A stretch of DNA of 47,514 bases, taken from a candidate division CPR3 bacterium 4484_211. GTDB taxonomy: Bacteria; Patescibacteriota; 4484-211. A model generated the notes under the pieces. It searched no databases. It was not told where the DNA came from and saw only the letters and a list, made by a program, of their open reading frames with translations. The DNA is taken from contig MZGJ01000005.1 of assembly GCA_002084955.1 (NCBI GenBank), positions 1 through 47,514 of the forward strand. Reading direction: 5' to 3'. The translations under genes were made by a program, and so were the position numbers. Positions 1 to 47,514 of this stretch are shown one piece after another; the first letter of the stretch is position 1, and every line of letters starts with the position of its first letter.

Positions 1-110
1 CGGGGATTATCTTTTAAGATAACCTTATCGGAATTAAAATAGGAAAAAATACTCATCCCGACAGAAGATGCCAGCGCCGCGATAAACCAGGAAGCTCCTG
101 CTTCAAGCCG
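1..110 (-). pseudogene. HtpX (M48 peptidase)-like N-terminal remnant running off the window edge
   Basis: Minus-strand frame reads EAGASWFIAALASSVGMSIFSYFNSDKVILKDNP. SYFxSDKxxL is typical of HtpX, and lemA-htpX is a common pair. No start codon or normal first TM helix lies between lemA and this segment. Confidence 0.45.
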
Positions 111-165
111 AATTCTGGCTGTGCAATTCCTTCTCTTGAAACGCCGCTGACCTGCCGGTGGGGCT

Positions 166-720
166 TCACTCCTTAAAGCTGACTTTGATATCTTTTCTTT
201 CCTCTTCCTCCGCTTCAAAGAACTCCTCAGGTTTAAAACCAAAAGCGTTGGCCACGATCACGCTGGGAAAAACTTTAAGCTTGATATTGTATTCCATCAC
301 ATTGGTGTTGTAAAACTGCCGAGCGTAGGCAATTTTGTCCTCCACATCAGCTAGCTCATCCTGCAGCTTCTTAAAGTTCTCGTTGGCCTTAAGTTGAGGA
401 TAGTTCTCGGCAACGGCAAAGAGGGTCTTTAGTGTTCCACTAAGAGCATTATCCGCCTGAGCTTTTTCTTGGGGAGTGGACGCGTTAACCAAAGCGCTTC
501 GAGCTCGGCTGACATTTTCAAAAATTTCCTTTTCATGCGCCGCGTATCCCTTTACTGTTTCTACCAAATTGGGAATTAAACTAGCCCGCCGCTTTAATTG
601 AACATCAATTCCTGACCAGGATTCCTCAACTCTGGTTTTTGCGGTAACCAGCCCATTGTAGGTTCCCCAAAGGTAAAGAATAATCACCGCCAGGAAGCCA
701 AGTATTATCATTCCAATCAT
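166..720 (-). CDS. lemA: LemA family protein
   Basis: N-terminal TM; motifs YNx[46 protein letters not shown]. Confidence 0.95.
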
Positions 721-744
721 GTGTTTTCACCTCCCGTTTTTATC

Positions 745-822
745 TGGCGGGAGCGACGGGACTTGAACCCGCGACCTTCTGCGTGACAGGCAGACGCTCT
801 AAACCGTCTGAGCTACGCCCCC
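745..822 (-). tRNA. tRNA-Asp(GTC)
   Basis: Cloverleaf GGGGGCGTAGCTCAG...TCTGC-CT-GTC-AC-GCAGA...GGTTCAAGTCC...CGCTCCCG-CCA. Confidence 0.95.
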
Positions 823-907
823 AACAGCTACATCCTATCAAACTCTTGTCTTTTGGTCAATTAACTGCTATAGTATAACATGCTATCACACAACACTGCC
901 CGGGGAG

Positions 908-1726
908 GTGATATATCTGGCAGAAACTAAAATTTCCGATTTAGATACAAAAGAAAAAATTTTGCAGTCAAGGGAATCGCAGCTGACCACGGTCATCATT
1001 GGGATTTTGCTGGTTGTGGCTGGGTTTTTAGTCTATAGTCACTTTCAATCTCCAGCAAGTCTTTCTACCGAGGAGACAGCTCCCACCCCGGTACCTGTTG
1101 AGCAGGTAAAAGGGGAAACGGATACCAGAAAACGCTACCAGGTTAAAGAAGGAGACACTCTTTGGAGTATTGCTCAGGAAGTTTATGGCGATGGCTTTAG
1201 ATGGCGAAAAATTGCCGAAGCCAATAATATTCCTTTGGAGCGGCCCTATGTAGAAGAAGGCCAGGAATTGGTTATTCCCGGCCCCGGAGAGGAATTAGCC
1301 GAAGAAACCAAAGATTTGATCTATACGGTACAAAAAGGCGACAGCTTATGGAAAATTGCCGAAGAAAAGCTGGGCAGTGGGTTTAGGTGGAAGGATCTGG
1401 CCAGAGTCAACAACATTCCTTTAGAAAATCCGCTAATTGATGTCGGTCAAAGCTTGATTGTCAGCGGGTTTGGCGGTCCGGAGGAAGGAGATGTCCTTTC
1501 TGCGCTGAGTACCGAACCTGCCAACGGAGGAATGAAGACCACTGAGACTTATACTGTTAAGAGAGGTGATACGCTCTGGGGGTTGGCGGAAAAGTTTTAT
1601 GGCAATGGAGGTGACTGGGTAAAAATTTTTGATTCTCCCGAGAATGATTTGAGCATGTACTCTCCTTTAAGCGGTGGTTCGGCCTATCCATTAATCCACG
1701 CCGGTAATGTTTTGGTGATACCTTAA
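908..1726 (+). CDS. Membrane-anchored protein with three LysM peptidoglycan-binding domains
   Basis: One TM helix, then three YxVxxGD(T/S)LWx(I/L)A repeats; GGAGG just before the GTG start. Confidence 0.9.
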   Translation: MIYLAETKISDLDTKEKILQSRESQLTTVIIGILLVVAGFLVYSHFQSPASLSTEETAPTPVPVEQVKGETDTRKRYQVKEGDTLWSIAQEVYGDGFRWRKIAEANNIPLERPYVEEGQELVIPGPGEELAEETKDLIYTVQKGDSLWKIAEEKLGSGFRWKDLARVNNIPLENPLIDVGQSLIVSGFGGPEEGDVLSALSTEPANGGMKTTETYTVKRGDTLWGLAEKFYGNGGDWVKIFDSPENDLSMYSPLSGGSAYPLIHAGNVLVIP

Positions 1727-1794
1727 CGAGGCTCGGCTTACTTCTCCGCTTATCCGGTGCGGTTTTTAATAAAAGCGGCAACTCTTTTTTTCTT

Positions 1795-1867
1795 GCGAGA
1801 GTAGCTCAGCTGGTAGAGCATCTGCTTCCCAAGCAGAAGGTCGCGGGTTCAAGACCCGTCTCTCGCT
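1795..1867 (+). tRNA. tRNA-Gly(CCC), CCA not encoded
   Basis: GCGAGAGTAGCTCAG...TCTGC-TT-CCC-AA-GCAGA...GGTTCAAGACC...CTCTCGCT. Confidence 0.93.
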
Positions 1868-1893
1868 AATGGCAGAGATTACCAATAGAAGAC

Positions 1894-1922
1894 TTGACGT
1901 TTCTTAAACCATCTACTAGGAT
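1894..1922 (+). promoter_or_regulatory. Putative sigma70 promoter of the ABC transporter operon
   Basis: TTGACG (1894-1899), 17 nt, TAGGAT (1917-1922); GGAGG then ATG at 1933. Confidence 0.5.
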
Positions 1923-1932
1923 GGAGGGTAGG

Positions 1933-2676
1933 ATGGTGGAAAGAAAGCATATTATCCGAACCGAAAGGCTTTGCAAGGAGTTTCCCGCCGGACGGCGGCA
2001 GATTGGTGTCCTTCATGATATAGATCTTCATATTTACCCCCGGGAATTTACTATTATCTACGGGCCCTCTGGGTCCGGGAAATCCACCTTGCTGAATACG
2101 CTTTTGGGGCTGGAGCCGCCGACCAGGGGTAAAGTTTTTGTGCGGGGCCGCGATCTTTTCAAAATGGCCGATGACCAACGAGCCGAATTTAGAAACCGGA
2201 ACTACGGAGTGGTTTACCAGCAGCCGTATTGGGTTAAAAGCCTTAATGTTTTGGAAAATGTCTCTTTGCCTCTGCTTCTTCGGGGGGAATCACTAAAATT
2301 TGCTCGGGGAAGAGCCATGTATTCAATAGAGCAGGTAGGCTTGGAACGGTTTGCCAAATACGCTCCCACCCAGCTTTCCGGCGGGCAACAGCAAAAAGTA
2401 AGCCTGGCGCGCGCTTTGGTTACCGATCCCTCGGTAATTGTTGCCGACGAGCCGACCGGCAATCTGGACACCGCTTCCTCCAATGAGGTTATTGAAATGT
2501 TCATGGATCTCATTCAGCGGCTTGGCCGCACGGTGGTTATGGTAACCCACGAATTAAGATTTCTGGAATATGCCCACCGGGCTATATCTATTAGAGACGG
2601 TAAAATTGAAGGAGAATTTGGCAAAAGCGAGATAAAAAATTTGGTTAAAGACCTGAAGGCTATCGGAATAAAATAA
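1933..2676 (+). CDS. ABC transporter ATP-binding protein (LolD/MacB type)
   Basis: Walker [17 protein letters not shown] signature, [13 protein letters not shown]. Start moved to ATG 1933 on the basis of the RBS. Confidence 0.93.
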
Positions 2677-3887
2677 TGAAGATTTCCTCTCTTTTTATTA
2701 TTGCTTTTAAGACACTATTCGGCAAAAAGCTCCGCAGTCTCTTGACCATCGGAGGGGTAACAGTGGGTATCGGGGCGATTGTCTTTTTGGTTTCTTTAGG
2801 TTACGGCGTTGAAAATCTGATTGTGGAAAGGATAACCGGACTGGATGCCCTGCGCATTATTGATGTTTCCACCATAAAAAGCAAGATTGTCAGGCTGGAC
2901 AGAGAAACTCTAGAGAGATTGTCTTCCCTGCAGAATGTAGAAGCGGTGGAACCGCTTATTAGTTCTCCCGGTCAGATAAGTTTTGGCGGGTCTTCTACTG
3001 ATGTGGTCGTCTTTGCTTCCAGCCAGGAATACATAGAGATGTCCGGCATTAAGGCCAGTTTCGGATCGGTTTTTGATCCTGGAACCGATAAACTAATCGT
3101 CAACGCGGCTGTTCTTAGGCTGGTGGGGGTTGATGAAGCAAATTACGGCCAGACGGTTGGTCAACAGGCCAAATTGAATGTGATCATTAATGCCGAACAG
3201 CAAAGATCCGAATCGGTGCCTAATCCTGAAGCAAAGAGCATAGAAAAGGATTTATCTATTGCCGGGGTAATTAGTGATAATGAAACCCCTTATGTGTTTG
3301 TTCCCCGTGAACTTCTGGAAAAAGAAGGGGTTTTAAATTATTCTCAGGCTAAAGTTAAGGTAAAGAATAAGTCTGATTTGGAATTAGTGCGCCAAAAGAT
3401 TGAGTCTCTTGGGTTGAGCACCACCTCGGCCTCGGACACGGTTCAGCAAATTGACCAGATTTTTTCGCTTTTTCGGATAATTTTAGCTGCTCTTGGTTCA
3501 ATTGCCTTGGTTGTGGCCGCTTTGGGCATGTTTAATACTCTAACCGTTTCTCTTTTGGAACGAACCCGCGAGGTGGGTTTAATGAAGGCTTTGGGAGCGA
3601 AAAAAAGAGATGTCTTCTCGCTTTTCCTTTCTGAGGCAATGATAATTTCCTGTATTGGGGGAGGCTTGGGGGTGGTGTTTGGGTTCTTTCTGGGCGAAGG
3701 GGCTAATTATATTTTAAATTACTTGGCGCAATCTACCGGAAATGAGCCGGTGGACATTTTCCACACGCCTTTCTTTTTTGTTTTGATTATTATCCTTTTT
3801 TCTTTTGTGGTCGGTTTTATTACCGGAATGTATCCCTCACGGCGCGCCAGCCGCCTTAATCCTCTGGATGCCCTAAGGTATGAATAA
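2676..3887 (+). CDS. ABC transporter permease (MacB/FtsX family)
   Basis: RSLLTIGGVTVGIGA N-terminal TM, periplasmic domain, ERTREVGLMKALGA, C-terminal YPSRRASRLNPLDALRYE. Confidence 0.93.
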   Translation: MKISSLFIIAFKTLFGKKLRSLLTIGGVTVGIGAIVFLVSLGYGVENLIVERITGLDALRIIDVSTIKSKIVRLDRETLERLSSLQNVEAVEPLISSPGQISFGGSSTDVVVFASSQEYIEMSGIKASFGSVFDPGTDKLIVNAAVLRLVGVDEANYGQTVGQQAKLNVIINAEQQRSESVPNPEAKSIEKDLSIAGVISDNETPYVFVPRELLEKEGVLNYSQAKVKVKNKSDLELVRQKIESLGLSTTSASDTVQQIDQIFSLFRIILAALGSIALVVAALGMFNTLTVSLLERTREVGLMKALGAKKRDVFSLFLSEAMIISCIGGGLGVVFGFFLGEGANYILNYLAQSTGNEPVDIFHTPFFFVLIIILFSFVVGFITGMYPSRRASRLNPLDALRYE

Positions 3888-3930
3888 AAATTCTTTACCC
3901 ACCCGCGCTTTTTTGTTATATTCCTAATGA

Positions 3931-6900
3931 ATGAAGTCTTCAATTACTCAATTAAAGGAAGGATTAGTTAAAGATTTATCTCCTTTTACCCCTTTACTTA
4001 AAGGCTTTGGCTTATTAGTCTTAGTCGGCTTACTTCTCGGCATATTTCAACATCAGTCCTTGCAAAAAGGACCAACTACCTATCATCGTGAGATTTTGGG
4101 GTTAAGTCAAGCTTCAATTACCAAAAATACGGACACCCATTTTAACCAGGGATCTTTTTCCTCTACCGAAGTTTCGGGAACTGGCAGTGGAGCAGTCGTC
4201 CAACTGGCTGGTAGTGGCGGCGAAAACTGGTGGAACTCTAGTTATTCTTTTAGGAAGCAACTTACAGTGACCAATAATTCAGGAAGTCAAGCTCTGGCCC
4301 AAGGAAGTCTAGTGGCTTTAACGCTTAATCACCAGGCATTGGTGAACAATTCTAAGTCACAAGCAGACGGTGATGATATCCGAATAGTATATTATTCGGG
4401 TGGTAATACGGAAATTTCCCGGGCGGTAGCAGTTGATACCGGCTGGAACCAGGTAGACTCTAAGGTGATGTTTAAGACCCAGACCGAGATTGGTGCCGGC
4501 AGTTCGGATAATAATTATTGGCTTTACTACGGAAACGATTCTGTTGGCGCCCCCCCAGATATTAATATCGGTTTTGGTGACGGTTCTGATGGTGACTTAA
4601 CTGTGACCAGTGCGGGGACAGTAGTTAATAATTATGCCTATATTACCGACGCCACAGTCGCTTCCGGCTCAACAACTTTTAATGTTAACGATACTTCCGG
4701 CTTCACTGCCGGGGATGAAATTTTAGTCATTCAAGTTCAACACGACGGTGCCAATTCCAATGCCGGTGTGTACGAATTTCGGGAAATCTCCTCTATCAAT
4801 GGCGACCAGATTACATTAGGTTCAGCACTGAGTAATACCTACTATTCCAATGATTTTGATAATGCCACAGCTTCGGCTGCCCAAATTGTTAGAGTTCCCC
4901 AGTATGGGAATGTGAGTATTAGCTCGGGTGCAAGTATTACAGCTCCAGCTTGGAATGGTTACCAAGGGGGAATTGTTGTTTTTCGGGCGCAGGGCACGGT
5001 GAATATCGCCGGAGATATTGATGTTAGTGCCAAAGGTTATCGTGGGGGGTACCATGGGGCTTCCAGTAACTGTGATGGTGCTCAAGGAGAGAGTTATAAA
5101 GGGAAAGATACCACTAACACTTGCTATGGCTACGGAGCTAAGAAGCTGGCCAAAGAAGGTGGCGGCGGATCTTATATTTGTGGCGGGGGCGGAGAATATG
5201 CGGGTAATTCTACTAATAGCGATGACTGGAATGGTGATGGTGGTGATGAGTATGCGCGGCACGGTGAAACCTACGGCCAGGCAGATTTAAGCACAATATT
5301 TTTTGGTTCTGGCGGCGGAGGTCAATGGGATGGAAGTGAGGGCGGCGGTTGTGGTAGCCAAACAATTTCTGATGGCGGTAATGGAGGAGGGATAGTCTTT
5401 ATTTACGCTAATCAAATAACTTCCTCTACCGAGGGTATTTTATCCCAGGGACAAAGTACCAGCGGTTGTCAACGCGGTTCCTTCACCTATGGCTCTTCGG
5501 GGGGAGCCGGAGGATCAATATTTTTGATGGCCGAGGATATTAGTGGGACCGCGGGTTTTGCTGATGCCACAGGAGGTTCAGGTAATCATAGCCCCCAGAG
5601 AAGCGGCGGCGATGGTGGAGACGGCCGAGTTCGCTTGGTTTATTCCAGTCTCACGGGGTCTTCTTTTCCTTCAGCTTCAGATAAGGATTGGGATGATGAT
5701 GCCAGCGTTTCTGCGGGCGACGAGGTTTCGGTTCTTCCTCCATCAGGGAATTGGGCTTCTCCTACAAACTCCAATGTCATTGATCTTATCTGGAACGGAG
5801 GTTGGGGGGATGGGTCGGACAGTTCCACGGCCTTTTCGGCGACAGTTGCCAATGTAGGGGCAAACTCTTCAATAACTTTTGAAATGAAAGCCGCCTCAAG
5901 TGTAGTTGATCTTTTATCAGCCAGCTATATTACCTTGGGGACAGCTAATTCGGGGACGACTTTTACCAAGACGAAATCTGATTTGGACGCTTTAGGTTTA
6001 GATGCGGGAAGTAACCGGTATCTTCAGGTACGGGCCGCACTTGCCTCTGCGAATGGGGTTACTAACCCTCAGCTGGACTCATTTACTATTTACTACATGG
6101 CCGACCAAGACAATCCCAGTAATCCCACAAGTTTAACGGCGTTGAGTGCTGACGGGGGTGCAGTAATAAACACAGATACCTGGTACAACTATCCGAGTCC
6201 CTATTTTAGCTGGAGCGGGGCGAGTGATGCTGACAGTGGGGTAGCTGGTTATTATGTATATTTTGGCACGAGCAGTAGTGCCAATCCCTTAACGGCGGGC
6301 AGTTACCAGACAAATGCAAGCTATGCCGCTTCGTCCCTGTCTAGCCCAAATACCTACTACCTGCGCATAAAAACCAAAGATAATGCTGGCAATGTCTCCT
6401 CGGACACCTGGGCGCCGTTTAGTTACCGATACGAAACAGGGGAGCCTGCCAATCCCTCATCAGTTTCTGTATTGCCGGTGGGCTACACTTCCATCAATTC
6501 TTTTCAATTCAACTGGACTCAAGGGAGTGATGATGATTCGGGCATTTGGGGGTATTGCTACAAAACAGGGACAACGGATACGGAGAGTGTTTACTATACA
6601 GATCAATGTACTACCGAGACTTCAGTGTCTTCTATTCCCGCCTACCAGAATGATGTCAATATTTTTTATGTTCGAGCCAAAGATAACGCCAATAATGTTA
6701 ACAGTTCCTACAAGCAGATCAACTATTACTACAATGCCAATGCTCCCAGTGCCCCCCAGAATGTGGTGGTAACTGCGGCTTCTTCCATTGCGGGTACCAA
6801 TTGTACTTCCACAGATAACTGTTTTAGCGTTAGCTGGGATCTGCCAGCAGAATATTCGGGAAGTATTGAGGCCTACTACTATTCCATTAATGTGGAGCCC

Positions 6901-9111
6901 ACAGATAGTAATAGCACACAGACTAATGAGAGTCAGACGACTAACCGGGCTCTTAGTGCCCGTCCTTTGGCAACGCAACAGGGCGAGAATACTTTCTACA
7001 TTGTAGCTAAAGACAACAGCGGGAACATCAATTACAACATATACGGCAGTGCGACTTTTACAACCACTACCACGGCTCCAGGAATTCCAACCAATGTCCA
7101 ACTTAGCGATTCTTCAAACAGGGATGCAGAGAAATATCAATTAACAATTACCTGGGATGCTCCAAGTGAAGTAGGTTCAGGAATAGATCATTACAATATT
7201 TACCGTTCTACTGATGGGTCTAGCTACAGTCGGGTAGCTACGGCTTCGGCGGGCAGCACAGGCTATTTAGACACGGGTCTTGATAACAGCACCCGGTACT
7301 ATTACAAAGTAAGCGCCGAAGATAATGCCGGTGCAGAGGGGAGTTTTAGTACTGTGGTCAGTGAAATACCTACAGGGAGATACACCACTCCGCCGGAAAT
7401 TATTGTGGAGCCCAGCGTTAGCACTTCCATACTTTCGGCTACGGTATCCTGGCAGATGGAGCGGAGCTGCAAAGGCTATGTGCAGTTTAGAGAAAGCCAG
7501 GAGTCTAATTTTGTCGAGCAGGGGCCGGGGACAAGTGCTCTGGAGCATGAGGTAACGGTGGTAGGGCTTAAAGCTGATACCACTTACTACTACCGTATTC
7601 GTTGTGAGGATATTGATGGGAACGAGGCTTTTTCTGAGGAGGCGACTTTTAGCACGAACGATGCTCCCAGCGCGCCGATTAACCTGGCAGTAAGTCCGGC
7701 GAACAGCAGCACCAACAGCTTTGCCTTTTCCTGGGATGCTCCCACAGATATTGGGGTAACGATTGACTATTACTATTACAGTATTAATCAAGAACCTAAT
7801 GAGAGCAACATTTCCAAGACAGCCTTAACTAAATTAGATGCCGGGCCGTATGCTACCCAACAGGGGGTGAATACCTTTTATGTGGTGGCCGTGGATGATG
7901 CCGGAAATTACAATTTTGATAATTACGCCTCGGTCTCCTTTACCGCGCAAACCATGGCTCCGGGAATTCCTCGTAATGTTCAGGTGACGGACAGCTCCGA
8001 CCGCGCCAATAAAAGTTATCGTCTAACTATAGCCTGGAACAAACCATCAGACGGAATGGTTGACCACTACGATATCTACCGCTCACAGGACAACTCTGCT
8101 TTCACTAAGGTGGCGCAGGTAAGTGCTACAGGCTTCCTGGATACGGACTTAGATACCAATACCGTCTATTATTACTATGTCAAGTCAATTGACAACGCCG
8201 GGGCAACTTCAGCCCCGTCTACTACAGTCAGCAAGCAACCCACAGGCCGATATGTTACCCCGCCGGATTATGAAGGGGAGCCTAGTGTAGAAGCAACCTC
8301 CACCACGGCGGTTATTAAATGGACTACGGACCGGGCATCTACCTCTTTTGTCAATTATGGTGTTACTGAGGACATAGGGGAATCCAAGGGGAGTCTAGAA
8401 GAAGTTATTGCCCACGAGGTTGAACTAAGCGGGCTTGATCCTGCAACTAAATATTACTATCGGGTTCAGTCTTTTGACGAGGCTCGGGATTATACACTGG
8501 AGGAGGCTCAGTCCGATCTTTTCACTTTTACCACCTCGGTGGCTCCCGCGATTTCAGATGTAAAGATTGAGGATGTACGGCAGACAACGGCAATTGTTAG
8601 TTGGAAGACAACGACGGTGAGTACTTCCACAGTCAAATACGGGAAAACAACTGATTATGGGGGAACTATAGAGGATAAAAGTACGGGGTCAACAACAATA
8701 CACACCGTCCGTCTTGGGGATCTTGATTCTGAGAGCCTGTATCATGTACGAGTACTGGGCACAGACACAGAGGGGAACAAACTTGAGAGTGACGACTATG
8801 TATTCCAAACACTGGCTTTCCCAAGAATTTTCAACCTAAGTTTTGAGCCGGTGGCCGGGGCAGCCAGCGCCACCATAGTGGTTAGTTGGGAGACTAATGT
8901 GGAGACAGACAGCATTGTAGAGTTCGCGCCCGCAGGGGAGACATTTGCGGAGAAGGCAAGTTCTGAATTGGTGAAAGAACATGAGTTAACTATTGCCGAT
9001 CTCCAAGATAATACGGTTTATCATTTCCGGGCAAAGGGACGGGATCAATTTGGGAATGTGGCTCTGTCGGACCTGCAGGTTTATTCTACCCCTTTGAAGA
9101 TACCACTTTAA
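3931..9111 (+). CDS. Giant surface protein: DUF2341-like domain, Gly-rich region, many FN3/Ig-like repeats; C-terminus interrupted
   Basis: N-terminal TM; WWNSSYSFRKQLTV...DGDDIR (DUF2341-like); GGGG-rich block; repeated W..P and YYY.V.A.D.AGN FN3 motifs. Confidence 0.85.
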   Translation: MKSSITQLKEGLVKDLSPFTPLLKGFGLLVLVGLLLGIFQHQSLQKGPTTYHREILGLSQASITKNTDTHFNQGSFSSTEVSGTGSGAVVQLAGSGGENWWNSSYSFRKQLTVTNNSGSQALAQGSLVALTLNHQALVNNSKSQADGDDIRIVYYSGGNTEISRAVAVDTGWNQVDSKVMFKTQTEIGAGSSDNNYWLYYGNDSVGAPPDINIGFGDGSDGDLTVTSAGTVVNNYAYITDATVASGSTTFNVNDTSGFTAGDEILVIQVQHDGANSNAGVYEFREISSINGDQITLGSALSNTYYSNDFDNATASAAQIVRVPQYGNVSISSGASITAPAWNGYQGGIVVFRAQGTVNIAGDIDVSAKGYRGGYHGASSNCDGAQGESYKGKDTTNTCYGYGAKKLAKEGGGGSYICGGGGEYAGNSTNSDDWNGDGGDEYARHGETYGQADLSTIFFGSGGGGQWDGSEGGGCGSQTISDGGNGGGIVFIYANQITSSTEGILSQGQSTSGCQRGSFTYGSSGGAGGSIFLMAEDISGTAGFADATGGSGNHSPQRSGGDGGDGRVRLVYSSLTGSSFPSASDKDWDDDASVSAGDEVSVLPPSGNWASPTNSNVIDLIWNGGWGDGSDSSTAFSATVANVGANSSITFEMKAASSVVDLLSASYITLGTANSGTTFTKTKSDLDALGLDAGSNRYLQVRAALASANGVTNPQLDSFTIYYMADQDNPSNPTSLTALSADGGAVINTDTWYNYPSPYFSWSGASDADSGVAGYYVYFGTSSSANPLTAGSYQTNASYAASSLSSPNTYYLRIKTKDNAGNVSSDTWAPFSYRYETGEPANPSSVSVLPVGYTSINSFQFNWTQGSDDDSGIWGYCYKTGTTDTESVYYTDQCTTETSVSSIPAYQNDVNIFYVRAKDNANNVNSSYKQINYYYNANAPSAPQNVVVTAASSIAGTNCTSTDNCFSVSWDLPAEYSGSIEAYYYSINVEPTDSNSTQTNESQTTNRALSARPLATQQGENTFYIVAKDNSGNINYNIYGSATFTTTTTAPGIPTNVQLSDSSNRDAEKYQLTITWDAPSEVGSGIDHYNIYRSTDGSSYSRVATASAGSTGYLDTGLDNSTRYYYKVSAEDNAGAEGSFSTVVSEIPTGRYTTPPEIIVEPSVSTSILSATVSWQMERSCKGYVQFRESQESNFVEQGPGTSALEHEVTVVGLKADTTYYYRIRCEDIDGNEAFSEEATFSTNDAPSAPINLAVSPANSSTNSFAFSWDAPTDIGVTIDYYYYSINQEPNESNISKTALTKLDAGPYATQQGVNTFYVVAVDDAGNYNFDNYASVSFTAQTMAPGIPRNVQVTDSSDRANKSYRLTIAWNKPSDGMVDHYDIYRSQDNSAFTKVAQVSATGFLDTDLDTNTVYYYYVKSIDNAGATSAPSTTVSKQPTGRYVTPPDYEGEPSVEATSTTAVIKWTTDRASTSFVNYGVTEDIGESKGSLEEVIAHEVELSGLDPATKYYYRVQSFDEARDYTLEEAQSDLFTFTTSVAPAISDVKIEDVRQTTAIVSWKTTTVSTSTVKYGKTTDYGGTIEDKSTGSTTIHTVRLGDLDSESLYHVRVLGTDTEGNKLESDDYVFQTLAFPRIFNLSFEPVAGAASATIVVSWETNVETDSIVEFAPAGETFAEKASSELVKEHELTIADLQDNTVYHFRAKGRDQFGNVALSDLQVYSTPLKIPL

Positions 9112-9344
9112 CCAACTCACATCTGGTGATTGTCTCCGATCTTCGGCCCTCTAAGCCCTATCATTTGCGGGTAATTTCCAAAGACGGGGCGGGCAATGAA
9201 ACAAAATCTCAAGATCACGCGGAAATTACCGGGCGCGCCGCGGAAATTACCGGGCGCGCCACGGAAAGCGTGTTGGATTTGATTATTGTCAACCTGCAGG
9301 AAAGCTTTGGGTGGCTGGGCAATTTGGGGAAAATTTTTAGGTAG
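9096..9344 (+). pseudogene. Out-of-frame C-terminal part of the giant FN3 protein
   Basis: The -1 frame reads EDTTLTNSHLVIVSDLRPSKPYHLRVISKDGAGN, the second half of an FN3 repeat like those upstream. Confidence 0.7.
9218..9260 (+). repeat. Perfect 21-bp tandem duplication (CGCGGAAATTACCGGGCGCGC x2)
   Basis: Read directly; encodes AEITGRA twice. Confidence 0.95.
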
Positions 9345-9355
9345 CGGCCGGACGG

Positions 9356-9431
9356 TGGCGCCGACGGCAGGATTCGAACCTGCGGCCTACTGCTTAGAAG
9401 GCAGTTGCTCTATCCTCTGAGCTACGCCGGC
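9356..9431 (-). tRNA. tRNA-Arg(TCT)
   Basis: GCCGGCGTAGCTCAG...ACTGC-CT-TCT-AA-GCAGT...GGTTCGAATCC...G-CCA. Confidence 0.95.
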
Positions 9432-9435
9432 TTTT

Positions 9436-9524
9436 TGGTGGGCGAAGGGAGACTTGAACTCCCACGATCATTGATGATCATTAGCTTCTGAAGCTAACGC
9501 GTCTGCCAATTCCGCCATTCGCCC
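9436..9524 (-). tRNA. tRNA-Leu(CAG)
   Basis: GGGCGAATGGCGGAATTGGCAGACGC, TTAGC-TT-CAG-AA-GCTAA, long variable arm, A-CCA. Confidence 0.95.
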
Positions 9525-9560
9525 TCAGCGAATTGTTCAGCAATTATATTTTAACACGAG

Positions 9561-9657
9561 GATGGGTCATGAATACCCAACTTGGTTGTAATGACAATAA
9601 CCAAGCACCAAATTACAAACAAATTCTAAATCCAAAATTCAAATAACCAAAACTTTT
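9561..9657 (+). repeat. Dispersed intergenic element, copy 1 of 4
   Basis: 9584-9651 matches 46561-46628 at 64/68 positions (hand alignment); also similar to 29514-29585 and the reverse of 45569-45635. Confidence 0.85.
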
Positions 9658-9671
9658 TGCATGGATAGGTC

Positions 9672-9690
9672 GCAGACTGAAGTCTGCTAC
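9672..9690 (-). repeat. REP-like palindrome GTAGCAGACTTCAGTCTGC
   Basis: 7-2-7 hairpin GCAGACT-nn-AGTCTGC with a 5' GTAG on the minus strand; second copy at 29461-29476. Confidence 0.65.
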
Positions 9691-9729
9691 TGCAGTTAAA
9701 TCCTTTATGCCGCAGTTACATTTTAGCAT

Positions 9730-10425
9730 ATGAAAAAGTATCGTTTAGAATTTCATCTGCACACAAATTATTCCTATGATGCGGTGATAACAATAGAAGA
9801 TCTGGTCAAGGCTCGAGATGAGGGGAAATTTGACATCGTCTGCATCACCGACCACGATACTGCAGAGGGAGCACTAGAGATAAAAGGCAAAAATTTATTT
9901 CCGGTTATTGCTGGGGAAGAGATAACAAGCGCCGATGGCCATCTTATCGGCCTTTTTTTAAAGGAGACTATTCCTCCAAACCTTCCTGCCGAGGAGACAA
10001 TAGCCCGCATAAAAGATCAGGGCGGATTGGTCTATTCCCCGCATCCTTTTGATTTTCGCAATTTAGGTTTGGGCAAAAAAATCTACTCGCTGGCTTCTCA
10101 AGTTGATATCATTGAAGCCTTTAATGGTGCCGGAGATTTTTTCTGCCGAAATCATAGAGCAAAAAAATTTGCCGATGATTATCATCTTCCCGGAGTGGCC
10201 GGCAGTGATGCTCACTTTCCTGATGAAATTGGTACCTGTACCACACTTGTGCAGGCCCAATGCATTGATGATATAATGACCCCAAAAGGCCTGCTTAGTT
10301 CGCTGGACGATTGTGATGTGGATGCCCAATACCACTCTATATTTAAACACGCCGTGGAGCAGGTAATTTTATCTATAAAAAATAGAGGCTGGCGCGTTGT
10401 TAAACAAGGTTTTCGATTTAAATGA
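9730..10425 (+). CDS. PHP-domain metal-dependent phosphoesterase
   Basis: HLHT, ITDHD, GEEI, HPF, GSDAH motifs. Confidence 0.9.
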   Translation: MKKYRLEFHLHTNYSYDAVITIEDLVKARDEGKFDIVCITDHDTAEGALEIKGKNLFPVIAGEEITSADGHLIGLFLKETIPPNLPAEETIARIKDQGGLVYSPHPFDFRNLGLGKKIYSLASQVDIIEAFNGAGDFFCRNHRAKKFADDYHLPGVAGSDAHFPDEIGTCTTLVQAQCIDDIMTPKGLLSSLDDCDVDAQYHSIFKHAVEQVILSIKNRGWRVVKQGFRFK

Positions 10426-11048
10426 ATTCACTGCCTATTTTAAAATGGGGTCTAAAATTGATGGGGGTGGTCTTGTGGGGCATTTCTTCGGTTTTTGTTT
10501 TGGGAGTGTCTTTTTTTATGCTCCTTAATTTTGCCCCCAATTCTTTAATTCCTTCTTTTGTAGAAAATAGTCTCAACTATTCTCTTTACAAGGCCCTGCC
10601 CAACCGCGGATCGGTTCTGGGTCACTTTGTTATTTCCCGTGATGCCAGAGGGGCTATTCTGCAAGAGTATCTAAAAGCCAGAAATTCTCCTCTTCTAAAC
10701 CATGCAGATGATTTCATTAGGGCGGCTGATCAATATCGGCTTCCCTGGACTTTACTGCCGGCCATTGCCGGTAAGGAATCCGGGTTTGGCAAATCTATAC
10801 CCAAGAATTCCTACAATCCTTTTGGCTGGGGAGTTTATACCGGTCAACAAACCGGTGTTAATTTTTCTTCCTGGAAAGAGGCCATTTTTAGTGTGGCCAA
10901 GGGGCTTAGAGAAAATTACTTTGACAAAGGACTGGACACGCCGGAAGAAATTGAGCCCTACTACACACCCCTCAGCCCGTCCAAGGGTCACCCTTGGCTT
11001 AATGATGTCTCCTATTTTATGCAAGAGATTGAAAACTGGCGGGAGTAG
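10422..11048 (+). CDS. Membrane-anchored lysozyme-like (glucosaminidase-type) protein
   Basis: N-terminal TM; LLPAIAGKESGFGK and YNPFGWG resemble the lysozyme-fold catalytic Glu region. Confidence 0.6.
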   Translation: MNSLPILKWGLKLMGVVLWGISSVFVLGVSFFMLLNFAPNSLIPSFVENSLNYSLYKALPNRGSVLGHFVISRDARGAILQEYLKARNSPLLNHADDFIRAADQYRLPWTLLPAIAGKESGFGKSIPKNSYNPFGWGVYTGQQTGVNFSSWKEAIFSVAKGLRENYFDKGLDTPEEIEPYYTPLSPSKGHPWLNDVSYFMQEIENWRE

Positions 11049-11060
11049 ACGTGTTAATCT

Positions 11061-11145
11061 TGGTGCCGAGGGGGGGATTTGAACCCCCATCCCTTGCGGG
11101 ACATGGTCCTAAGCCATGCGCGTCTACCAATTCCGCCACCTCGGC
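11061..11145 (-). tRNA. tRNA-Leu(TAG)
   Basis: GCCGAGGTGGCGGAATTGGTAGACGCG, CATGG-CT-TAG-GA-CCATG, variable arm, A-CCA. Confidence 0.95.
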
Positions 11146-11171
11146 AAGATTCATCTTTTCTATTTAGCTCT

Positions 11172-11199
11172 TTGACTAATTTTACCATTGTGTTAAAAT
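11172..11199 (+). promoter_or_regulatory. Putative promoter giving a leaderless transcript
   Basis: TTGACT, 16 nt, extended -10 TGtTAAAAT, then 6 nt to ATG 11206. Confidence 0.5.
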
Positions 11200-11205
11200 G
11201 CTTGC

Positions 11206-12192
11206 ATGACCAGGATCGAGAAACTTCTGGGAGCAACTGTTATCGCATTAGTGGCCCTGCTGGGCGGCTCCTTTTATACAGACGGATATAAAAGCATTAG
11301 ATCATACATCCCTCTGGTTGCCGACAGCCAAATATCTGCTCAAGAGGCCAAAACCAAAGTTCTTGATTACATTGTGGCCAATTTCCCTCTTACCAAAGAC
11401 CAGGTTAATGTTGATCATATCAGTAAAGAAGACGGACTATATAAACTGGATATCACGGCTCAGGGACAAAAGGTTGTCAGCTATCTTACTCCGGACGGGA
11501 GGATGTTTTTCCCTCAAGGGTATAGGGTAGATGAGGGGACGGTCGCCGGATCGCAGAGTACTCCTTCCCCGGCATCTCAAGAAATTCCCAAAACCGGCCA
11601 GCCCGATGTTAAGTTGTTCACCATGGCTTTTTGTCCCTATGGAAATATAGCCGAAAAGGCAATGGCCCCGGTGGCTAAGCTTTTGGCCAACCAGATAGAT
11701 ATTGCGCCGCACTATGTGGTTTACAGTAATTATCAAGGCGGAGGTCCAAAGTATTGCCTGGATGATGAAAGCCAATATTGCTCCATGCATGGCGTTAACG
11801 AACTAAAGGAGGACATTAGGGAGTTGTGCATTTATAAAAACAACCGTGATAAGTACTGGGACTTTGTCTCAAAGGTTAATGAAAACTGCCAAGTTTCCAA
11901 CATAGAAACCTGCTGGAGACCGATTGCCGAAAATTTAAACTTAAGCGCGAGCAAGATAGAAGATTGCCTTAATACAATGGGAATAGAGTTTAGCAGGCAG
12001 GAACAGGCATTAAATGAAAAGTATCGGGTAACGGGATCTCCGACATTAATTATTAACGGAGTAAGATATAAAGGTCAAAGAACTTCTGAAGATTACAAAA
12101 AGGCCATCTGTAATGCTTTCACCAATCCGCCGGAAGAGTGCCAAACCAAGTTAACTTCCGAAACCAACCCGTCCAGCGGTTCATGCCAATAG
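11206..12192 (+). CDS. Exported thioredoxin-fold protein (DsbA/DsbC/GILT-like)
   Basis: Signal/TM; DsbC-N-like YLTPDGRMFF; MAFCPYG (CxxG in place of CxxC); SMHG..E; cis-Pro GSPTLIING. Confidence 0.7.
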   Translation: MTRIEKLLGATVIALVALLGGSFYTDGYKSIRSYIPLVADSQISAQEAKTKVLDYIVANFPLTKDQVNVDHISKEDGLYKLDITAQGQKVVSYLTPDGRMFFPQGYRVDEGTVAGSQSTPSPASQEIPKTGQPDVKLFTMAFCPYGNIAEKAMAPVAKLLANQIDIAPHYVVYSNYQGGGPKYCLDDESQYCSMHGVNELKEDIRELCIYKNNRDKYWDFVSKVNENCQVSNIETCWRPIAENLNLSASKIEDCLNTMGIEFSRQEQALNEKYRVTGSPTLIINGVRYKGQRTSEDYKKAICNAFTNPPEECQTKLTSETNPSSGSCQ

Positions 12193-12644
12193 AAGATTTG
12201 CAAGAACAAGAAAAAACAAAAGCACCTCAGGACATTCCTAAAGCCGTTCTTCTTATTGAAGATGATATCTTTGTTAAGGATCTTTACGAAAGGACTCTCA
12301 CCAAGAGGGGATACAAGGTTATCGTCGCTGAGGATGGCGAGGAGGGAGTGAAAAAGGCCAATGAGAATGTGGAAGAGATTGGATTGGTTCTTTTAGATAT
12401 TATGATGCCCAAACTTAACGGAATTGAGGTTTTGCAAAAACTTATGTCTAACGAAAAGACTAAAAATCTTTATGTGGTTCTTTTAACCAATTTGGGACAG
12501 GAATCTATAATCAAGGAGGCTTTTAATATCGGCGCCAAGGGCTATATGCTTAAGGCAAGGCTGTTGCCAGCCCAAATTGCCGATAATATAGATGAGTTTT
12601 TCCGTACCGGCATCTTCCCTCTTCACGAGCCAAACGGTCTTTAA
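12183..12644 (+). CDS. Single-domain response regulator (CheY-like)
   Basis: LLIEDD, LLDIMMPKLNG, LTN, GAKGYMLK. Confidence 0.9.
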   Translation: MPIEDLQEQEKTKAPQDIPKAVLLIEDDIFVKDLYERTLTKRGYKVIVAEDGEEGVKKANENVEEIGLVLLDIMMPKLNGIEVLQKLMSNEKTKNLYVVLLTNLGQESIIKEAFNIGAKGYMLKARLLPAQIADNIDEFFRTGIFPLHEPNGL

Positions 12645-12686
12645 TTTCTGCTCCGTGAGCCAAGCCTCCACCAGAATAGCGGAGCT

Positions 12687-13250
12687 TTACTTTTTGACCA
12701 AGGGTTTTACTTCAGACAACAAGACGCTCTCCGACAAAAGTCCTTTCGGGTTGAAGAAAGCATCTAGTTCTTCGTCAATCTGCTGTTCAATTGTCCGGCG
12801 GTGATTGGTCACAACTTCATTAAAGGTATAATTGGCAATTACTGAGCGGATTCTAGATCGGGACACTGGCCGGACAATTTTGGAAACAAACCGGTCGCCA
12901 ACATTCTCCCACAATTCTGGAAGCATATTTTTATTAATTTTAAAAAGGATAGTACCTTCAACCACAACCAGTTTATTGTCGCGGGTCACAGCATTAATTG
13001 GCTCATCGCCAAAAACTTCCGGATTGGACAAATCTATAGTGTGGGAAATGTTATATTCCAAAGTTTGGGCGTTGAACAGCTTGGCTATCTGCCAGAAGGG
13101 GATTTTAAGATGCAGACCGGGTCCCCAAACTTTGGGCAAAATGCCCCGACCTCGGTCATAGACACAGGCTACATGCCCTGGAGGAACGGAAATAAAAAAA
13201 CCGCCGACAACTTCATCTACCAAAATAGAAACGACAAGTTTATCAAACAT
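12687..13250 (-). CDS. SPFH/prohibitin (band 7) domain protein
   Basis: VPPGHVAC..DRGRG...GPGLHLKIPF; ends at the SPFH core with no coiled tail. Confidence 0.8.
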   Translation of the reverse strand: MFDKLVVSILVDEVVGGFFISVPPGHVACVYDRGRGILPKVWGPGLHLKIPFWQIAKLFNAQTLEYNISHTIDLSNPEVFGDEPINAVTRDNKLVVVEGTILFKINKNMLPELWENVGDRFVSKIVRPVSRSRIRSVIANYTFNEVVTNHRRTIEQQIDEELDAFFNPKGLLSESVLLSEVKPLVKK

Positions 13251-13306
13251 AACAATCTAAATAGCAATTTTATAATTCAGCAGGCAGAGTCTGCTGAATA
13301 AACTAA

Positions 13307-13385
13307 TGGTGCCGCCAGGGGGATTTGAACCCCCGATCTTCAGGATGAAAACCTGATGTCCTAGACCAGACTAGACGATGGCGGC
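13307..13385 (-). tRNA. tRNA-Glu(TTC)
   Basis: GCCGCCATCGTCTAG...TCAGG-TT-TTC-AT-CCTGA...GGTTCAAATCC...A-CCA. Confidence 0.93.
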
Positions 13386-13403
13386 ATGGTAAAAGCGACA
13401 ACT

Positions 13404-14081
13404 TCAACGATTACCTTTCTGTGTAAGGGATTTTTTAATCGCCTCAAGTATTTCCGCTGCCAGATCTTTCCCTCCCAAACCAAAGGCCAATCCGCCAGCA
13501 ATGGCTATCATAGCCACCAGTCCGGTAAAGAGCGTATTAACCATCTGCTCGGCTATTTTCAGCTGGCTCAAGGCCGCCAAAATGCTAAAAGTAATCACCG
13601 TGTATTTAGACAGAGCAGCCAGAACATTGGCGGTAGATGAAGCCAGAGCCGCCGCTCCACTACGGACAAAGTCAGCTGTAAGGTCGGCAATGATTACTCC
13701 AAACATTACGATGACCACGGCGACAATAATATTGGGAATATAACCTAAAAGGCCTCTCATCATGACGGTAATCTGAGACAATCCCAATACTTCCACCGCG
13801 GGAGTTAAAAAGATAATGACCACTGTCCACTTTATTAGATCGGCAATCAGATCTACCGGGGTGACCGTACTGCCGAGATCCTGGAGTCTTCTGGTTAAAC
13901 CTACCTTATCGGCAAACGGCTCCAGTTGTATTACCTTAAGTATCTGTAAGGTCAGTTTCTTACAAATACCAGCCACCAGCCAGCCAATAAGAAAGATAAC
14001 CAGCATCCCTACCAGCCGCGGAGTAAAAGATATTACAGAATTAATTCCCTCATTAACGGCAATTATTACCTGATCAGTCAT
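13404..14081 (-). CDS. Conserved TM-helix repeat protein (CmpX/MscS-associated)
   Basis: PRLVG..IFLIGW, YIPNIIVA, GLAFGLGGKD. Confidence 0.8.
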   Translation of the reverse strand: MTDQVIIAVNEGINSVISFTPRLVGMLVIFLIGWLVAGICKKLTLQILKVIQLEPFADKVGLTRRLQDLGSTVTPVDLIADLIKWTVVIIFLTPAVEVLGLSQITVMMRGLLGYIPNIIVAVVIVMFGVIIADLTADFVRSGAAALASSTANVLAALSKYTVITFSILAALSQLKIAEQMVNTLFTGLVAMIAIAGGLAFGLGGKDLAAEILEAIKKSLTQKGNR

Positions 14082-14347
14082 TTCTTATCACCACCTTTCA
14101 GTTCTTTCAATTTCCACATGAATATTTTACCACGAGATCTTGCCTTTGGATAATCCAGAGTAAAATTAAGCGCTTCCTTTAATAAAACTCGATCTTCTTC
14201 CTTGGCCAGTTTAATGTAGAGTGCCTTATGCCTTAAATCACCCAAAGCCAAAGCTAACCGGTAACCAAAATCTTGAAATTCGTGCCTAATAAAACCTTTA
14301 CCTTGCTTGTTTTTTCTACTTTCAAGAATTGATTTGAGGTTTTTCAT
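14078..14347 (-). CDS. Small hypothetical protein
   Basis: Clean 89-aa ORF coupled by an ATGA overlap to the next gene; its 3' end supplies an AAGGTGG RBS. Confidence 0.75.
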   Translation of the reverse strand: MKNLKSILESRKNKQGKGFIRHEFQDFGYRLALALGDLRHKALYIKLAKEEDRVLLKEALNFTLDYPKARSRGKIFMWKLKELKGGDKK

Positions 14348-14499
14348 CTAAAAGCTAATTATGAGAGTTTTGCAGAATTTAGATTTAGCGTTATTTTTAG
14401 TAAACTCCAGGCACTGAATCTTAAATGTTAAATGTCAAAATTCAAAACCGCAAATTAAAACCCAAAATCTGATGGGATTTTAAATTTTAGATTCGGTAA

Positions 14500-14874
14500 T
14501 TAGAAACCTCCCACATTTTTAAACAATTCTATTTTAGACTGGCCTTCCTCCGAATTAAAGTGCACCGAGACGACATCTATTCGGTAAGCTTCGGGTAATC
14601 TTTTCTGGTGGTTACGGCTAAGAAATTGATAGGCGCTCTTCTTGAGTGTGCGCAATTTATGATTATCGACCGCTTCAAAAGGTTCCAGCATTTGGTCGCC
14701 GATGCGCGTTTTAACTTCAACAAAGGCCAGTGTGTCTCCGTCAATGGCAATCAAATCAATTTCTCCCCATCGGCGGGCGCGGTAATTTTTTTCGATGATC
14801 TGGTACCCATTCTTTTCAAGAAAATTCGAGGCTATCTTTTCACCAAGCTGACCAAGTGAGAGCGCAGAGGGCAT
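14500..14874 (-). CDS. yraN: YraN/UPF0102 family endonuclease-like protein
   Basis: G..GE..A..FL...GY.I...N, GEIDLIA, FVEVKTR, RIDVV; downstream of rplS as usual. Confidence 0.92.
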   Translation of the reverse strand: MPSALSLGQLGEKIASNFLEKNGYQIIEKNYRARRWGEIDLIAIDGDTLAFVEVKTRIGDQMLEPFEAVDNHKLRTLKKSAYQFLSRNHQKRLPEAYRIDVVSVHFNSEEGQSKIELFKNVGGF

Positions 14875-14954
14875 GAATTATCGTCAAGCTTGCCGCTGCT
14901 AAACTGGATAACCACCAGGTGGAAAGCCACACTGGCAAGGACATGGCTTTCGGC

Positions 14955-15266
14955 TCAAGATACCGCTCCTGTGGAGCGGAGTTTTACCTGCATGGCCGCT
15001 TTGCCCTTTCTTTGCCGAAGATAATAAAGTTTGCTTCGTCTAACCTTGCCTTTTTTTATTACCTTAACTTCAGCAATTAATGGGGAATGTAGAGGAAAAA
15101 TACGCTCCACTCCTACCCCGCCCTTGGCAATCTTTCTAACCATAAAAGTACGGGAGATACCCTTTCCCTTCATGGCAATAACCACTCCCTGAAAGGCTAC
15201 CAGCCGCTCTTTTTCGCCTTCCCTTACTTTTGTTTTTACTTGTACCGTATCGCCAACAGAAAACAT
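14955..15266 (-). CDS. rplS: 50S ribosomal protein L19
   Basis: GDTV.V, EGEKER...[27 protein letters not shown]. Confidence 0.97.
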
Positions 15267-15317
15267 GACAAATTATTAGGGATCAATTAATCTCTTATTA
15301 CATTTCTAATTATCTTA

Positions 15318-17924
15318 CTATTTTGCCTTCCTAAAAGCAAGCTGACCCAGCTTTTTATCCAATTTGACCTTAATTTTATCTCCTTCCCGAAACTCTCCGG
15401 CGATAATTTTATCCGAAAGTTGATTTTCCAGCTCTCTCTGGATAGCCCGCCGCAAAGGCCTGGCCCCAAATTGGGGATCAAAGCCGACTTCAGACAAAAA
15501 TTCTTTGGCCTCCTTAGATACCTCTAAGCTAATTCCCTGTTCGGCCAGTCTTTTTTTGGTATCTTCCAAAAGAAGATCCACAATCTTAAGAATTTGATCC
15601 TTGGTTAAAGATTTAAAAATTACAAATTCGTCAATACGGTTTAAAAACTCCGGTCTAAACTTAGCTTTGAGCAGTTCCTCCATTTTTGTCTCCAGTTCTT
15701 CGGCAGCTATCTTAGATAAGTGCGCGTCCTGGATTAACTTACTGCCCAGATTAGAGGTCATGATGATAATCGTGTTTCTAAAATCCACCGTTCTTCCTTT
15801 TCCATCGGTCAACCGTCCATCTTCAAGAATTTGCAGAAGCAAATTAAAAACATCCGGGTGCGCTTTCTCGATTTCATCCAACAAAATAATAGAAAAAGGA
15901 TGGCGGCGGACTTTTTCTGTTAATTGACCGCCTTCCTCAAACCCCACATACCCGGGGGGCGAGCCAATTAAGCGGGCTACCGTATGTCTTTCCTGATATT
16001 CACTCATGTCTAATCTAATCATGGCCTCTTCAGAGCCGTACAAGGTATCGGCCAGAGCTCTGGTTAACTCCGTCTTGCCCACGCCGGTTGGTCCTAAAAA
16101 CATAAAAGACCCAATAGGACGCCGGCGGTCTTTTAGCCCGGCCCGCGCTCTCCTGATGGCTTCCGAAACAATCTTAACCGCTTCATCCTGACCGACAATC
16201 TTTAAATGAAGTCTTTCTTCAAGTTTGAGCAATTTTTCCCGCTCTTTCTCGGTTAATTTGGTCACCGGAATACCGGTTATTTTGGAAACAACTCGGGCAA
16301 TATCCTCCACCGTAACCTCTGGCTGTTCGGTACCTCGGCTTCTTTTCCAGATTTCTTCAATTTCTTCTTGTGACTCGGTAAGTTTTTGGATTTCCTGATC
16401 AATCTCCCTAACCCGCTTTTTTTCTTTAGCTCTTTCTGCCGCCTCTCTTTCCTGTTTTAGAGCCTTTATTTTTTCTCTAAGCTGCACCAAATTAACCGGC
16501 GGCTTAATAGCTCTCATTCTTACCTCGGCCGAGGCTTCATCTATCAAATCAATCGCTTTGTCGGGCAAAAAACGATCGGCGATATAGTTATCAGATAATT
16601 TGGCCGCCGCTTCTATCGCTTCATCGGTGATTTTTACGCGATGGTGAGCCTCGTAACGATCGCGAAGTCCTTTTAGAATTTCAATAGTCTGTTCTACAGT
16701 ATTTTCGGAGACAATAATTGGCTGGAAACGGCGTTCTAAAGCGGCATCTTTTTCCACATACTTTTTATATTCCCCCAAGGTAGTAGCTCCAATAGCCTGG
16801 AGTTCTCCCCGCGCCAGAGCAGGCTTTAGGATATTGGCTGCGTCAATAGCGCCCTCCGCCGCCCCAGCCCCGACCAAGGTATGCAGTTCATCAATAAAAA
16901 GAATAATCTTCCCTTTGGCGGCGATAATCTCGTCTAGGGCGGCTTTAAGTCTTTTTTCAAATTCACCGCGATACTTAGTCCCCGCCACCATGCCGGCCAG
17001 ATCTAAGGCAATAACCCTTTTGTCTTTAAGAAGATCGGGGACTTCGCCTTTGGCAATTCGCATGGCCAGTCCCTCGGCGATGGCTGTTTTCCCCACTCCG
17101 GGTTCACCAATAAGCACGGGATTATTTTTAGTTCTGCGGCAAAGGATATTAATTACCCGTTCAATTTCCTTTTGCCGGCCGATAACCGGATCCAGCTTAC
17201 CTTCATGTGCCAGACGAGTCAAATCCCGAGAAAACTGATCCAGGGTTGGAGTAGAGGAACTCTCGGCCGCTTTTTCCCCTTCCTTTAATCCTTCGCCGAC
17301 CAATTTGATGACCGCGGCTCTGGTTTTGGGGAGATCCAAGCCGAATTTTTTAAGTGTTTGCGCCGCCAATCCCTCCCCTTCGCGAATTAAGCCAAGCAAA
17401 AGATGTTCTGACCCCACATAATTGTGATTTAGTTGACGGGCTTCATCATAGGCCAGTTGGAGAACTCGCTTAGTTCGGGGAGAAACATCAGGAATTTCCA
17501 CCTCGGTTGCTCCCCTGGGAAGAATATTTTCCAAATACTTAGCAATTTCATTCGGTTTTATTCCCAATTCCTGAAAAACCCTGGTCACCACATCAGTCTC
17601 TTCGGTTAAAGCTAGGAGTAAATGTTCGGTATCCAAAGTCTGATGATTGAGTTCCACTGCTTTTTGTGCCGCATTTTGAATAACTTTTTTGGCGCGTTTG
17701 GACATTAGTTCCATCACATCTACTGACTCTTCGCGGGGAACTCGGCGGAAGGATCTGAAGGGACTATCCTCAAAAAAGTCTTTAAACGGAGAGCCAAAGG
17801 AACTCTGCTCTCTTTGTCTCTGAGCGCAAACATCACAAAGATTGGTAACCTTGCGCCCACGGGCGGTAATATCCACAATTTTAGTCGTTGCCGGTCTTTT
17901 TCCACAAACATCACACAACTCCAT
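15318..17924 (-). CDS. clpC: ATP-dependent Clp protease ATP-binding subunit (ClpC-like) with N-terminal CxxC...CxxC zinc ribbon
   Basis: Two Clp-N repeats (EHLLL), NBD1 [11 protein letters not shown]2 [23 protein letters not shown]. Start moved to MELCDVC. Confidence 0.9.
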
Positions 17925-18147
17925 ATTAATGGCCGGTAACAGCAGAACTAATTCTGCGTCTACAAAAAATCCGAATTGAGGTTCGCTATTACCGGGCGTT
18001 GCTCTCTCTTCCATTCTAGCACCTAAGGTCAATCAACTCGACATCGGCCAACCCGGGCGAGACGGCGGCAGCACCGAAGAAGATGATAATACAGAAGGCA
18101 CATTGGTGGTTGCCAAAATTTTGAACAAAAAGGATGAAGCGCGCAAC

Positions 18148-19914
18148 TTAAGGCAAGTTTGCCGTCTCAATTTTCGTAAAAAGAGGATGAGATCTGGTAT
18201 CGGTATTAATTTGGCTCACAAGTTCATTTAGATAATTTACTTCATTCTGGAGAGACGGCCAAAGCTGGGGTGAACGAAGACCAAGCATTTTAAAGATCTC
18301 TTCGGAAGTTTTTGGCATCAGGGGCATTAACAAATAGGCTATTGAAATGATTAGCAGATAGAGTTGTTTAAGCGCCCAAAAATAATTTTCGGAATCGGAC
18401 TTCTTAATTTCCCAGACTTTGGCTGTGTCAAAGAACTTATTTCCGAAGGCGGATAGATTAATTATGACCTCCAAATAGTTGCGGAACTGGCAATTTTCCA
18501 GAAAATTTCTGGAGTTCTGAAAAGCCTTGTTAATTTCTTCTTCAATCTCTTTTTTTATCTGTTGATCTTTAATTAGATTAATATCTGCTCCCTTGGCAAT
18601 TGATAAAGAGCGGTGGACGAAATTGCCGATATTACCAATAAGAATAGAATTAACTTTTTCCTTGAAATCTTCCCAGTAAAAACTGGCTTGCTTATTTTCC
18701 GGCATGATATAGGTGAGATAAAAACGGACGATATCATTTCCGTATTTTTCCACGAACTCTTTTATGTCAATGGAAATGCCGCGGCTTTTGGAGAACTTTT
18801 GCCCGGCCAAATTTAAAAACTTATTGATGCAGATAACATCGGGCAGGTGAAGATTAGAATTATAAATCATTAGCTGGCCGGGCCAAAACAAGGTGTGAAA
18901 GACCAAATTATCCTGTCCCATAAAATAATAATGCTTTGAAACAGTACCCGGTACTTCATGAGGGCTTGGTTGCCACCAATCGGCCAATTGACCATTAAGA
19001 AGATCTGTCTCTTCCTCTTGACTTGGCACCTGCAGTTCTGCCTTTTTCTGATCTAAACCATATTCTTGCATTCTAGCCCAGAGTAGGGAAGCTGAATAAT
19101 ATCCAATGACGGCATCAAACCAAACATAAATGCGCTTGTTCTCTATATCTTTGATCAACTTATCTTTAGGTATCCGATTTACGGGCAGGGGGACGCCCCA
19201 GTCTAGATCACGGGTAATAGCGCGGGGTTTTAATCTTTCTTTAAGCCAGCCCCGAGTTTCTTGATAGATCCAATCTCGCCAATTCCTGCCGTATTCAGTA
19301 ACATAGTTTTCCAGTTTTGGCTGCATTCTAGACCAGTCTAAAAAATAGTGCTGGGTATCTCTAAGCTCCACCTTACTATCAGAGAGCTTACTAAGCGGAT
19401 TAATAACTTCCCCCTGCTCCAGAATTTTGTTGCAGCCTTCACAGTAGTCACTGCGAGCATCCTTAAATCCACAATGGGGACAAGTTCCCACGATATAACG
19501 GTCAGGTAGAAATTTCTTCTCTTTTTCCGAATAGTATTGCTGGGTGGTGTCAATAAAAATATAACCCGCTTCCAATAATTTTATGAAGAAATTTTGGACA
19601 ATTCTATGATGGTGGGGCGTGTCAGTTCGTGTGTAAAGATCATAGCTTAAGCCTAAAACATTCAAAAAGAGGTTAATATCTTTGGCATGGTATTCTTCTA
19701 CAATTTCTTGGGGCGACCTACCCCTTTTATCCGACTCAACGGTAATTGGGGTACCATGGCAATCTGAACCGGAAGCCATCAAAACATCGTTGCCACTTAA
19801 GCGGTGATACCGAGCGCAGATATCGGCCGGTAAAAGATAGCCAGCATAATGGCCAACATGCAGATTCCCATTAACATATGGCCAGGCTACCCCGATAAAA
19901 ATTTTCCTCTTCAT
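18148..19914 (-). CDS. metG: Methionyl-tRNA synthetase
   Basis: WPYVNGNLHVGH, CPHC zinc knuckle, YVWFDA, KFSKS; no C-terminal OB dimer domain. Confidence 0.95.
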   Translation of the reverse strand: MKRKIFIGVAWPYVNGNLHVGHYAGYLLPADICARYHRLSGNDVLMASGSDCHGTPITVESDKRGRSPQEIVEEYHAKDINLFLNVLGLSYDLYTRTDTPHHHRIVQNFFIKLLEAGYIFIDTTQQYYSEKEKKFLPDRYIVGTCPHCGFKDARSDYCEGCNKILEQGEVINPLSKLSDSKVELRDTQHYFLDWSRMQPKLENYVTEYGRNWRDWIYQETRGWLKERLKPRAITRDLDWGVPLPVNRIPKDKLIKDIENKRIYVWFDAVIGYYSASLLWARMQEYGLDQKKAELQVPSQEEETDLLNGQLADWWQPSPHEVPGTVSKHYYFMGQDNLVFHTLFWPGQLMIYNSNLHLPDVICINKFLNLAGQKFSKSRGISIDIKEFVEKYGNDIVRFYLTYIMPENKQASFYWEDFKEKVNSILIGNIGNFVHRSLSIAKGADINLIKDQQIKKEIEEEINKAFQNSRNFLENCQFRNYLEVIINLSAFGNKFFDTAKVWEIKKSDSENYFWALKQLYLLIISIAYLLMPLMPKTSEEIFKMLGLRSPQLWPSLQNEVNYLNELVSQINTDTRSHPLFTKIETANLP

Positions 19915-20056
19915 AATAGTCATCCTACCACAGGATTAGAGAATAGACAATTGAACCTGCCCTCCCGGCGTGGCTTTTCGGTTTATGGGTGATAAAAACA
20001 ACGAGGCGAAATACTAAGGAGATTTTAGATATTGCCTGTGCTAGAATACATCTATA

Positions 20057-20923
20057 ATGCCGGATAAATTTAGCGCCACCTGGATTTCCTATACCTCAAT
20101 AAATGATTTTCTCACCTGTCCTCGTGCCTATTTTCTGAAAAATGTTTATCGAGACCCCAAAACCGGCCATAAAGTAAAAATTGTTACCCCTGCCCTAACA
20201 CTGGGTCAGGCAGTTCATGAAGTTTTGGAATCACTGTCCGTAATTCCAGTTGACAAAAGATTTGCAACTCCTCTTATCGCCCGGTTCGCTAAAATATGGG
20301 AAAAATACCACGGCAAAAGAGGGGGATTCCCCAGTTTAGAGGTGGAAGCAAAATATCGCCAGCGGGGACAGGAAATGATCAGACGGGTAATAAATCATCC
20401 CGGGCCTTTGGCCAATTTGGCAGTAAAAATTAATATGGATCTGCCGTACTTCTGGTTGTCCGCAGAAGACAGCATCATCCTCTGTGGGAAAATTGATTGG
20501 CTGGAATATCTACCGGAAACAGACAGTGTTCACATTATTGATTTTAAAACCAGTAAACTGCCCGAAGATTCGTCTTCACTTCAGCTGCCAATTTACTTTT
20601 TAATAGCCCAAAATTGCCAAAAACATAAAGTTGCCAAAGCAAGTTACTGGTACCTGGCCAGAAACAATACACCCACCGAAGTTCCTCTGCCCGATATTCA
20701 GGAAACAAGGGAAAAAATTTTAGGCATTGCCAAGCAGATCAAACTGGCACGTCAATTCGAAAAATTTATGTGTCCTCATAAAAATGGATGCCATGCCTGT
20801 TTGCCTTATGAAGCTATCCTTCGCAGACAGGCAGAGTTTGTCGGCACAGATAAATTAAAAAGAGACCTGTATGTTTTAGACAGATCATCTCTAAAACAGG
20901 TAAATGAAAGTACCATCCTCTAA
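20057..20923 (+). CDS. PD-(D/E)XK nuclease family protein (RecB/AddB/Cas4-like)
   Basis: SYTSI..F..CP, G..VH..LE, GKID, IIDFKT, QL.IY, C-terminal C....C..C. Confidence 0.85.
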   Translation: MPDKFSATWISYTSINDFLTCPRAYFLKNVYRDPKTGHKVKIVTPALTLGQAVHEVLESLSVIPVDKRFATPLIARFAKIWEKYHGKRGGFPSLEVEAKYRQRGQEMIRRVINHPGPLANLAVKINMDLPYFWLSAEDSIILCGKIDWLEYLPETDSVHIIDFKTSKLPEDSSSLQLPIYFLIAQNCQKHKVAKASYWYLARNNTPTEVPLPDIQETREKILGIAKQIKLARQFEKFMCPHKNGCHACLPYEAILRRQAEFVGTDKLKRDLYVLDRSSLKQVNESTIL

Positions 20924-20987
20924 ATCAACACTAGGAATAAGAAGATGTCAGCTTTGGGGATCCTTTAATGTAAATCGAAATGCACCA

Positions 20988-21062
20988 TGGCGCCCCTGGA
21001 GGGATTCGAACCCCCATCAACGGTTCCGAAGACCGTCACTTTATCCGTTAAGCTACAGGGGC
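20988..21062 (-). tRNA. tRNA-Arg(TCG)
   Basis: GCCCCTGTAGCTTAA...ACGGT-CT-TCG-GA-ACCGT...GGTTCGAATCC...G-CCA. Confidence 0.92.
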
Positions 21063-21153
21063 TAAATCTACTCTTATTCTATCATCTGCTTTTGACAAGA
21101 GCAAATAAAGGAAGGTAAAATAAAAGGCGCGAGGTTCACGTTTGATAAATCTT

Positions 21154-21237
21154 GCCGAGGTGGCGGAATTGGTAGACGCGCGAGACTTAAAATCTCGTGG
21201 TGGCAGCACCGTAAGGGTTCGATTCCCTTCCTCGGCA
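21154..21237 (+). tRNA. tRNA-Leu(TAA), CCA not encoded
   Basis: GCCGAGGTGGCGGAATTGGTAGACGCG, CGAGA-CT-TAA-AA-TCTCG, variable arm. Confidence 0.94.
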
Positions 21238-21250
21238 CAATCTCATAAAT

Positions 21251-22081
21251 ATGAAAGTTCGTCCGCCGGTCGTGGCAGGGGCCTTTTACCCCCAGGATAC
21301 TAATGAACTGCAAGCTCAGATTTATCACTTTTTAGAAAGTGTTGAAACCGTGATGAGGGAAACACCACCAATCATTATTGTTCCTCATGCCGGATATGTT
21401 TTCTCAGGTCAGGTGGCCGCCTATGGACTTAGGCAATGGAAGGGAAGCGATATCAAGACTGTTATTCTCCTGGGTAACAGCCACCAGAATTATTTTTATC
21501 AAGCCGCTCTAGACACTTCAGACCACTGGGTCACTCCATTGGGCGAAACTGAGGTAGACTTGGCACTTGGCCAAGACTTATTAGAAAAAAGCTCTCTGGT
21601 AACAGAAGATTTAAAGATTCATGCCGCGGAGCACTCTCTTGAAGTACAGCTTCCGTTTTTACAATTAATTTTAAACCAATTTAAAATTGTTCCTCTACTT
21701 TTGGGTTCGCCGTCCAAGCAAAGAGCCAAAAATCTAGCTCTCTTGCTCAAGTCCTACCTCAATCGGCAAACCGTTTTAGTGGCCAGCTCTGATCTTTCCC
21801 ACTATCCTTCTTACGAAACTGCCAACCTGGTTGATAAACAGACAATTGAGTCTATCTTGTCACTTGATGTAGACCGCTTTGAAATGACCACCGAGAGTCT
21901 AATGGCTCAAGCCTATCCCAATTTGGTTACCTGCGCCTGCGGGGCAGGAGCTATAAAAACGGCGATGTTTTTAGCTAGAGACTTGAATTTAACAGGACGG
22001 TTGCTTAAATATGCTAACTCTGGAGATGTAGGTGGAGAAAAAAGCAGAGTAGTGGGATACGGGGCAATAGCGTTCAGTTAA
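21251..22081 (+). CDS. amrB: AmmeMemoRadiSam system protein B (MEMO1 family)
   Basis: RPPVVAGAFYP, PHAGY.FSG, EHSLEVQLPFLQ, ASSDLSHY, Y.NSGD, VVGY. Confidence 0.92.
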   Translation: MKVRPPVVAGAFYPQDTNELQAQIYHFLESVETVMRETPPIIIVPHAGYVFSGQVAAYGLRQWKGSDIKTVILLGNSHQNYFYQAALDTSDHWVTPLGETEVDLALGQDLLEKSSLVTEDLKIHAAEHSLEVQLPFLQLILNQFKIVPLLLGSPSKQRAKNLALLLKSYLNRQTVLVASSDLSHYPSYETANLVDKQTIESILSLDVDRFEMTTESLMAQAYPNLVTCACGAGAIKTAMFLARDLNLTGRLLKYANSGDVGGEKSRVVGYGAIAFS

Positions 22082-22097
22082 AAAATAAAAGTGAAAA

Positions 22098-22652
22098 ATG
22101 AAAAATCTCAAAGAACTCCTCAAGATCGCTCGTCAAACTCTGGAAGAATACGTTAAAACCGGGCGGATACCAAGAATTGAGGTTCAAAACGAGGCCTTGC
22201 GGCAACCTCATGGAGCTTTTGTTACCCTCCGCAAAAATGATAAACTACGCGGTTGCATTGGCATTTTAGAATCAAATCAACCGCTTTGGCAGGTAATTCA
22301 GCAACAGACCATTGCTGCTGCCGCCCAAGATCCACGGTTTCCACCAGTCTCCGAAAGCGAATTAAAAGATATTAAGATTGAGATTTCAGTTCTATCTCCC
22401 TTGCAAAAAGTTAACTCTTGGAAAGAAATTGAACTTGGCAAACACGGCGTAGTCATAGAGCAGGGGAGTCGGCGAGGCGTTTTCTTGCCTCAGGTAGCCA
22501 AAGAGACCGGTTGGGACCTTAAGACTTTCCTCGGCCAATTGTGCTTTCAAAAAGCTGGCCTTCCCTGGAATGCCTACCAAAATCCCCAGACAAATATCTA
22601 CATTTTCAGTACAAAGACGGCAAGTGAATCAGATTCCTCCCAATCTTATTAA
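22098..22652 (+). CDS. amrA: AmmeMemoRadiSam system protein A (AMMECR1 family)
   Basis: GAFVTL, LRGCIG, DPRF.PV, EISVLS, FLPQVA. Confidence 0.93.
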   Translation: MKNLKELLKIARQTLEEYVKTGRIPRIEVQNEALRQPHGAFVTLRKNDKLRGCIGILESNQPLWQVIQQQTIAAAAQDPRFPPVSESELKDIKIEISVLSPLQKVNSWKEIELGKHGVVIEQGSRRGVFLPQVAKETGWDLKTFLGQLCFQKAGLPWNAYQNPQTNIYIFSTKTASESDSSQSY

Positions 22653-23077
22653 AAGGGCATGTCGTCAATTTCTTTCTCTGGCGGGACAGTTTCGCCTGTC
22701 GGTTCTTCTATCTTAGCCGATTGCGGAGGCGATGCTATTCCCTCGCCTTTAGCTTTAGGAATTACAAAATTCCTCACTACTACTTCGGTTGTGTAGCGAT
22801 CCTGCCCTTCTTTATCCTGCCACTTTCTCGTCTGCAGCCTGCCATCAACATAGATATAATTGCCCTTGGTCACATTCTGGCTAATGTATTCTGCCGCCTT
22901 CGCCCAAACTACGCACCGTGTAAACTCTGGCACCTCTTTCCACTCATCTCCTTCCCGGTAAGATCTGCTGGTAGCAATATTTAAAGTACAAACCGGCGTG
23001 CCATTAGCCGTATATCTTAATTCCGGATCCTGCGCACACCTGCCCAGCAGGGTTACATTATTGATACTAAAAGCCAT
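22649..23077 (-). CDS. ssb: Single-stranded DNA-binding protein
   Basis: N.V.LLGR..DPELRYT, GRLQTRKW, acidic C-tail DDMPF. Confidence 0.96.
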   Translation of the reverse strand: MAFSINNVTLLGRCAQDPELRYTANGTPVCTLNIATSRSYREGDEWKEVPEFTRCVVWAKAAEYISQNVTKGNYIYVDGRLQTRKWQDKEGQDRYTTEVVVRNFVIPKAKGEGIASPPQSAKIEEPTGETVPPEKEIDDMPF

Positions 23078-23350
23078 ACTTAATCACCACCCTTCAATGA
23101 TATAACATTAATAGACGAATTATTACCGACACTTTTTCAGATATAATTAATCTATACTTAACAAAATTACCATACTGCTTTCCTCTAGCATATTGACCCA
23201 ACTTGTTGTGTGCTTCAAAGCAAATTCCAGCAGCCGTGTACGATAAATTTGGATAAATTAATTCTTTCTTAGGCGCTATTAGCGTTCATTTGCATCATTC
23301 GCATTCGCTAGTATATTGGTATTGTACTGTGATTATTGTACAATACCTTT

Positions 23351-24415
23351 ATGACTCTTTCCATCGGCATCGTGGGGCTGCCCAACGTAGGTAAATCTAC
23401 TCTTTTTAACGCCCTTCTTTCCAAACAGATTGCCGATACTTCTCCTTATCCTTTTTGCACCAAAGAGCCTAATGTGGGCGTCGTAGAAATACCAGATTCC
23501 CGCCCGCAAAAACTGTCTAAAATGGAAAAATCGAAAAGAGTTGTTCCGGCAGTGATTAAATTTGTGGACATTGCCGGCTTGGTTAAGGATGCCCACAAGG
23601 GTGCCGGGCTGGGCAATCAATTTCTAGCTCATATCAGAGAAGTAGACGCCATTATACATGTTTTAAGACTCTTCAAAAATGAATCAGTCGGCAAGGCAGG
23701 TAAAATTAAGCCTACTTTAGATTACCAAACCGTAGCCACCGAATTAATTTTTGCCGACTTGGCCACTTTAGAAAAGCAAAAAAAGCCTAAACCACCGCAG
23801 ATTACCAAAGAAGACCAATCTCGGTGGGAAGTTATCCAAAGAGCAAAAAAGCTTTTAAATGACGGTACCACTTTAGTTCGCAGTGATCTATCGGACAAAG
23901 AAAAGGCTCTTCTGTCCTCACTACACCTCTTAACTCTAAAACCAGAGCTGATCGTTTTAAACATTGACGAGTCTCAATACTCGAAACAAAAAGAAATTCT
24001 TGACCAATTTGCCGCCTTTGATGCGGTGGCAATTTGCGCCAGGCTGGAATGTGACCTCGGGGAACTCAACGATGAAGAACGGCGGGAATATCTGCAAACT
24101 CTAAATCTTGCCCACTATGGGCTGGAGCAGTTAATTCTCAAAACGTTTAAATTGCTAAATCTGGTCACTTTTTTTACAGTTAACCAAAACGAGGCGCATA
24201 GCTGGATAGTAAAAGAAGGGACTACAGCTCTAAATGCTGCCGGAGAAATCCATACTGACATGCAGAAAGGTTTTATTAAAGCTGCGGTTTGTCCATTTGA
24301 GACTTTTATAAAACATGGGGGATGGAAAAAGTCTCTAGAAGATGGAGCAGTGAGGTTTGAAGGTAAAGACTATTTAGTGCAGGAAGGAGACGTGGTTGAG
24401 TTTAGATTTAAGTAA
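23351..24415 (+). CDS. ychF: Redox-regulated ATPase YchF (Obg family)
   Basis: GIVGLPNVGKST, YPFCT.EPN, DIAGLV, GLGNQFL, EGKDY.V..GD. Confidence 0.95.
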   Translation: MTLSIGIVGLPNVGKSTLFNALLSKQIADTSPYPFCTKEPNVGVVEIPDSRPQKLSKMEKSKRVVPAVIKFVDIAGLVKDAHKGAGLGNQFLAHIREVDAIIHVLRLFKNESVGKAGKIKPTLDYQTVATELIFADLATLEKQKKPKPPQITKEDQSRWEVIQRAKKLLNDGTTLVRSDLSDKEKALLSSLHLLTLKPELIVLNIDESQYSKQKEILDQFAAFDAVAICARLECDLGELNDEERREYLQTLNLAHYGLEQLILKTFKLLNLVTFFTVNQNEAHSWIVKEGTTALNAAGEIHTDMQKGFIKAAVCPFETFIKHGGWKKSLEDGAVRFEGKDYLVQEGDVVEFRFK

Positions 24416-24443
24416 GAAACTTAACTCCGCAACCTCAAACTTG

Positions 24444-25265
24444 CTACACCTGGGATGCAAAATTAAGACAGACGCGGGTGAAGGTGTCTGGATCTTCAAA
24501 CATAGGAATATGAGCCAGGTGATTAAAAATCTCAACTTTAGGATTGGGCAATAAAGAGGCAATACGTTCAGCGTGAAAGACAGGAATTACCCTGTCTTTT
24601 CTGCCCCAAATTAGCAAGGTTCGCACTTTAACCTCTCTAAAAACTCTCTCCAGGCCTGCGTACCTAATCTGGTGCAGAATTTCCCCTGTGGCGCGGCAGG
24701 TACACCAATCCTCCAAAATCTGGTTTAAAATCTCTTTTCTTTGAAGGTGCGGATTGCCAAAGAGGTGATAGTAATTTAAAACAATCTGCGGAAATGACAA
24801 AGGCAGGAATTTCAACAATTGTCTTCTTAACTCAGAGGGTAGGCGCGTTAGCTGTAAAACCAAAGGTAAATGGAAGGGCAGACCCACCGTATTGGCTAAA
24901 ATAAGCGTTTTTACTTCAGGAAGACGAGTAGCCAAAATGGCGGCAACCCCGCCGCCCATAGACGAGCCGACAAGCGTAATTCTTTCCAAACGCAGTTTGT
25001 TGATTACCTCTTCATAATCCTCCGCCAGAGACCAAAATACATTTGGCCTTCTCTGATAATATTCCAGATCCTTAGGTAGTTCAAAGGCGATGACACGGAA
25101 ATTTTTTACCAAAACGGGGAAACTTTGCGTCCAAATAAAAGAAGAAGATGCCCACCCGTGAAACAAAACCATCGGCCATCCCCACCCCTTGTCGTAGTAG
25201 GTAATAATCTCACCAGAGTTCAGACGAAATTCTTTTTTAAAAGAAAGAAATTCCTGATAGGTCAT
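24444..25265 (-). CDS. Alpha/beta hydrolase
   Basis: HGW oxyanion motif, GSSMGG nucleophile elbow, WGRKD, late His. Confidence 0.88.
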   Translation of the reverse strand: MTYQEFLSFKKEFRLNSGEIITYYDKGWGWPMVLFHGWASSSFIWTQSFPVLVKNFRVIAFELPKDLEYYQRRPNVFWSLAEDYEEVINKLRLERITLVGSSMGGGVAAILATRLPEVKTLILANTVGLPFHLPLVLQLTRLPSELRRQLLKFLPLSFPQIVLNYYHLFGNPHLQRKEILNQILEDWCTCRATGEILHQIRYAGLERVFREVKVRTLLIWGRKDRVIPVFHAERIASLLPNPKVEIFNHLAHIPMFEDPDTFTRVCLNFASQV

Positions 25266-25412
25266 AAAAATACCCCTCAGATGTCAGCTGTCAGCGTATT
25301 TTTATATTACCACTTCTAAACCACTCTATTTTTTTATTTCTTTACCCGCGTACCAGAAAACCGCCAGTACCAGAAACTAAAAGAACATGATAGAATACGA
25401 GAGATCTTTTTT

Positions 25413-25486
25413 TGCCGGGTCGTCTAAGGGTAGGACAGCGGGTTTTGGGCCCGTTAATCGTGGTTCGAATCCACGCCCGGCAGCCA
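25413..25486 (+). tRNA. tRNA-Gln(TTG)
   Basis: TGCCGGG acceptor stem, GCGGG-TT-TTG-GG-CCCGT, GGTTCGAATCC, G-CCA. Confidence 0.93.
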
Positions 25487-25503
25487 GCCAAGTAGGAGCA
25501 AAC

Positions 25504-26392
25504 TAAGAACTGTTCTTAAAATAGCTTAGACATAAACAAAAAGTTAGACTCCTGGTACAATTAAAAATGCCCTCACCGAACATTTTAAAAGATTACTTTT
25601 CCAATGCCTACTATCACATCTATAACAGGGGTATCAACAAACAGGACATATTTAAACATCCCGATGATTATGAAAAGTTTATCGACCACTTTAAATTGTG
25701 TCTAACCCCGGTGCAAAAGTTAATAGAAGAAAAAAATGAACTTATCGTCAAAAAGGGTCCTACCCGTAGGATAGAACAGTTAATTAATGCCATTAATAAG
25801 GGACTTAAATACAGAACAGATAAAAACATCAGCTTACTTGCCTACTGTCTAATGCCTAACCATTTTCACCTACTTGTCTTTCAAAAAACCAAAGATGCCA
25901 TTACAATATTAATGAAAAGATTGGTTACCGGATATACCGGCTATTTTAATCATAAGTACAAAAGGCGCGGCCCGCTATTCGAAAGCCGCTATAAAGCCTG
26001 CCATTTTACCATTGATCCCCGAATTCAAACCTTATTGACCTGCAGATACATAGAAAGAAATCCTCTGGCGGCAAACATAATCAACATTAACAAACTCCAT
26101 CGCTATCCTTATTCAAGTTTGCAATTTTATGGGAATAGTCGAAAAATGAAGCCAGTCAAACCAATTTGGTTAAGTACCTTAAGGCTAAAAAGAATTTTTA
26201 GTAAGATAAAGCAGAGTCCCAACGGTCCAATTGAAAATCAAATTGCCAAAAAAGAAACTTATCTGGAGTTTGTTACGGGTGATTTACTTTTTAACACAGA
26301 AGACGTCCGCTTGGTAAATATGTTTGAATAATTAATTGTACCAGATTGTAGCGCTTTACGCGCAGTAGCAAGCATTTTAAGAACAGTTCTTA
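25504..26392. mobile_element. RAYT locus bounded by inverted REP-like repeats
   Basis: TAAGAACTGTTCTTAAAAT at 25504-25522 with exact reverse complement at 26374-26392; CTGGTACAATTAA at 25552-25564 with reverse complement at 26332-26344. Confidence 0.75.
25567..26331 (+). CDS. REP-associated tyrosine transposase (Y1 HUH, IS200-like)
   Basis: YYHIYNRG..K..IF, AYCLMPNHFHLL (HUH), GPLFESRYK, RYIERNP (catalytic Tyr), YPYSS. Confidence 0.9.
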   Translation: MPSPNILKDYFSNAYYHIYNRGINKQDIFKHPDDYEKFIDHFKLCLTPVQKLIEEKNELIVKKGPTRRIEQLINAINKGLKYRTDKNISLLAYCLMPNHFHLLVFQKTKDAITILMKRLVTGYTGYFNHKYKRRGPLFESRYKACHFTIDPRIQTLLTCRYIERNPLAANIININKLHRYPYSSLQFYGNSRKMKPVKPIWLSTLRLKRIFSKIKQSPNGPIENQIAKKETYLEFVTGDLLFNTEDVRLVNMFE

Positions 26393-29346
26393 TGGGGCGC
26401 AATATATCTATCCGCGGAGCGCGGGAACACAACTTAAAAAATATTAATTTAGACATCCCCAAACAAAAACTAATCGTTTTCACCGGTATCTCCGGGAGCG
26501 GTAAGTCATCATTGGCTTTTGATACTATCTACGCCGAAGGACAAAGGAGATATGTCGAATCCTTGTCTCCCTATGCCCGCCAATTTTTGGGCATTATGGA
26601 CAAGCCGGATGTGGATCGAATTGAAGGCCTGGCTCCTTCCATCTCCATCGGACAAAAGGAAATCTCTCACAATCCTCGTTCTACCGTGGGAACAATCACC
26701 GAAACTTACGATTTCCTGCGCCTGCTCTTCGCCAGAATTGGCCACCCTCACTGCCCTCAGTGCAGCCAGGAAATCCAAACCCAAACTCCTCAGCAGATTG
26801 TTGACCAGATTACCTCTTTAATAAAGCGCGAACTTGGCAAAACCGTGAATAAAAAACGCGGGGTGCGGATAATTATCCTTTCCCCATTAGTCAAGGATCG
26901 TAAAGGAGAATACAGCGCCCTACTGGGGGAACTTCTCAGAAAAGGCTTTACCCATGCTCGGATTGACCGCCAAGTCCGCCGGCTTGACGAGGATTTGGTT
27001 TTAATCCGAACTAACCGCCACACCATCGAAGCTGTAGTAGACCGACTGGTAATAAAAAAAAGCCTAGATCAGGAACTAAAAAGAAGATTAACCGATTCCG
27101 TGGAAAAAGCCCTAAAATTAAGCAACGGCACTCTCATTGTCTCCTTGGTTAACGACTCTTCTTTTGATTTTCCCCAAAGCCCCCAAGATATGAAAGATCA
27201 CCTTTTTTCTGAACTCTTTGCCTGCCCTAAATGCAATATCAGCCTTCCCCAACTAGAGCCGCGCACCTTTTCGTTTAATTCACCTCACGGCGCGTGTCCA
27301 CTTTGCGGAGGGTTAGGCATACAACTTAAAATAGACCCGACCAAAGTTTACAATCCTAATTTAACCATCAACGAAGGCGGAATTTATCCCTGGTCATCTA
27401 TCGGCGACAGCAATAGCTGGATAGGCCGGCTGTTGGAAGCTCTATCCCAAACTTACCATTTCTCACTGGATATGCCAATCAAGGAATTGCCAGAAAAAAT
27501 CTTGGAAATCATTTTATTTGGCGCCGGAGACAAAACTTTCACAGTTAAAGCCTACAGCCGCTCGGGAAGTGTCCGAGAATACCGCACCAAATTTGAGGGC
27601 GTGGTCAACAATCTTGAACGCCGCTACCGCGAAACTAATTCCGATCAAATCCGCCGTTGGATTGAAAAATTTATGAAGCAAACAATATGTCCCAAATGCC
27701 AAGGGACGCGCCTTAAACCCGCTGCTCTGTCTGTAACCATAAAGGGCAAAAATATTGCCGAGATTTCTGCTTTGTCAATTAACGAATTTAAAAACTGGAT
27801 CGACGAACTTAAGGAAATAGAAGCAGTCCCTCGGGAGAGGTCTCCCCTAACTGAACGGGAAAGACAAATTGCCAGACCGATTATAAAAGAACTAACCAGC
27901 CGAGTAAGATTTTTAACCGATGTCGGTTTAGGCTATTTGACTCTCAACCGAACCGGATTTACCCTCTCTACCGGCGAAGCCCAGCGAATTAGACTAGCCT
28001 CACAGATCGGATCTGGGCTTTCCGGAGTTTTATATGTTTTGGACGAGCCCTCTATTGGTCTTCACTACCGTGACCACAAACGTCTGCTTGATACTTTAAC
28101 CAATTTAAGAGATTTAGATAACACGGTGATCGTGGTGGAACATGACCCGCAGACTATTCGCCGCGCCGACTGGATTGCGGATTTTGGCCCCCTGGCCGGA
28201 GAAAAAGGAGGTGAAATTGTCGCCTGTGGCACTCTAGACGATATTATCAATTCTCCCAGGTCTATTACCGGCCAGTATTTAAGCGGCAAAAAAACAGTAA
28301 AAATTATCAAAAAAACCACCGAAAGTCTCCCGAGCGCCGAAAAGCCCCAGCCAGTTATTAAACTCATCGGCTGCTGTCAGCACAACCTAAATAACATAGA
28401 TGTGGTTTTCCCTCTGGGCAAGTTCGTCTGCGTTACCGGAGTCTCCGGAAGCGGCAAGTCTACTCTGGTTATGGACACTTTGTACAAAAGACTAGCCCGA
28501 GAATTTTACCAAACCCAAGAAGTCCCAGGCAAACACCGCGCGATACAAGGGCTGGAACACATTAACAGAGTAATTAATATTGACCAATCACCCATCGGCC
28601 GCACCCCTCGTTCTAACCCGGCCACCTACACCGGCGCTTTCACTCCTATTCGGGAGCTCTTTGCCCAAACACCTGAGGCTCGGGCGCGCGGTTATCTAAA
28701 AGGAAGATTCTCGTTTAATGTTAAGGGAGGCAGGTGCGAAAATTGCCAAGGAGACGGACTAATAAAAATTGAAATGCAGTTTTTATCAGATGTCTATGTG
28801 GAATGTGAAGTCTGCAGGGGATTAAGATATAACCGAGAAACTTTGGAAATAAAATATAAAAACAAAAATATCGCCGAAGTTTTGGAGATGAGCGTAGACA
28901 GCGCCCTAGATTTCTTTAAAAATATCCCCTCCATAAAGCAGAAATTGAACACCCTCTCGCAAGTGGGCCTAGGGTATATTAAACTCGGGCAACCGGCGCC
29001 GACTCTATCCGGCGGCGAAGCACAACGGGTAAAACTTGCCAAAGAATTATCCAAAACCTCACGTGGACACACAGTTTATATTCTGGATGAACCAACTACC
29101 GGACTTCACTCCTATGATATTGAAAGATTGCTTCGGGTTCTGCATCAATTAGTAGACCAGGGAAACACAATTATCGTCATTGAGCACAATATGGATATAA
29201 TTAAAACTGCCGACTGGATTATAGATCTAGGCCCGGAAGGCGGTAATATGGGCGGCCGCATTGTCGCCCAAGGCTGCAAAGAAGAAATTATGAAATGCAA
29301 AAAATCATATACCGGGAAATATCTTAAAGAATATCTAGGTATCTAA
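26392..29346 (+). CDS. uvrA: Excinuclease ABC subunit A
   Basis: GAREHNLKN, two Walker A motifs (G.SGSGKS), zinc fingers, LSGGEAQR, GRTPRSNPATY. Confidence 0.98.
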   Translation: MGRNISIRGAREHNLKNINLDIPKQKLIVFTGISGSGKSSLAFDTIYAEGQRRYVESLSPYARQFLGIMDKPDVDRIEGLAPSISIGQKEISHNPRSTVGTITETYDFLRLLFARIGHPHCPQCSQEIQTQTPQQIVDQITSLIKRELGKTVNKKRGVRIIILSPLVKDRKGEYSALLGELLRKGFTHARIDRQVRRLDEDLVLIRTNRHTIEAVVDRLVIKKSLDQELKRRLTDSVEKALKLSNGTLIVSLVNDSSFDFPQSPQDMKDHLFSELFACPKCNISLPQLEPRTFSFNSPHGACPLCGGLGIQLKIDPTKVYNPNLTINEGGIYPWSSIGDSNSWIGRLLEALSQTYHFSLDMPIKELPEKILEIILFGAGDKTFTVKAYSRSGSVREYRTKFEGVVNNLERRYRETNSDQIRRWIEKFMKQTICPKCQGTRLKPAALSVTIKGKNIAEISALSINEFKNWIDELKEIEAVPRERSPLTERERQIARPIIKELTSRVRFLTDVGLGYLTLNRTGFTLSTGEAQRIRLASQIGSGLSGVLYVLDEPSIGLHYRDHKRLLDTLTNLRDLDNTVIVVEHDPQTIRRADWIADFGPLAGEKGGEIVACGTLDDIINSPRSITGQYLSGKKTVKIIKKTTESLPSAEKPQPVIKLIGCCQHNLNNIDVVFPLGKFVCVTGVSGSGKSTLVMDTLYKRLAREFYQTQEVPGKHRAIQGLEHINRVINIDQSPIGRTPRSNPATYTGAFTPIRELFAQTPEARARGYLKGRFSFNVKGGRCENCQGDGLIKIEMQFLSDVYVECEVCRGLRYNRETLEIKYKNKNIAEVLEMSVDSALDFFKNIPSIKQKLNTLSQVGLGYIKLGQPAPTLSGGEAQRVKLAKELSKTSRGHTVYILDEPTTGLHSYDIERLLRVLHQLVDQGNTIIVIEHNMDIIKTADWIIDLGPEGGNMGGRIVAQGCKEEIMKCKKSYTGKYLKEYLGI

Positions 29347-29414
29347 ATGCAATTTTTTCTAGGTTGATGCAGAATAAATTCTGCTACTACCAATAAAGTG
29401 TAACAGGGAACTCT

Positions 29415-29590
29415 TGCCGTACACCCCTGCAGTGCTGCGGTCAGTCCGCGCTTGAGGAACGCAGACTAAAGTCTGCCGTTACAGTTAGGCCTTGAAATTA
29501 TGTCCCAGTCATAACGACAATAACCAAGCACCAAATTACAAACAAATCCTAAATTCAAAATTCAAATAACTAAAACTTTCCCGTGTTGCG
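29415..29590 (+). repeat. Composite dispersed element (GCCGT...CTGCGGTCAGTC module + GCAGACT palindrome + CAAAT-periodic core), copy 2
   Basis: About 29470-29585 aligns by eye with the reverse complement of about 45569-45676. Confidence 0.8.
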
Positions 29591-29646
29591 TCCGCTTCCG
29601 GGGCGGGGGAGCTTCAATGACAATAGCCTAACTCCCCAAGCCGCAA

Positions 29647-29748
29647 AAAGATGATAGACTAGTCTATCATCTTTAACAAAAAAATACCCCTCTAATTCCC
29701 TGCAGTAACAACAAAAAGGTCCTGGTATGATAGACTAGTCTATCATAC
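29647..29748. repeat. Doublet of perfect palindromes with core ATGATAGACTAGTCTATCAT
   Basis: 28-bp perfect palindrome at 29647-29674 and 24-bp at 29725-29748. Confidence 0.92.
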
Positions 29749-29836
29749 TGTTTCTCTCACCTACACACCTCTTTTACAATCTTCTTTCATCATGTAGAAT
29801 TAAAGCACTAAATTGCCAAGCCAGTAAGTTGCATCA

Positions 29837-31462
29837 ATGAACAACAGATTAATTCGTATCTTAATTTTAACCACAACCGCTTTTTTTCTCCTGACTATTC
29901 TTTTTCTACCCAGCAGCATCTGTGTTGCCGCTGATGACTTTACCACCGACTACCATATCACCTACACTATAGATCAAGCCGGCGCCGCCGCCATCAATCA
30001 AGACATTACCCTCATCAACAACACATCCAATCGCTATGTTTCTGACTACACACTAACCGTTCCTCTAAGCAAAATTACCGATATCTCCGCCGTAAACAGC
30101 CAGGGCCAGCTTAAAACCTTGGTAGAACAGCAGGAAAACAGCCAAACCATAAAAGTTATCCTGGGGTCATCTACCACCGGATTGGGTACCAAAACAAATT
30201 GGACTCTTACATACCACTGCCCCAATTTTGCCGAAAAGAGAGGCCGCCTTTGGCACGTTGTTATTCCCAAAATTCAACACTCAACTTCCATAAACAGCTT
30301 CCAACTGGAAATTAACGCTTCAGATAAACTGGGAGAACCGCAATTTATCATTCCTTTACCCAGTGAAACTAACCATTTGGATAACATTAATCAATATAAA
30401 TTTTTAAACGCCCAGGGGGAAAAGGTAAAAAACAGCGGCCTGGTAGCCGATTTTGGTGATTATCAACTGTTTTCATTTTACCTAACCTATCATCTCAGCA
30501 ATCCTTTGGATACCGCAGCCGTCACGGAAATTGCTCTTATCCCCAACTTCCCGCCTTACCAAAAAGTTTTTATTAAAAGCCTTAGTCCTCTGCCTAAAAA
30601 AATTGAAAAAGATCTGGATGGAAATTACCTCGCCACCTACCAGTTAAAAGCACACGAAAATGCCGCCATCACTTTTCAAGGCCAGGTCGCCGTTGACCTT
30701 TCTCCCAACAGAGCTTACCCTAAAACCTCTGCCAATTATTACGCTCTTCAAGCCCGCTACACTCAGCCGGCCAAATACTGGGAGACCACCGACCCCGCCA
30801 TTCAAAAAATTGTCCAAGAAAATGTCAATCAGCAAATGTCCACTCAACAAAAAGCCAGAACTCTTTATGCCTATGTTCTTAAAACTTTAACCTATAATAG
30901 TTTAAATTTTGAAGGGGATAAAAGCACCGCGGGGCAGAAACTTAAGCGCCTTGGAGCACTGGGTGCATTAAACGAGCCGGACAATTGTGTTTGCATGGAA
31001 TTTACCGATCTTTTAATTACTTTATTGCGGAGCGCCGGCATTCCTGCCCGGGAACTTGACGGATATGCTTACTCTCCCGACATCTCAAACCACCCCAAGG
31101 GAGATGTTCTCCACTCCTGGGTGCAATTTTACGACCGTGAAATGCAAAAATGGATTAGCGTTGATCCTACCTGGGAATCGACATCAGGACGCGATTATTT
31201 CACCGCCATGGACACCGATCGGATTATTTTTGTCATTAAAGGAATTGATTCCGAAAAACCTTATCCCGCCGGCAGCTATAAAAGTGAAGATAATAAAGAA
31301 ACACAGGATGTTAAAATTTCTTTTGCTCAACAACGAGAGAAGGGGACAATTCCTTTCAGCCTCTGGAAACAGAATTGGGAAAACGAGAATCAAAAGGTTG
31401 AACTGCTGGATAAAATCTTTAGGTGGATCGTGAAAACTTGGGAGAAAATCAAGCGCGGCTAG
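29837..31462 (+). CDS. Secreted transglutaminase-like domain protein
   Basis: Signal peptide; catalytic triad motifs VCMEF, HSW, DPTW; LRSAGIPAR. Confidence 0.88.
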   Translation: MNNRLIRILILTTTAFFLLTILFLPSSICVAADDFTTDYHITYTIDQAGAAAINQDITLINNTSNRYVSDYTLTVPLSKITDISAVNSQGQLKTLVEQQENSQTIKVILGSSTTGLGTKTNWTLTYHCPNFAEKRGRLWHVVIPKIQHSTSINSFQLEINASDKLGEPQFIIPLPSETNHLDNINQYKFLNAQGEKVKNSGLVADFGDYQLFSFYLTYHLSNPLDTAAVTEIALIPNFPPYQKVFIKSLSPLPKKIEKDLDGNYLATYQLKAHENAAITFQGQVAVDLSPNRAYPKTSANYYALQARYTQPAKYWETTDPAIQKIVQENVNQQMSTQQKARTLYAYVLKTLTYNSLNFEGDKSTAGQKLKRLGALGALNEPDNCVCMEFTDLLITLLRSAGIPARELDGYAYSPDISNHPKGDVLHSWVQFYDREMQKWISVDPTWESTSGRDYFTAMDTDRIIFVIKGIDSEKPYPAGSYKSEDNKETQDVKISFAQQREKGTIPFSLWKQNWENENQKVELLDKIFRWIVKTWEKIKRG

Positions 31463-31502
31463 AAGCCGCCGCTTCCAAAGCGCTGGAGGTCCCCTATTCA
31501 AA

Positions 31503-32843
31503 ATGGAGTTTCCTCAAAATGTCCCAACAACTCCCGGCATCTATATTTTCCGCGGCGTAAAAAAGAGACCTTTATACATCGGCAAGGCGAAGAATTTAAA
31601 GAACCGAATCAGATCCTATTTTCAAACTAAAGTAGGGCCAAAAATAAGGCAAATGCTGGCCAAAGCCAAGGATATAAAATTTGTTGCCACCGATACCGAG
31701 CTGGAGGCTGTCCTGCTGGAGGCAGATCTCATAAAGAGGCTTAATCCAAAATATAACACGCAGTGGAAGGACGATAAAAACTTCAAATACATTGCATTAG
31801 ATTTTCCCCGAGTTTATACAACACGCAAAAAGTCAGTTCCTCACGCTGTTTATTTTGGACCTTTCCCTGATGGTAAAATCGTCAGTCAGGTTTTAAAAAC
31901 TCTGCGTAAAATTTTCCCTTTCCGCGACTGCACTAGAACAAAATTCAATCGTCACCAAAAAATTAAACGCCCCTGTTTGTACTACAATCTAAATCTTTGT
32001 CCGGGTCCGTGCATTGGCGCCGTCTCGGCTCAAAAATACACAGAAAATATTAACCGACTGATACTTTTTCTAAAAGGCAAAAAGAAAAAAATTATCCGGG
32101 ACCTAAAAGCAAAAATGAAGTCAGCCAGTGCCAACAAAAATTTTGAAGCCGCCGCCAAATACCGGGACCAAATAGAACGGCTTAACTATGTGCTTTTGCA
32201 ATTTCGTTATCAAGAAAATTACCTTAAAACGGCAGATCTGCTGGTTGATCAAAAAGCCAGAGAACTAGAAGAGCTCGACAAAGTCCTCACGGGGGTTCTC
32301 CCCCGCAGAGGAAGAACCTCTAACTATCATAGGTTCCGTTTGGAAGCCTATGACATTTCCAACCTGCAGGGGCAACAGGCAACAGGCTCAATGGCAGTGC
32401 TGGAAGGAGGAACGCCCAAAAAATCCGACTACCGCAAGTTTAAAATCCGCGCCGCCGGAAAAGTAGATGATGTGGGCATGATTAAAGAAGTTTTAAAAAG
32501 AAGGTTTTCCAACTTTAAGAAGCGTCCTAAAGAACATAGCAAAAAACACCGCCTCGATCTCTCCTTTAGTCAAGCTCCCCACCTTATCCTCATTGACGGG
32601 GGCAAACCGCAGTTAAACGCCGCTCTCCAGGTTCTTTCTCAACTTAAAATTAATCTTCCGGCAATTAGTCTCGCCAAAAAAGAGGAAATCGTCTATTGCC
32701 AAATTAAAGGTAAATTAGAGGAAATTAAACTGCCTAAAGATTCTGCCGCTCTGCACCTCCTACAGCGCGCCAGAGACGAAGCCCATCGATTTGCCCTCAC
32801 CTACCATCACAAACTTCGGTCCCGTTCACTGACCCACTTATAG
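31503..32843 (+). CDS. uvrC: Excinuclease ABC subunit C (short form without C-terminal HhH)
   Basis: GIY-YIG domain, UVR domain FEAAAKYRD, RNaseH-like YDISN, DGGKPQL, RDEAHRFA; ends right after. Confidence 0.92.
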   Translation: MEFPQNVPTTPGIYIFRGVKKRPLYIGKAKNLKNRIRSYFQTKVGPKIRQMLAKAKDIKFVATDTELEAVLLEADLIKRLNPKYNTQWKDDKNFKYIALDFPRVYTTRKKSVPHAVYFGPFPDGKIVSQVLKTLRKIFPFRDCTRTKFNRHQKIKRPCLYYNLNLCPGPCIGAVSAQKYTENINRLILFLKGKKKKIIRDLKAKMKSASANKNFEAAAKYRDQIERLNYVLLQFRYQENYLKTADLLVDQKARELEELDKVLTGVLPRRGRTSNYHRFRLEAYDISNLQGQQATGSMAVLEGGTPKKSDYRKFKIRAAGKVDDVGMIKEVLKRRFSNFKKRPKEHSKKHRLDLSFSQAPHLILIDGGKPQLNAALQVLSQLKINLPAISLAKKEEIVYCQIKGKLEEIKLPKDSAALHLLQRARDEAHRFALTYHHKLRSRSLTHL

Positions 32844-32873
32844 CCGCTCACCAAAACTCACCTCCACTCATGC

Positions 32874-34136
32874 CTAAAATGACCTCATAAACCCTTCCCG
32901 GGCTTTCATGGGGAAAGAAAGAGTAAAAGTACAGCCTTGCCCAGAATCGCTTGCTAAATCTACTGTACCCCCATTAAGGCCAACAAATCTCTTAACAATA
33001 TAAAGCCCCAAGCCCGTCCCTTTACTCATCTCAGCCGCCTTAGACTTTCCCCGATAAAAGGGCTTAAAAATTTTGCCCTGCTCTTTCTTAGCAATGCCCG
33101 GCCCGGTATCACGCACACTTATCAAAAAATTATTGTCCTCACACCAGCATCTCAATAGAACCTCTCCCTTTTGGGTATATTTCACGGCATTGTCCAGCAA
33201 GTTGGCCAAAATATTTTTAAACGTGCGCACATCAACCAACACCCAGACACTCATTTTTAGATCATCTTGGAATTCAAAATCCAGCCCCTTACCTAAGGCT
33301 GCCGGTTTCAAAGAGTTGAAAACCTCTTTGATTAGGGGGAGGGGATTAACCCACCGGCGCGAGATTTCTGTTTTTTTCGCCTGAATTTTAGAAACCTCTA
33401 ATAATTCATTAACCAACTTCTCCAAATTTGCCAAAACATCTTTCATCTGATCCAAAAATTTTCGACGCTCCTCAGACTCAAGATCTTCCTCTCCCAAGGC
33501 CTCCCAATATCCCTTTAAAGCCGTCAACGGGGTTCTAAAATTATGCACAGCCACCGAAATGTACTCATTTCTCAACTTAGCCGCTTCCTTCAAAGCATCA
33601 ACCTTTTTGGCCAAGACTTCCTTAGCTTTAATTTCTTTCTGCAAAATTTCACCCCAGTAACCGGATACCAAACAAACACTTAGCAAAGAAGCTGTTCTTA
33701 AAAGAAGCGCCGATTGTGTCAGTTCACCACTGGCCAAGACAAAATAAAAAAAGGAAACCAGAGAACCACTCATAAACCCAACCCATAAACCGCCGCGGAA
33801 AGGAATAACAATTAAGCTAACCAAACCCAGAAGATAAAAATCGGAGGCAAACAGGCGGAAGATAATTAAAACAGCCGCAAAGGTGAGAGCGTCAATTAAA
33901 ACCAGGGCGGTATATATGGCGGTAACCAAATTTGTCTTTCCTCGTTGATTAAAGTAGGACGAAAGCAGTTCTCCGCTAATTGATAAACAAAGCAGAAAAA
34001 TAAAGATTAAAAGTAGGTAAACGGGATATTGATAAAAAAGAATAGCAAAAAGCCCAATTAATTTTAGACCGATAAGAATATTGGTGGTGAGATGAGGAAT
34101 AGTTGGTGTCTGGTGCGTGTCTGAGTTAGTCATCAA
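32874..34136 (-). CDS. Membrane sensor histidine kinase
   Basis: Several TMs; H-box HNFRTPLT; N-box NLLDNAVKY; DTGPGI; GTGLGL. Confidence 0.93.
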   Translation of the reverse strand: MMTNSDTHQTPTIPHLTTNILIGLKLIGLFAILFYQYPVYLLLIFIFLLCLSISGELLSSYFNQRGKTNLVTAIYTALVLIDALTFAAVLIIFRLFASDFYLLGLVSLIVIPFRGGLWVGFMSGSLVSFFYFVLASGELTQSALLLRTASLLSVCLVSGYWGEILQKEIKAKEVLAKKVDALKEAAKLRNEYISVAVHNFRTPLTALKGYWEALGEEDLESEERRKFLDQMKDVLANLEKLVNELLEVSKIQAKKTEISRRWVNPLPLIKEVFNSLKPAALGKGLDFEFQDDLKMSVWVLVDVRTFKNILANLLDNAVKYTQKGEVLLRCWCEDNNFLISVRDTGPGIAKKEQGKIFKPFYRGKSKAAEMSKGTGLGLYIVKRFVGLNGGTVDLASDSGQGCTFTLSFPMKAREGFMRSF

Positions 34137-34166
34137 TTATCAGTTTTTTCAAACTTTTGCAAAACT

Positions 34167-34898
34167 CTAATCATTTAGAGAAAAAATTTGTGAAAAAACA
34201 ATCCCGCAAAACATAGTCAGCGCCCCAAAAAGGGTCAGATAATCCAAGACAGCTCCCCACTCAATAAAAAGGCGGAAGTGGGCAACCAAAATTGGGCCAA
34301 CATAAAACGCCATCCCCAAGCCAATAAAGAAACCTCTAAATTTGAGAACCAACGAGGATGAGCGGGCTGCCAGCAGAAAGAAGGCCAAAATATCAACCAA
34401 ACTCACCAGACCCACAAAAACCACCAAAGCCGCAGCTACCTGGGGCAACATATTCCAAAGAATTAAGCCTTTATTGGAAAGAGTAGGGTGAGGCAGGTAA
34501 ACCGCGACCAAAAAAAGAACAAAATACCCCCAAATTAGAACTATTTTTAAAAGGATATCTTCAAAAGCCGGATAAATAGCAGAAAACAGCAGCCGGCAGA
34601 GACTGTACCCGCCTAAAAATGCACTAAGAAGCGCCAGAAAATAAAACAATCCGGAAGCCGGCAGGACAAGATTTTGATTAATCTCTAAACTAATATTAAT
34701 TACCAAGCCGGCCGTTGCCCAAAAAGAGCTGGCCAAAGCCAAACCGGCAAAATAAAGTGCAAACAGACGCACCGAAGAACCTTTCTTGCGATAGGCAGAA
34801 CTAGCCAAGAAGACGCTGGCCAGCAAGAAAAGGGCACTGTCTATTAGGTGGACAACAGTGGTCAGGCTAATCATAATACTTACCAGACTATCACCCAA
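34167..34898 (-). CDS. Polytopic (about 7 TM) membrane protein, possible kinase sensor partner
   Basis: About seven hydrophobic segments; directly upstream of and co-oriented with the kinase. The start may be ATG 34874. Confidence 0.7.
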   Translation of the reverse strand: MGDSLVSIMISLTTVVHLIDSALFLLASVFLASSAYRKKGSSVRLFALYFAGLALASSFWATAGLVINISLEINQNLVLPASGLFYFLALLSAFLGGYSLCRLLFSAIYPAFEDILLKIVLIWGYFVLFLVAVYLPHPTLSNKGLILWNMLPQVAAALVVFVGLVSLVDILAFFLLAARSSSLVLKFRGFFIGLGMAFYVGPILVAHFRLFIEWGAVLDYLTLFGALTMFCGIVFSQIFSLND

Positions 34899-34970
34899 GA
34901 ATTATTTTGTCTACCCATTTACTGAAGATGCAATCTATAAACACCAAATCCCAAATACCAAATTGACAAT

Positions 34971-36197
34971 TTATCTGTCTAAAAGCTGTCTTGCCTTTCT
35001 AATACCCTCTATTAATCGGTCTATTTCCTTTTTGGTGTTATAAAAGCAAAAACTAGCTCGGGCTGAGGCCGGAATGCCCAATTTCTGGTGCAGGGGCATG
35101 GCACAGTGATGCCCGGAACGAATAGCAATTCCTTGTTCGTCCAAGATAGTGGCCAAATCGTGAGGGTGGATACCAGCGAGACTAAAGGAAATTAAAGCCC
35201 CCCTATCTACAGAATTCTCAGGTCCGATAATTTTTAAACCATCAAGTCGGGTCAATTTCTGGAGGGCGTAGCTGGTCAATTCCTCTTCGTATTTATAAAT
35301 TCTCTCCAAACCAACAAAATCAAGATAATCAATTGCCGCTCCCAGACCAACTGCTCCGGCAATATTAGGCGTTCCCGCTTCAAATTTTTCCGGACACCTA
35401 TTGGGGGTAAACCGCTGCCAATAAACCTCATCAATCATCCCCCCGCCTCCCAAAAAAGGCATCATTTTCTCCAGATGCTCTCTTTTAGCCCACAAGACCC
35501 CAATGCCGGTCGGCCCCAGCATTTTGTGGCCGCTAAAAGCCAAAAAATCTGCCCGATATTTTTTAACATTAAAACCCAAATGGCCCACCGATTGAGCCGC
35601 ATCCACCAGAACTAAAACACCTTTCTCATGCGCCCTTTTTATAATCTGCCCAAGGGGGTTAATAGTACCCAAAACATTAGAAACATGGGTTAAAGACAAC
35701 AGACTGGGATGAGCGTCAAGTAGCCCCCAAAGATGATTTAAATCCAAATACCCTTGACTATCAATTCGGGCATATTTAATATTCAGATGCTTTTCCTGCG
35801 ACAGAATTAACCAGGGGATAATGTTAGCGTGATGCTCCATCTCTGTCAACACCACCGCATCACCATCTTTAAAAAATCTCTTTCCCCAACTAAAGGCAAC
35901 CAAGTTTATGGCCTCGGTTGTATTTCGCACAAAAATAATTTCACGCGCATCGTCGGCACCAATAAATTGCGCCGTCTTCTTTCTCGCTTTTTCATAGGCA
36001 AGGGTGGCCTCCTCAGACAAGGAGTGAATTCCCCGATGGATATTGGCATTGCATTTCTGATAAAAACGAGAAACTGAGCGAATAACAGATCTGGGTTTTT
36101 GGGTAGTAGCCGCATTATCTAAATAGGCTAATGGCCGGCCACGAACCTCCCGTGAGAGGATAGGAAAATCCTTGCGAAATTTCTGAACATCAAACAT
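34971..36197 (-). CDS. sufS: Cysteine desulfurase, SufS family
   Basis: YLDNAATTQKP, EHHAN, SGHKM (PLP Lys), EAGTPN, RSGHHCAMP. Confidence 0.95.
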   Translation of the reverse strand: MFDVQKFRKDFPILSREVRGRPLAYLDNAATTQKPRSVIRSVSRFYQKCNANIHRGIHSLSEEATLAYEKARKKTAQFIGADDAREIIFVRNTTEAINLVAFSWGKRFFKDGDAVVLTEMEHHANIIPWLILSQEKHLNIKYARIDSQGYLDLNHLWGLLDAHPSLLSLTHVSNVLGTINPLGQIIKRAHEKGVLVLVDAAQSVGHLGFNVKKYRADFLAFSGHKMLGPTGIGVLWAKREHLEKMMPFLGGGGMIDEVYWQRFTPNRCPEKFEAGTPNIAGAVGLGAAIDYLDFVGLERIYKYEEELTSYALQKLTRLDGLKIIGPENSVDRGALISFSLAGIHPHDLATILDEQGIAIRSGHHCAMPLHQKLGIPASARASFCFYNTKKEIDRLIEGIRKARQLLDR

Positions 36198-36215
36198 GGG
36201 TAAAATGCCAAACTA

Positions 36216-36446
36216 CTATTTAGGCCACAACTTCTCTCCTGACTCTTTGTCCACCGCCTCAATTGCTTCTACCGGGCATGACTGCGCCGCGGTAAGCTTT
36301 TCTTCATCCGTATTGCCCTCCTGATTAACCACCGAAGATTTACCATCCGTTCCAATTTGGAAAGTCTCCGAGGCTAAATTTACACAGGTCCCGCAACCAA
36401 TACAGGTCTCTTTGTTTACCTTTACCTCTATTTTTGAATCTGACAT
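36216..36446 (-). CDS. Single-cluster ferredoxin
   Basis: CIGCGTC...CP motif; GGGGGTG RBS before ATG 36446. Confidence 0.9.
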   Translation of the reverse strand: MSDSKIEVKVNKETCIGCGTCVNLASETFQIGTDGKSSVVNQEGNTDEEKLTAAQSCPVEAIEAVDKESGEKLWPK

Positions 36447-36462
36447 TAACTCTTCACCCCCT

Positions 36463-36816
36463 TTAGACAACCGCCTTTTTAAGTACCGTCAACGGCAGCT
36501 GAACGCATTTCCTACGACCCGGGCTAATTTTGCCCGCCAATTGCCTTAATAGATTATCATCAAGTCTTTTAATCTTTTCAAGTGCCATTCCCTTCACTTT
36601 CTCGGTCAACATACTGCAAACACCTATACAGAGAGCGCATCCTTCCCCCTGAAAACGGATCTCTTTCACCTTTCCATTTTCTACATTAAGCTGAATTTTA
36701 ATCTGGTCCCCGCAGGAAGCATCAGAACCCTCGGCCGAATGCGTGAAATTTTTTAATCTACCAAAATTAAGAGGGTTTTTATAATGATCAATAATCTTTT
36801 GGCTAATAGTTGTCAT
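36463..36816 (-). CDS. SufU/IscU (NifU-N) Fe-S scaffold or sulfur acceptor
   Basis: DHYKNP.NFG, CGD, GEGCA, RRKC. Confidence 0.88.
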   Translation of the reverse strand: MTTISQKIIDHYKNPLNFGRLKNFTHSAEGSDASCGDQIKIQLNVENGKVKEIRFQGEGCALCIGVCSMLTEKVKGMALEKIKRLDDNLLRQLAGKISPGRRKCVQLPLTVLKKAVV

Positions 36817-36877
36817 AACAATCCTTATTTTATCCGATATTACCTCTTGCCGCAATTAGATTTTCCGTTTACTATAA

Positions 36878-37072
36878 TTCCACAACACCCTCTTTCTTGC
36901 CATTGTTCGCAATGCCAGCATGGAAGATGCCGCCGAGGTTATGCAAAAGCTGGGAGCCGCCAATGCTCTAAATCTTGACGGAGGAGGATCCTCGGCTATG
37001 TATTATAATGGATCTTATAAAGTAGGACCGGGAAGAAATTTACCCAATGCGGTTGTGTTGCAAAAAAGATAA
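36878..37072 (+). pseudogene. C-terminal fragment of a phosphodiester glycosidase (NAGPA/DUF2233) gene
   Basis: Hand translation, absent from the ORF track: NTLFLAIVRNASMEDAAEVMQKLGAANALNLDGGGSSAMYYNGSYKVGPGRNLPNAVVLQKR*. In-frame TAA at 36875. Confidence 0.8.
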
Positions 37073-37135
37073 AAAGCAGACCAAACTCGATAAGTCTAGA
37101 ACCCCAAGCCTGTCGGGTTTCGCCTAATTTGATAT

Positions 37136-37987
37136 ATGAACACCCACCAATATCTTATTCTTGCCCTTGACCACCGGCAAAGCCTAAAAAAATTACTCGC
37201 GCCGCATAAGCCTGGTTCCATCACTGCCGCAGAATTAATAAGATGGAAGACAATTGCTTTGCAGTACCTCCTGCCATATGTGACCCACGTATTAATTGAC
37301 CCGGAATTCGGTCTGCCCGCCTTACAAAAGATAGAGAGAAAAAACACTAAAGTTATTTTAAGTATTGAAGAATCAGGATACCAGAAAATTGACGGTGAGC
37401 GACTTACCCGCCTTAAGTACACGGTAGAAGATCATAAAAAACTAGGCGCCGACATAATTAAACTTCTCATTTACTTTAACCCTCGGGCTAAAACTGCCAA
37501 ACACCAAAAAGATCTAGTCCAAAAAATTTCCAAAGACTGCCAAAAGCACAACTTGCCATTTTTGTTGGAAGTAGCCCCCTATGGTTTGGAGCCTTCTTCG
37601 GGGGACGCCCCTCGAAGAGGAGCGACTCCCTACTCAGTCCTAGAAATAGCCAAAGAAATTATGTCCTTGGGCTGTAAAATTGACATCTACAAAACCGCCT
37701 ACCCCGGCGATAAAAACTGTAATCGGCTGACCAAAACTTTAAAAATCCCCTGGGTCCTATTGTCCGGCGGGGAGGAATTCCCAATTTACAGGAAAAACCT
37801 GCAGACAGCAATGCGGGGCGGCGCGGCTGGTTTTGCCGCCGGAAGAACTTTATGGAAAGACTTTATTCGTCGGCCTAGAGAAAAATGGCCGGAGTTCTTT
37901 AAAAAAGTGGCCAAAACAAGGCTGGAGGAAATTATCGGGATCGTAAAGAAAAATGCGCAGGACACAACTTCCCTAACTACTGCCTGA
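37136..37987 (+). CDS. Class I aldolase, tagatose-1,6-bisphosphate aldolase (LacD)-like
   Basis: LALDHRQSL, L.DPEFGLP, E.SGY, K.L.YFNP, PFLLE, PWVLLSGG, GF.AGR.LWKD. Confidence 0.85.
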   Translation: MNTHQYLILALDHRQSLKKLLAPHKPGSITAAELIRWKTIALQYLLPYVTHVLIDPEFGLPALQKIERKNTKVILSIEESGYQKIDGERLTRLKYTVEDHKKLGADIIKLLIYFNPRAKTAKHQKDLVQKISKDCQKHNLPFLLEVAPYGLEPSSGDAPRRGATPYSVLEIAKEIMSLGCKIDIYKTAYPGDKNCNRLTKTLKIPWVLLSGGEEFPIYRKNLQTAMRGGAAGFAAGRTLWKDFIRRPREKWPEFFKKVAKTRLEEIIGIVKKNAQDTTSLTTA

Positions 37988-38050
37988 GTATTCAATTCCC
38001 GCGGCCACTCCACCAAAGAACTAAGAACGAGACATAAACGCCCAATATAA

Positions 38051-38085
38051 ATGGGGTGATGCCCTCTTTGAGGGTAACACTCCAT
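38051..38085. repeat. Degenerate copy of the GGTGACACCCT palindrome
   Basis: ATGGGGTGATGCCCTC-TTT-GAGGGTAACACTCCAT; 13/16 Watson-Crick pairs plus two G-T. Confidence 0.7.
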
Positions 38086-38110
38086 TCAACCAACTATTGC
38101 GCGCATAGAT

Positions 38111-38146
38111 CGCAGACTAACCGCAGTACCACTCGGTACACGGTAA
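38111..38146 (-). repeat. CCGTGTACCGA...ACTGCGGTTAGTCTGCG module
   Basis: Reverse complement aligns with 45681-45714 and more loosely with 29415-29450. Confidence 0.7.
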
Positions 38147-38148
38147 AA

Positions 38149-39069
38149 TTACGTCCCGACCACATACTTCCGCAGCAAACAGCAGGGATGCAGATATTTT
38201 TTAAATTTGCGTAAACCCGCTGACCCCAGGTCCTGTTCAAAGTTGATAAATTCCAATTTACTTCTAAACTCTTGAGCTAAAGACCAAAAAAAGAACTCAC
38301 CCAACCCTTTAATCCCGCGAGCCGTCTTAAAATGATGAATCAGCAGTGTCTTTTTAGGTATTTCCTCTAATAGGGCAAAGGCTTTAAGCTGCCTATCAAT
38401 TGCTATTCCAAACATCGTCAAGTTCAATTGATCCCAAAACAGAAACGCCTTTTCTAAACCATCAGCTTCTCGCTGCAGACTCAATATGCTTTCTTTTTCC
38501 AAATTGACCTTACTCCTCCTCCATTCCTCCTGCAGCCGCCAGCAATCATCAAAGTTTGTCTTAGACAATTTCATAAATTTTGGAGAATATAAGCGCTGAC
38601 ATAAATTTCTCTTCCTCCTCAAATTCGCAAAATCAGCGCCTAGCAGGTCAGCCTGGTGAGCAATTTTATAGAGATAATCGCAATTGTCTCTATTCAGCTT
38701 AACCCGAAACCGCTCCGGGGACTCAAGAGCCTTAATAGCTAACTCTGGTACAAAAGTTAAGTAATTTATTTTTAGGCTGGTTCCGGCATACTCAAGAAGG
38801 GCATTCAATGACTGGTCCATACAGTTCTTCCCCAAAATGCTAAGAAGGGTCTCACCGCTAACCGAATCATCAAAAACCACCACCAGATTTTCATTTAAAT
38901 TTGAAATTTTAAGAGAATTATTGTTGTCCAGGGTAAAAAGGCTCGTAAAAACAAAGTCAGAATAGTTGCTGTTTAAATAGTTGTTAAAGCCACTGATGGT
39001 TGATTGGCAAGTAAGACCAAAAGGTTCAAACTGTGGAAAGTGAGGAATTTTTAGCCTGCTTTCGCGCAC
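38149..39069 (-). CDS. DUF2156 / phosphatidylglycerol lysyltransferase-like GNAT-fold protein
   Basis: DYLY....L.G, C-terminal INFEQDLG..GLR.FK..L.P motif. Confidence 0.8.
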   Translation of the reverse strand: MRESRLKIPHFPQFEPFGLTCQSTISGFNNYLNSNYSDFVFTSLFTLDNNNSLKISNLNENLVVVFDDSVSGETLLSILGKNCMDQSLNALLEYAGTSLKINYLTFVPELAIKALESPERFRVKLNRDNCDYLYKIAHQADLLGADFANLRRKRNLCQRLYSPKFMKLSKTNFDDCWRLQEEWRRSKVNLEKESILSLQREADGLEKAFLFWDQLNLTMFGIAIDRQLKAFALLEEIPKKTLLIHHFKTARGIKGLGEFFFWSLAQEFRSKLEFINFEQDLGSAGLRKFKKYLHPCCLLRKYVVGT

Positions 39070-39094
39070 ACGCCAATTCTAGCATAAATAGGTA

Positions 39095-39131
39095 AATAGG
39101 GTGACACCCTTTTTGAGGGTGTCACCCTATT
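39095..39131. repeat. REP-like hairpin AATAGGGTGACACCCT-TTTTG-AGGGTGTCACCCTATT
   Basis: 16-bp perfect stem; near-identical copy at 41050-41076. Confidence 0.9.
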
Positions 39132-39172
39132 ATTCCCTGTCAGCCAGCCGTCTCTACCCTTGGCATTACCGC

Positions 39173-39205
39173 CAGTATGATAAACTAGCTTATCATACCG
39201 GACCT
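39173..39205. repeat. Third, degenerate copy of the ATGATAGACTAGTCTATCAT palindrome
   Basis: CAGTATGATAAACTAGCTTATCATACCGGACCT versus the reverse complement of 29717-29750. Confidence 0.8.
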
Positions 39206-39335
39206 GCTAAGCCCGTAACCGCTTATTTACCACAGAATCAAATACGCTCCGGCAATGAGTTAGAATTTAAGGCAAGCAGAAATTCTAGAACTCAAGGAGG
39301 ATTATAAAGACAAAGGAACCCATTTAGAAAGAAAA

Positions 39336-40934
39336 ATGCCCATCACAACCCAATTACTCAAACAAATACTTACACAAAAAGCCAGCTCAAAAGAGGATTT
39401 GAGAAAAATTAAGCGGAAATTTTCCCGGGAGCATAAAATCCCTTTAATAAAAAACTCCGACCTGCTGGCCGAGTACTGGAGACAAGTGAATCGGGGGAGT
39501 ATAAAAAGAGATTACTTCCTTGAGGACCTTTTGCAGTTAAAAAGTACCCGTACCCTTTCCGGAGTCTCTCCGGTAGCCATTTTTACTAAACCTTACCCCT
39601 GTCCTGGGAAATGCATCTATTGTCCCACAAAAAGCAATGTTCCCAAAAGCTACCTGCCAAATGAGCCGGCGGTCATGAGAGCGGAGCTTAATCAATATGA
39701 CCCAATTCTGCAGATCAAAAACCGCCTGCAGCAATATAAAAATATCGGTCATCCCACTGACAAAATCGACCTAATTATTAAAGGCGGCACCTGGTCCGCC
39801 TACCCGGTCAGCTATCGAAAATACTTTATTAAACAGTGCTACGCGGCTTGCAACAACAAGCTTCAGCCCGCACAGGAGCATACCAGCCTATTTAAAATTC
39901 AAAAAATTAACGAAACAGCCCAACACCGCCTTATCGGCATTAACATAGAAACTCGACCCGATCTAATAAATGAAGAGGAAATCAAAAGGCTAAGAAATTT
40001 TGGCGTGACGCGGGTAGAACTCGGAGTCCAAACCCTTGATGACAAAATCTTAAAACTGGTTAGGCGTGGACACGGGGTAAAAGATACGATTCGGGCAACC
40101 AGACTCCTAAAAGAAGCTGGTTTTAAAGTTGGATACCACATGATGCCCGGACTTCCCGGCAGTAATCCCCAAAAAGACGTGGAGATGTTTAAACAATTAT
40201 TTACTGATCCCCGTTTTCAACCTGACATGCTAAAAATCTACCCCTGCGTAATTACCAAAAACACCCAGCTTTATACCTGGTACAAGCAAGGAAAATACAC
40301 CCCCTATAACGACCGGGAGTTAATTGAACTCTTAATTGAAATAAAAAAGATCCTTCCGCCCTATGTACGTGTAGACCGGATTGGACGGGACATACCGGCA
40401 CCGGATATTATGGCCGGGTCTAAAATTTCCAATATCAGGCAGGTCGTCCAGAAAAGGATGAAAGAGCAAGAATTATCCTGTCAATGCATCCGTTGCCGTG
40501 AAATAAGAGAACATTCCAAGAAAATAATCTCACCGACATTAAAGAAAATTACCTATCCTGCCTCCGGCGGAAGGGAATATTTCCTTTCGTTTGTGTCAAC
40601 CGTGCCCTCATCAAGAGGCAAAGTCCTAACAAGAAATTTGCTGGCACTGCTTAGATTAAGGTTTACCACAGACAATAAAGCGATTATCCGTGAACTGCAC
40701 ACTTATGGAGTCTCAATTAAAATAGGGATCACCCCTCGTAGAGGCACAACCTTCAAGAAGGGGGTACAGCATCGAGGATTAGGCAAGAAACTCCTAGAAG
40801 CAGCCGAAAACATTGTCAACAAAAAGGGGGTTAACAAAATCGCTGTTATCTCCGGAGTGGGAGTCAGGGAATATTATCGAAAACTGGGATATAAACTAGA
40901 AGGGACATATATGGTAAAGAAACTGGGTGATTGA
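39336..40934 (+). CDS. elp3: Elp3-type tRNA U34 carboxymethyltransferase (radical SAM + GNAT)
   Basis: RTLSGV.PVA, CPGKCIYCP, PKSY, ETRPD, ELGVQ, IRCRE, RELH.YG, QHRGLG, ISGVGVREYYRKLGY. Confidence 0.93.
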   Translation: MPITTQLLKQILTQKASSKEDLRKIKRKFSREHKIPLIKNSDLLAEYWRQVNRGSIKRDYFLEDLLQLKSTRTLSGVSPVAIFTKPYPCPGKCIYCPTKSNVPKSYLPNEPAVMRAELNQYDPILQIKNRLQQYKNIGHPTDKIDLIIKGGTWSAYPVSYRKYFIKQCYAACNNKLQPAQEHTSLFKIQKINETAQHRLIGINIETRPDLINEEEIKRLRNFGVTRVELGVQTLDDKILKLVRRGHGVKDTIRATRLLKEAGFKVGYHMMPGLPGSNPQKDVEMFKQLFTDPRFQPDMLKIYPCVITKNTQLYTWYKQGKYTPYNDRELIELLIEIKKILPPYVRVDRIGRDIPAPDIMAGSKISNIRQVVQKRMKEQELSCQCIRCREIREHSKKIISPTLKKITYPASGGREYFLSFVSTVPSSRGKVLTRNLLALLRLRFTTDNKAIIRELHTYGVSIKIGITPRRGTTFKKGVQHRGLGKKLLEAAENIVNKKGVNKIAVISGVGVREYYRKLGYKLEGTYMVKKLGD

Positions 40935-40944
40935 GTAATTGTGA

Positions 40945-40974
40945 GAATCCAGAATTCAGAATTCAGAATCCAGG
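40945..40974 (+). repeat. 7-bp tandem repeat AGAAT(C/T)C x4
   Basis: AGAATCC AGAATTC AGAATTC AGAATCC just after the elp3 stop. Confidence 0.8.
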
Positions 40975-41049
40975 ATAAAGAAAGGAAATTGGAATTAAGT
41001 AGGCAGAAAAGAGATATTCAGGCTGAATAGGGAATAAGGTAGGGAATAA

Positions 41050-41076
41050 GGTGACACCCTTTTTAAGGGTGTCACC
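41050..41076. repeat. REP-like hairpin GGTGACACCCTT-TTT-AAGGGTGTCACC
   Basis: 12-bp perfect stem; same family as 39095-39131. Confidence 0.9.
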
Positions 41077-41195
41077 CCTTTTATCCCTTCTATTACAATA
41101 AAATTTGACGTCCTTAATCTTAATTCACAGAAAGGAGAAAGAAGGGTTAGATAGTGGGCACACCTCTCTGGGGCACGACCTTTAAAATAAGTACC

Positions 41196-42161
41196 CTAAT
41201 CAGAGCTAACCAAGTCCTCTATTTTCTGCGGGAAATCCTCAACGGTATATGAAGGCAGGATGTAAATAATCTCTGACTGGTTGGTCTTAACAAAATAATC
41301 CTCGTTTTCATCCTGATTACCAATAGCCAATTCATAAAGACTGCCGTCTTTTAAATTTATGACATATTTCCACTGAGGATTATTCAATCCTGCCAGCTCC
41401 AGGTTGCCTTTCATCTGCAAGTCATTAGCCCTTAAACTAGAAAGAGTAGTAATAAAAGTTTGAATTTTCTTGGAGTCTAGACTCCCTTTGGCCGGCGATT
41501 CCTTAGAGCCAGGCTCTAAAGAATTCTCAAGAGCCTGGCTCTTTTCCTCGCCGGTTAGTTTCCATTCGCCATCCTTTTTCTCCAAAGTAAAACTATTGCC
41601 CTGATGCCAAACGGCAACCGAGCTAACATCATCGGCGACAAATTTTAACACCACCAGATTTCTCCACTCGGCCGTTGGCGAGAAGCCGGACAGCCACTCA
41701 GAAACCAAATAAACTCTGTCCTCACCTTCTTTCCGTATATAGGTGGTACCATATCCAGGCCCGGACTTGCCCAAATAATAGTCGGCAGTCAATGAATCAT
41801 CTCGGAACAGCCTAATTCTTATCCCAGATTCATCCACCTGCATATCCTTCTGCTTCTCTGGATTGGTGGAAATCAGCTCACTGCGGCTTAAACCGCCAGT
41901 TGTTTCCAGTAAATTGGCCACTTTCTGTTCATCCGCCAAAGCTTTTTCTTTTGTCTCAACCACCCACCGCGAATTTTCCTTTATCAGCTTGATTTCATCA
42001 TCTCCCTTTTTAACCTCAATCCGGTTAACTTCCTCCTTATTGAAGTGAGGGAAAAGCTTTGTTTCCCCACGCCCCCAGGGAAGACCACGGGTTAATAAGT
42101 AACCAATACCAATAAGAAAAACTAAAATAAAAAGAAGCAATATATTTTTATTCTTTAACAC
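41196..42161 (-). CDS. DUF4340 domain protein (Gld-type ABC operon accessory)
   Basis: N-terminal TM; two repeats of L.K....W...D..K(V/I) and GL..P; follows the GldG-like gene. Start taken as GTG 42161 (ORF open to 42194). Confidence 0.8.
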   Translation of the reverse strand: MLKNKNILLLFILVFLIGIGYLLTRGLPWGRGETKLFPHFNKEEVNRIEVKKGDDEIKLIKENSRWVVETKEKALADEQKVANLLETTGGLSRSELISTNPEKQKDMQVDESGIRIRLFRDDSLTADYYLGKSGPGYGTTYIRKEGEDRVYLVSEWLSGFSPTAEWRNLVVLKFVADDVSSVAVWHQGNSFTLEKKDGEWKLTGEEKSQALENSLEPGSKESPAKGSLDSKKIQTFITTLSSLRANDLQMKGNLELAGLNNPQWKYVINLKDGSLYELAIGNQDENEDYFVKTNQSEIIYILPSYTVEDFPQKIEDLVSSD

Positions 42162-42283
42162 AATAGGAGACGCAAAACGCAAAATCAAAACCACAGATTA
42201 AAACTAAAAAGCTTTAGATTGTGGTCTTTGCGTTTTCCACTTCAAGTTTTAAGATCCCATATCCTACCTATATCTTACCTTCA

Positions 42284-43840
42284 TCATTCAACCTTTGACC
42301 TTTTGTACATCCACACCACCCCGAACAAAATTAAGCCCAAAGCCGGGCCCAAAATATTGGCGTATTTTATCTGCAGTTTGAGCGGGTCTGAAACCGCCCT
42401 CAGCGGCCTAAAAGTTTGTCCCTTGGCCCTGATAGACGAAAGGGCACTTTCCGATGCCGCATAGTCCAGCATATTGGCAAAAAGATAAAAATTATTCTCA
42501 TCCCCCTGAATAAACCGATCGCTAATGAAATCAGCATCTCCTGCCACAAACAATTTAGCCGATTCCGCTTGCTCTTTATAGCCTTCTGCATCCACTTCTT
42601 CCGGAAGCGAATCCCGAGCAAAAGCACTTTTAATTTCCCCCTCAATTAAAGCTATTAAAATTTTTTCAGAAGCGTCATCGGGCACTTTAAACCTCTGGGT
42701 GGGATCAAGATTATAGGCATCACTCTGCACCCACGACCTGGGGCTGGATTTTACTAAGTCGGTAAATTCAACTCCGTCAGGAAACTTATCTTTTTCTACA
42801 TTTAAAGACGAAACCCACGGGAAAACAGCTGTTTCCAACTGCCTGGTTATCACCGAATTACTGCTTAGTCCCGCAGAGGTAATCCGCGGCCAAAAAGGAT
42901 AAGAAACAAAAAATGAGCTCTGACCGGTGTTAAAACTGGCAATTTCATTACTGGCATCCAAAACCAAGTTATGATTAACACTAACTCCATAGCTTTTTAG
43001 CCAATTAAAAACATTACTCTGGGCTTTCACCGCCTGCAGCCCCTGTTCTACCTTTACGCCGTCAATCAGAAAAAACACTGCTTTATTTTGCATAAGAAAC
43101 TGATCTACCAAATACCTTTCCTGATCAGAAAAATCTTTCTGCGGGCCAGCGATAATTAGAACACTCGTGCCGTCAGGCAGATCGTCCCCAGAAGTTAAGT
43201 CAACATCCTGCATTTGATACTGCTTCTGCAAAGCCCGGGAAACACTGCTTAGACCATTGGATAATGTTTTTTCTTCATGACCGGAAATAAAGACTACTTT
43301 TGGCTTTTCGGGGCGGGTTAAGTTGGCAATAGCCAAACTAATCTGGTATTCTAAATTACCGGTATCTTGAATAAAAGAAATTGTTTCATTTTTATCAGCA
43401 TAAAGAACAGCTAAACCAAAATACCCCTGAACCACCTCCAGTTTTTCCGACTGAATATCACTAAACTGCACCGGATAAATTCCTAAAGAATTGGCCGTCT
43501 GCATCGCCTCTGCATTGGTGCCGGGGTCAAAATACTGTACCTTTACCTTATTTCGCGCGGCATTTTGGTACTCCCACAGCAAGTCTTTTACCTGCTGGTA
43601 AACGGGGCTAAATCGCGCCGGCAGTTTCTTGGAAGCAAAAACCTTAATCGTCACCAGATCGTCAATATTTCTCACAATATCTTTGCTGGCCGGCGACAAA
43701 CTAAATCTTTTATTAGCCGTTAAATCTAAACGCAGGGGGAAGAGAGTAAGGATATAGTTGAGAGTAATAACTACACCGATAACCAGAGCCACATTGGCCA
43801 CTTCATTAAATTGTTGAACAAATACTTTCAATCTACGCAT
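42284..43840 (-). CDS. GldG family ABC transporter substrate-binding/auxiliary protein
   Basis: RLDLT.NKRFSLS..S, F.SGHEE, LIIAGP..D, GDADF, N..LF.N..DY, C-terminal TM. Confidence 0.88.
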   Translation of the reverse strand: MRRLKVFVQQFNEVANVALVIGVVITLNYILTLFPLRLDLTANKRFSLSPASKDIVRNIDDLVTIKVFASKKLPARFSPVYQQVKDLLWEYQNAARNKVKVQYFDPGTNAEAMQTANSLGIYPVQFSDIQSEKLEVVQGYFGLAVLYADKNETISFIQDTGNLEYQISLAIANLTRPEKPKVVFISGHEEKTLSNGLSSVSRALQKQYQMQDVDLTSGDDLPDGTSVLIIAGPQKDFSDQERYLVDQFLMQNKAVFFLIDGVKVEQGLQAVKAQSNVFNWLKSYGVSVNHNLVLDASNEIASFNTGQSSFFVSYPFWPRITSAGLSSNSVITRQLETAVFPWVSSLNVEKDKFPDGVEFTDLVKSSPRSWVQSDAYNLDPTQRFKVPDDASEKILIALIEGEIKSAFARDSLPEEVDAEGYKEQAESAKLFVAGDADFISDRFIQGDENNFYLFANMLDYAASESALSSIRAKGQTFRPLRAVSDPLKLQIKYANILGPALGLILFGVVWMYKRSKVE

Positions 43841-43900
43841 ATTCTTAGAACTTATTAACTGAATAACTGATTAACTTAATAACCGATTAACACCTAAATT

Positions 43901-44255
43901 GTTATTCCATCATTCCGTTATTCTGTTATTCCGTTGTTCTGTTATTCCGTTATTCTGTTATTCCGTTGTTCTGTTATTCTGTTATTCCGTTATTCTGTTA
44001 TTCCGTTATTCTGTTATTCCGTTGTTCTGTTATTCCGTTGTTCTGTTATTCCGTTATTCTGTTATTCTGTTATTCTGTTATTCCGTTGTTCTGTTATTCC
44101 GTTATTCTGTTATTCTGTTATTCTGTTATTCCGTTATTCTGTTATTCCGTTATTCTGTTATTCCGTTGTTCTGTTATTCTGTTGTTCTGTTATTCCGTTA
44201 TTCTGTTATTCTGTTATTCCGTTATTCTGTTATTCCGTTATTCTGTTATTCCGTT
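43901..44255. repeat. Tandem array of 44 8-bp units (GTTATTCC / GTTATTCT / GTTGTTCT)
   Basis: Parsed by hand in unbroken 8-bp register: 18 GTTATTCC, 18 GTTATTCT, 7 GTTGTTCT, 1 ATCATTCC. Confidence 0.97.
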
Positions 44256-44628
44256 TCTTTAACCTCGCATCTTTCCTAACTTTAGATGAGAAGGCAGATA
44301 ATTGCCTATTTAGGCCCTCTGCCCTTTTTAACCAATATCTGTGTTCTTCGTCCGTTATATATCCATCATCATGAGCAGCATCCAAACAAGCCACAACTTC
44401 GTCCAATGAGGTCAGTGATATGTTTAAAAATTTGCTAAACTCAAGATCTGAATACTTGGCTGATCCTTCAGCGATATTAAGTAGTATCGAATCTAGAGCA
44501 CGCCATAACTGATCAGTAAGACCAAACCGCTCATCCCTTGGGAACTTCTTTCTAGAAAACTCTTTCAGCTCCTTCCTAAGCTTTCTAATCTCTTTATAAA
44601 CTGGAAACTCTCTAAATCTAAAAATCAC
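44230..44628 (-). CDS. Four helix bundle protein (TIGR02436 / 23S rRNA IVS protein family, Avd-like fold)
   Basis: F.FREFPVY, FP.DERFGLTDQL.RA..SI.LNIAEG, F..FL.I...SL.E, D.GYI. Confidence 0.92.
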   Translation of the reverse strand: MIFRFREFPVYKEIRKLRKELKEFSRKKFPRDERFGLTDQLWRALDSILLNIAEGSAKYSDLEFSKFLNISLTSLDEVVACLDAAHDDGYITDEEHRYWLKRAEGLNRQLSAFSSKVRKDARLKKRNNRITE

Positions 44629-44638
44629 CCTATTAATC

Positions 44639-44720
44639 GTTATTCCGTTATTTTGTTACTCTGTCATTCTGTTATTCAGTTATTCTGTTATTCCGTTGTT
44701 CTGTTATTCAGTTATTCAGT
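44639..44720. repeat. Second, more degenerate array of 10 8-bp units (GTTATTCN)
   Basis: Same unit and orientation as 43901-44255; contains the stop codon of the permease gene. Confidence 0.93.
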
Positions 44721-45418
44721 CTTTTCCCTGTCAAATACAGAAGCACTCCGGTAAATGATACAAAATAAACAACATCCCTTAGGTCTATTATCCCCTTGGC
44801 CATGTTTTGGAAATGGGTCAGGAAACTGACAAATCTAAAAAGCGGCGCAATGACATCGGGAGTACGGTCAAGAAAAAAACTGGTCCCCGTCACATAAAGC
44901 AGGAAACCAATTACCGCCGTTAGGGAGAAGCTGACAATTTGATTGTCGCTTAAAGCAGAAACAAAAAGGCCCAAGCTAAGATATAAAGCTCCCAAAAGAA
45001 GCGAGGCCAGATAGCCGCCGACTATCGGGCCTGGCTCCGGATGACCCAAGGCCGCCAAAGTAAAGGGAACACTGCCCGTTAAAACCAAGGCCAAGATGAG
45101 AATTAAAAAACTGCCCACGAATTTTCCCAAAACGACCCTGCCACTGGTAAGAGGCAAAGTTAAAAGCACCTCCAAAGTTTTGGCTCGTTTTTCTTCGGCA
45201 AAAGAAGCCATACTCAAGGCCGGAATTAAAAATAAATAGACAACAACCAAGTTCTGGAAAAAATCGCGCATTTCCGCCTGATTTACCAAAAAGAAATTCT
45301 GGAAAAAAAGCCAGTTGACCAAAATTAAAAAAAGACCCACAGCTACATAGGCGGTAGGGGAGTAAAGGAAAAAAGCCAGTTCTTTTTTAACAATAGCAAT
45401 AAGAGATCTTTTCATCAT
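44708..45418 (-). CDS. ABC-2 permease, GldF-like
   Basis: KEL..F..SP.AY, PALSM..FAEEKR..TLE.LLTLP, GKF, SA...NQI, G.IDLRD..YF. Confidence 0.9.
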   Translation of the reverse strand: MMKRSLIAIVKKELAFFLYSPTAYVAVGLFLILVNWLFFQNFFLVNQAEMRDFFQNLVVVYLFLIPALSMASFAEEKRAKTLEVLLTLPLTSGRVVLGKFVGSFLILILALVLTGSVPFTLAALGHPEPGPIVGGYLASLLLGALYLSLGLFVSALSDNQIVSFSLTAVIGFLLYVTGTSFFLDRTPDVIAPLFRFVSFLTHFQNMAKGIIDLRDVVYFVSFTGVLLYLTGKRLNN

Positions 45419-45568
45419 GTATTTTTTTGAACGCTGAGTAACCCAATAACCAATCAACTTATTAACTTAACGGGGGCTAATTCGTCAAATATCAAATTAA
45501 AAATGCCAAACCAAATCCAAATGACAAATTTCAAACAAGGGCCAAATTACAATTTTTACAATCCTAAC

Positions 45569-45714
45569 CACGGGAAAATTTTGGTTACTTGAATTTTGAA
45601 TTTGCTTGTAATTTGGTACTTGGTTCTTGTCATCATAACTAGAACATAATGCTGCACTTTGTCTGTAATAGCAGACTCCTGCCGTGTACCGAATGAGACT
45701 GCGGTCAATCTGCG
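45569..45714 (-). repeat. Composite dispersed element, copy 3 (inverted)
   Basis: Reverse complement aligns with 29470-29585; carries the GCCGTGTACC module at 45681-45714. Confidence 0.8.
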
Positions 45715-45755
45715 TTGAATAAATTTGTAATATATTCAGTTACTCCGTTACTCAG

Positions 45756-46463
45756 TCATTCCGTTGGCAGAGTCAATTCTCTAAACACCTCCTCCAGTGT
45801 TTTATCCGCATCCGTAGTTAGTTCCCGCAAATTTCCCTGCCCAACAATTTTCCCGTGACTGATAATAATCACCCGATTGCAGGTGAGCTCAACTTCGGAA
45901 AGGATATGAGTAGATAGAATAACCGTTTTTTCTTTGCCCAATTCTTTAATTAGCTCTCTAATTTCCACAATTTGATTAGGATCTAGACCGGAAGTGGGTT
46001 CATCCATAATAAGAACCGGGGGCTTGTGAAGCATCGCCGCCGCCAACCCCACCCGTTGACGATAACCTTTGGAAAGTTTTTGGATTTCCTTTTTAAGCAC
46101 CTCCTGAATGCCACAAACTTCTATCATCTCCTCCACCTGACTCTGATCGGTTATACCTCGCACTTCGGCAATAAAGCGCAGATATTCGCGGACTTTTAGA
46201 AAATGATAAAGAGGATTATCCTCCGGCAAATAGCCAATTCGGCGCTTAACTTCTACGGGAGATTCGCCAACCTTTAACCCGTCAACAATAATCTGCCCCT
46301 CGTCTGCCGGGAAAAATCCGGTAATCAGGCGCATGGTAGTAGTCTTGCCGGCGCCGTTGGGACCAAGAAAGCCCAAAATCTCACCGGCTTTTACTTCAAA
46401 GGAGACATCTTCCACCGCCGCTTTCAATCCGAATCTTTTGGTTACGTTCTTCAACTCAATCAT
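45756..46463 (-). CDS. ABC transporter ATP-binding protein, GldA-like
   Basis: GPNGAGKTT, GYLPE.NPLY, LSKGYRQRVGLA, DEPTSGLDPNQ, STHIL.EV. Confidence 0.93.
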   Translation of the reverse strand: MIELKNVTKRFGLKAAVEDVSFEVKAGEILGFLGPNGAGKTTTMRLITGFFPADEGQIIVDGLKVGESPVEVKRRIGYLPEDNPLYHFLKVREYLRFIAEVRGITDQSQVEEMIEVCGIQEVLKKEIQKLSKGYRQRVGLAAAMLHKPPVLIMDEPTSGLDPNQIVEIRELIKELGKEKTVILSTHILSEVELTCNRVIIISHGKIVGQGNLRELTTDADKTLEEVFRELTLPTE

Positions 46464-46537
46464 AAGCTGTTAAACAGTCTACCAATGAGGCATCACTTTT
46501 TCAAGTCTTACAAACATGTTAAAATAGTGTTGTTAAA

Positions 46538-46628
46538 GACGGGTCGGTAAATGCCAACCCGGTTGTAATTACAATAACCAAGCGCCAAATTACAAACAAA
46601 TTCTAAATCCAAAATCCAAATAATCAAA
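46538..46628 (+). repeat. Dispersed element, copy 4
   Basis: 64/68 identity of 46561-46628 to 9584-9651; about 25 bp upstream also similar. Confidence 0.85.
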
Positions 46629-46713
46629 GCTTGCCCGTATTTAGAATTCGGAAATTGTCATTTGGACATTGTTTGAAATCAACCACAGGGAGAAGATAGC
46701 TTAAAGATAACTT

Positions 46714-46803
46714 GCCGAAGTGGCGGAATTGGTAGACGCGCAACGTTGAGGTCGTTGTCCCCATTGAATGGGGGTGGAGGTTCAAGTCCTCTCTTCGGCA
46801 CCA
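46714..46803 (+). tRNA. tRNA-Leu(GAG)
   Basis: GCCGAAGTGGCGGAATTGGTAGACGCG, CAACG-TT-GAG-GT-CGTTG, long variable arm, A-CCA. Confidence 0.95.
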
Positions 46804-46809
46804 AGCACT

Positions 46810-46886
46810 CGGGGATTGGCGCAGTTGGCTAGCGCGCCACGTTTGGGACGTGGAGGCCGTCGGTTCAAGTCCGACATCCCCGACCA
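46810..46886 (+). tRNA. tRNA-Pro(TGG)
   Basis: CGGGGATTGGCGCAG...CCACG-TT-TGG-GA-CGTGG...GGTTCAAGTCC...A-CCA. Confidence 0.95.
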
Positions 46887-47157
46887 GCGACTCACCGCCC
46901 TCCTGACAGCAGAGAGAGAAAAATCCTTCCCCCAAGCTTCTTTTTTGCCCACCTGCTTGGCGACAACACAATTTTTTTGGCAGGCGGCGAGACCGACATG
47001 TTCATAGTCGCCCCCACTCCACCTATATGCGAGGGCGACAAAAGGAAACCCCCTTGATGCTTTTTCTTTACTTTTTCTGGGTAATTAGTTATCATTATGG
47101 TAGAAAAATAAGAAAGTTTAGAATATAATCTATACATTTTAATATTAAACAATAACT

Positions 47158-47364
47158 ATGCAGATGTCAAATAAAATATCTGATAATCTAAAAAAATTAA
47201 GAGCTAAAAAAGGCTATTCTCTCGAAAAAGTAGCTCGACTTGCTGATCTTTCATTAAATACCGTTGTAAAAATTGAGAATGGAGTAAATAAAAACCCTAC
47301 TTTTGAAACTATAACTAAACTTGCGAAAGCGTTAGATGTGCCGATTGATGATTTGATTAAATAA
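47158..47364 (+). CDS. XRE-family helix-turn-helix regulator
   Basis: NLKKLR..KGYS.E..A..A.LS..T..KIE.G..NPT.ET..KLA.AL.V. Confidence 0.9.
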   Translation: MQMSNKISDNLKKLRAKKGYSLEKVARLADLSLNTVVKIENGVNKNPTFETITKLAKALDVPIDDLIK

Positions 47365-47366
47365 CT

Positions 47367-47514
47367 ATGCAAAATTTTCAACCAATAACAAAAAAATTAT
47401 TTCCTCCTGACTATCAGTTAATTGATGGAACTGATGAAATTTTTGAGTTAAATTTTGCTCTTTGGGAATATGAAAATCTTAATAAAAAAGATTTAATTAG
47501 GCGCAGTGCCTACT
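47367..47514 (+). CDS. Partial ORF truncated by the window end, function unknown
   Basis: ATG 2 nt after the XRE stop; MQNFQPITKKLFPPDYQLIDGTDEIFELNFALWEYENLNKKDLIRRSAY stays open to the end; AT-rich. Confidence 0.7.
   Translation, partial: MQNFQPITKKLFPPDYQLIDGTDEIFELNFALWEYENLNKKDLIRRSAY

Follow-up and report, generated by a model that had tools for sequence, protein, structure and literature searches.

Probable in-frame relics of a REP-like hairpin element in three neighbouring genes of a CPR bacterium

A peptide and a palindrome common to three neighbouring genes

The window analysed here, the whole stretch of positions 1–47,514 of contig MZGJ01000005.1, belongs to the 826-kb genome of an uncultured CPR/Patescibacteria bacterium. 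It contains three neighbouring genes encoding UvrC, an aldolase and Elp3, each agreeing in family with a Pfam search of its product, together with a transposase gene and dispersed repeats of two families, termed REP1 and FamB. The features considered are as follows.

25567..26331, + strand: RAYT-like Y1 (HUH) transposase gene, 254 aa, adjoining a tRNA-like stretch
31503..32843, + strand: uvrC, 446 aa, with GIY-YIG, UVR and RNase H-like endonuclease domains
32292..32320, + strand: in-frame hairpin-like segment of uvrC, encoding GVLPRRGRT in the linker directly N-terminal of the endonuclease domain
37136..37987, + strand: DeoC/LacD-family (DUF2090) aldolase gene, 283 aa
37593..37638 (core 37600–37630), + strand: in-frame REP-like hairpin copy in the aldolase gene, encoding GDAPRRGATP
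38054..38082, no strand assigned: degenerate REP1 copy in the stretch separating the aldolase gene from a reverse-strand gene
39099..39127, no strand assigned: REP1 copy, 1 mismatch to the consensus
39336..40934, + strand: elp3, 532 aa, a radical SAM plus GNAT tRNA-modification enzyme
40712..40751, + strand: partial in-frame copy of the FamB hairpin module in elp3 (left flank, 5′ arm and tip), encoding (K)IGITPRRGTT
41049..41077, no strand assigned: REP1 copy, 3 mismatches
45474..45505, + strand: partial FamB right-hand module, hairpin excluded (nhmmer E=0.0034, profile positions 41–72)

Within 8.5 kb, UvrC, the aldolase and Elp3 each encode a peptide of the form GxxPRRGxT in frame on a CCYC-N3-GAGG palindrome. 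A preliminary description of this DNA had given the sequences, coordinates and frames of the three peptides correctly (offsets 789, 465 and 1389, all multiples of 3); GDAPRRGAT starts at 37601 in a variable loop of the aldolase barrel, and GITPRRGTT at 40725 in the acetyl-CoA blocking loop of Elp3. Across all six-frame open stretches of at least 100 aa in the genome, the pattern G..PRRG.T is found three times, each time in one of these proteins. The underlying tip (CCYC, a 3-base loop and (G/A)AGG) is present at all three sites and is common to the 33 rows of our REP1/FamB alignment. The reported 10 of 13 paired positions of the UvrC stem were recovered as Watson-Crick pairs in a 13-3-13 layout, in which the aldolase stem likewise forms 10 of 13 (the 11 of 14 reported earlier agrees with a count by hand) and the Elp3 site 6 of 13.

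Sharing of the peptide is by itself not very rare: a pattern of six or fewer fixed positions in nine, present in three genes within 10 kb, arose in one of six shuffled proteomes. The DNA palindromes are rare. Given the peptide alone, the probability of at least 10 of 13 pairs is 0.002–0.005 per site; furthermore, when the 36 coding sites with the tip motif were ranked by further pairs, UvrC (7/9) and the aldolase (6/9) fell directly below two true REP1 copies, and none of the remaining sites exceeded 5/9. As background, 13 of 687 coding GC-rich 4-3-4 mini-hairpins reach 6/9 further pairs (1.9% per site), and 101 GC-rich hairpins with 9/11 pairs lie in coding DNA of the genome. In a genome-wide motif scan against shuffled sequence, as proposed in the preliminary description, the extended pattern given there matches these three loci only; elsewhere in coding DNA the motif counts agree with the shuffles, and CCYC-N3-GAGG shows no enrichment in coding DNA genome-wide (44 occurrences vs 30–35 ± 7–8 in shuffles).

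Repeat families of the genome and their relation to the coding sites

REP1 is present in 30 copies, three of them in the window, and the intergenic hairpins noticed earlier near 38051, 39095 and 41050 all proved to be real copies of this family. Within 3 mismatches there are 26 copies in the host genome and none in 40 relatives scanned. A near-perfect copy lies in frame within a 3587-aa ORF of the host, and another makes up the C-terminal tail of a 471-aa ORF. For FamB, copies number at least 16 (16 full ones in the seed alignment), and its 28 nhmmer matches at E<0.03 comprise 27 intergenic ones and one in a spurious ORF on contig C16, with 0 of 28 in real genes. REP1 and FamB can be aligned in register, and the alignment shows covariation in a stem common to both, with 79.5% of cells paired compared to 66.6 ± 1.4 in shuffles (0 of 500 shuffles as high) and 7 pairs changed on both sides. 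The dispersed REP-like hairpin of ~30 bp that had been postulated exists, as REP1 (30 copies) and as the FamB hairpin module (at least 16). RAYT-mobilised GTAG REPs are reported to carry a conserved GTAG (or CGTC) tetranucleotide at one hairpin end (Di Nocera et al. 2013; Nunvar/Bertels); inspection by eye of the sequences flanking all 30 REP1 copies, and of the 33 REP1/FamB alignment rows, showed no such tag.

Three RAYT-like Y1_Tnp genes in the genome exceed the Pfam cut-off; their products measure 238–255 aa, and each translation contains a visible H-F-H motif. Scores against NF047646 (REP-associated tyrosine transposase) were 34.9, 62.3 and 37.4 bits, all under the curated cut-off of 80. 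The gene in the window (Pfam Y1_Tnp 34.1 bits, above cut-off; NCBIfam REP_Tyr_transpos 34.9 bits, below) has flanking inverted repeats of its own, unlike REP1 and FamB. A second, at C12:14644-15360, is flanked by REP1 copies in inverted orientation (14612 and 15334), on a 30-kb contig that holds 6 of the 30 REP1 copies; the two Y1 genes other than this one have their own inverted-repeat flanks. Of the earlier suggestion that a RAYT spread the element, the genes are thus present and one is flanked by REP1, while mobilisation by them is our inference.

To relate the coding sites to these families, a covariance model (R1) was built from 17 REP1 and 16 FamB modules with the three coding sites left out; its E-values are rough, having been obtained with a shortened calibration. 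The aldolase site matches R1 over the full 45 positions and both arms (22.1 bits, E=3.4e-4), the best match in the window below the three REP1 copies, with all stem pairs formed around a 1-base bulge. Its minimum-energy fold is a long hairpin (−18.7 kcal/mol, z=−2.8), and the site is a homologue of the genome's repeat families.

The Elp3 site is a homologue of FamB. It shares an exact match of 19 identical bases with one FamB copy (G000:C29:68882), of which a part may be ancestral coding sequence because the K-I-G preceding the insert is also found in some orthologues. Its Smith-Waterman score of 41 against FamB is the highest among real coding sites, since only 9 windows among the 72,562 coding ones attain it (7 from a spurious ORF that overlies a true copy, and 2 that are the Elp3 site itself), and its nhmmer match to FamB (40712-40743, E=0.1 genome-wide) is the best in any real gene. 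No stem is formed here (6 of 13 pairs, with a fold z of −1.0), nor did the covariance model match the site at E<=10.

For the UvrC site (32284-32328, 10.7 bits, E=2.2 by covariance model), no family model was significant; by Smith-Waterman score it ranks in the top 2% against FamB and the top 10% against REP1, and its minimum-energy fold consists of two small hairpins instead of a long stem. Its membership of the repeat family is suggestive only, the stem complementarity being what points to it. A profile of REP1 alone, searched at E<=1000, missed the UvrC and Elp3 sites and matched only the tip of the aldolase site (E=33).

Weaker candidates named in the preliminary description found no support. 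The loop around UvrA 27820 is variable in length, with the same length in one sister genus (G002), and folds no better than expected (z=0.05); the segment at Elp3 40600 (fold z=−2.2) has no covariance-model match, nor does the intergenic segment at 41156 at E<=10.

Longer loops and parallel insertions in sister genera

Comparison with same-family orthologues, among them those of two sister genera (G001 and G002) and a further relative (G003), revealed longer loops at all three sites. The insertions had been expected to measure ~10 aa, and the net gain is smaller, at 4–7 aa. In UvrC the loop exceeds those of G001 and G002 by 6 aa, in the aldolase it exceeds those of G001–G003 by 4–5 aa, and in Elp3 it is 6–8 columns longer than in 15 of 15 orthologues, at 19 aa compared to 11–15 aa in 107 of 119 homologues. 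Placement of these indels is uncertain, since the nearest orthologues are merely 42–63% identical and UvrC loop length varies within the order, where the loops of two genomes differ from that of the query by no more than one residue. A gain of 4–7 aa, set against ~10 aa for a whole hairpin, implies either that residues were replaced or that bases were later lost.

Parallel, fresh in-frame insertions occur in UvrC and Elp3 of the sister genera. In G002 the genus's own REP occurs 14 times, including a perfect in-frame copy in UvrC (35/35 specified bases, peptide IGIIPKIGMIPI) and an in-frame copy with 1 mismatch in Elp3 (peptide IGIIPKTGMIPI); three others lie in genes for a GT4 glycosyltransferase, a GT2 glycosyltransferase and a PheT-like protein. 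Elp3 of G001 holds an in-frame model match of 34.9 bits (peptide IGFNPKTGFNPK).

Origin of the coding copies

We consider it likely that the three sites are old, in-frame REP-like insertions. The idea of an in-frame REP-like element in protein loops, already put forward in the preliminary description, is supported by two sites tied to repeat families, three longer loops and the parallels in sister genera. The GxxPRRGxT peptides would be translated relics of a small hairpin element in which a G-rich base (ATAGGG-like) leads through ~5 variable stem bases to CCYC at the tip, followed by three loop bases and the complementary arm. This element probably belongs to a superfamily whose dispersed members are REP1 and, within the longer FamB repeat, its hairpin module. 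Insertion may have been carried out by RAYT-like Y1 transposases acting on single-stranded hairpins. Copies that landed in coding DNA, or were copied into it, would survive only where the reading frame was kept and the loop tolerated extra residues, as is presumably true of the UvrC pre-endonuclease linker, of a variable loop in the aldolase barrel and of Elp3's acetyl-CoA blocking loop. Thereafter the copies would evolve as parts of their genes, with the tip (P-R-R-G) and base (G...T) kept while the stems drift, leaving in the present state an aldolase copy that folds, a UvrC copy that partly folds and an apparently decayed Elp3 copy without its 3′ arm. On this reading the insertions would be old, and they may have been neutral for the proteins.

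Some of the evidence would also suit templated patches made without a transposase, either through quasi-palindrome mutagenesis, in which a stalled fork switches template locally, or by short microhomology-primed copying from nearby repeats; a relationship of the sequence to the repeats would then be expected as well. Gains of 4–7 aa correspond better to a single arm with its loop than to an entire hairpin; the Elp3 match begins in the K-I-G codons seen in some orthologues, so that microhomology is possible; and REP1 copies lie 325–450 bases from the aldolase and Elp3 sites, with all three sites clustered as described. Such an origin is nonetheless unlikely, in that the sister genera hold complete, perfect in-frame REPs, as whole-element insertion predicts (35/35 in UvrC of G002), and the aldolase site fits R1 at full length with both arms.

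Quite unlikely, in our judgement, is chance, by which three fast-evolving surface loops would have come to hold a similar Gly/Pro/Arg-rich nonapeptide with codons (CCN/GGN, CGN) that are palindromic by nature. The clustered triple pattern of the shuffled proteomes, the 101 coding hairpins, a motif defined after the fact and the non-significant family score of UvrC speak for this reading, but neither the aldolase E-value nor the 19 identical bases at Elp3 depend on the peptide, and for these two sites chance is already strained. Stem complementarity beyond the tip at two of three sites, against the 1.9% background, also opposes it, as do the longer loops at all three and the perfect copies in G001 and G002, which represent the same phenomenon.

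Selection on the peptide, a basic flexible loop acquired or converged upon as useful (e.g., for nucleic-acid contacts in UvrC and Elp3, which bind DNA and tRNA), is highly improbable: the six shared residues do agree at all first and second codon positions and differ at the third in four of six, but this pattern was defined from the matches themselves, such a loop has no obvious use in an aldolase, the DNA-level stems of two copies would be unexplained, and in the relatives the peptides encoded by in-frame copies are hydrophobic and quite unlike this one (IGIIPKIGMIPI).

Insertion of a REP-like element would place the three sites beside Rickettsia palindromic elements, with which they would share the character of selfish palindromic DNA lying in frame in housekeeping genes and adding surface peptide segments. 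The RPE-1 elements that Ogata et al. are said to have described in 2000 reportedly span ~100–150 bp and encode 30–50 aa, whereas the units here measure ~29–35 bases with a gain of 4–7 aa, in another lineage and with another sequence. Rickettsia palindromic elements are mentioned by Di Nocera, De Gregorio and Rocco (2013; PMC3733652), who report REPs inside genes, many of them in genes for DNA repair, Uvr among them, or in genes related to tRNA, so that intragenic REPs, including those in Uvr genes, are already published and the present sites would be a further case of a known event. The two sets have in common short, normally intergenic palindromes found in frame in gene loops or linkers, single units of ~10 aa, hosts that include Uvr excision-repair genes and tRNA-related enzymes, and tyrosine (Y1) transposase genes flanked by repeats in the same genome. 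The C12 Y1/HUH gene between inverted REP1 copies resembles the REP/RAYT units (REPtrons) that they describe, and the two further Y1 genes resemble their TIR-flanked Y1 transposases (TIRYT). Unlike the GTAG/CGTC REPs of that account, REP1 and FamB modules showed no tag at their ends in the copies listed, the host is a CPR bacterium of 0.83 Mb, and the three coding copies are apparently old and diverged, visible only through a structure-aware model or a second family. Unlike NCBIfam NF047646 members, the three predicted Y1 proteins score 35–62 bits against the cut-off of 80.

The parallel insertions raise the rather doubtful possibility that REP-like hairpins end up recurrently in UvrC and Elp3 in this CPR family. 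On this view, in-frame copies would have been acquired independently in three genera with separate repeat variants, at five different loops of the two proteins, which is more than random insertion followed by filtering predicts. Such an excess would stem from insertion directed preferentially at these genes or from an advantage of lengthening particular loops, of which the tRNA-gated acetyl-CoA blocking loop of Elp3 would be an example.

The three coding segments and their shared peptide

Three peptides of the form GxxPRRGxT, found in three proteins of the window, most likely derive from old copies of a REP-like hairpin superfamily that lie in frame in the genes. The genome that carries them (G000; 826 kb, 39 contigs, 44% GC, the window being its complete contig C37) is that of a Patescibacteria/CPR bacterium, judging from its relatives and from database names. 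The peptides lie exactly where the preliminary description had placed them, each in frame, and Pfam confirmed the family assignments of their UvrC, DeoC/LacD aldolase and Elp3 hosts.

Peptides and coding segments in the window (forward-strand coordinates)
GVLPRRGRT, in frame in UvrC, ORF 31503-32843, segment 32292..32320
GDAPRRGAT, in frame in a DeoC/LacD-DUF2090 aldolase, ORF 37136-37987, segment 37593..37638
GITPRRGTT, in frame in Elp3, ORF 39336-40934, segment 40712..40751

Across six-frame open stretches of at least 100 aa in the genome, G..PRRG.T occurs three times, always at these sites, and PRRG occurs five times among the 729 ORF calls. The codons CCY-CGN-AGA-GGN are used at all three sites, so that each contains the DNA palindrome CCYC-N3-GAGG; GC content at the sites falls within the top 4-5% of 27-base windows in their own genes, a measure that is not independent of the peptide codons. 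Taken alone, the sharing of a peptide by three genes is only mildly unusual. When clustered patterns were defined by six fixed residues, a span of at most 9 and three genes within 10 kb, six shuffled proteomes yielded one, and those of the real proteome were, among the matches listed, almost entirely tandem paralogues, PT repeats and P-loops; C37 supplies two among the matches listed, of which the GxxPRRGxT peptide is one. A second clustered pattern, I..LSPL.K, is common to three genes of the window (starts 22098, 26392 and 29837), UvrA among them.

The unusual feature is the DNA stems rather than the shared peptide. Ten of 13 positions form Watson-Crick pairs in the UvrC site and likewise in the aldolase site (probability given the peptide alone, 0.002-0.005 per site), and among 36 coding sites with the tip motif these two (7/9 and 6/9 further pairs, respectively) come next after two true repeat copies, with all remaining sites at 5/9 or fewer and an empirical background of 13/687. 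The Elp3 site has 6/13 pairs and no stem. A comparison with codon-shuffled sequence, proposed in the preliminary description, merely repeats how its DNA pattern was picked, since that pattern matches only these three loci in the coding DNA of the genome; with shorter motifs the comparison revealed no coding enrichment (CCYC-N3-GAGG, 44 versus 30-35, sd 7-8; CCYCGNAGAGG in coding DNA, 4 versus 2.4 in codon shuffles).

Two repeat families and their relation to the coding segments

Scanning the genome for the tip motif revealed REP1, a hairpin repeat with a 13-bp stem and a 3-base loop, present in 30 nearly all intergenic copies over many contigs of the genome; 26 copies were found at three or fewer mismatches, and none in 40 relatives. 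The intergenic hairpins previously likened to the coding sites proved to be REP1 copies.

REP1 copies in the window
38054, intergenic hairpin
39099, intergenic hairpin
41049, intergenic hairpin

Beside the last of these, at 41028, 12 bases are missing in one contig of run X2, a difference that may reflect variation in length between populations, associated with the repeat.

When used as queries in a fuzzy search, the three coding 27-mers matched only one another and one intergenic hairpin, through which a second repeat, FamB, was found. This repeat exceeds 300 bases and is conserved among its full copies, of which there are at least 16; it centres on a hairpin module whose base and tip are as in REP1 and whose stem is different. 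FamB returned 28 nhmmer matches at E<0.03, none in real genes, and five copies searched against Rfam matched no family at E<=1. Its loci include C38:9760-10100, C21, C29, C16, C19 and others (L081-L085), with partial and mosaic copies elsewhere, and the repeat may be a MITE, a regulatory sequence or a stretch that lies upstream of paralogous genes. The FamB module can be aligned gap-free with REP1 in a single register, with covarying stems (79.5% of cells paired versus 66.6+-1.4 in shuffles, seven pairs changing on both sides). Of the six possible reading frames, canonical REP1 leaves only two open; the one FamB copy checked leaves five open, among them the one in which the three peptides are read.

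We scored the coding segments with R1, a covariance model of 17 REP1 and 16 FamB modules from which all three were left out, and whose E-values are rough, coming from a shortened calibration. The aldolase site (37593-37638) matched over the full length of the model (22.1 bits, E=3.4e-4 in the window with filters off), as the best match in the window after the three REP1 copies, with its stem paired through a one-base bulge; of the three sites, it alone takes the long hairpin as its minimum-energy fold. The Elp3 site gave no structural match to R1. No other sequence in a real gene resembles FamB as closely (nhmmer E=0.1 genome-wide). The site has 19 bases identical to the FamB copy at C29:68882 and a local-alignment score of 41; among 72,562 coding windows, 9 reach this score, namely two at the Elp3 site itself and seven in a spurious ORF that overlies a true copy. 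For the UvrC site, an R1 E-value of 2.2, a place in the top 2% by alignment and a best fold of two small hairpins are no more than suggestive of repeat membership. An nhmmer profile of REP1 alone missed the UvrC and Elp3 sites at E<=1000 and recovered the aldolase tip at E=33. Tests independent of the peptide tie the aldolase and Elp3 sites to the repeat families, and the earlier proposal of a REP-like element in coding genes is supported by the R1 match of the one and the 19-base identity of the other, a repeat copy in UvrC being only plausible.

The weaker candidates put forward alongside these sites fared less well: at UvrA 27820-27848 the loop is variable yet equally long in the sister genus G002 and carries no fold signal, and the intergenic stretch 41156-41183 has no match to R1. 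The candidate at Elp3 40600-40627 shares its loop with a repeat copy of the other sister genus, G001, and its own scores are not significant.

Loop lengths and in-frame copies in related genomes

Beyond one 99% twin of the aldolase, in which the same peptide is present, the protein collections searched held no close relatives (next-best aldolase 57% identical, C-terminal part of Elp3 54-56%). Against the same-family genomes compared (G001-G003), the UvrC loop is 6 residues and the aldolase loop 4-5 residues longer. That of Elp3 is 6-8 columns longer, as holds against all 15 of 15 orthologues covering the region, and its stretch from H.YG to QH.G.G measures 19 aa, where 107 of 119 homologues have 11-15 aa. 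In UvrC, loop length is variable across the order, and two genomes differ from the query by no more than one residue. An insertion of about 10 aa had been predicted at each site; all three loops are indeed longer, and the net gain is 4-7 aa. As a whole hairpin encodes about 10 aa, residues would have been replaced or later lost; the same shortfall may instead reflect the main rival explanation, by which only part of an element was copied into the genes. Alignments to solved chains indicate where the inserts lie. The Elp3 insert aligns to residues 390-406 of D. mccartyi Elp3, the acetyl-CoA blocking loop, for which GSGSG was substituted in a crystallised variant (PMC6367351); the UvrC insert falls immediately before the RNase H-like domain, and the aldolase alignments break at the insert loop. 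In three Elp3 homologues from other metagenomes (P0118, P0138 and P0147) the blocking loops are long and follow the pattern QSLEVRPP...GGRTS..SP; judged by sequence, these could be palindrome-derived inserts at the same loop. Contigs of four public runs hold near-identical DNA with no indel reported at the three sites, a comparison uninformative on polymorphism because cover by the three runs other than the likely source is thin.

Run as a control on the relatives' loci, R1 found matches inside the relatives' own genes.

Intragenic repeat copies in sister genera
G002 UvrC, R1 26.9 bits, peptide IGIIPKIGMIPI
G002 Elp3, R1 27.6 bits, peptide IGIIPKTGMIPI
G001 Elp3, R1 34.9 bits, peptide IGFNPKTGFNPK, in the loop of the weaker Elp3 candidate
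G002 GT4, GT2 and PheT-like genes, further copies, loci L122 (C34) and L124 (C27)

G002 has a REP of its own (35 bases, 14 copies; not found in G000, G001 or G003), of which five of 14 copies lie inside real genes, namely those for UvrC, Elp3, GT4 and GT2 glycosyltransferases and a PheT-like protein. Fresh and unmistakable copies in the two sister genera thus do what is inferred for the worn copies of G000. The clearest in-frame REP of G000 itself is a near-perfect REP1 (2 mismatches) at C23:23802-23830, which reads RVTPSLGVSP in a Pro/Thr-rich linker of a 3587-aa ORF; at C12:2480-2508 a REP1 variant encodes the C-terminal residues GCHPQKGCHP of a 471-aa ORF, 16 bases before the stop codon (2464-2466), in the same reading frame as the three peptides.

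Precedent and putative transposases

In themselves the three sites are an ordinary event. Di Nocera et al. 2013 (PMC3733652) have already described REPs inside genes, prominent hosts being Uvr and tRNA-related genes. That UvrC and Elp3 recur as hosts in three genera is of modest extra interest; it parallels the published, as yet unexplained REP excess in repair and tRNA genes, which could be tested in this lineage as a second setting. Among the best literature matches of a limited search, no report of RAYT-type elements for Patescibacteria was found. Streamlined CPR genomes (~0.8 Mb) still harbour REP-like elements, some apparently active and others fossil, alongside RAYT-like genes. ORF calls cover about 86% of the DNA, and a large share of repeat copies ends up intragenic, as the G002 fraction illustrates. 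Worn copies that sequence profiles can miss may be recovered by a structure-aware model, which is of practical use in annotating odd loops in uncultured bacteria.

Three Y1_Tnp genes of G000 exceed the Pfam cut-off, and their proteins score 35-62 bits, below the NCBIfam REP-transposase cut-off of 80. REP1 copies flank the gene on C12, a 30-kb contig with six of the 30 copies; those at window 25567-26331 and on C29 have their own, different flanking inverted repeats. By analogy with RAYTs (REP-associated tyrosine transposases), we infer that such RAYT-like enzymes may have mobilised the repeats. Within window 25400-26480 the RAYT-like gene stands beside a tRNA-like stretch. A 13-base inverted repeat directly abuts the gene at either end, and a further small palindrome lies to each side; neither is related to REP1 or FamB. 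Between the aldolase and Elp3 genes lies a reverse-strand gene with an LPG_synthase_C domain (38149-39069), with a REP1 copy on either side (38054-39127). A homologue sought in the 1.3-kb spacer that separates aldolase and Elp3 in G001 yielded only a 101-aa ORF there, and in G002 and G003 the two genes are adjacent.

Follow-up and report, generated by a model that had tools for sequence, protein, structure and literature searches.

A Four-Helix-Bundle Gene with Tandem-Octamer Arms at the gldF–gldG Junction of a CPR3 Bacterium: A Probable Insertion Cassette

The Operon and the Gene Lodged in It

The stretch of DNA analyzed here (47,514 nucleotides of contig MZGJ01000005.1 of candidate division CPR3 bacterium 4484_211, hereafter the window) harbors an operon on its minus strand. 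It is opened by a gldA-like ABC ATPase gene (45756..46463; PF00005, E 1.5e-32), followed by the genes of a gldF-like ABC-2 permease (44708..45457; PF12679 and PF12698), a gldG-like accessory protein (42284..43840; PF09822, E 9.9e-58, and DUF7088), and a DUF4340 protein (41196..42194; PF14238, E 8.5e-34). The gldA-F-G-DUF4340 succession, with DUF4340 in the last position, is a conserved block, and relatives keep the same order. A preliminary description of this DNA spoke of a Gld-type ABC operon; the scores are 315 bits for the ATPase (TIGR03522, cut-off 402.6), 165 bits for the permease (TIGR03518, cut-off 288.5), and 202 bits for the gldG-like gene (TIGR03521, cut-off 389.9). Since none of the three NCBIfam equivalog cut-offs is reached, the neighbors are referred to as “gld-like” and not as GldA, GldF, and GldG.

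Between the gldF-like gene and its downstream neighbor, the gldG-like gene, and on the same minus strand, as initially described, lies a GTG-initiated gene of 132 codons (44230..44628) of the PF05635/TIGR02436 family (“S23p”, 23S rRNA intervening-sequence, or IVS, protein), here called the four-helix-bundle (4HB) gene. Its product matches PF05635 with E 7.6e-26 (90.9 bits at a cut-off of 33.8, covering positions 2–105 of 106) and TIGR02436 with E 1.7e-23 (82.9 bits at a cut-off of 24). The AlphaFold model (pLDDT 97.5) consists of four long helices, and its closest fold in Foldseek is 2GSC (TM 0.81/0.91, rmsd 1.4), which is matched by the sequence as well (E 2.9e-10), while 2RLD gives TM values of about 0.7/0.8. 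The suggestion that the fold is common with that of Avd is borne out on this predicted model (4DWL, TM 0.72/0.87, rmsd 1.8, 10% identity). The protein is basic (pI 9.5), like its relatives from the cassettes described below (median pI 9.3, above 8 in 41 of 44), and purifying selection acts on the family in the CPR genomes sampled (dN/dS of about 0.1–0.3 in eight pairs).

The family was first met inside ribosomal RNA spacers; in the control set, Bacteroides thetaiotaomicron gave a match to it. It is large, and structures have been solved; to our knowledge, no function has been assigned to it, and we know of no catalytic motif in the 4HB protein. PADLOC returned no match at the locus. The Rfam scan of 41000–47514 revealed two tRNAs and nothing else, and the promoter and terminator scan of 43700–45800 yielded one promoter-like and one terminator-like site, not above the level of shuffled sequences; the fold of the gldA–gldF spacer was likewise no better than that of shuffles (z −0.8).

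Tandem Octamers around the 4HB Gene

The 4HB gene is embedded in arrays of a single octamer, RGAAYAAC, which occurs 54 times in the window at an expectation of 6.4 ± 2.5, a count reached in none of 100 shuffles; 43 copies lie in a single phase within 43901–44252 and four within 44639–44702. In the direction of transcription, the order is 5′ arm, 4HB gene, extra direct array, and inverted 3′ arm. The 5′ arm (44629..44722, minus strand; TRF 44639–44717, period 8, 9.9 copies, 80% matches) comprises 10 units, four of them exact and six one-base variants such as TGAATAAC, and stops 10 bases short of the 4HB start codon. The extra direct array (43900..44255, minus strand; TRF score 530, 92% matches) comprises 44 in-phase octamers, a number taken from the original assembly, of which 43 are exact and one is degenerate; they are mainly GGAATAAC, alternating with AGAATAAC or AGAACAAC, and the TGAATAAC variants are restricted to the upstream array. 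The inverted 3′ arm (43849..43892, minus strand; TRF 43849–43891, inverted-repeat pairs I1–I4), made up of about five units of the GTTATTCA / GTTAATCR type, ends nine bases ahead of the gldG start codon. The period at the locus is 8, or 16 where TRF reads the array as a two-unit repeat, and not 7.

The 10 upstream and 44 downstream units of (A/G)GAA(T/C)AAC were counted correctly in the preliminary description. Its statement that the gene is bracketed by direct arrays holds inasmuch as there are two such arrays; it overlooked the inverted partner arm. Also absent from it is a mini-array of about three units of the same type (45739..45762, minus strand; TRF period 8, 3.4 copies), which overlaps the gldA stop codon, the stop being at array offset +4.

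As was noticed early on, the arrays supply the stop codons and the last residues of both the permease and the 4HB protein. The gldF-like C-terminus reads ...GKRLNN*, where LNN* is encoded by array units, as judged by comparison with two genomes of the same family. The final seven codons of the 4HB gene (...RNNRITE*), together with its stop, lie in the downstream array, and the gene ends within the third unit. Hence, in annotation, it should be kept in mind that array units can encode the genuine stops of neighboring genes and that long arrays create spurious ORFs, such as that at 43899–44279 on the plus strand.

All four borders between array and unique sequence were confirmed by public contigs (pieces 43310–43941, 44226–44573, and 44680–45296). 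None of the public contigs of the run holding the stretch spans the 356-base array, so the unit number of 44 is that of the original assembly only. Contigs have loose ends at 43813 in runs X2 and X3 and at 44186 in run X5.

The gldF–gldG Junction in Relatives

In a genome of the same family, G002, the gldA-F-G-DUF4340 block is present with two bases separating gldF and gldG, and in 65 metagenome loci the gap between these genes has a median of 24 bases and a maximum of 169. The genes are normally adjacent, as the preliminary description had it. None of the 65 metagenome loci carries a 4HB gene at this junction. Judging by these sequence comparisons, the 4HB gene with its arrays is an insertion and not a part of the operon.

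The same operon has acquired such genes at other points. In G001, also of the same family, a PF05635 gene of a different clade (E 7.5e-11) with heptamer inverted arms is situated between gldA and gldF, and the gldF–gldG gap of 139 bases contains a gene-less heptamer hairpin; in G057, a 4HB gene lies ahead of gldF. Since the insertions in G001, in G057, and in the window occupy differing junctions, the operon was struck independently. The search of metagenome contigs with GldF revealed no relative above 48%, so there is no same-species junction for comparison; the search of genome contigs with the 4HB protein returned a single distant locus.

A Class of Repeat-Armed Cassettes in Patescibacteria

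A search of 401 Patescibacteria genomes gave a match in 103 and 45 usable cassettes. For each, the upstream flank was compared by shared six-mers with its own reverse-complemented downstream flank, mismatched pairs of flanks serving as the reference. The inverted match had a median of 15 shared six-mers against 8 in the mismatched pairs; it exceeded the 95th percentile of the latter in 19 of 45 cassettes, and the observed mean was reached in 0 of 2000 permutations. Direct arms matched in only three cassettes, and in all of these the match is explained by units that are nearly palindromic or by duplication of a tRNA end. The anticipated enrichment of 7–8 bp arrays around homologs was also found: the best local period was 7 in 19 cassettes, 8 in seven, another in two, and none in 17, against none in 41 and 7 in three of the 44 control stretches.

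The locus under study has the hallmarks of the class, i.e., a 4HB gene, locus-specific inverted arms of tandem 7- or 8-base units, and a position at a gene junction. It differs by the unit of 8 instead of the usual 7 and by the extra direct array interposed between the gene and the 3′ arm. Because cassettes of this class typically have inverted short-period arms, with direct arms the exception, the window copy represents an unusual variant; long direct arrays are seldom part of the layout, being seen (as judged by eye) in the window, in a paralog of the same genome (G000:C9:6695-7087), and in L038. Two cassettes with the same kind of arms, L031 and L051, reside inside 16S rRNA genes. We found no description in the literature of repeat-armed 4HB cassettes outside rRNA.

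The closest homolog (58% identity) belongs to a genome of another family, G111, and has octamer arms, the commonest units of which, GGAAGAAC and TTAAGAAC, are one to three bases off GGAATAAC. Those arms encode the last codons and the stop of ruvA, and a gene-less array of the same unit adjoins a tRNA gene in G111. The proposal that the repeat unit tracks the protein clade holds for close relatives only: at protein identity of at least 55%, where synonymous sites are saturated, 36% of 11 pairs share arm units above the overall 95th percentile, as opposed to 3–5% of pairs below 45% identity. Over the whole set, protein similarity was no guide to arm similarity: the exact 6-mer Mantel test was negative (rank r −0.02, a value reached in 1174 of 2000 permutations), and the mismatch-tolerant test gave a weak signal (r 0.066; 276 of 2000) that was clear in close pairs only.

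Gene-Less Arrays of the Same Unit

Arrays of the octamer unit of the window are not confined to the cassette: the genome contains six of them and a single 4HB gene of this clade. All six follow the coding strand of the gene upstream of them and begin at its stop codon (stop at offset −12 to +20). One of them, the gene-less twin G000:C9:20562-20942 between FtsX and an M23/PcsB-like peptidase gene, is composed of 31 forward units and 15 inverted ones; its predicted fold has an energy of −88.5 kcal/mol (z −7.2). The paralog mentioned above displays the order of arm, gene, arm, and inverted arm in a unit different from that of the window, and three unit types of the cassettes of this genome recur in its gene-less arrays.

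Genome-wide, short-period arrays occupy 57 of 491 intergenic gaps, and some of their families have no 4HB partner, e.g., AATTCAG, found in at least seven places in this genome. Short-period arrays show a modest excess at gene ends, with 17 at stops (12.1 expected) and 20 at starts (10.5 expected), the count at starts being inflated by the crude ORF caller. In other genomes, only two of 26 similar arrays have a 4HB gene within 1.5 kb; since most arrays lack the gene, they may be the primary element. A search with a four-unit pattern gave hits in 16 genomes and its reversed-pattern control in nine, so the octamer unit is unremarkable phylum-wide and only this genome is rich in it.

Predicted Pairing of the Arms

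The segments 44654–44720 and 43849–43892 are complementary at 77–83% over 35–44 nt, and the predicted duplex of the 5′ and 3′ arms has an energy of −33 kcal/mol vs. −12.5 ± 3.4 with shuffled partners. The terminal sequences are therefore able to close a predicted stem around the 4HB ORF, a feature by which an IVS is recognized. In the fold of the 891-nt segment, the inverted arm is divided between two partners, its 3′ half pairing with the beginning of the 5′ arm and the long array pairing with its 5′ half; the downstream spacer folded alone gives −32.5 kcal/mol (z −4.1). Because any array of the unit is complementary to the 3′ arm, an equally good reading of the cassette is that gldF and the 4HB gene are each trailed by an array of their own, that of the 4HB gene being a hairpin.

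In a strand test for RNA pairing, the 12 of 44 cassettes whose arms aligned best had 23 G–U mismatches in the sense and 17 in the antisense reading (p 0.43), along with a larger number, 68, of transversion mismatches. RNAduplex applied to flanks of 200 or 300 nt in search of arm ends spread the pairing over the entire input. In the genome-wide ranking by duplex energy of the upstream and downstream gaps, the five PF05635 genes took positions 150, 169, 194, 273, and 300 of 326, unexceptional values, because dispersed palindromic repeats fill many spacers. The genome encodes RNase III (G000:C29:14559-14954, E 3.2e-38).

Possible Origin and Role of the Cassette

Taken together, the locus is probably an insertion cassette of the kind of ORF-bearing rRNA IVS, situated at the gldF–gldG junction of an ABC operon: a conserved, basic 4HB gene enclosed by reverse-complementary arms of short tandem repeats. 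The likeness to the rRNA IVS is manifold. The protein family is the same (S23p is PF05635), and in both cases the insertion hits an essential transcribed unit. According to PMC4990558, the IVS in helix 45 of Coxiella burnetii 23S rRNA bears an S23p ORF behind tandem heptamers (GACAGAT, variable in number, directly upstream of the ORF), the ORF is in the loop between terminal inverted repeats, and the stem is cut by RNase III; ORF-bearing IVS of Leptospira are cited there as well, and rRNA insertions with an S23p ORF have been published for CPR bacteria (PMC11270868). The differences are that the window cassette lies between protein-coding genes and not in an rRNA helix, that it has the 44-unit direct array interposed, that its arms are whole arrays of 8-base units whereas the Coxiella stem is a near-perfect one of 28 bp, and that the Coxiella ORF is decaying while the CPR family is under purifying selection (PMC4990558 for Coxiella).

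Under the IVS-like interpretation, the whole cassette would be transcribed along with the operon. Presumably, since 8 is not divisible by three and both TAA and TGA occur in the units, no frame stays open for more than about three units, so the ends of the neighboring genes would stay near-native. In the RNA, the arms may pair into a periodically mismatched stem around the 4HB message, and by analogy with the rRNA IVS this stem could be a substrate of the RNase III of the genome, whose cut would split the operon transcript and free the 4HB mRNA. If so, the cassettes constitute a hidden layer of operon-transcript processing in streamlined genomes. Slippage may have given rise to the long direct array, as may recombination with some other array of this unit. 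An exchange between the two direct arrays could remove the gene, and what remained would be a hairpin like the gene-less one between ftsX and the M23 peptidase gene; the loss would, we infer, produce exactly the build of G000:C9:20562-20942.

The latter step comes close to the preliminary proposal of a transposase-less cassette that comes and goes by recombination between arrays. Spelled out, this model would rely on homologous recombination of same-unit direct arrays, in which a circle with the gene and one array integrates into a same-unit array and excision leaves a gene-less array. As a full account of the locus it is a possibility of lower rank, compatible with the IVS-like interpretation as its mobility step. 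The direct arm–gene–arm layout is the expected product of such an integration, the paralog G000:C9:6695-7087 repeats the order of arm, gene, arm, and inverted arm, and gene-less same-unit arrays exist in this genome (one with the forward-plus-inverted build) and in G111. Still, direct flanks are exceptional in the class, the three of 45 all being otherwise explained, and no joined or excised form occurs among the public contigs, in which one would scarcely be visible; the unit variants are not the same in the two arrays, TGAATAAC being only upstream, so any exchange is not recent. Simple sequence born by slippage after stops, with the 4HB gene landing in between and no functional tie, is improbable: it would accord with the frequency of short-period arrays in the intergenic gaps, with five of the six stop-trailing arrays lacking a 4HB gene of their own, and with published intergenic heptamer arrays devoid of such a gene (PMC4679880). 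However, the locus-specific inverted match (19 of 45; 0 of 2000 permutations) means that unrelated arrays cannot be the source, and the cassettes within 16S rRNA genes bear the same arms.

A rather unlikely alternative is that the 4HB protein specifically binds the unit of its own repeat, in RNA or DNA, and acts in trans on all same-unit arrays in a RAYT/REP-like manner or tunes the adjoining genes. The basic character of the proteins, the fold of Avd (a component of an RNP that holds nucleic acid, 8UB7/8UBE), the recurrence of three cassette unit types in gene-less arrays of the genome, and the sharing of arm units beyond chance at protein identity of at least 55%, in pairs with saturated synonymous sites, are in line with this suggestion. 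On the other hand, gene and arms inherited together from a common ancestor would account equally well for the sharing in close pairs, arm similarity does not follow protein similarity over the whole set, and families such as AATTCAG have no 4HB partner. If the protein does read its own repeat, it belongs to a new kind of repeat–protein pair. More speculatively, it might be the trans-acting partner in a two-part selfish-element system, an idea to which we give a low probability, and no higher one to its division into “autonomous” gene-bearing cassettes and “non-autonomous” gene-less arrays or hairpins trailing stops. A basic, probably pentameric protein would recognize its own arm through a run of about five units and promote copying, recombination, or RNA processing of its units, and the arm–gene–arm layout would be the footprint of array-to-array recombination; a Xanthomonas member of the family is stated to be a homopentamer (PMC4990558). 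Such a system, if real, would explain both the orphan family and the surplus of tandem repeats of 7 and 8 bases that has long been noted in the genomes of bacteria. An Avd-type accessory factor of a diversity-generating retroelement was also considered, given the weak NF033474 match (E 3.3e-4) and the common fold; a basic charge is a further trait of both proteins. This role is nearly refuted, since the match of 20.9 bits is far under the cut-off of 80, the identity to Avd is 10%, and the genome, rated 99.85% complete, has no RVT_1 (PF00078) reverse transcriptase; a template/variable repeat pair was not seen there, nor was there a PADLOC match.

Relation to Known Repeat Families

Intergenic tandem repeats of 7 or 8 bases in bacteria are a decades-old observation lacking an explanation, and the cyanobacterial STRR repeats are comparable intergenic tandem arrays. 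The present locus joins such repeats with an orphan protein family, offering one gene, one unit, a gene-less twin in the same genome, and empty junctions in relatives. The likeness to REP/RAYT systems is an analogy only: in both, inverted copies of a repeat flank a protein gene, and many further copies of this repeat stand elsewhere in the genome with no such gene. The window repeats are, however, tandem arrays and not single palindromes, no catalytic motif is known for the 4HB protein, and there is no sign of transposition.

Arrays of the TAACTGA heptamer occur in intergenic regions of Beggiatoaceae, Cyanobacteria, and Bacteroidetes (MacGregor 2015, PMC4679880). Judging by that source, in which the terms “intervening sequence”, “helix bundle”, and “S23” do not occur, they resemble the window arrays (as do STRR) in being direct, short, A/T-rich tandem arrays between genes, up to tens of copies long, set tight against coding regions and lacking a known function. 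They differ in the period (7 there, 8 in the window) and in their location, mostly at start codons, whereas the window arrays are at the stop of the upstream gene. The TGAATAAC variants of the 5′ arm contain TAACTGA across the unit border.

The Cassette as an Insertion in an ABC Operon

The source genome (826 kb, 39 contigs, 44% GC) is of the CPR/Patescibacteria type, and the window represents its contig C37. The minus strand carries, in this order, a gldA-like ABC ATPase gene (45756-46463), a gldF-like ABC-2 permease gene (44708-45457), a 132-codon ORF of the four-helix-bundle (4HB) family PF05635/TIGR02436 (44230-44628), a gldG-like gene (42284-43840), and a DUF4340 gene (41196-42194). The same-strand position of the 4HB gene between the gldF-like and gldG-like genes, reported in the preliminary description, is borne out by both gene calls and family matches. 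All three gld-like proteins miss the NCBIfam equivalog cut-offs; hence, they are regarded as relatives, not members, of the gliding-motility transporter.

Comparison of the junctions, as proposed in the preliminary description, shows that the 4HB gene with its arrays is an insertion in this operon. In a genome of the same family (G002, GldG 55% identical), the gldA-F-G-DUF4340 order is kept and 2 bases separate the gldF stop from the gldG start; across 65 metagenome loci in which gldG follows gldF, the two genes are separated by an estimated 24 bases at the median and 169 at most, and none of these gaps harbors a 4HB gene. In another genome of the family (G001), a PF05635 gene of another clade resides between gldA and gldF, flanked by mutually inverted arms of AATGACA-type heptamers, and the 139-base gldF-gldG gap contains a gene-less heptamer hairpin; in a further genome (G057), a 4HB gene precedes gldF. 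Together with the window, these placements show that different lineages have received insertions in this operon at different junctions.

The 4HB ORF is a clear PF05635/TIGR02436 member (90.9 and 82.9 bits, respectively). Its AlphaFold model is a four-helix bundle (pLDDT 97.5) superposing on 2GSC (TM 0.81/0.91) and on 2RLD as well. The kinship of its fold to Avd, the protein of diversity-generating retroelements (DGRs), was correctly anticipated, since the predicted structure also superposes, more distantly, on 4DWL (TM 0.72/0.87); the likeness of PF05635 to Avd is mentioned in a DGR survey (PMC10053308). Within the limits of the assembly, a DGR role is excluded: the Avd model scores below cut-off, and no reverse transcriptase was found in the assembly, rated 99.85% complete. 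The 298-base gldA-gldF spacer (45458-45755) bears a AAATGACAAAT-type motif, which recurs as a 25-base tandem unit at about 10 other places in the genome; as a whole, this spacer folds no better than its shuffles.

Anatomy of the Arrays

The window contains 54 copies of the octamer RGAAYAAC vs. 6.4 expected, and the octamer-armed 4HB feature is real. On the coding strand, 10 in-phase units lie between the gldF end and the 4HB start, and 44 run downstream from the 4HB gene end, in agreement with the initial count. As was also noted at the outset, gldF and the 4HB gene both end within array units, which encode their last three (LNN) and last seven (RNNRITE) residues, respectively, together with the stop codons. 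The GldF proteins of two same-family genomes, terminating in LYLTSKKIE and LIYFNVERSK, end at a near-identical position, so the array has replaced the extreme C-terminus only. Such arrays are presumably tolerated on gene ends without extending the genes because a period not divisible by three is combined with stop codons, TAA in each unit or TGA across unit borders. On the plus strand, the long array yields three overlapping spurious ORFs (43899-44374; 98-146 codons) with a high L, F, S, V, and C content, which a gene caller could report.

The initial view of a gene bracketed by direct arrays holds for the flanks within 200 bases, which are direct (20 six-mers in common) and not inverted (1), but it overlooked an inverted 3' arm of about five reverse-complement-type units (43849-43892) downstream of the 44 units, ending 9 bases before the gldG start codon. 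This arm is 77-83% complementary to the upstream array over 35-44 nt. In the predicted fold of the 891-nt whole unit, its 3' half pairs with the start of the upstream array, closing the entire cassette, and the 5' half with the long array. Also overlooked was an array of three RGAAYAAC-type octamers, overlapping the gldA stop.

In the sequencing run holding 86% of the window's sampled words, contigs (43310-43941, 44226-44573, 44680-45296) stop inside the arrays, the interior of the long array is represented by 45-96-base pieces only, at raised depth, and no joints, insertions, or deletions are reported. The array borders are sound, and the figure of 44 units is that of the original assembly alone. 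Contigs from other metagenomes (runs X2 and X3) match gldG at 98-99% and diverge at its codon 10 (43813), and one 151-base contig (run X5) departs from the long array after ~8 units (44186); these may stem from related strains with another junction or a shorter array.

A Class of Hairpin-Armed Cassettes

Of 401 sampled Patescibacteria genomes, 103 contain a match to the window protein. Flanks were compared for 29 matched loci and 20 more retrieved by coordinates, of which 45 were usable (two lacked a tblastn hit, one contained a run of N, and one had no stop within the locus). The upstream flank shared a median of 15 six-mers with the reverse-complemented downstream flank of the same cassette vs. 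8 in mismatched pairs; inverted sharing exceeded the 95th percentile of mismatched pairs in 19/45, and the observed mean was reached in 0/2000 permutations. Direct sharing exceeded its 95th percentile in 3/45, i.e., at about chance level. The best local period was 7 in 19 cassettes, 8 in 7, other in 2, and below threshold in 17, whereas 44 control stretches at least 300 bases away showed no period in 41 and period 7 in 3. The arms align over a median of 31 nt. In this phylum, the gene is thus normally framed by inverted arms, each comprising four to five heptamer or octamer units.

The window cassette deviates from this rule of inverted flanks, its inverted arm being found only beyond the long array (14 six-mers in common with the 420-nt downstream stretch).

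The relation between unit and protein is limited to close relatives. The closest homologue (G111, another family; 58% identity) has 11 octamers upstream, most commonly GGAAGAAC and TTAAGAAC; the array starts inside the last ruvA codons, supplying the ruvA stop, and the downstream side carries an inverted arm. The same genome carries a gene-less direct array of this octamer directly after a putative tRNA gene (L184, C13:10500-12700). The expectation that the unit tracks the protein clade held at 55% identity or more, where 36% of 11 pairs (three same-site pairs left out) exceeded the overall 95th percentile of arm similarity, compared with 12% at 45-55% and 3-5% below. It failed over 47 cassettes (rank r -0.02, 1174/2000 permutations as high; mismatch-tolerant measure, r 0.066, 276/2000). 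In eight pairs at 55% identity or more, dN/dS was ~0.1-0.3, with synonymous sites at or near saturation. Thus, the gene and its arms stay associated over short evolutionary distances, with purifying selection acting on the protein; unit sharing in close pairs cannot separate common descent from recognition.

Paralogues and Gene-Less Arrays

Five PF05635 matches, four above cut-off, were found in the source genome, and the units of its cassettes differ: RGAAYAAC in the window, TTGTTAA-type in C9, and CAAAT-type in C29 and C24. The C9 paralogue (6695-7087; L002, L188), 25% identical to the window protein, lies between an ATPase and a MacB-type permease in an ABC operon, in the heptamer layout arm, gene, short direct arm, inverted arm. 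A 192-aa ORF directly after a 3587-aa ORF (L005, C23:30229-30807) scores 24 bits with PF05635, below cut-off, and contains about three copies of a 9-base tandem repeat, TAAGTAACT.

The cassette shares its arrays with gene-less elements. Arrays of at least three units of 6-9 bases occupy 57/491 intergenic gaps of this genome (crude ORF calling). The window unit forms six arrays, all on the coding strand of the upstream gene, whose stop codon falls between positions -12 and +20 relative to the start of the array. One of them, in an FtsEX operon, separates FtsX from an M23/PcsB-like gene; it comprises 31 units in forward and 15 in inverted orientation, contains no gene, and has a predicted folding energy of -88.5 kcal/mol (z -7.2). 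This twin is what the window cassette would become if its gene were lost between the two direct arrays, and gain or loss by recombination between the arrays is a fair idea. ABC-type operons host two of the four cassettes and the twin. The initial interpretation was partly right: the insertion cassette stands, but the class to which it belongs is hairpin-armed, and its arrays also build gene-less elements.

Arrays of at least four similar units were found in 16/401 genomes, the 12 nearest relatives not being among them; the unit pattern read backwards matched 9/401, so the window unit is not special at the phylum level. Of 26 array loci of this kind outside the source genome, two have a 4HB gene within 1.5 kb. 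AATTCAG/TGAATTC heptamer arrays occur in at least seven places of the source genome (C18:27285, C1:16796, C3:18769, C33:6387, C27:19218, C30:72, C16:2404), their own 4HB gene being absent from the assembly.

Possible Mechanism and Known Systems

The whole cassette would be co-transcribed, its arms would pair in RNA, and RNase III might cut the paired arms by analogy with rRNA intervening sequences (IVS). An RNase III gene is present in the source genome; G-U strand asymmetry in the arms, a test of RNA pairing, was 23 sense vs. 17 antisense (p 0.43). In the Coxiella IVS, an ORF of the same family (S23p) lies in a stem cut by RNase III, preceded by tandem heptamers of variable number (PMC4990558), and a survey of CPR rRNA describes insertions with a 4HB ORF (PMC11270868). 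Two sampled cassettes with heptamer inverted arms (L031, G069:C1:772703-776059; L051, G015:C1:24492-27767) reside near the 5' end of 16S rRNA genes, with 16S sequence abutting the arms on either side and proteins 43% and 40% identical to the window protein, respectively, linking the class to these published insertions and the Coxiella IVS.

MacGregor's account of TAACTGA arrays (PMC4679880) does not use the terms "intervening sequence", "helix bundle", or "S23". No published description of a 4HB gene between tandem-repeat arms at protein-coding operon junctions was found in a search of main texts that covered few subscription journals. In the nearest relative, the 4HB cassette (L033, G002:C25:3387-5470) adjoins a tRNA gene and is flanked by a ~45-base direct duplication including the first tRNA bases, which looks like a target duplication or tRNA-end integration.
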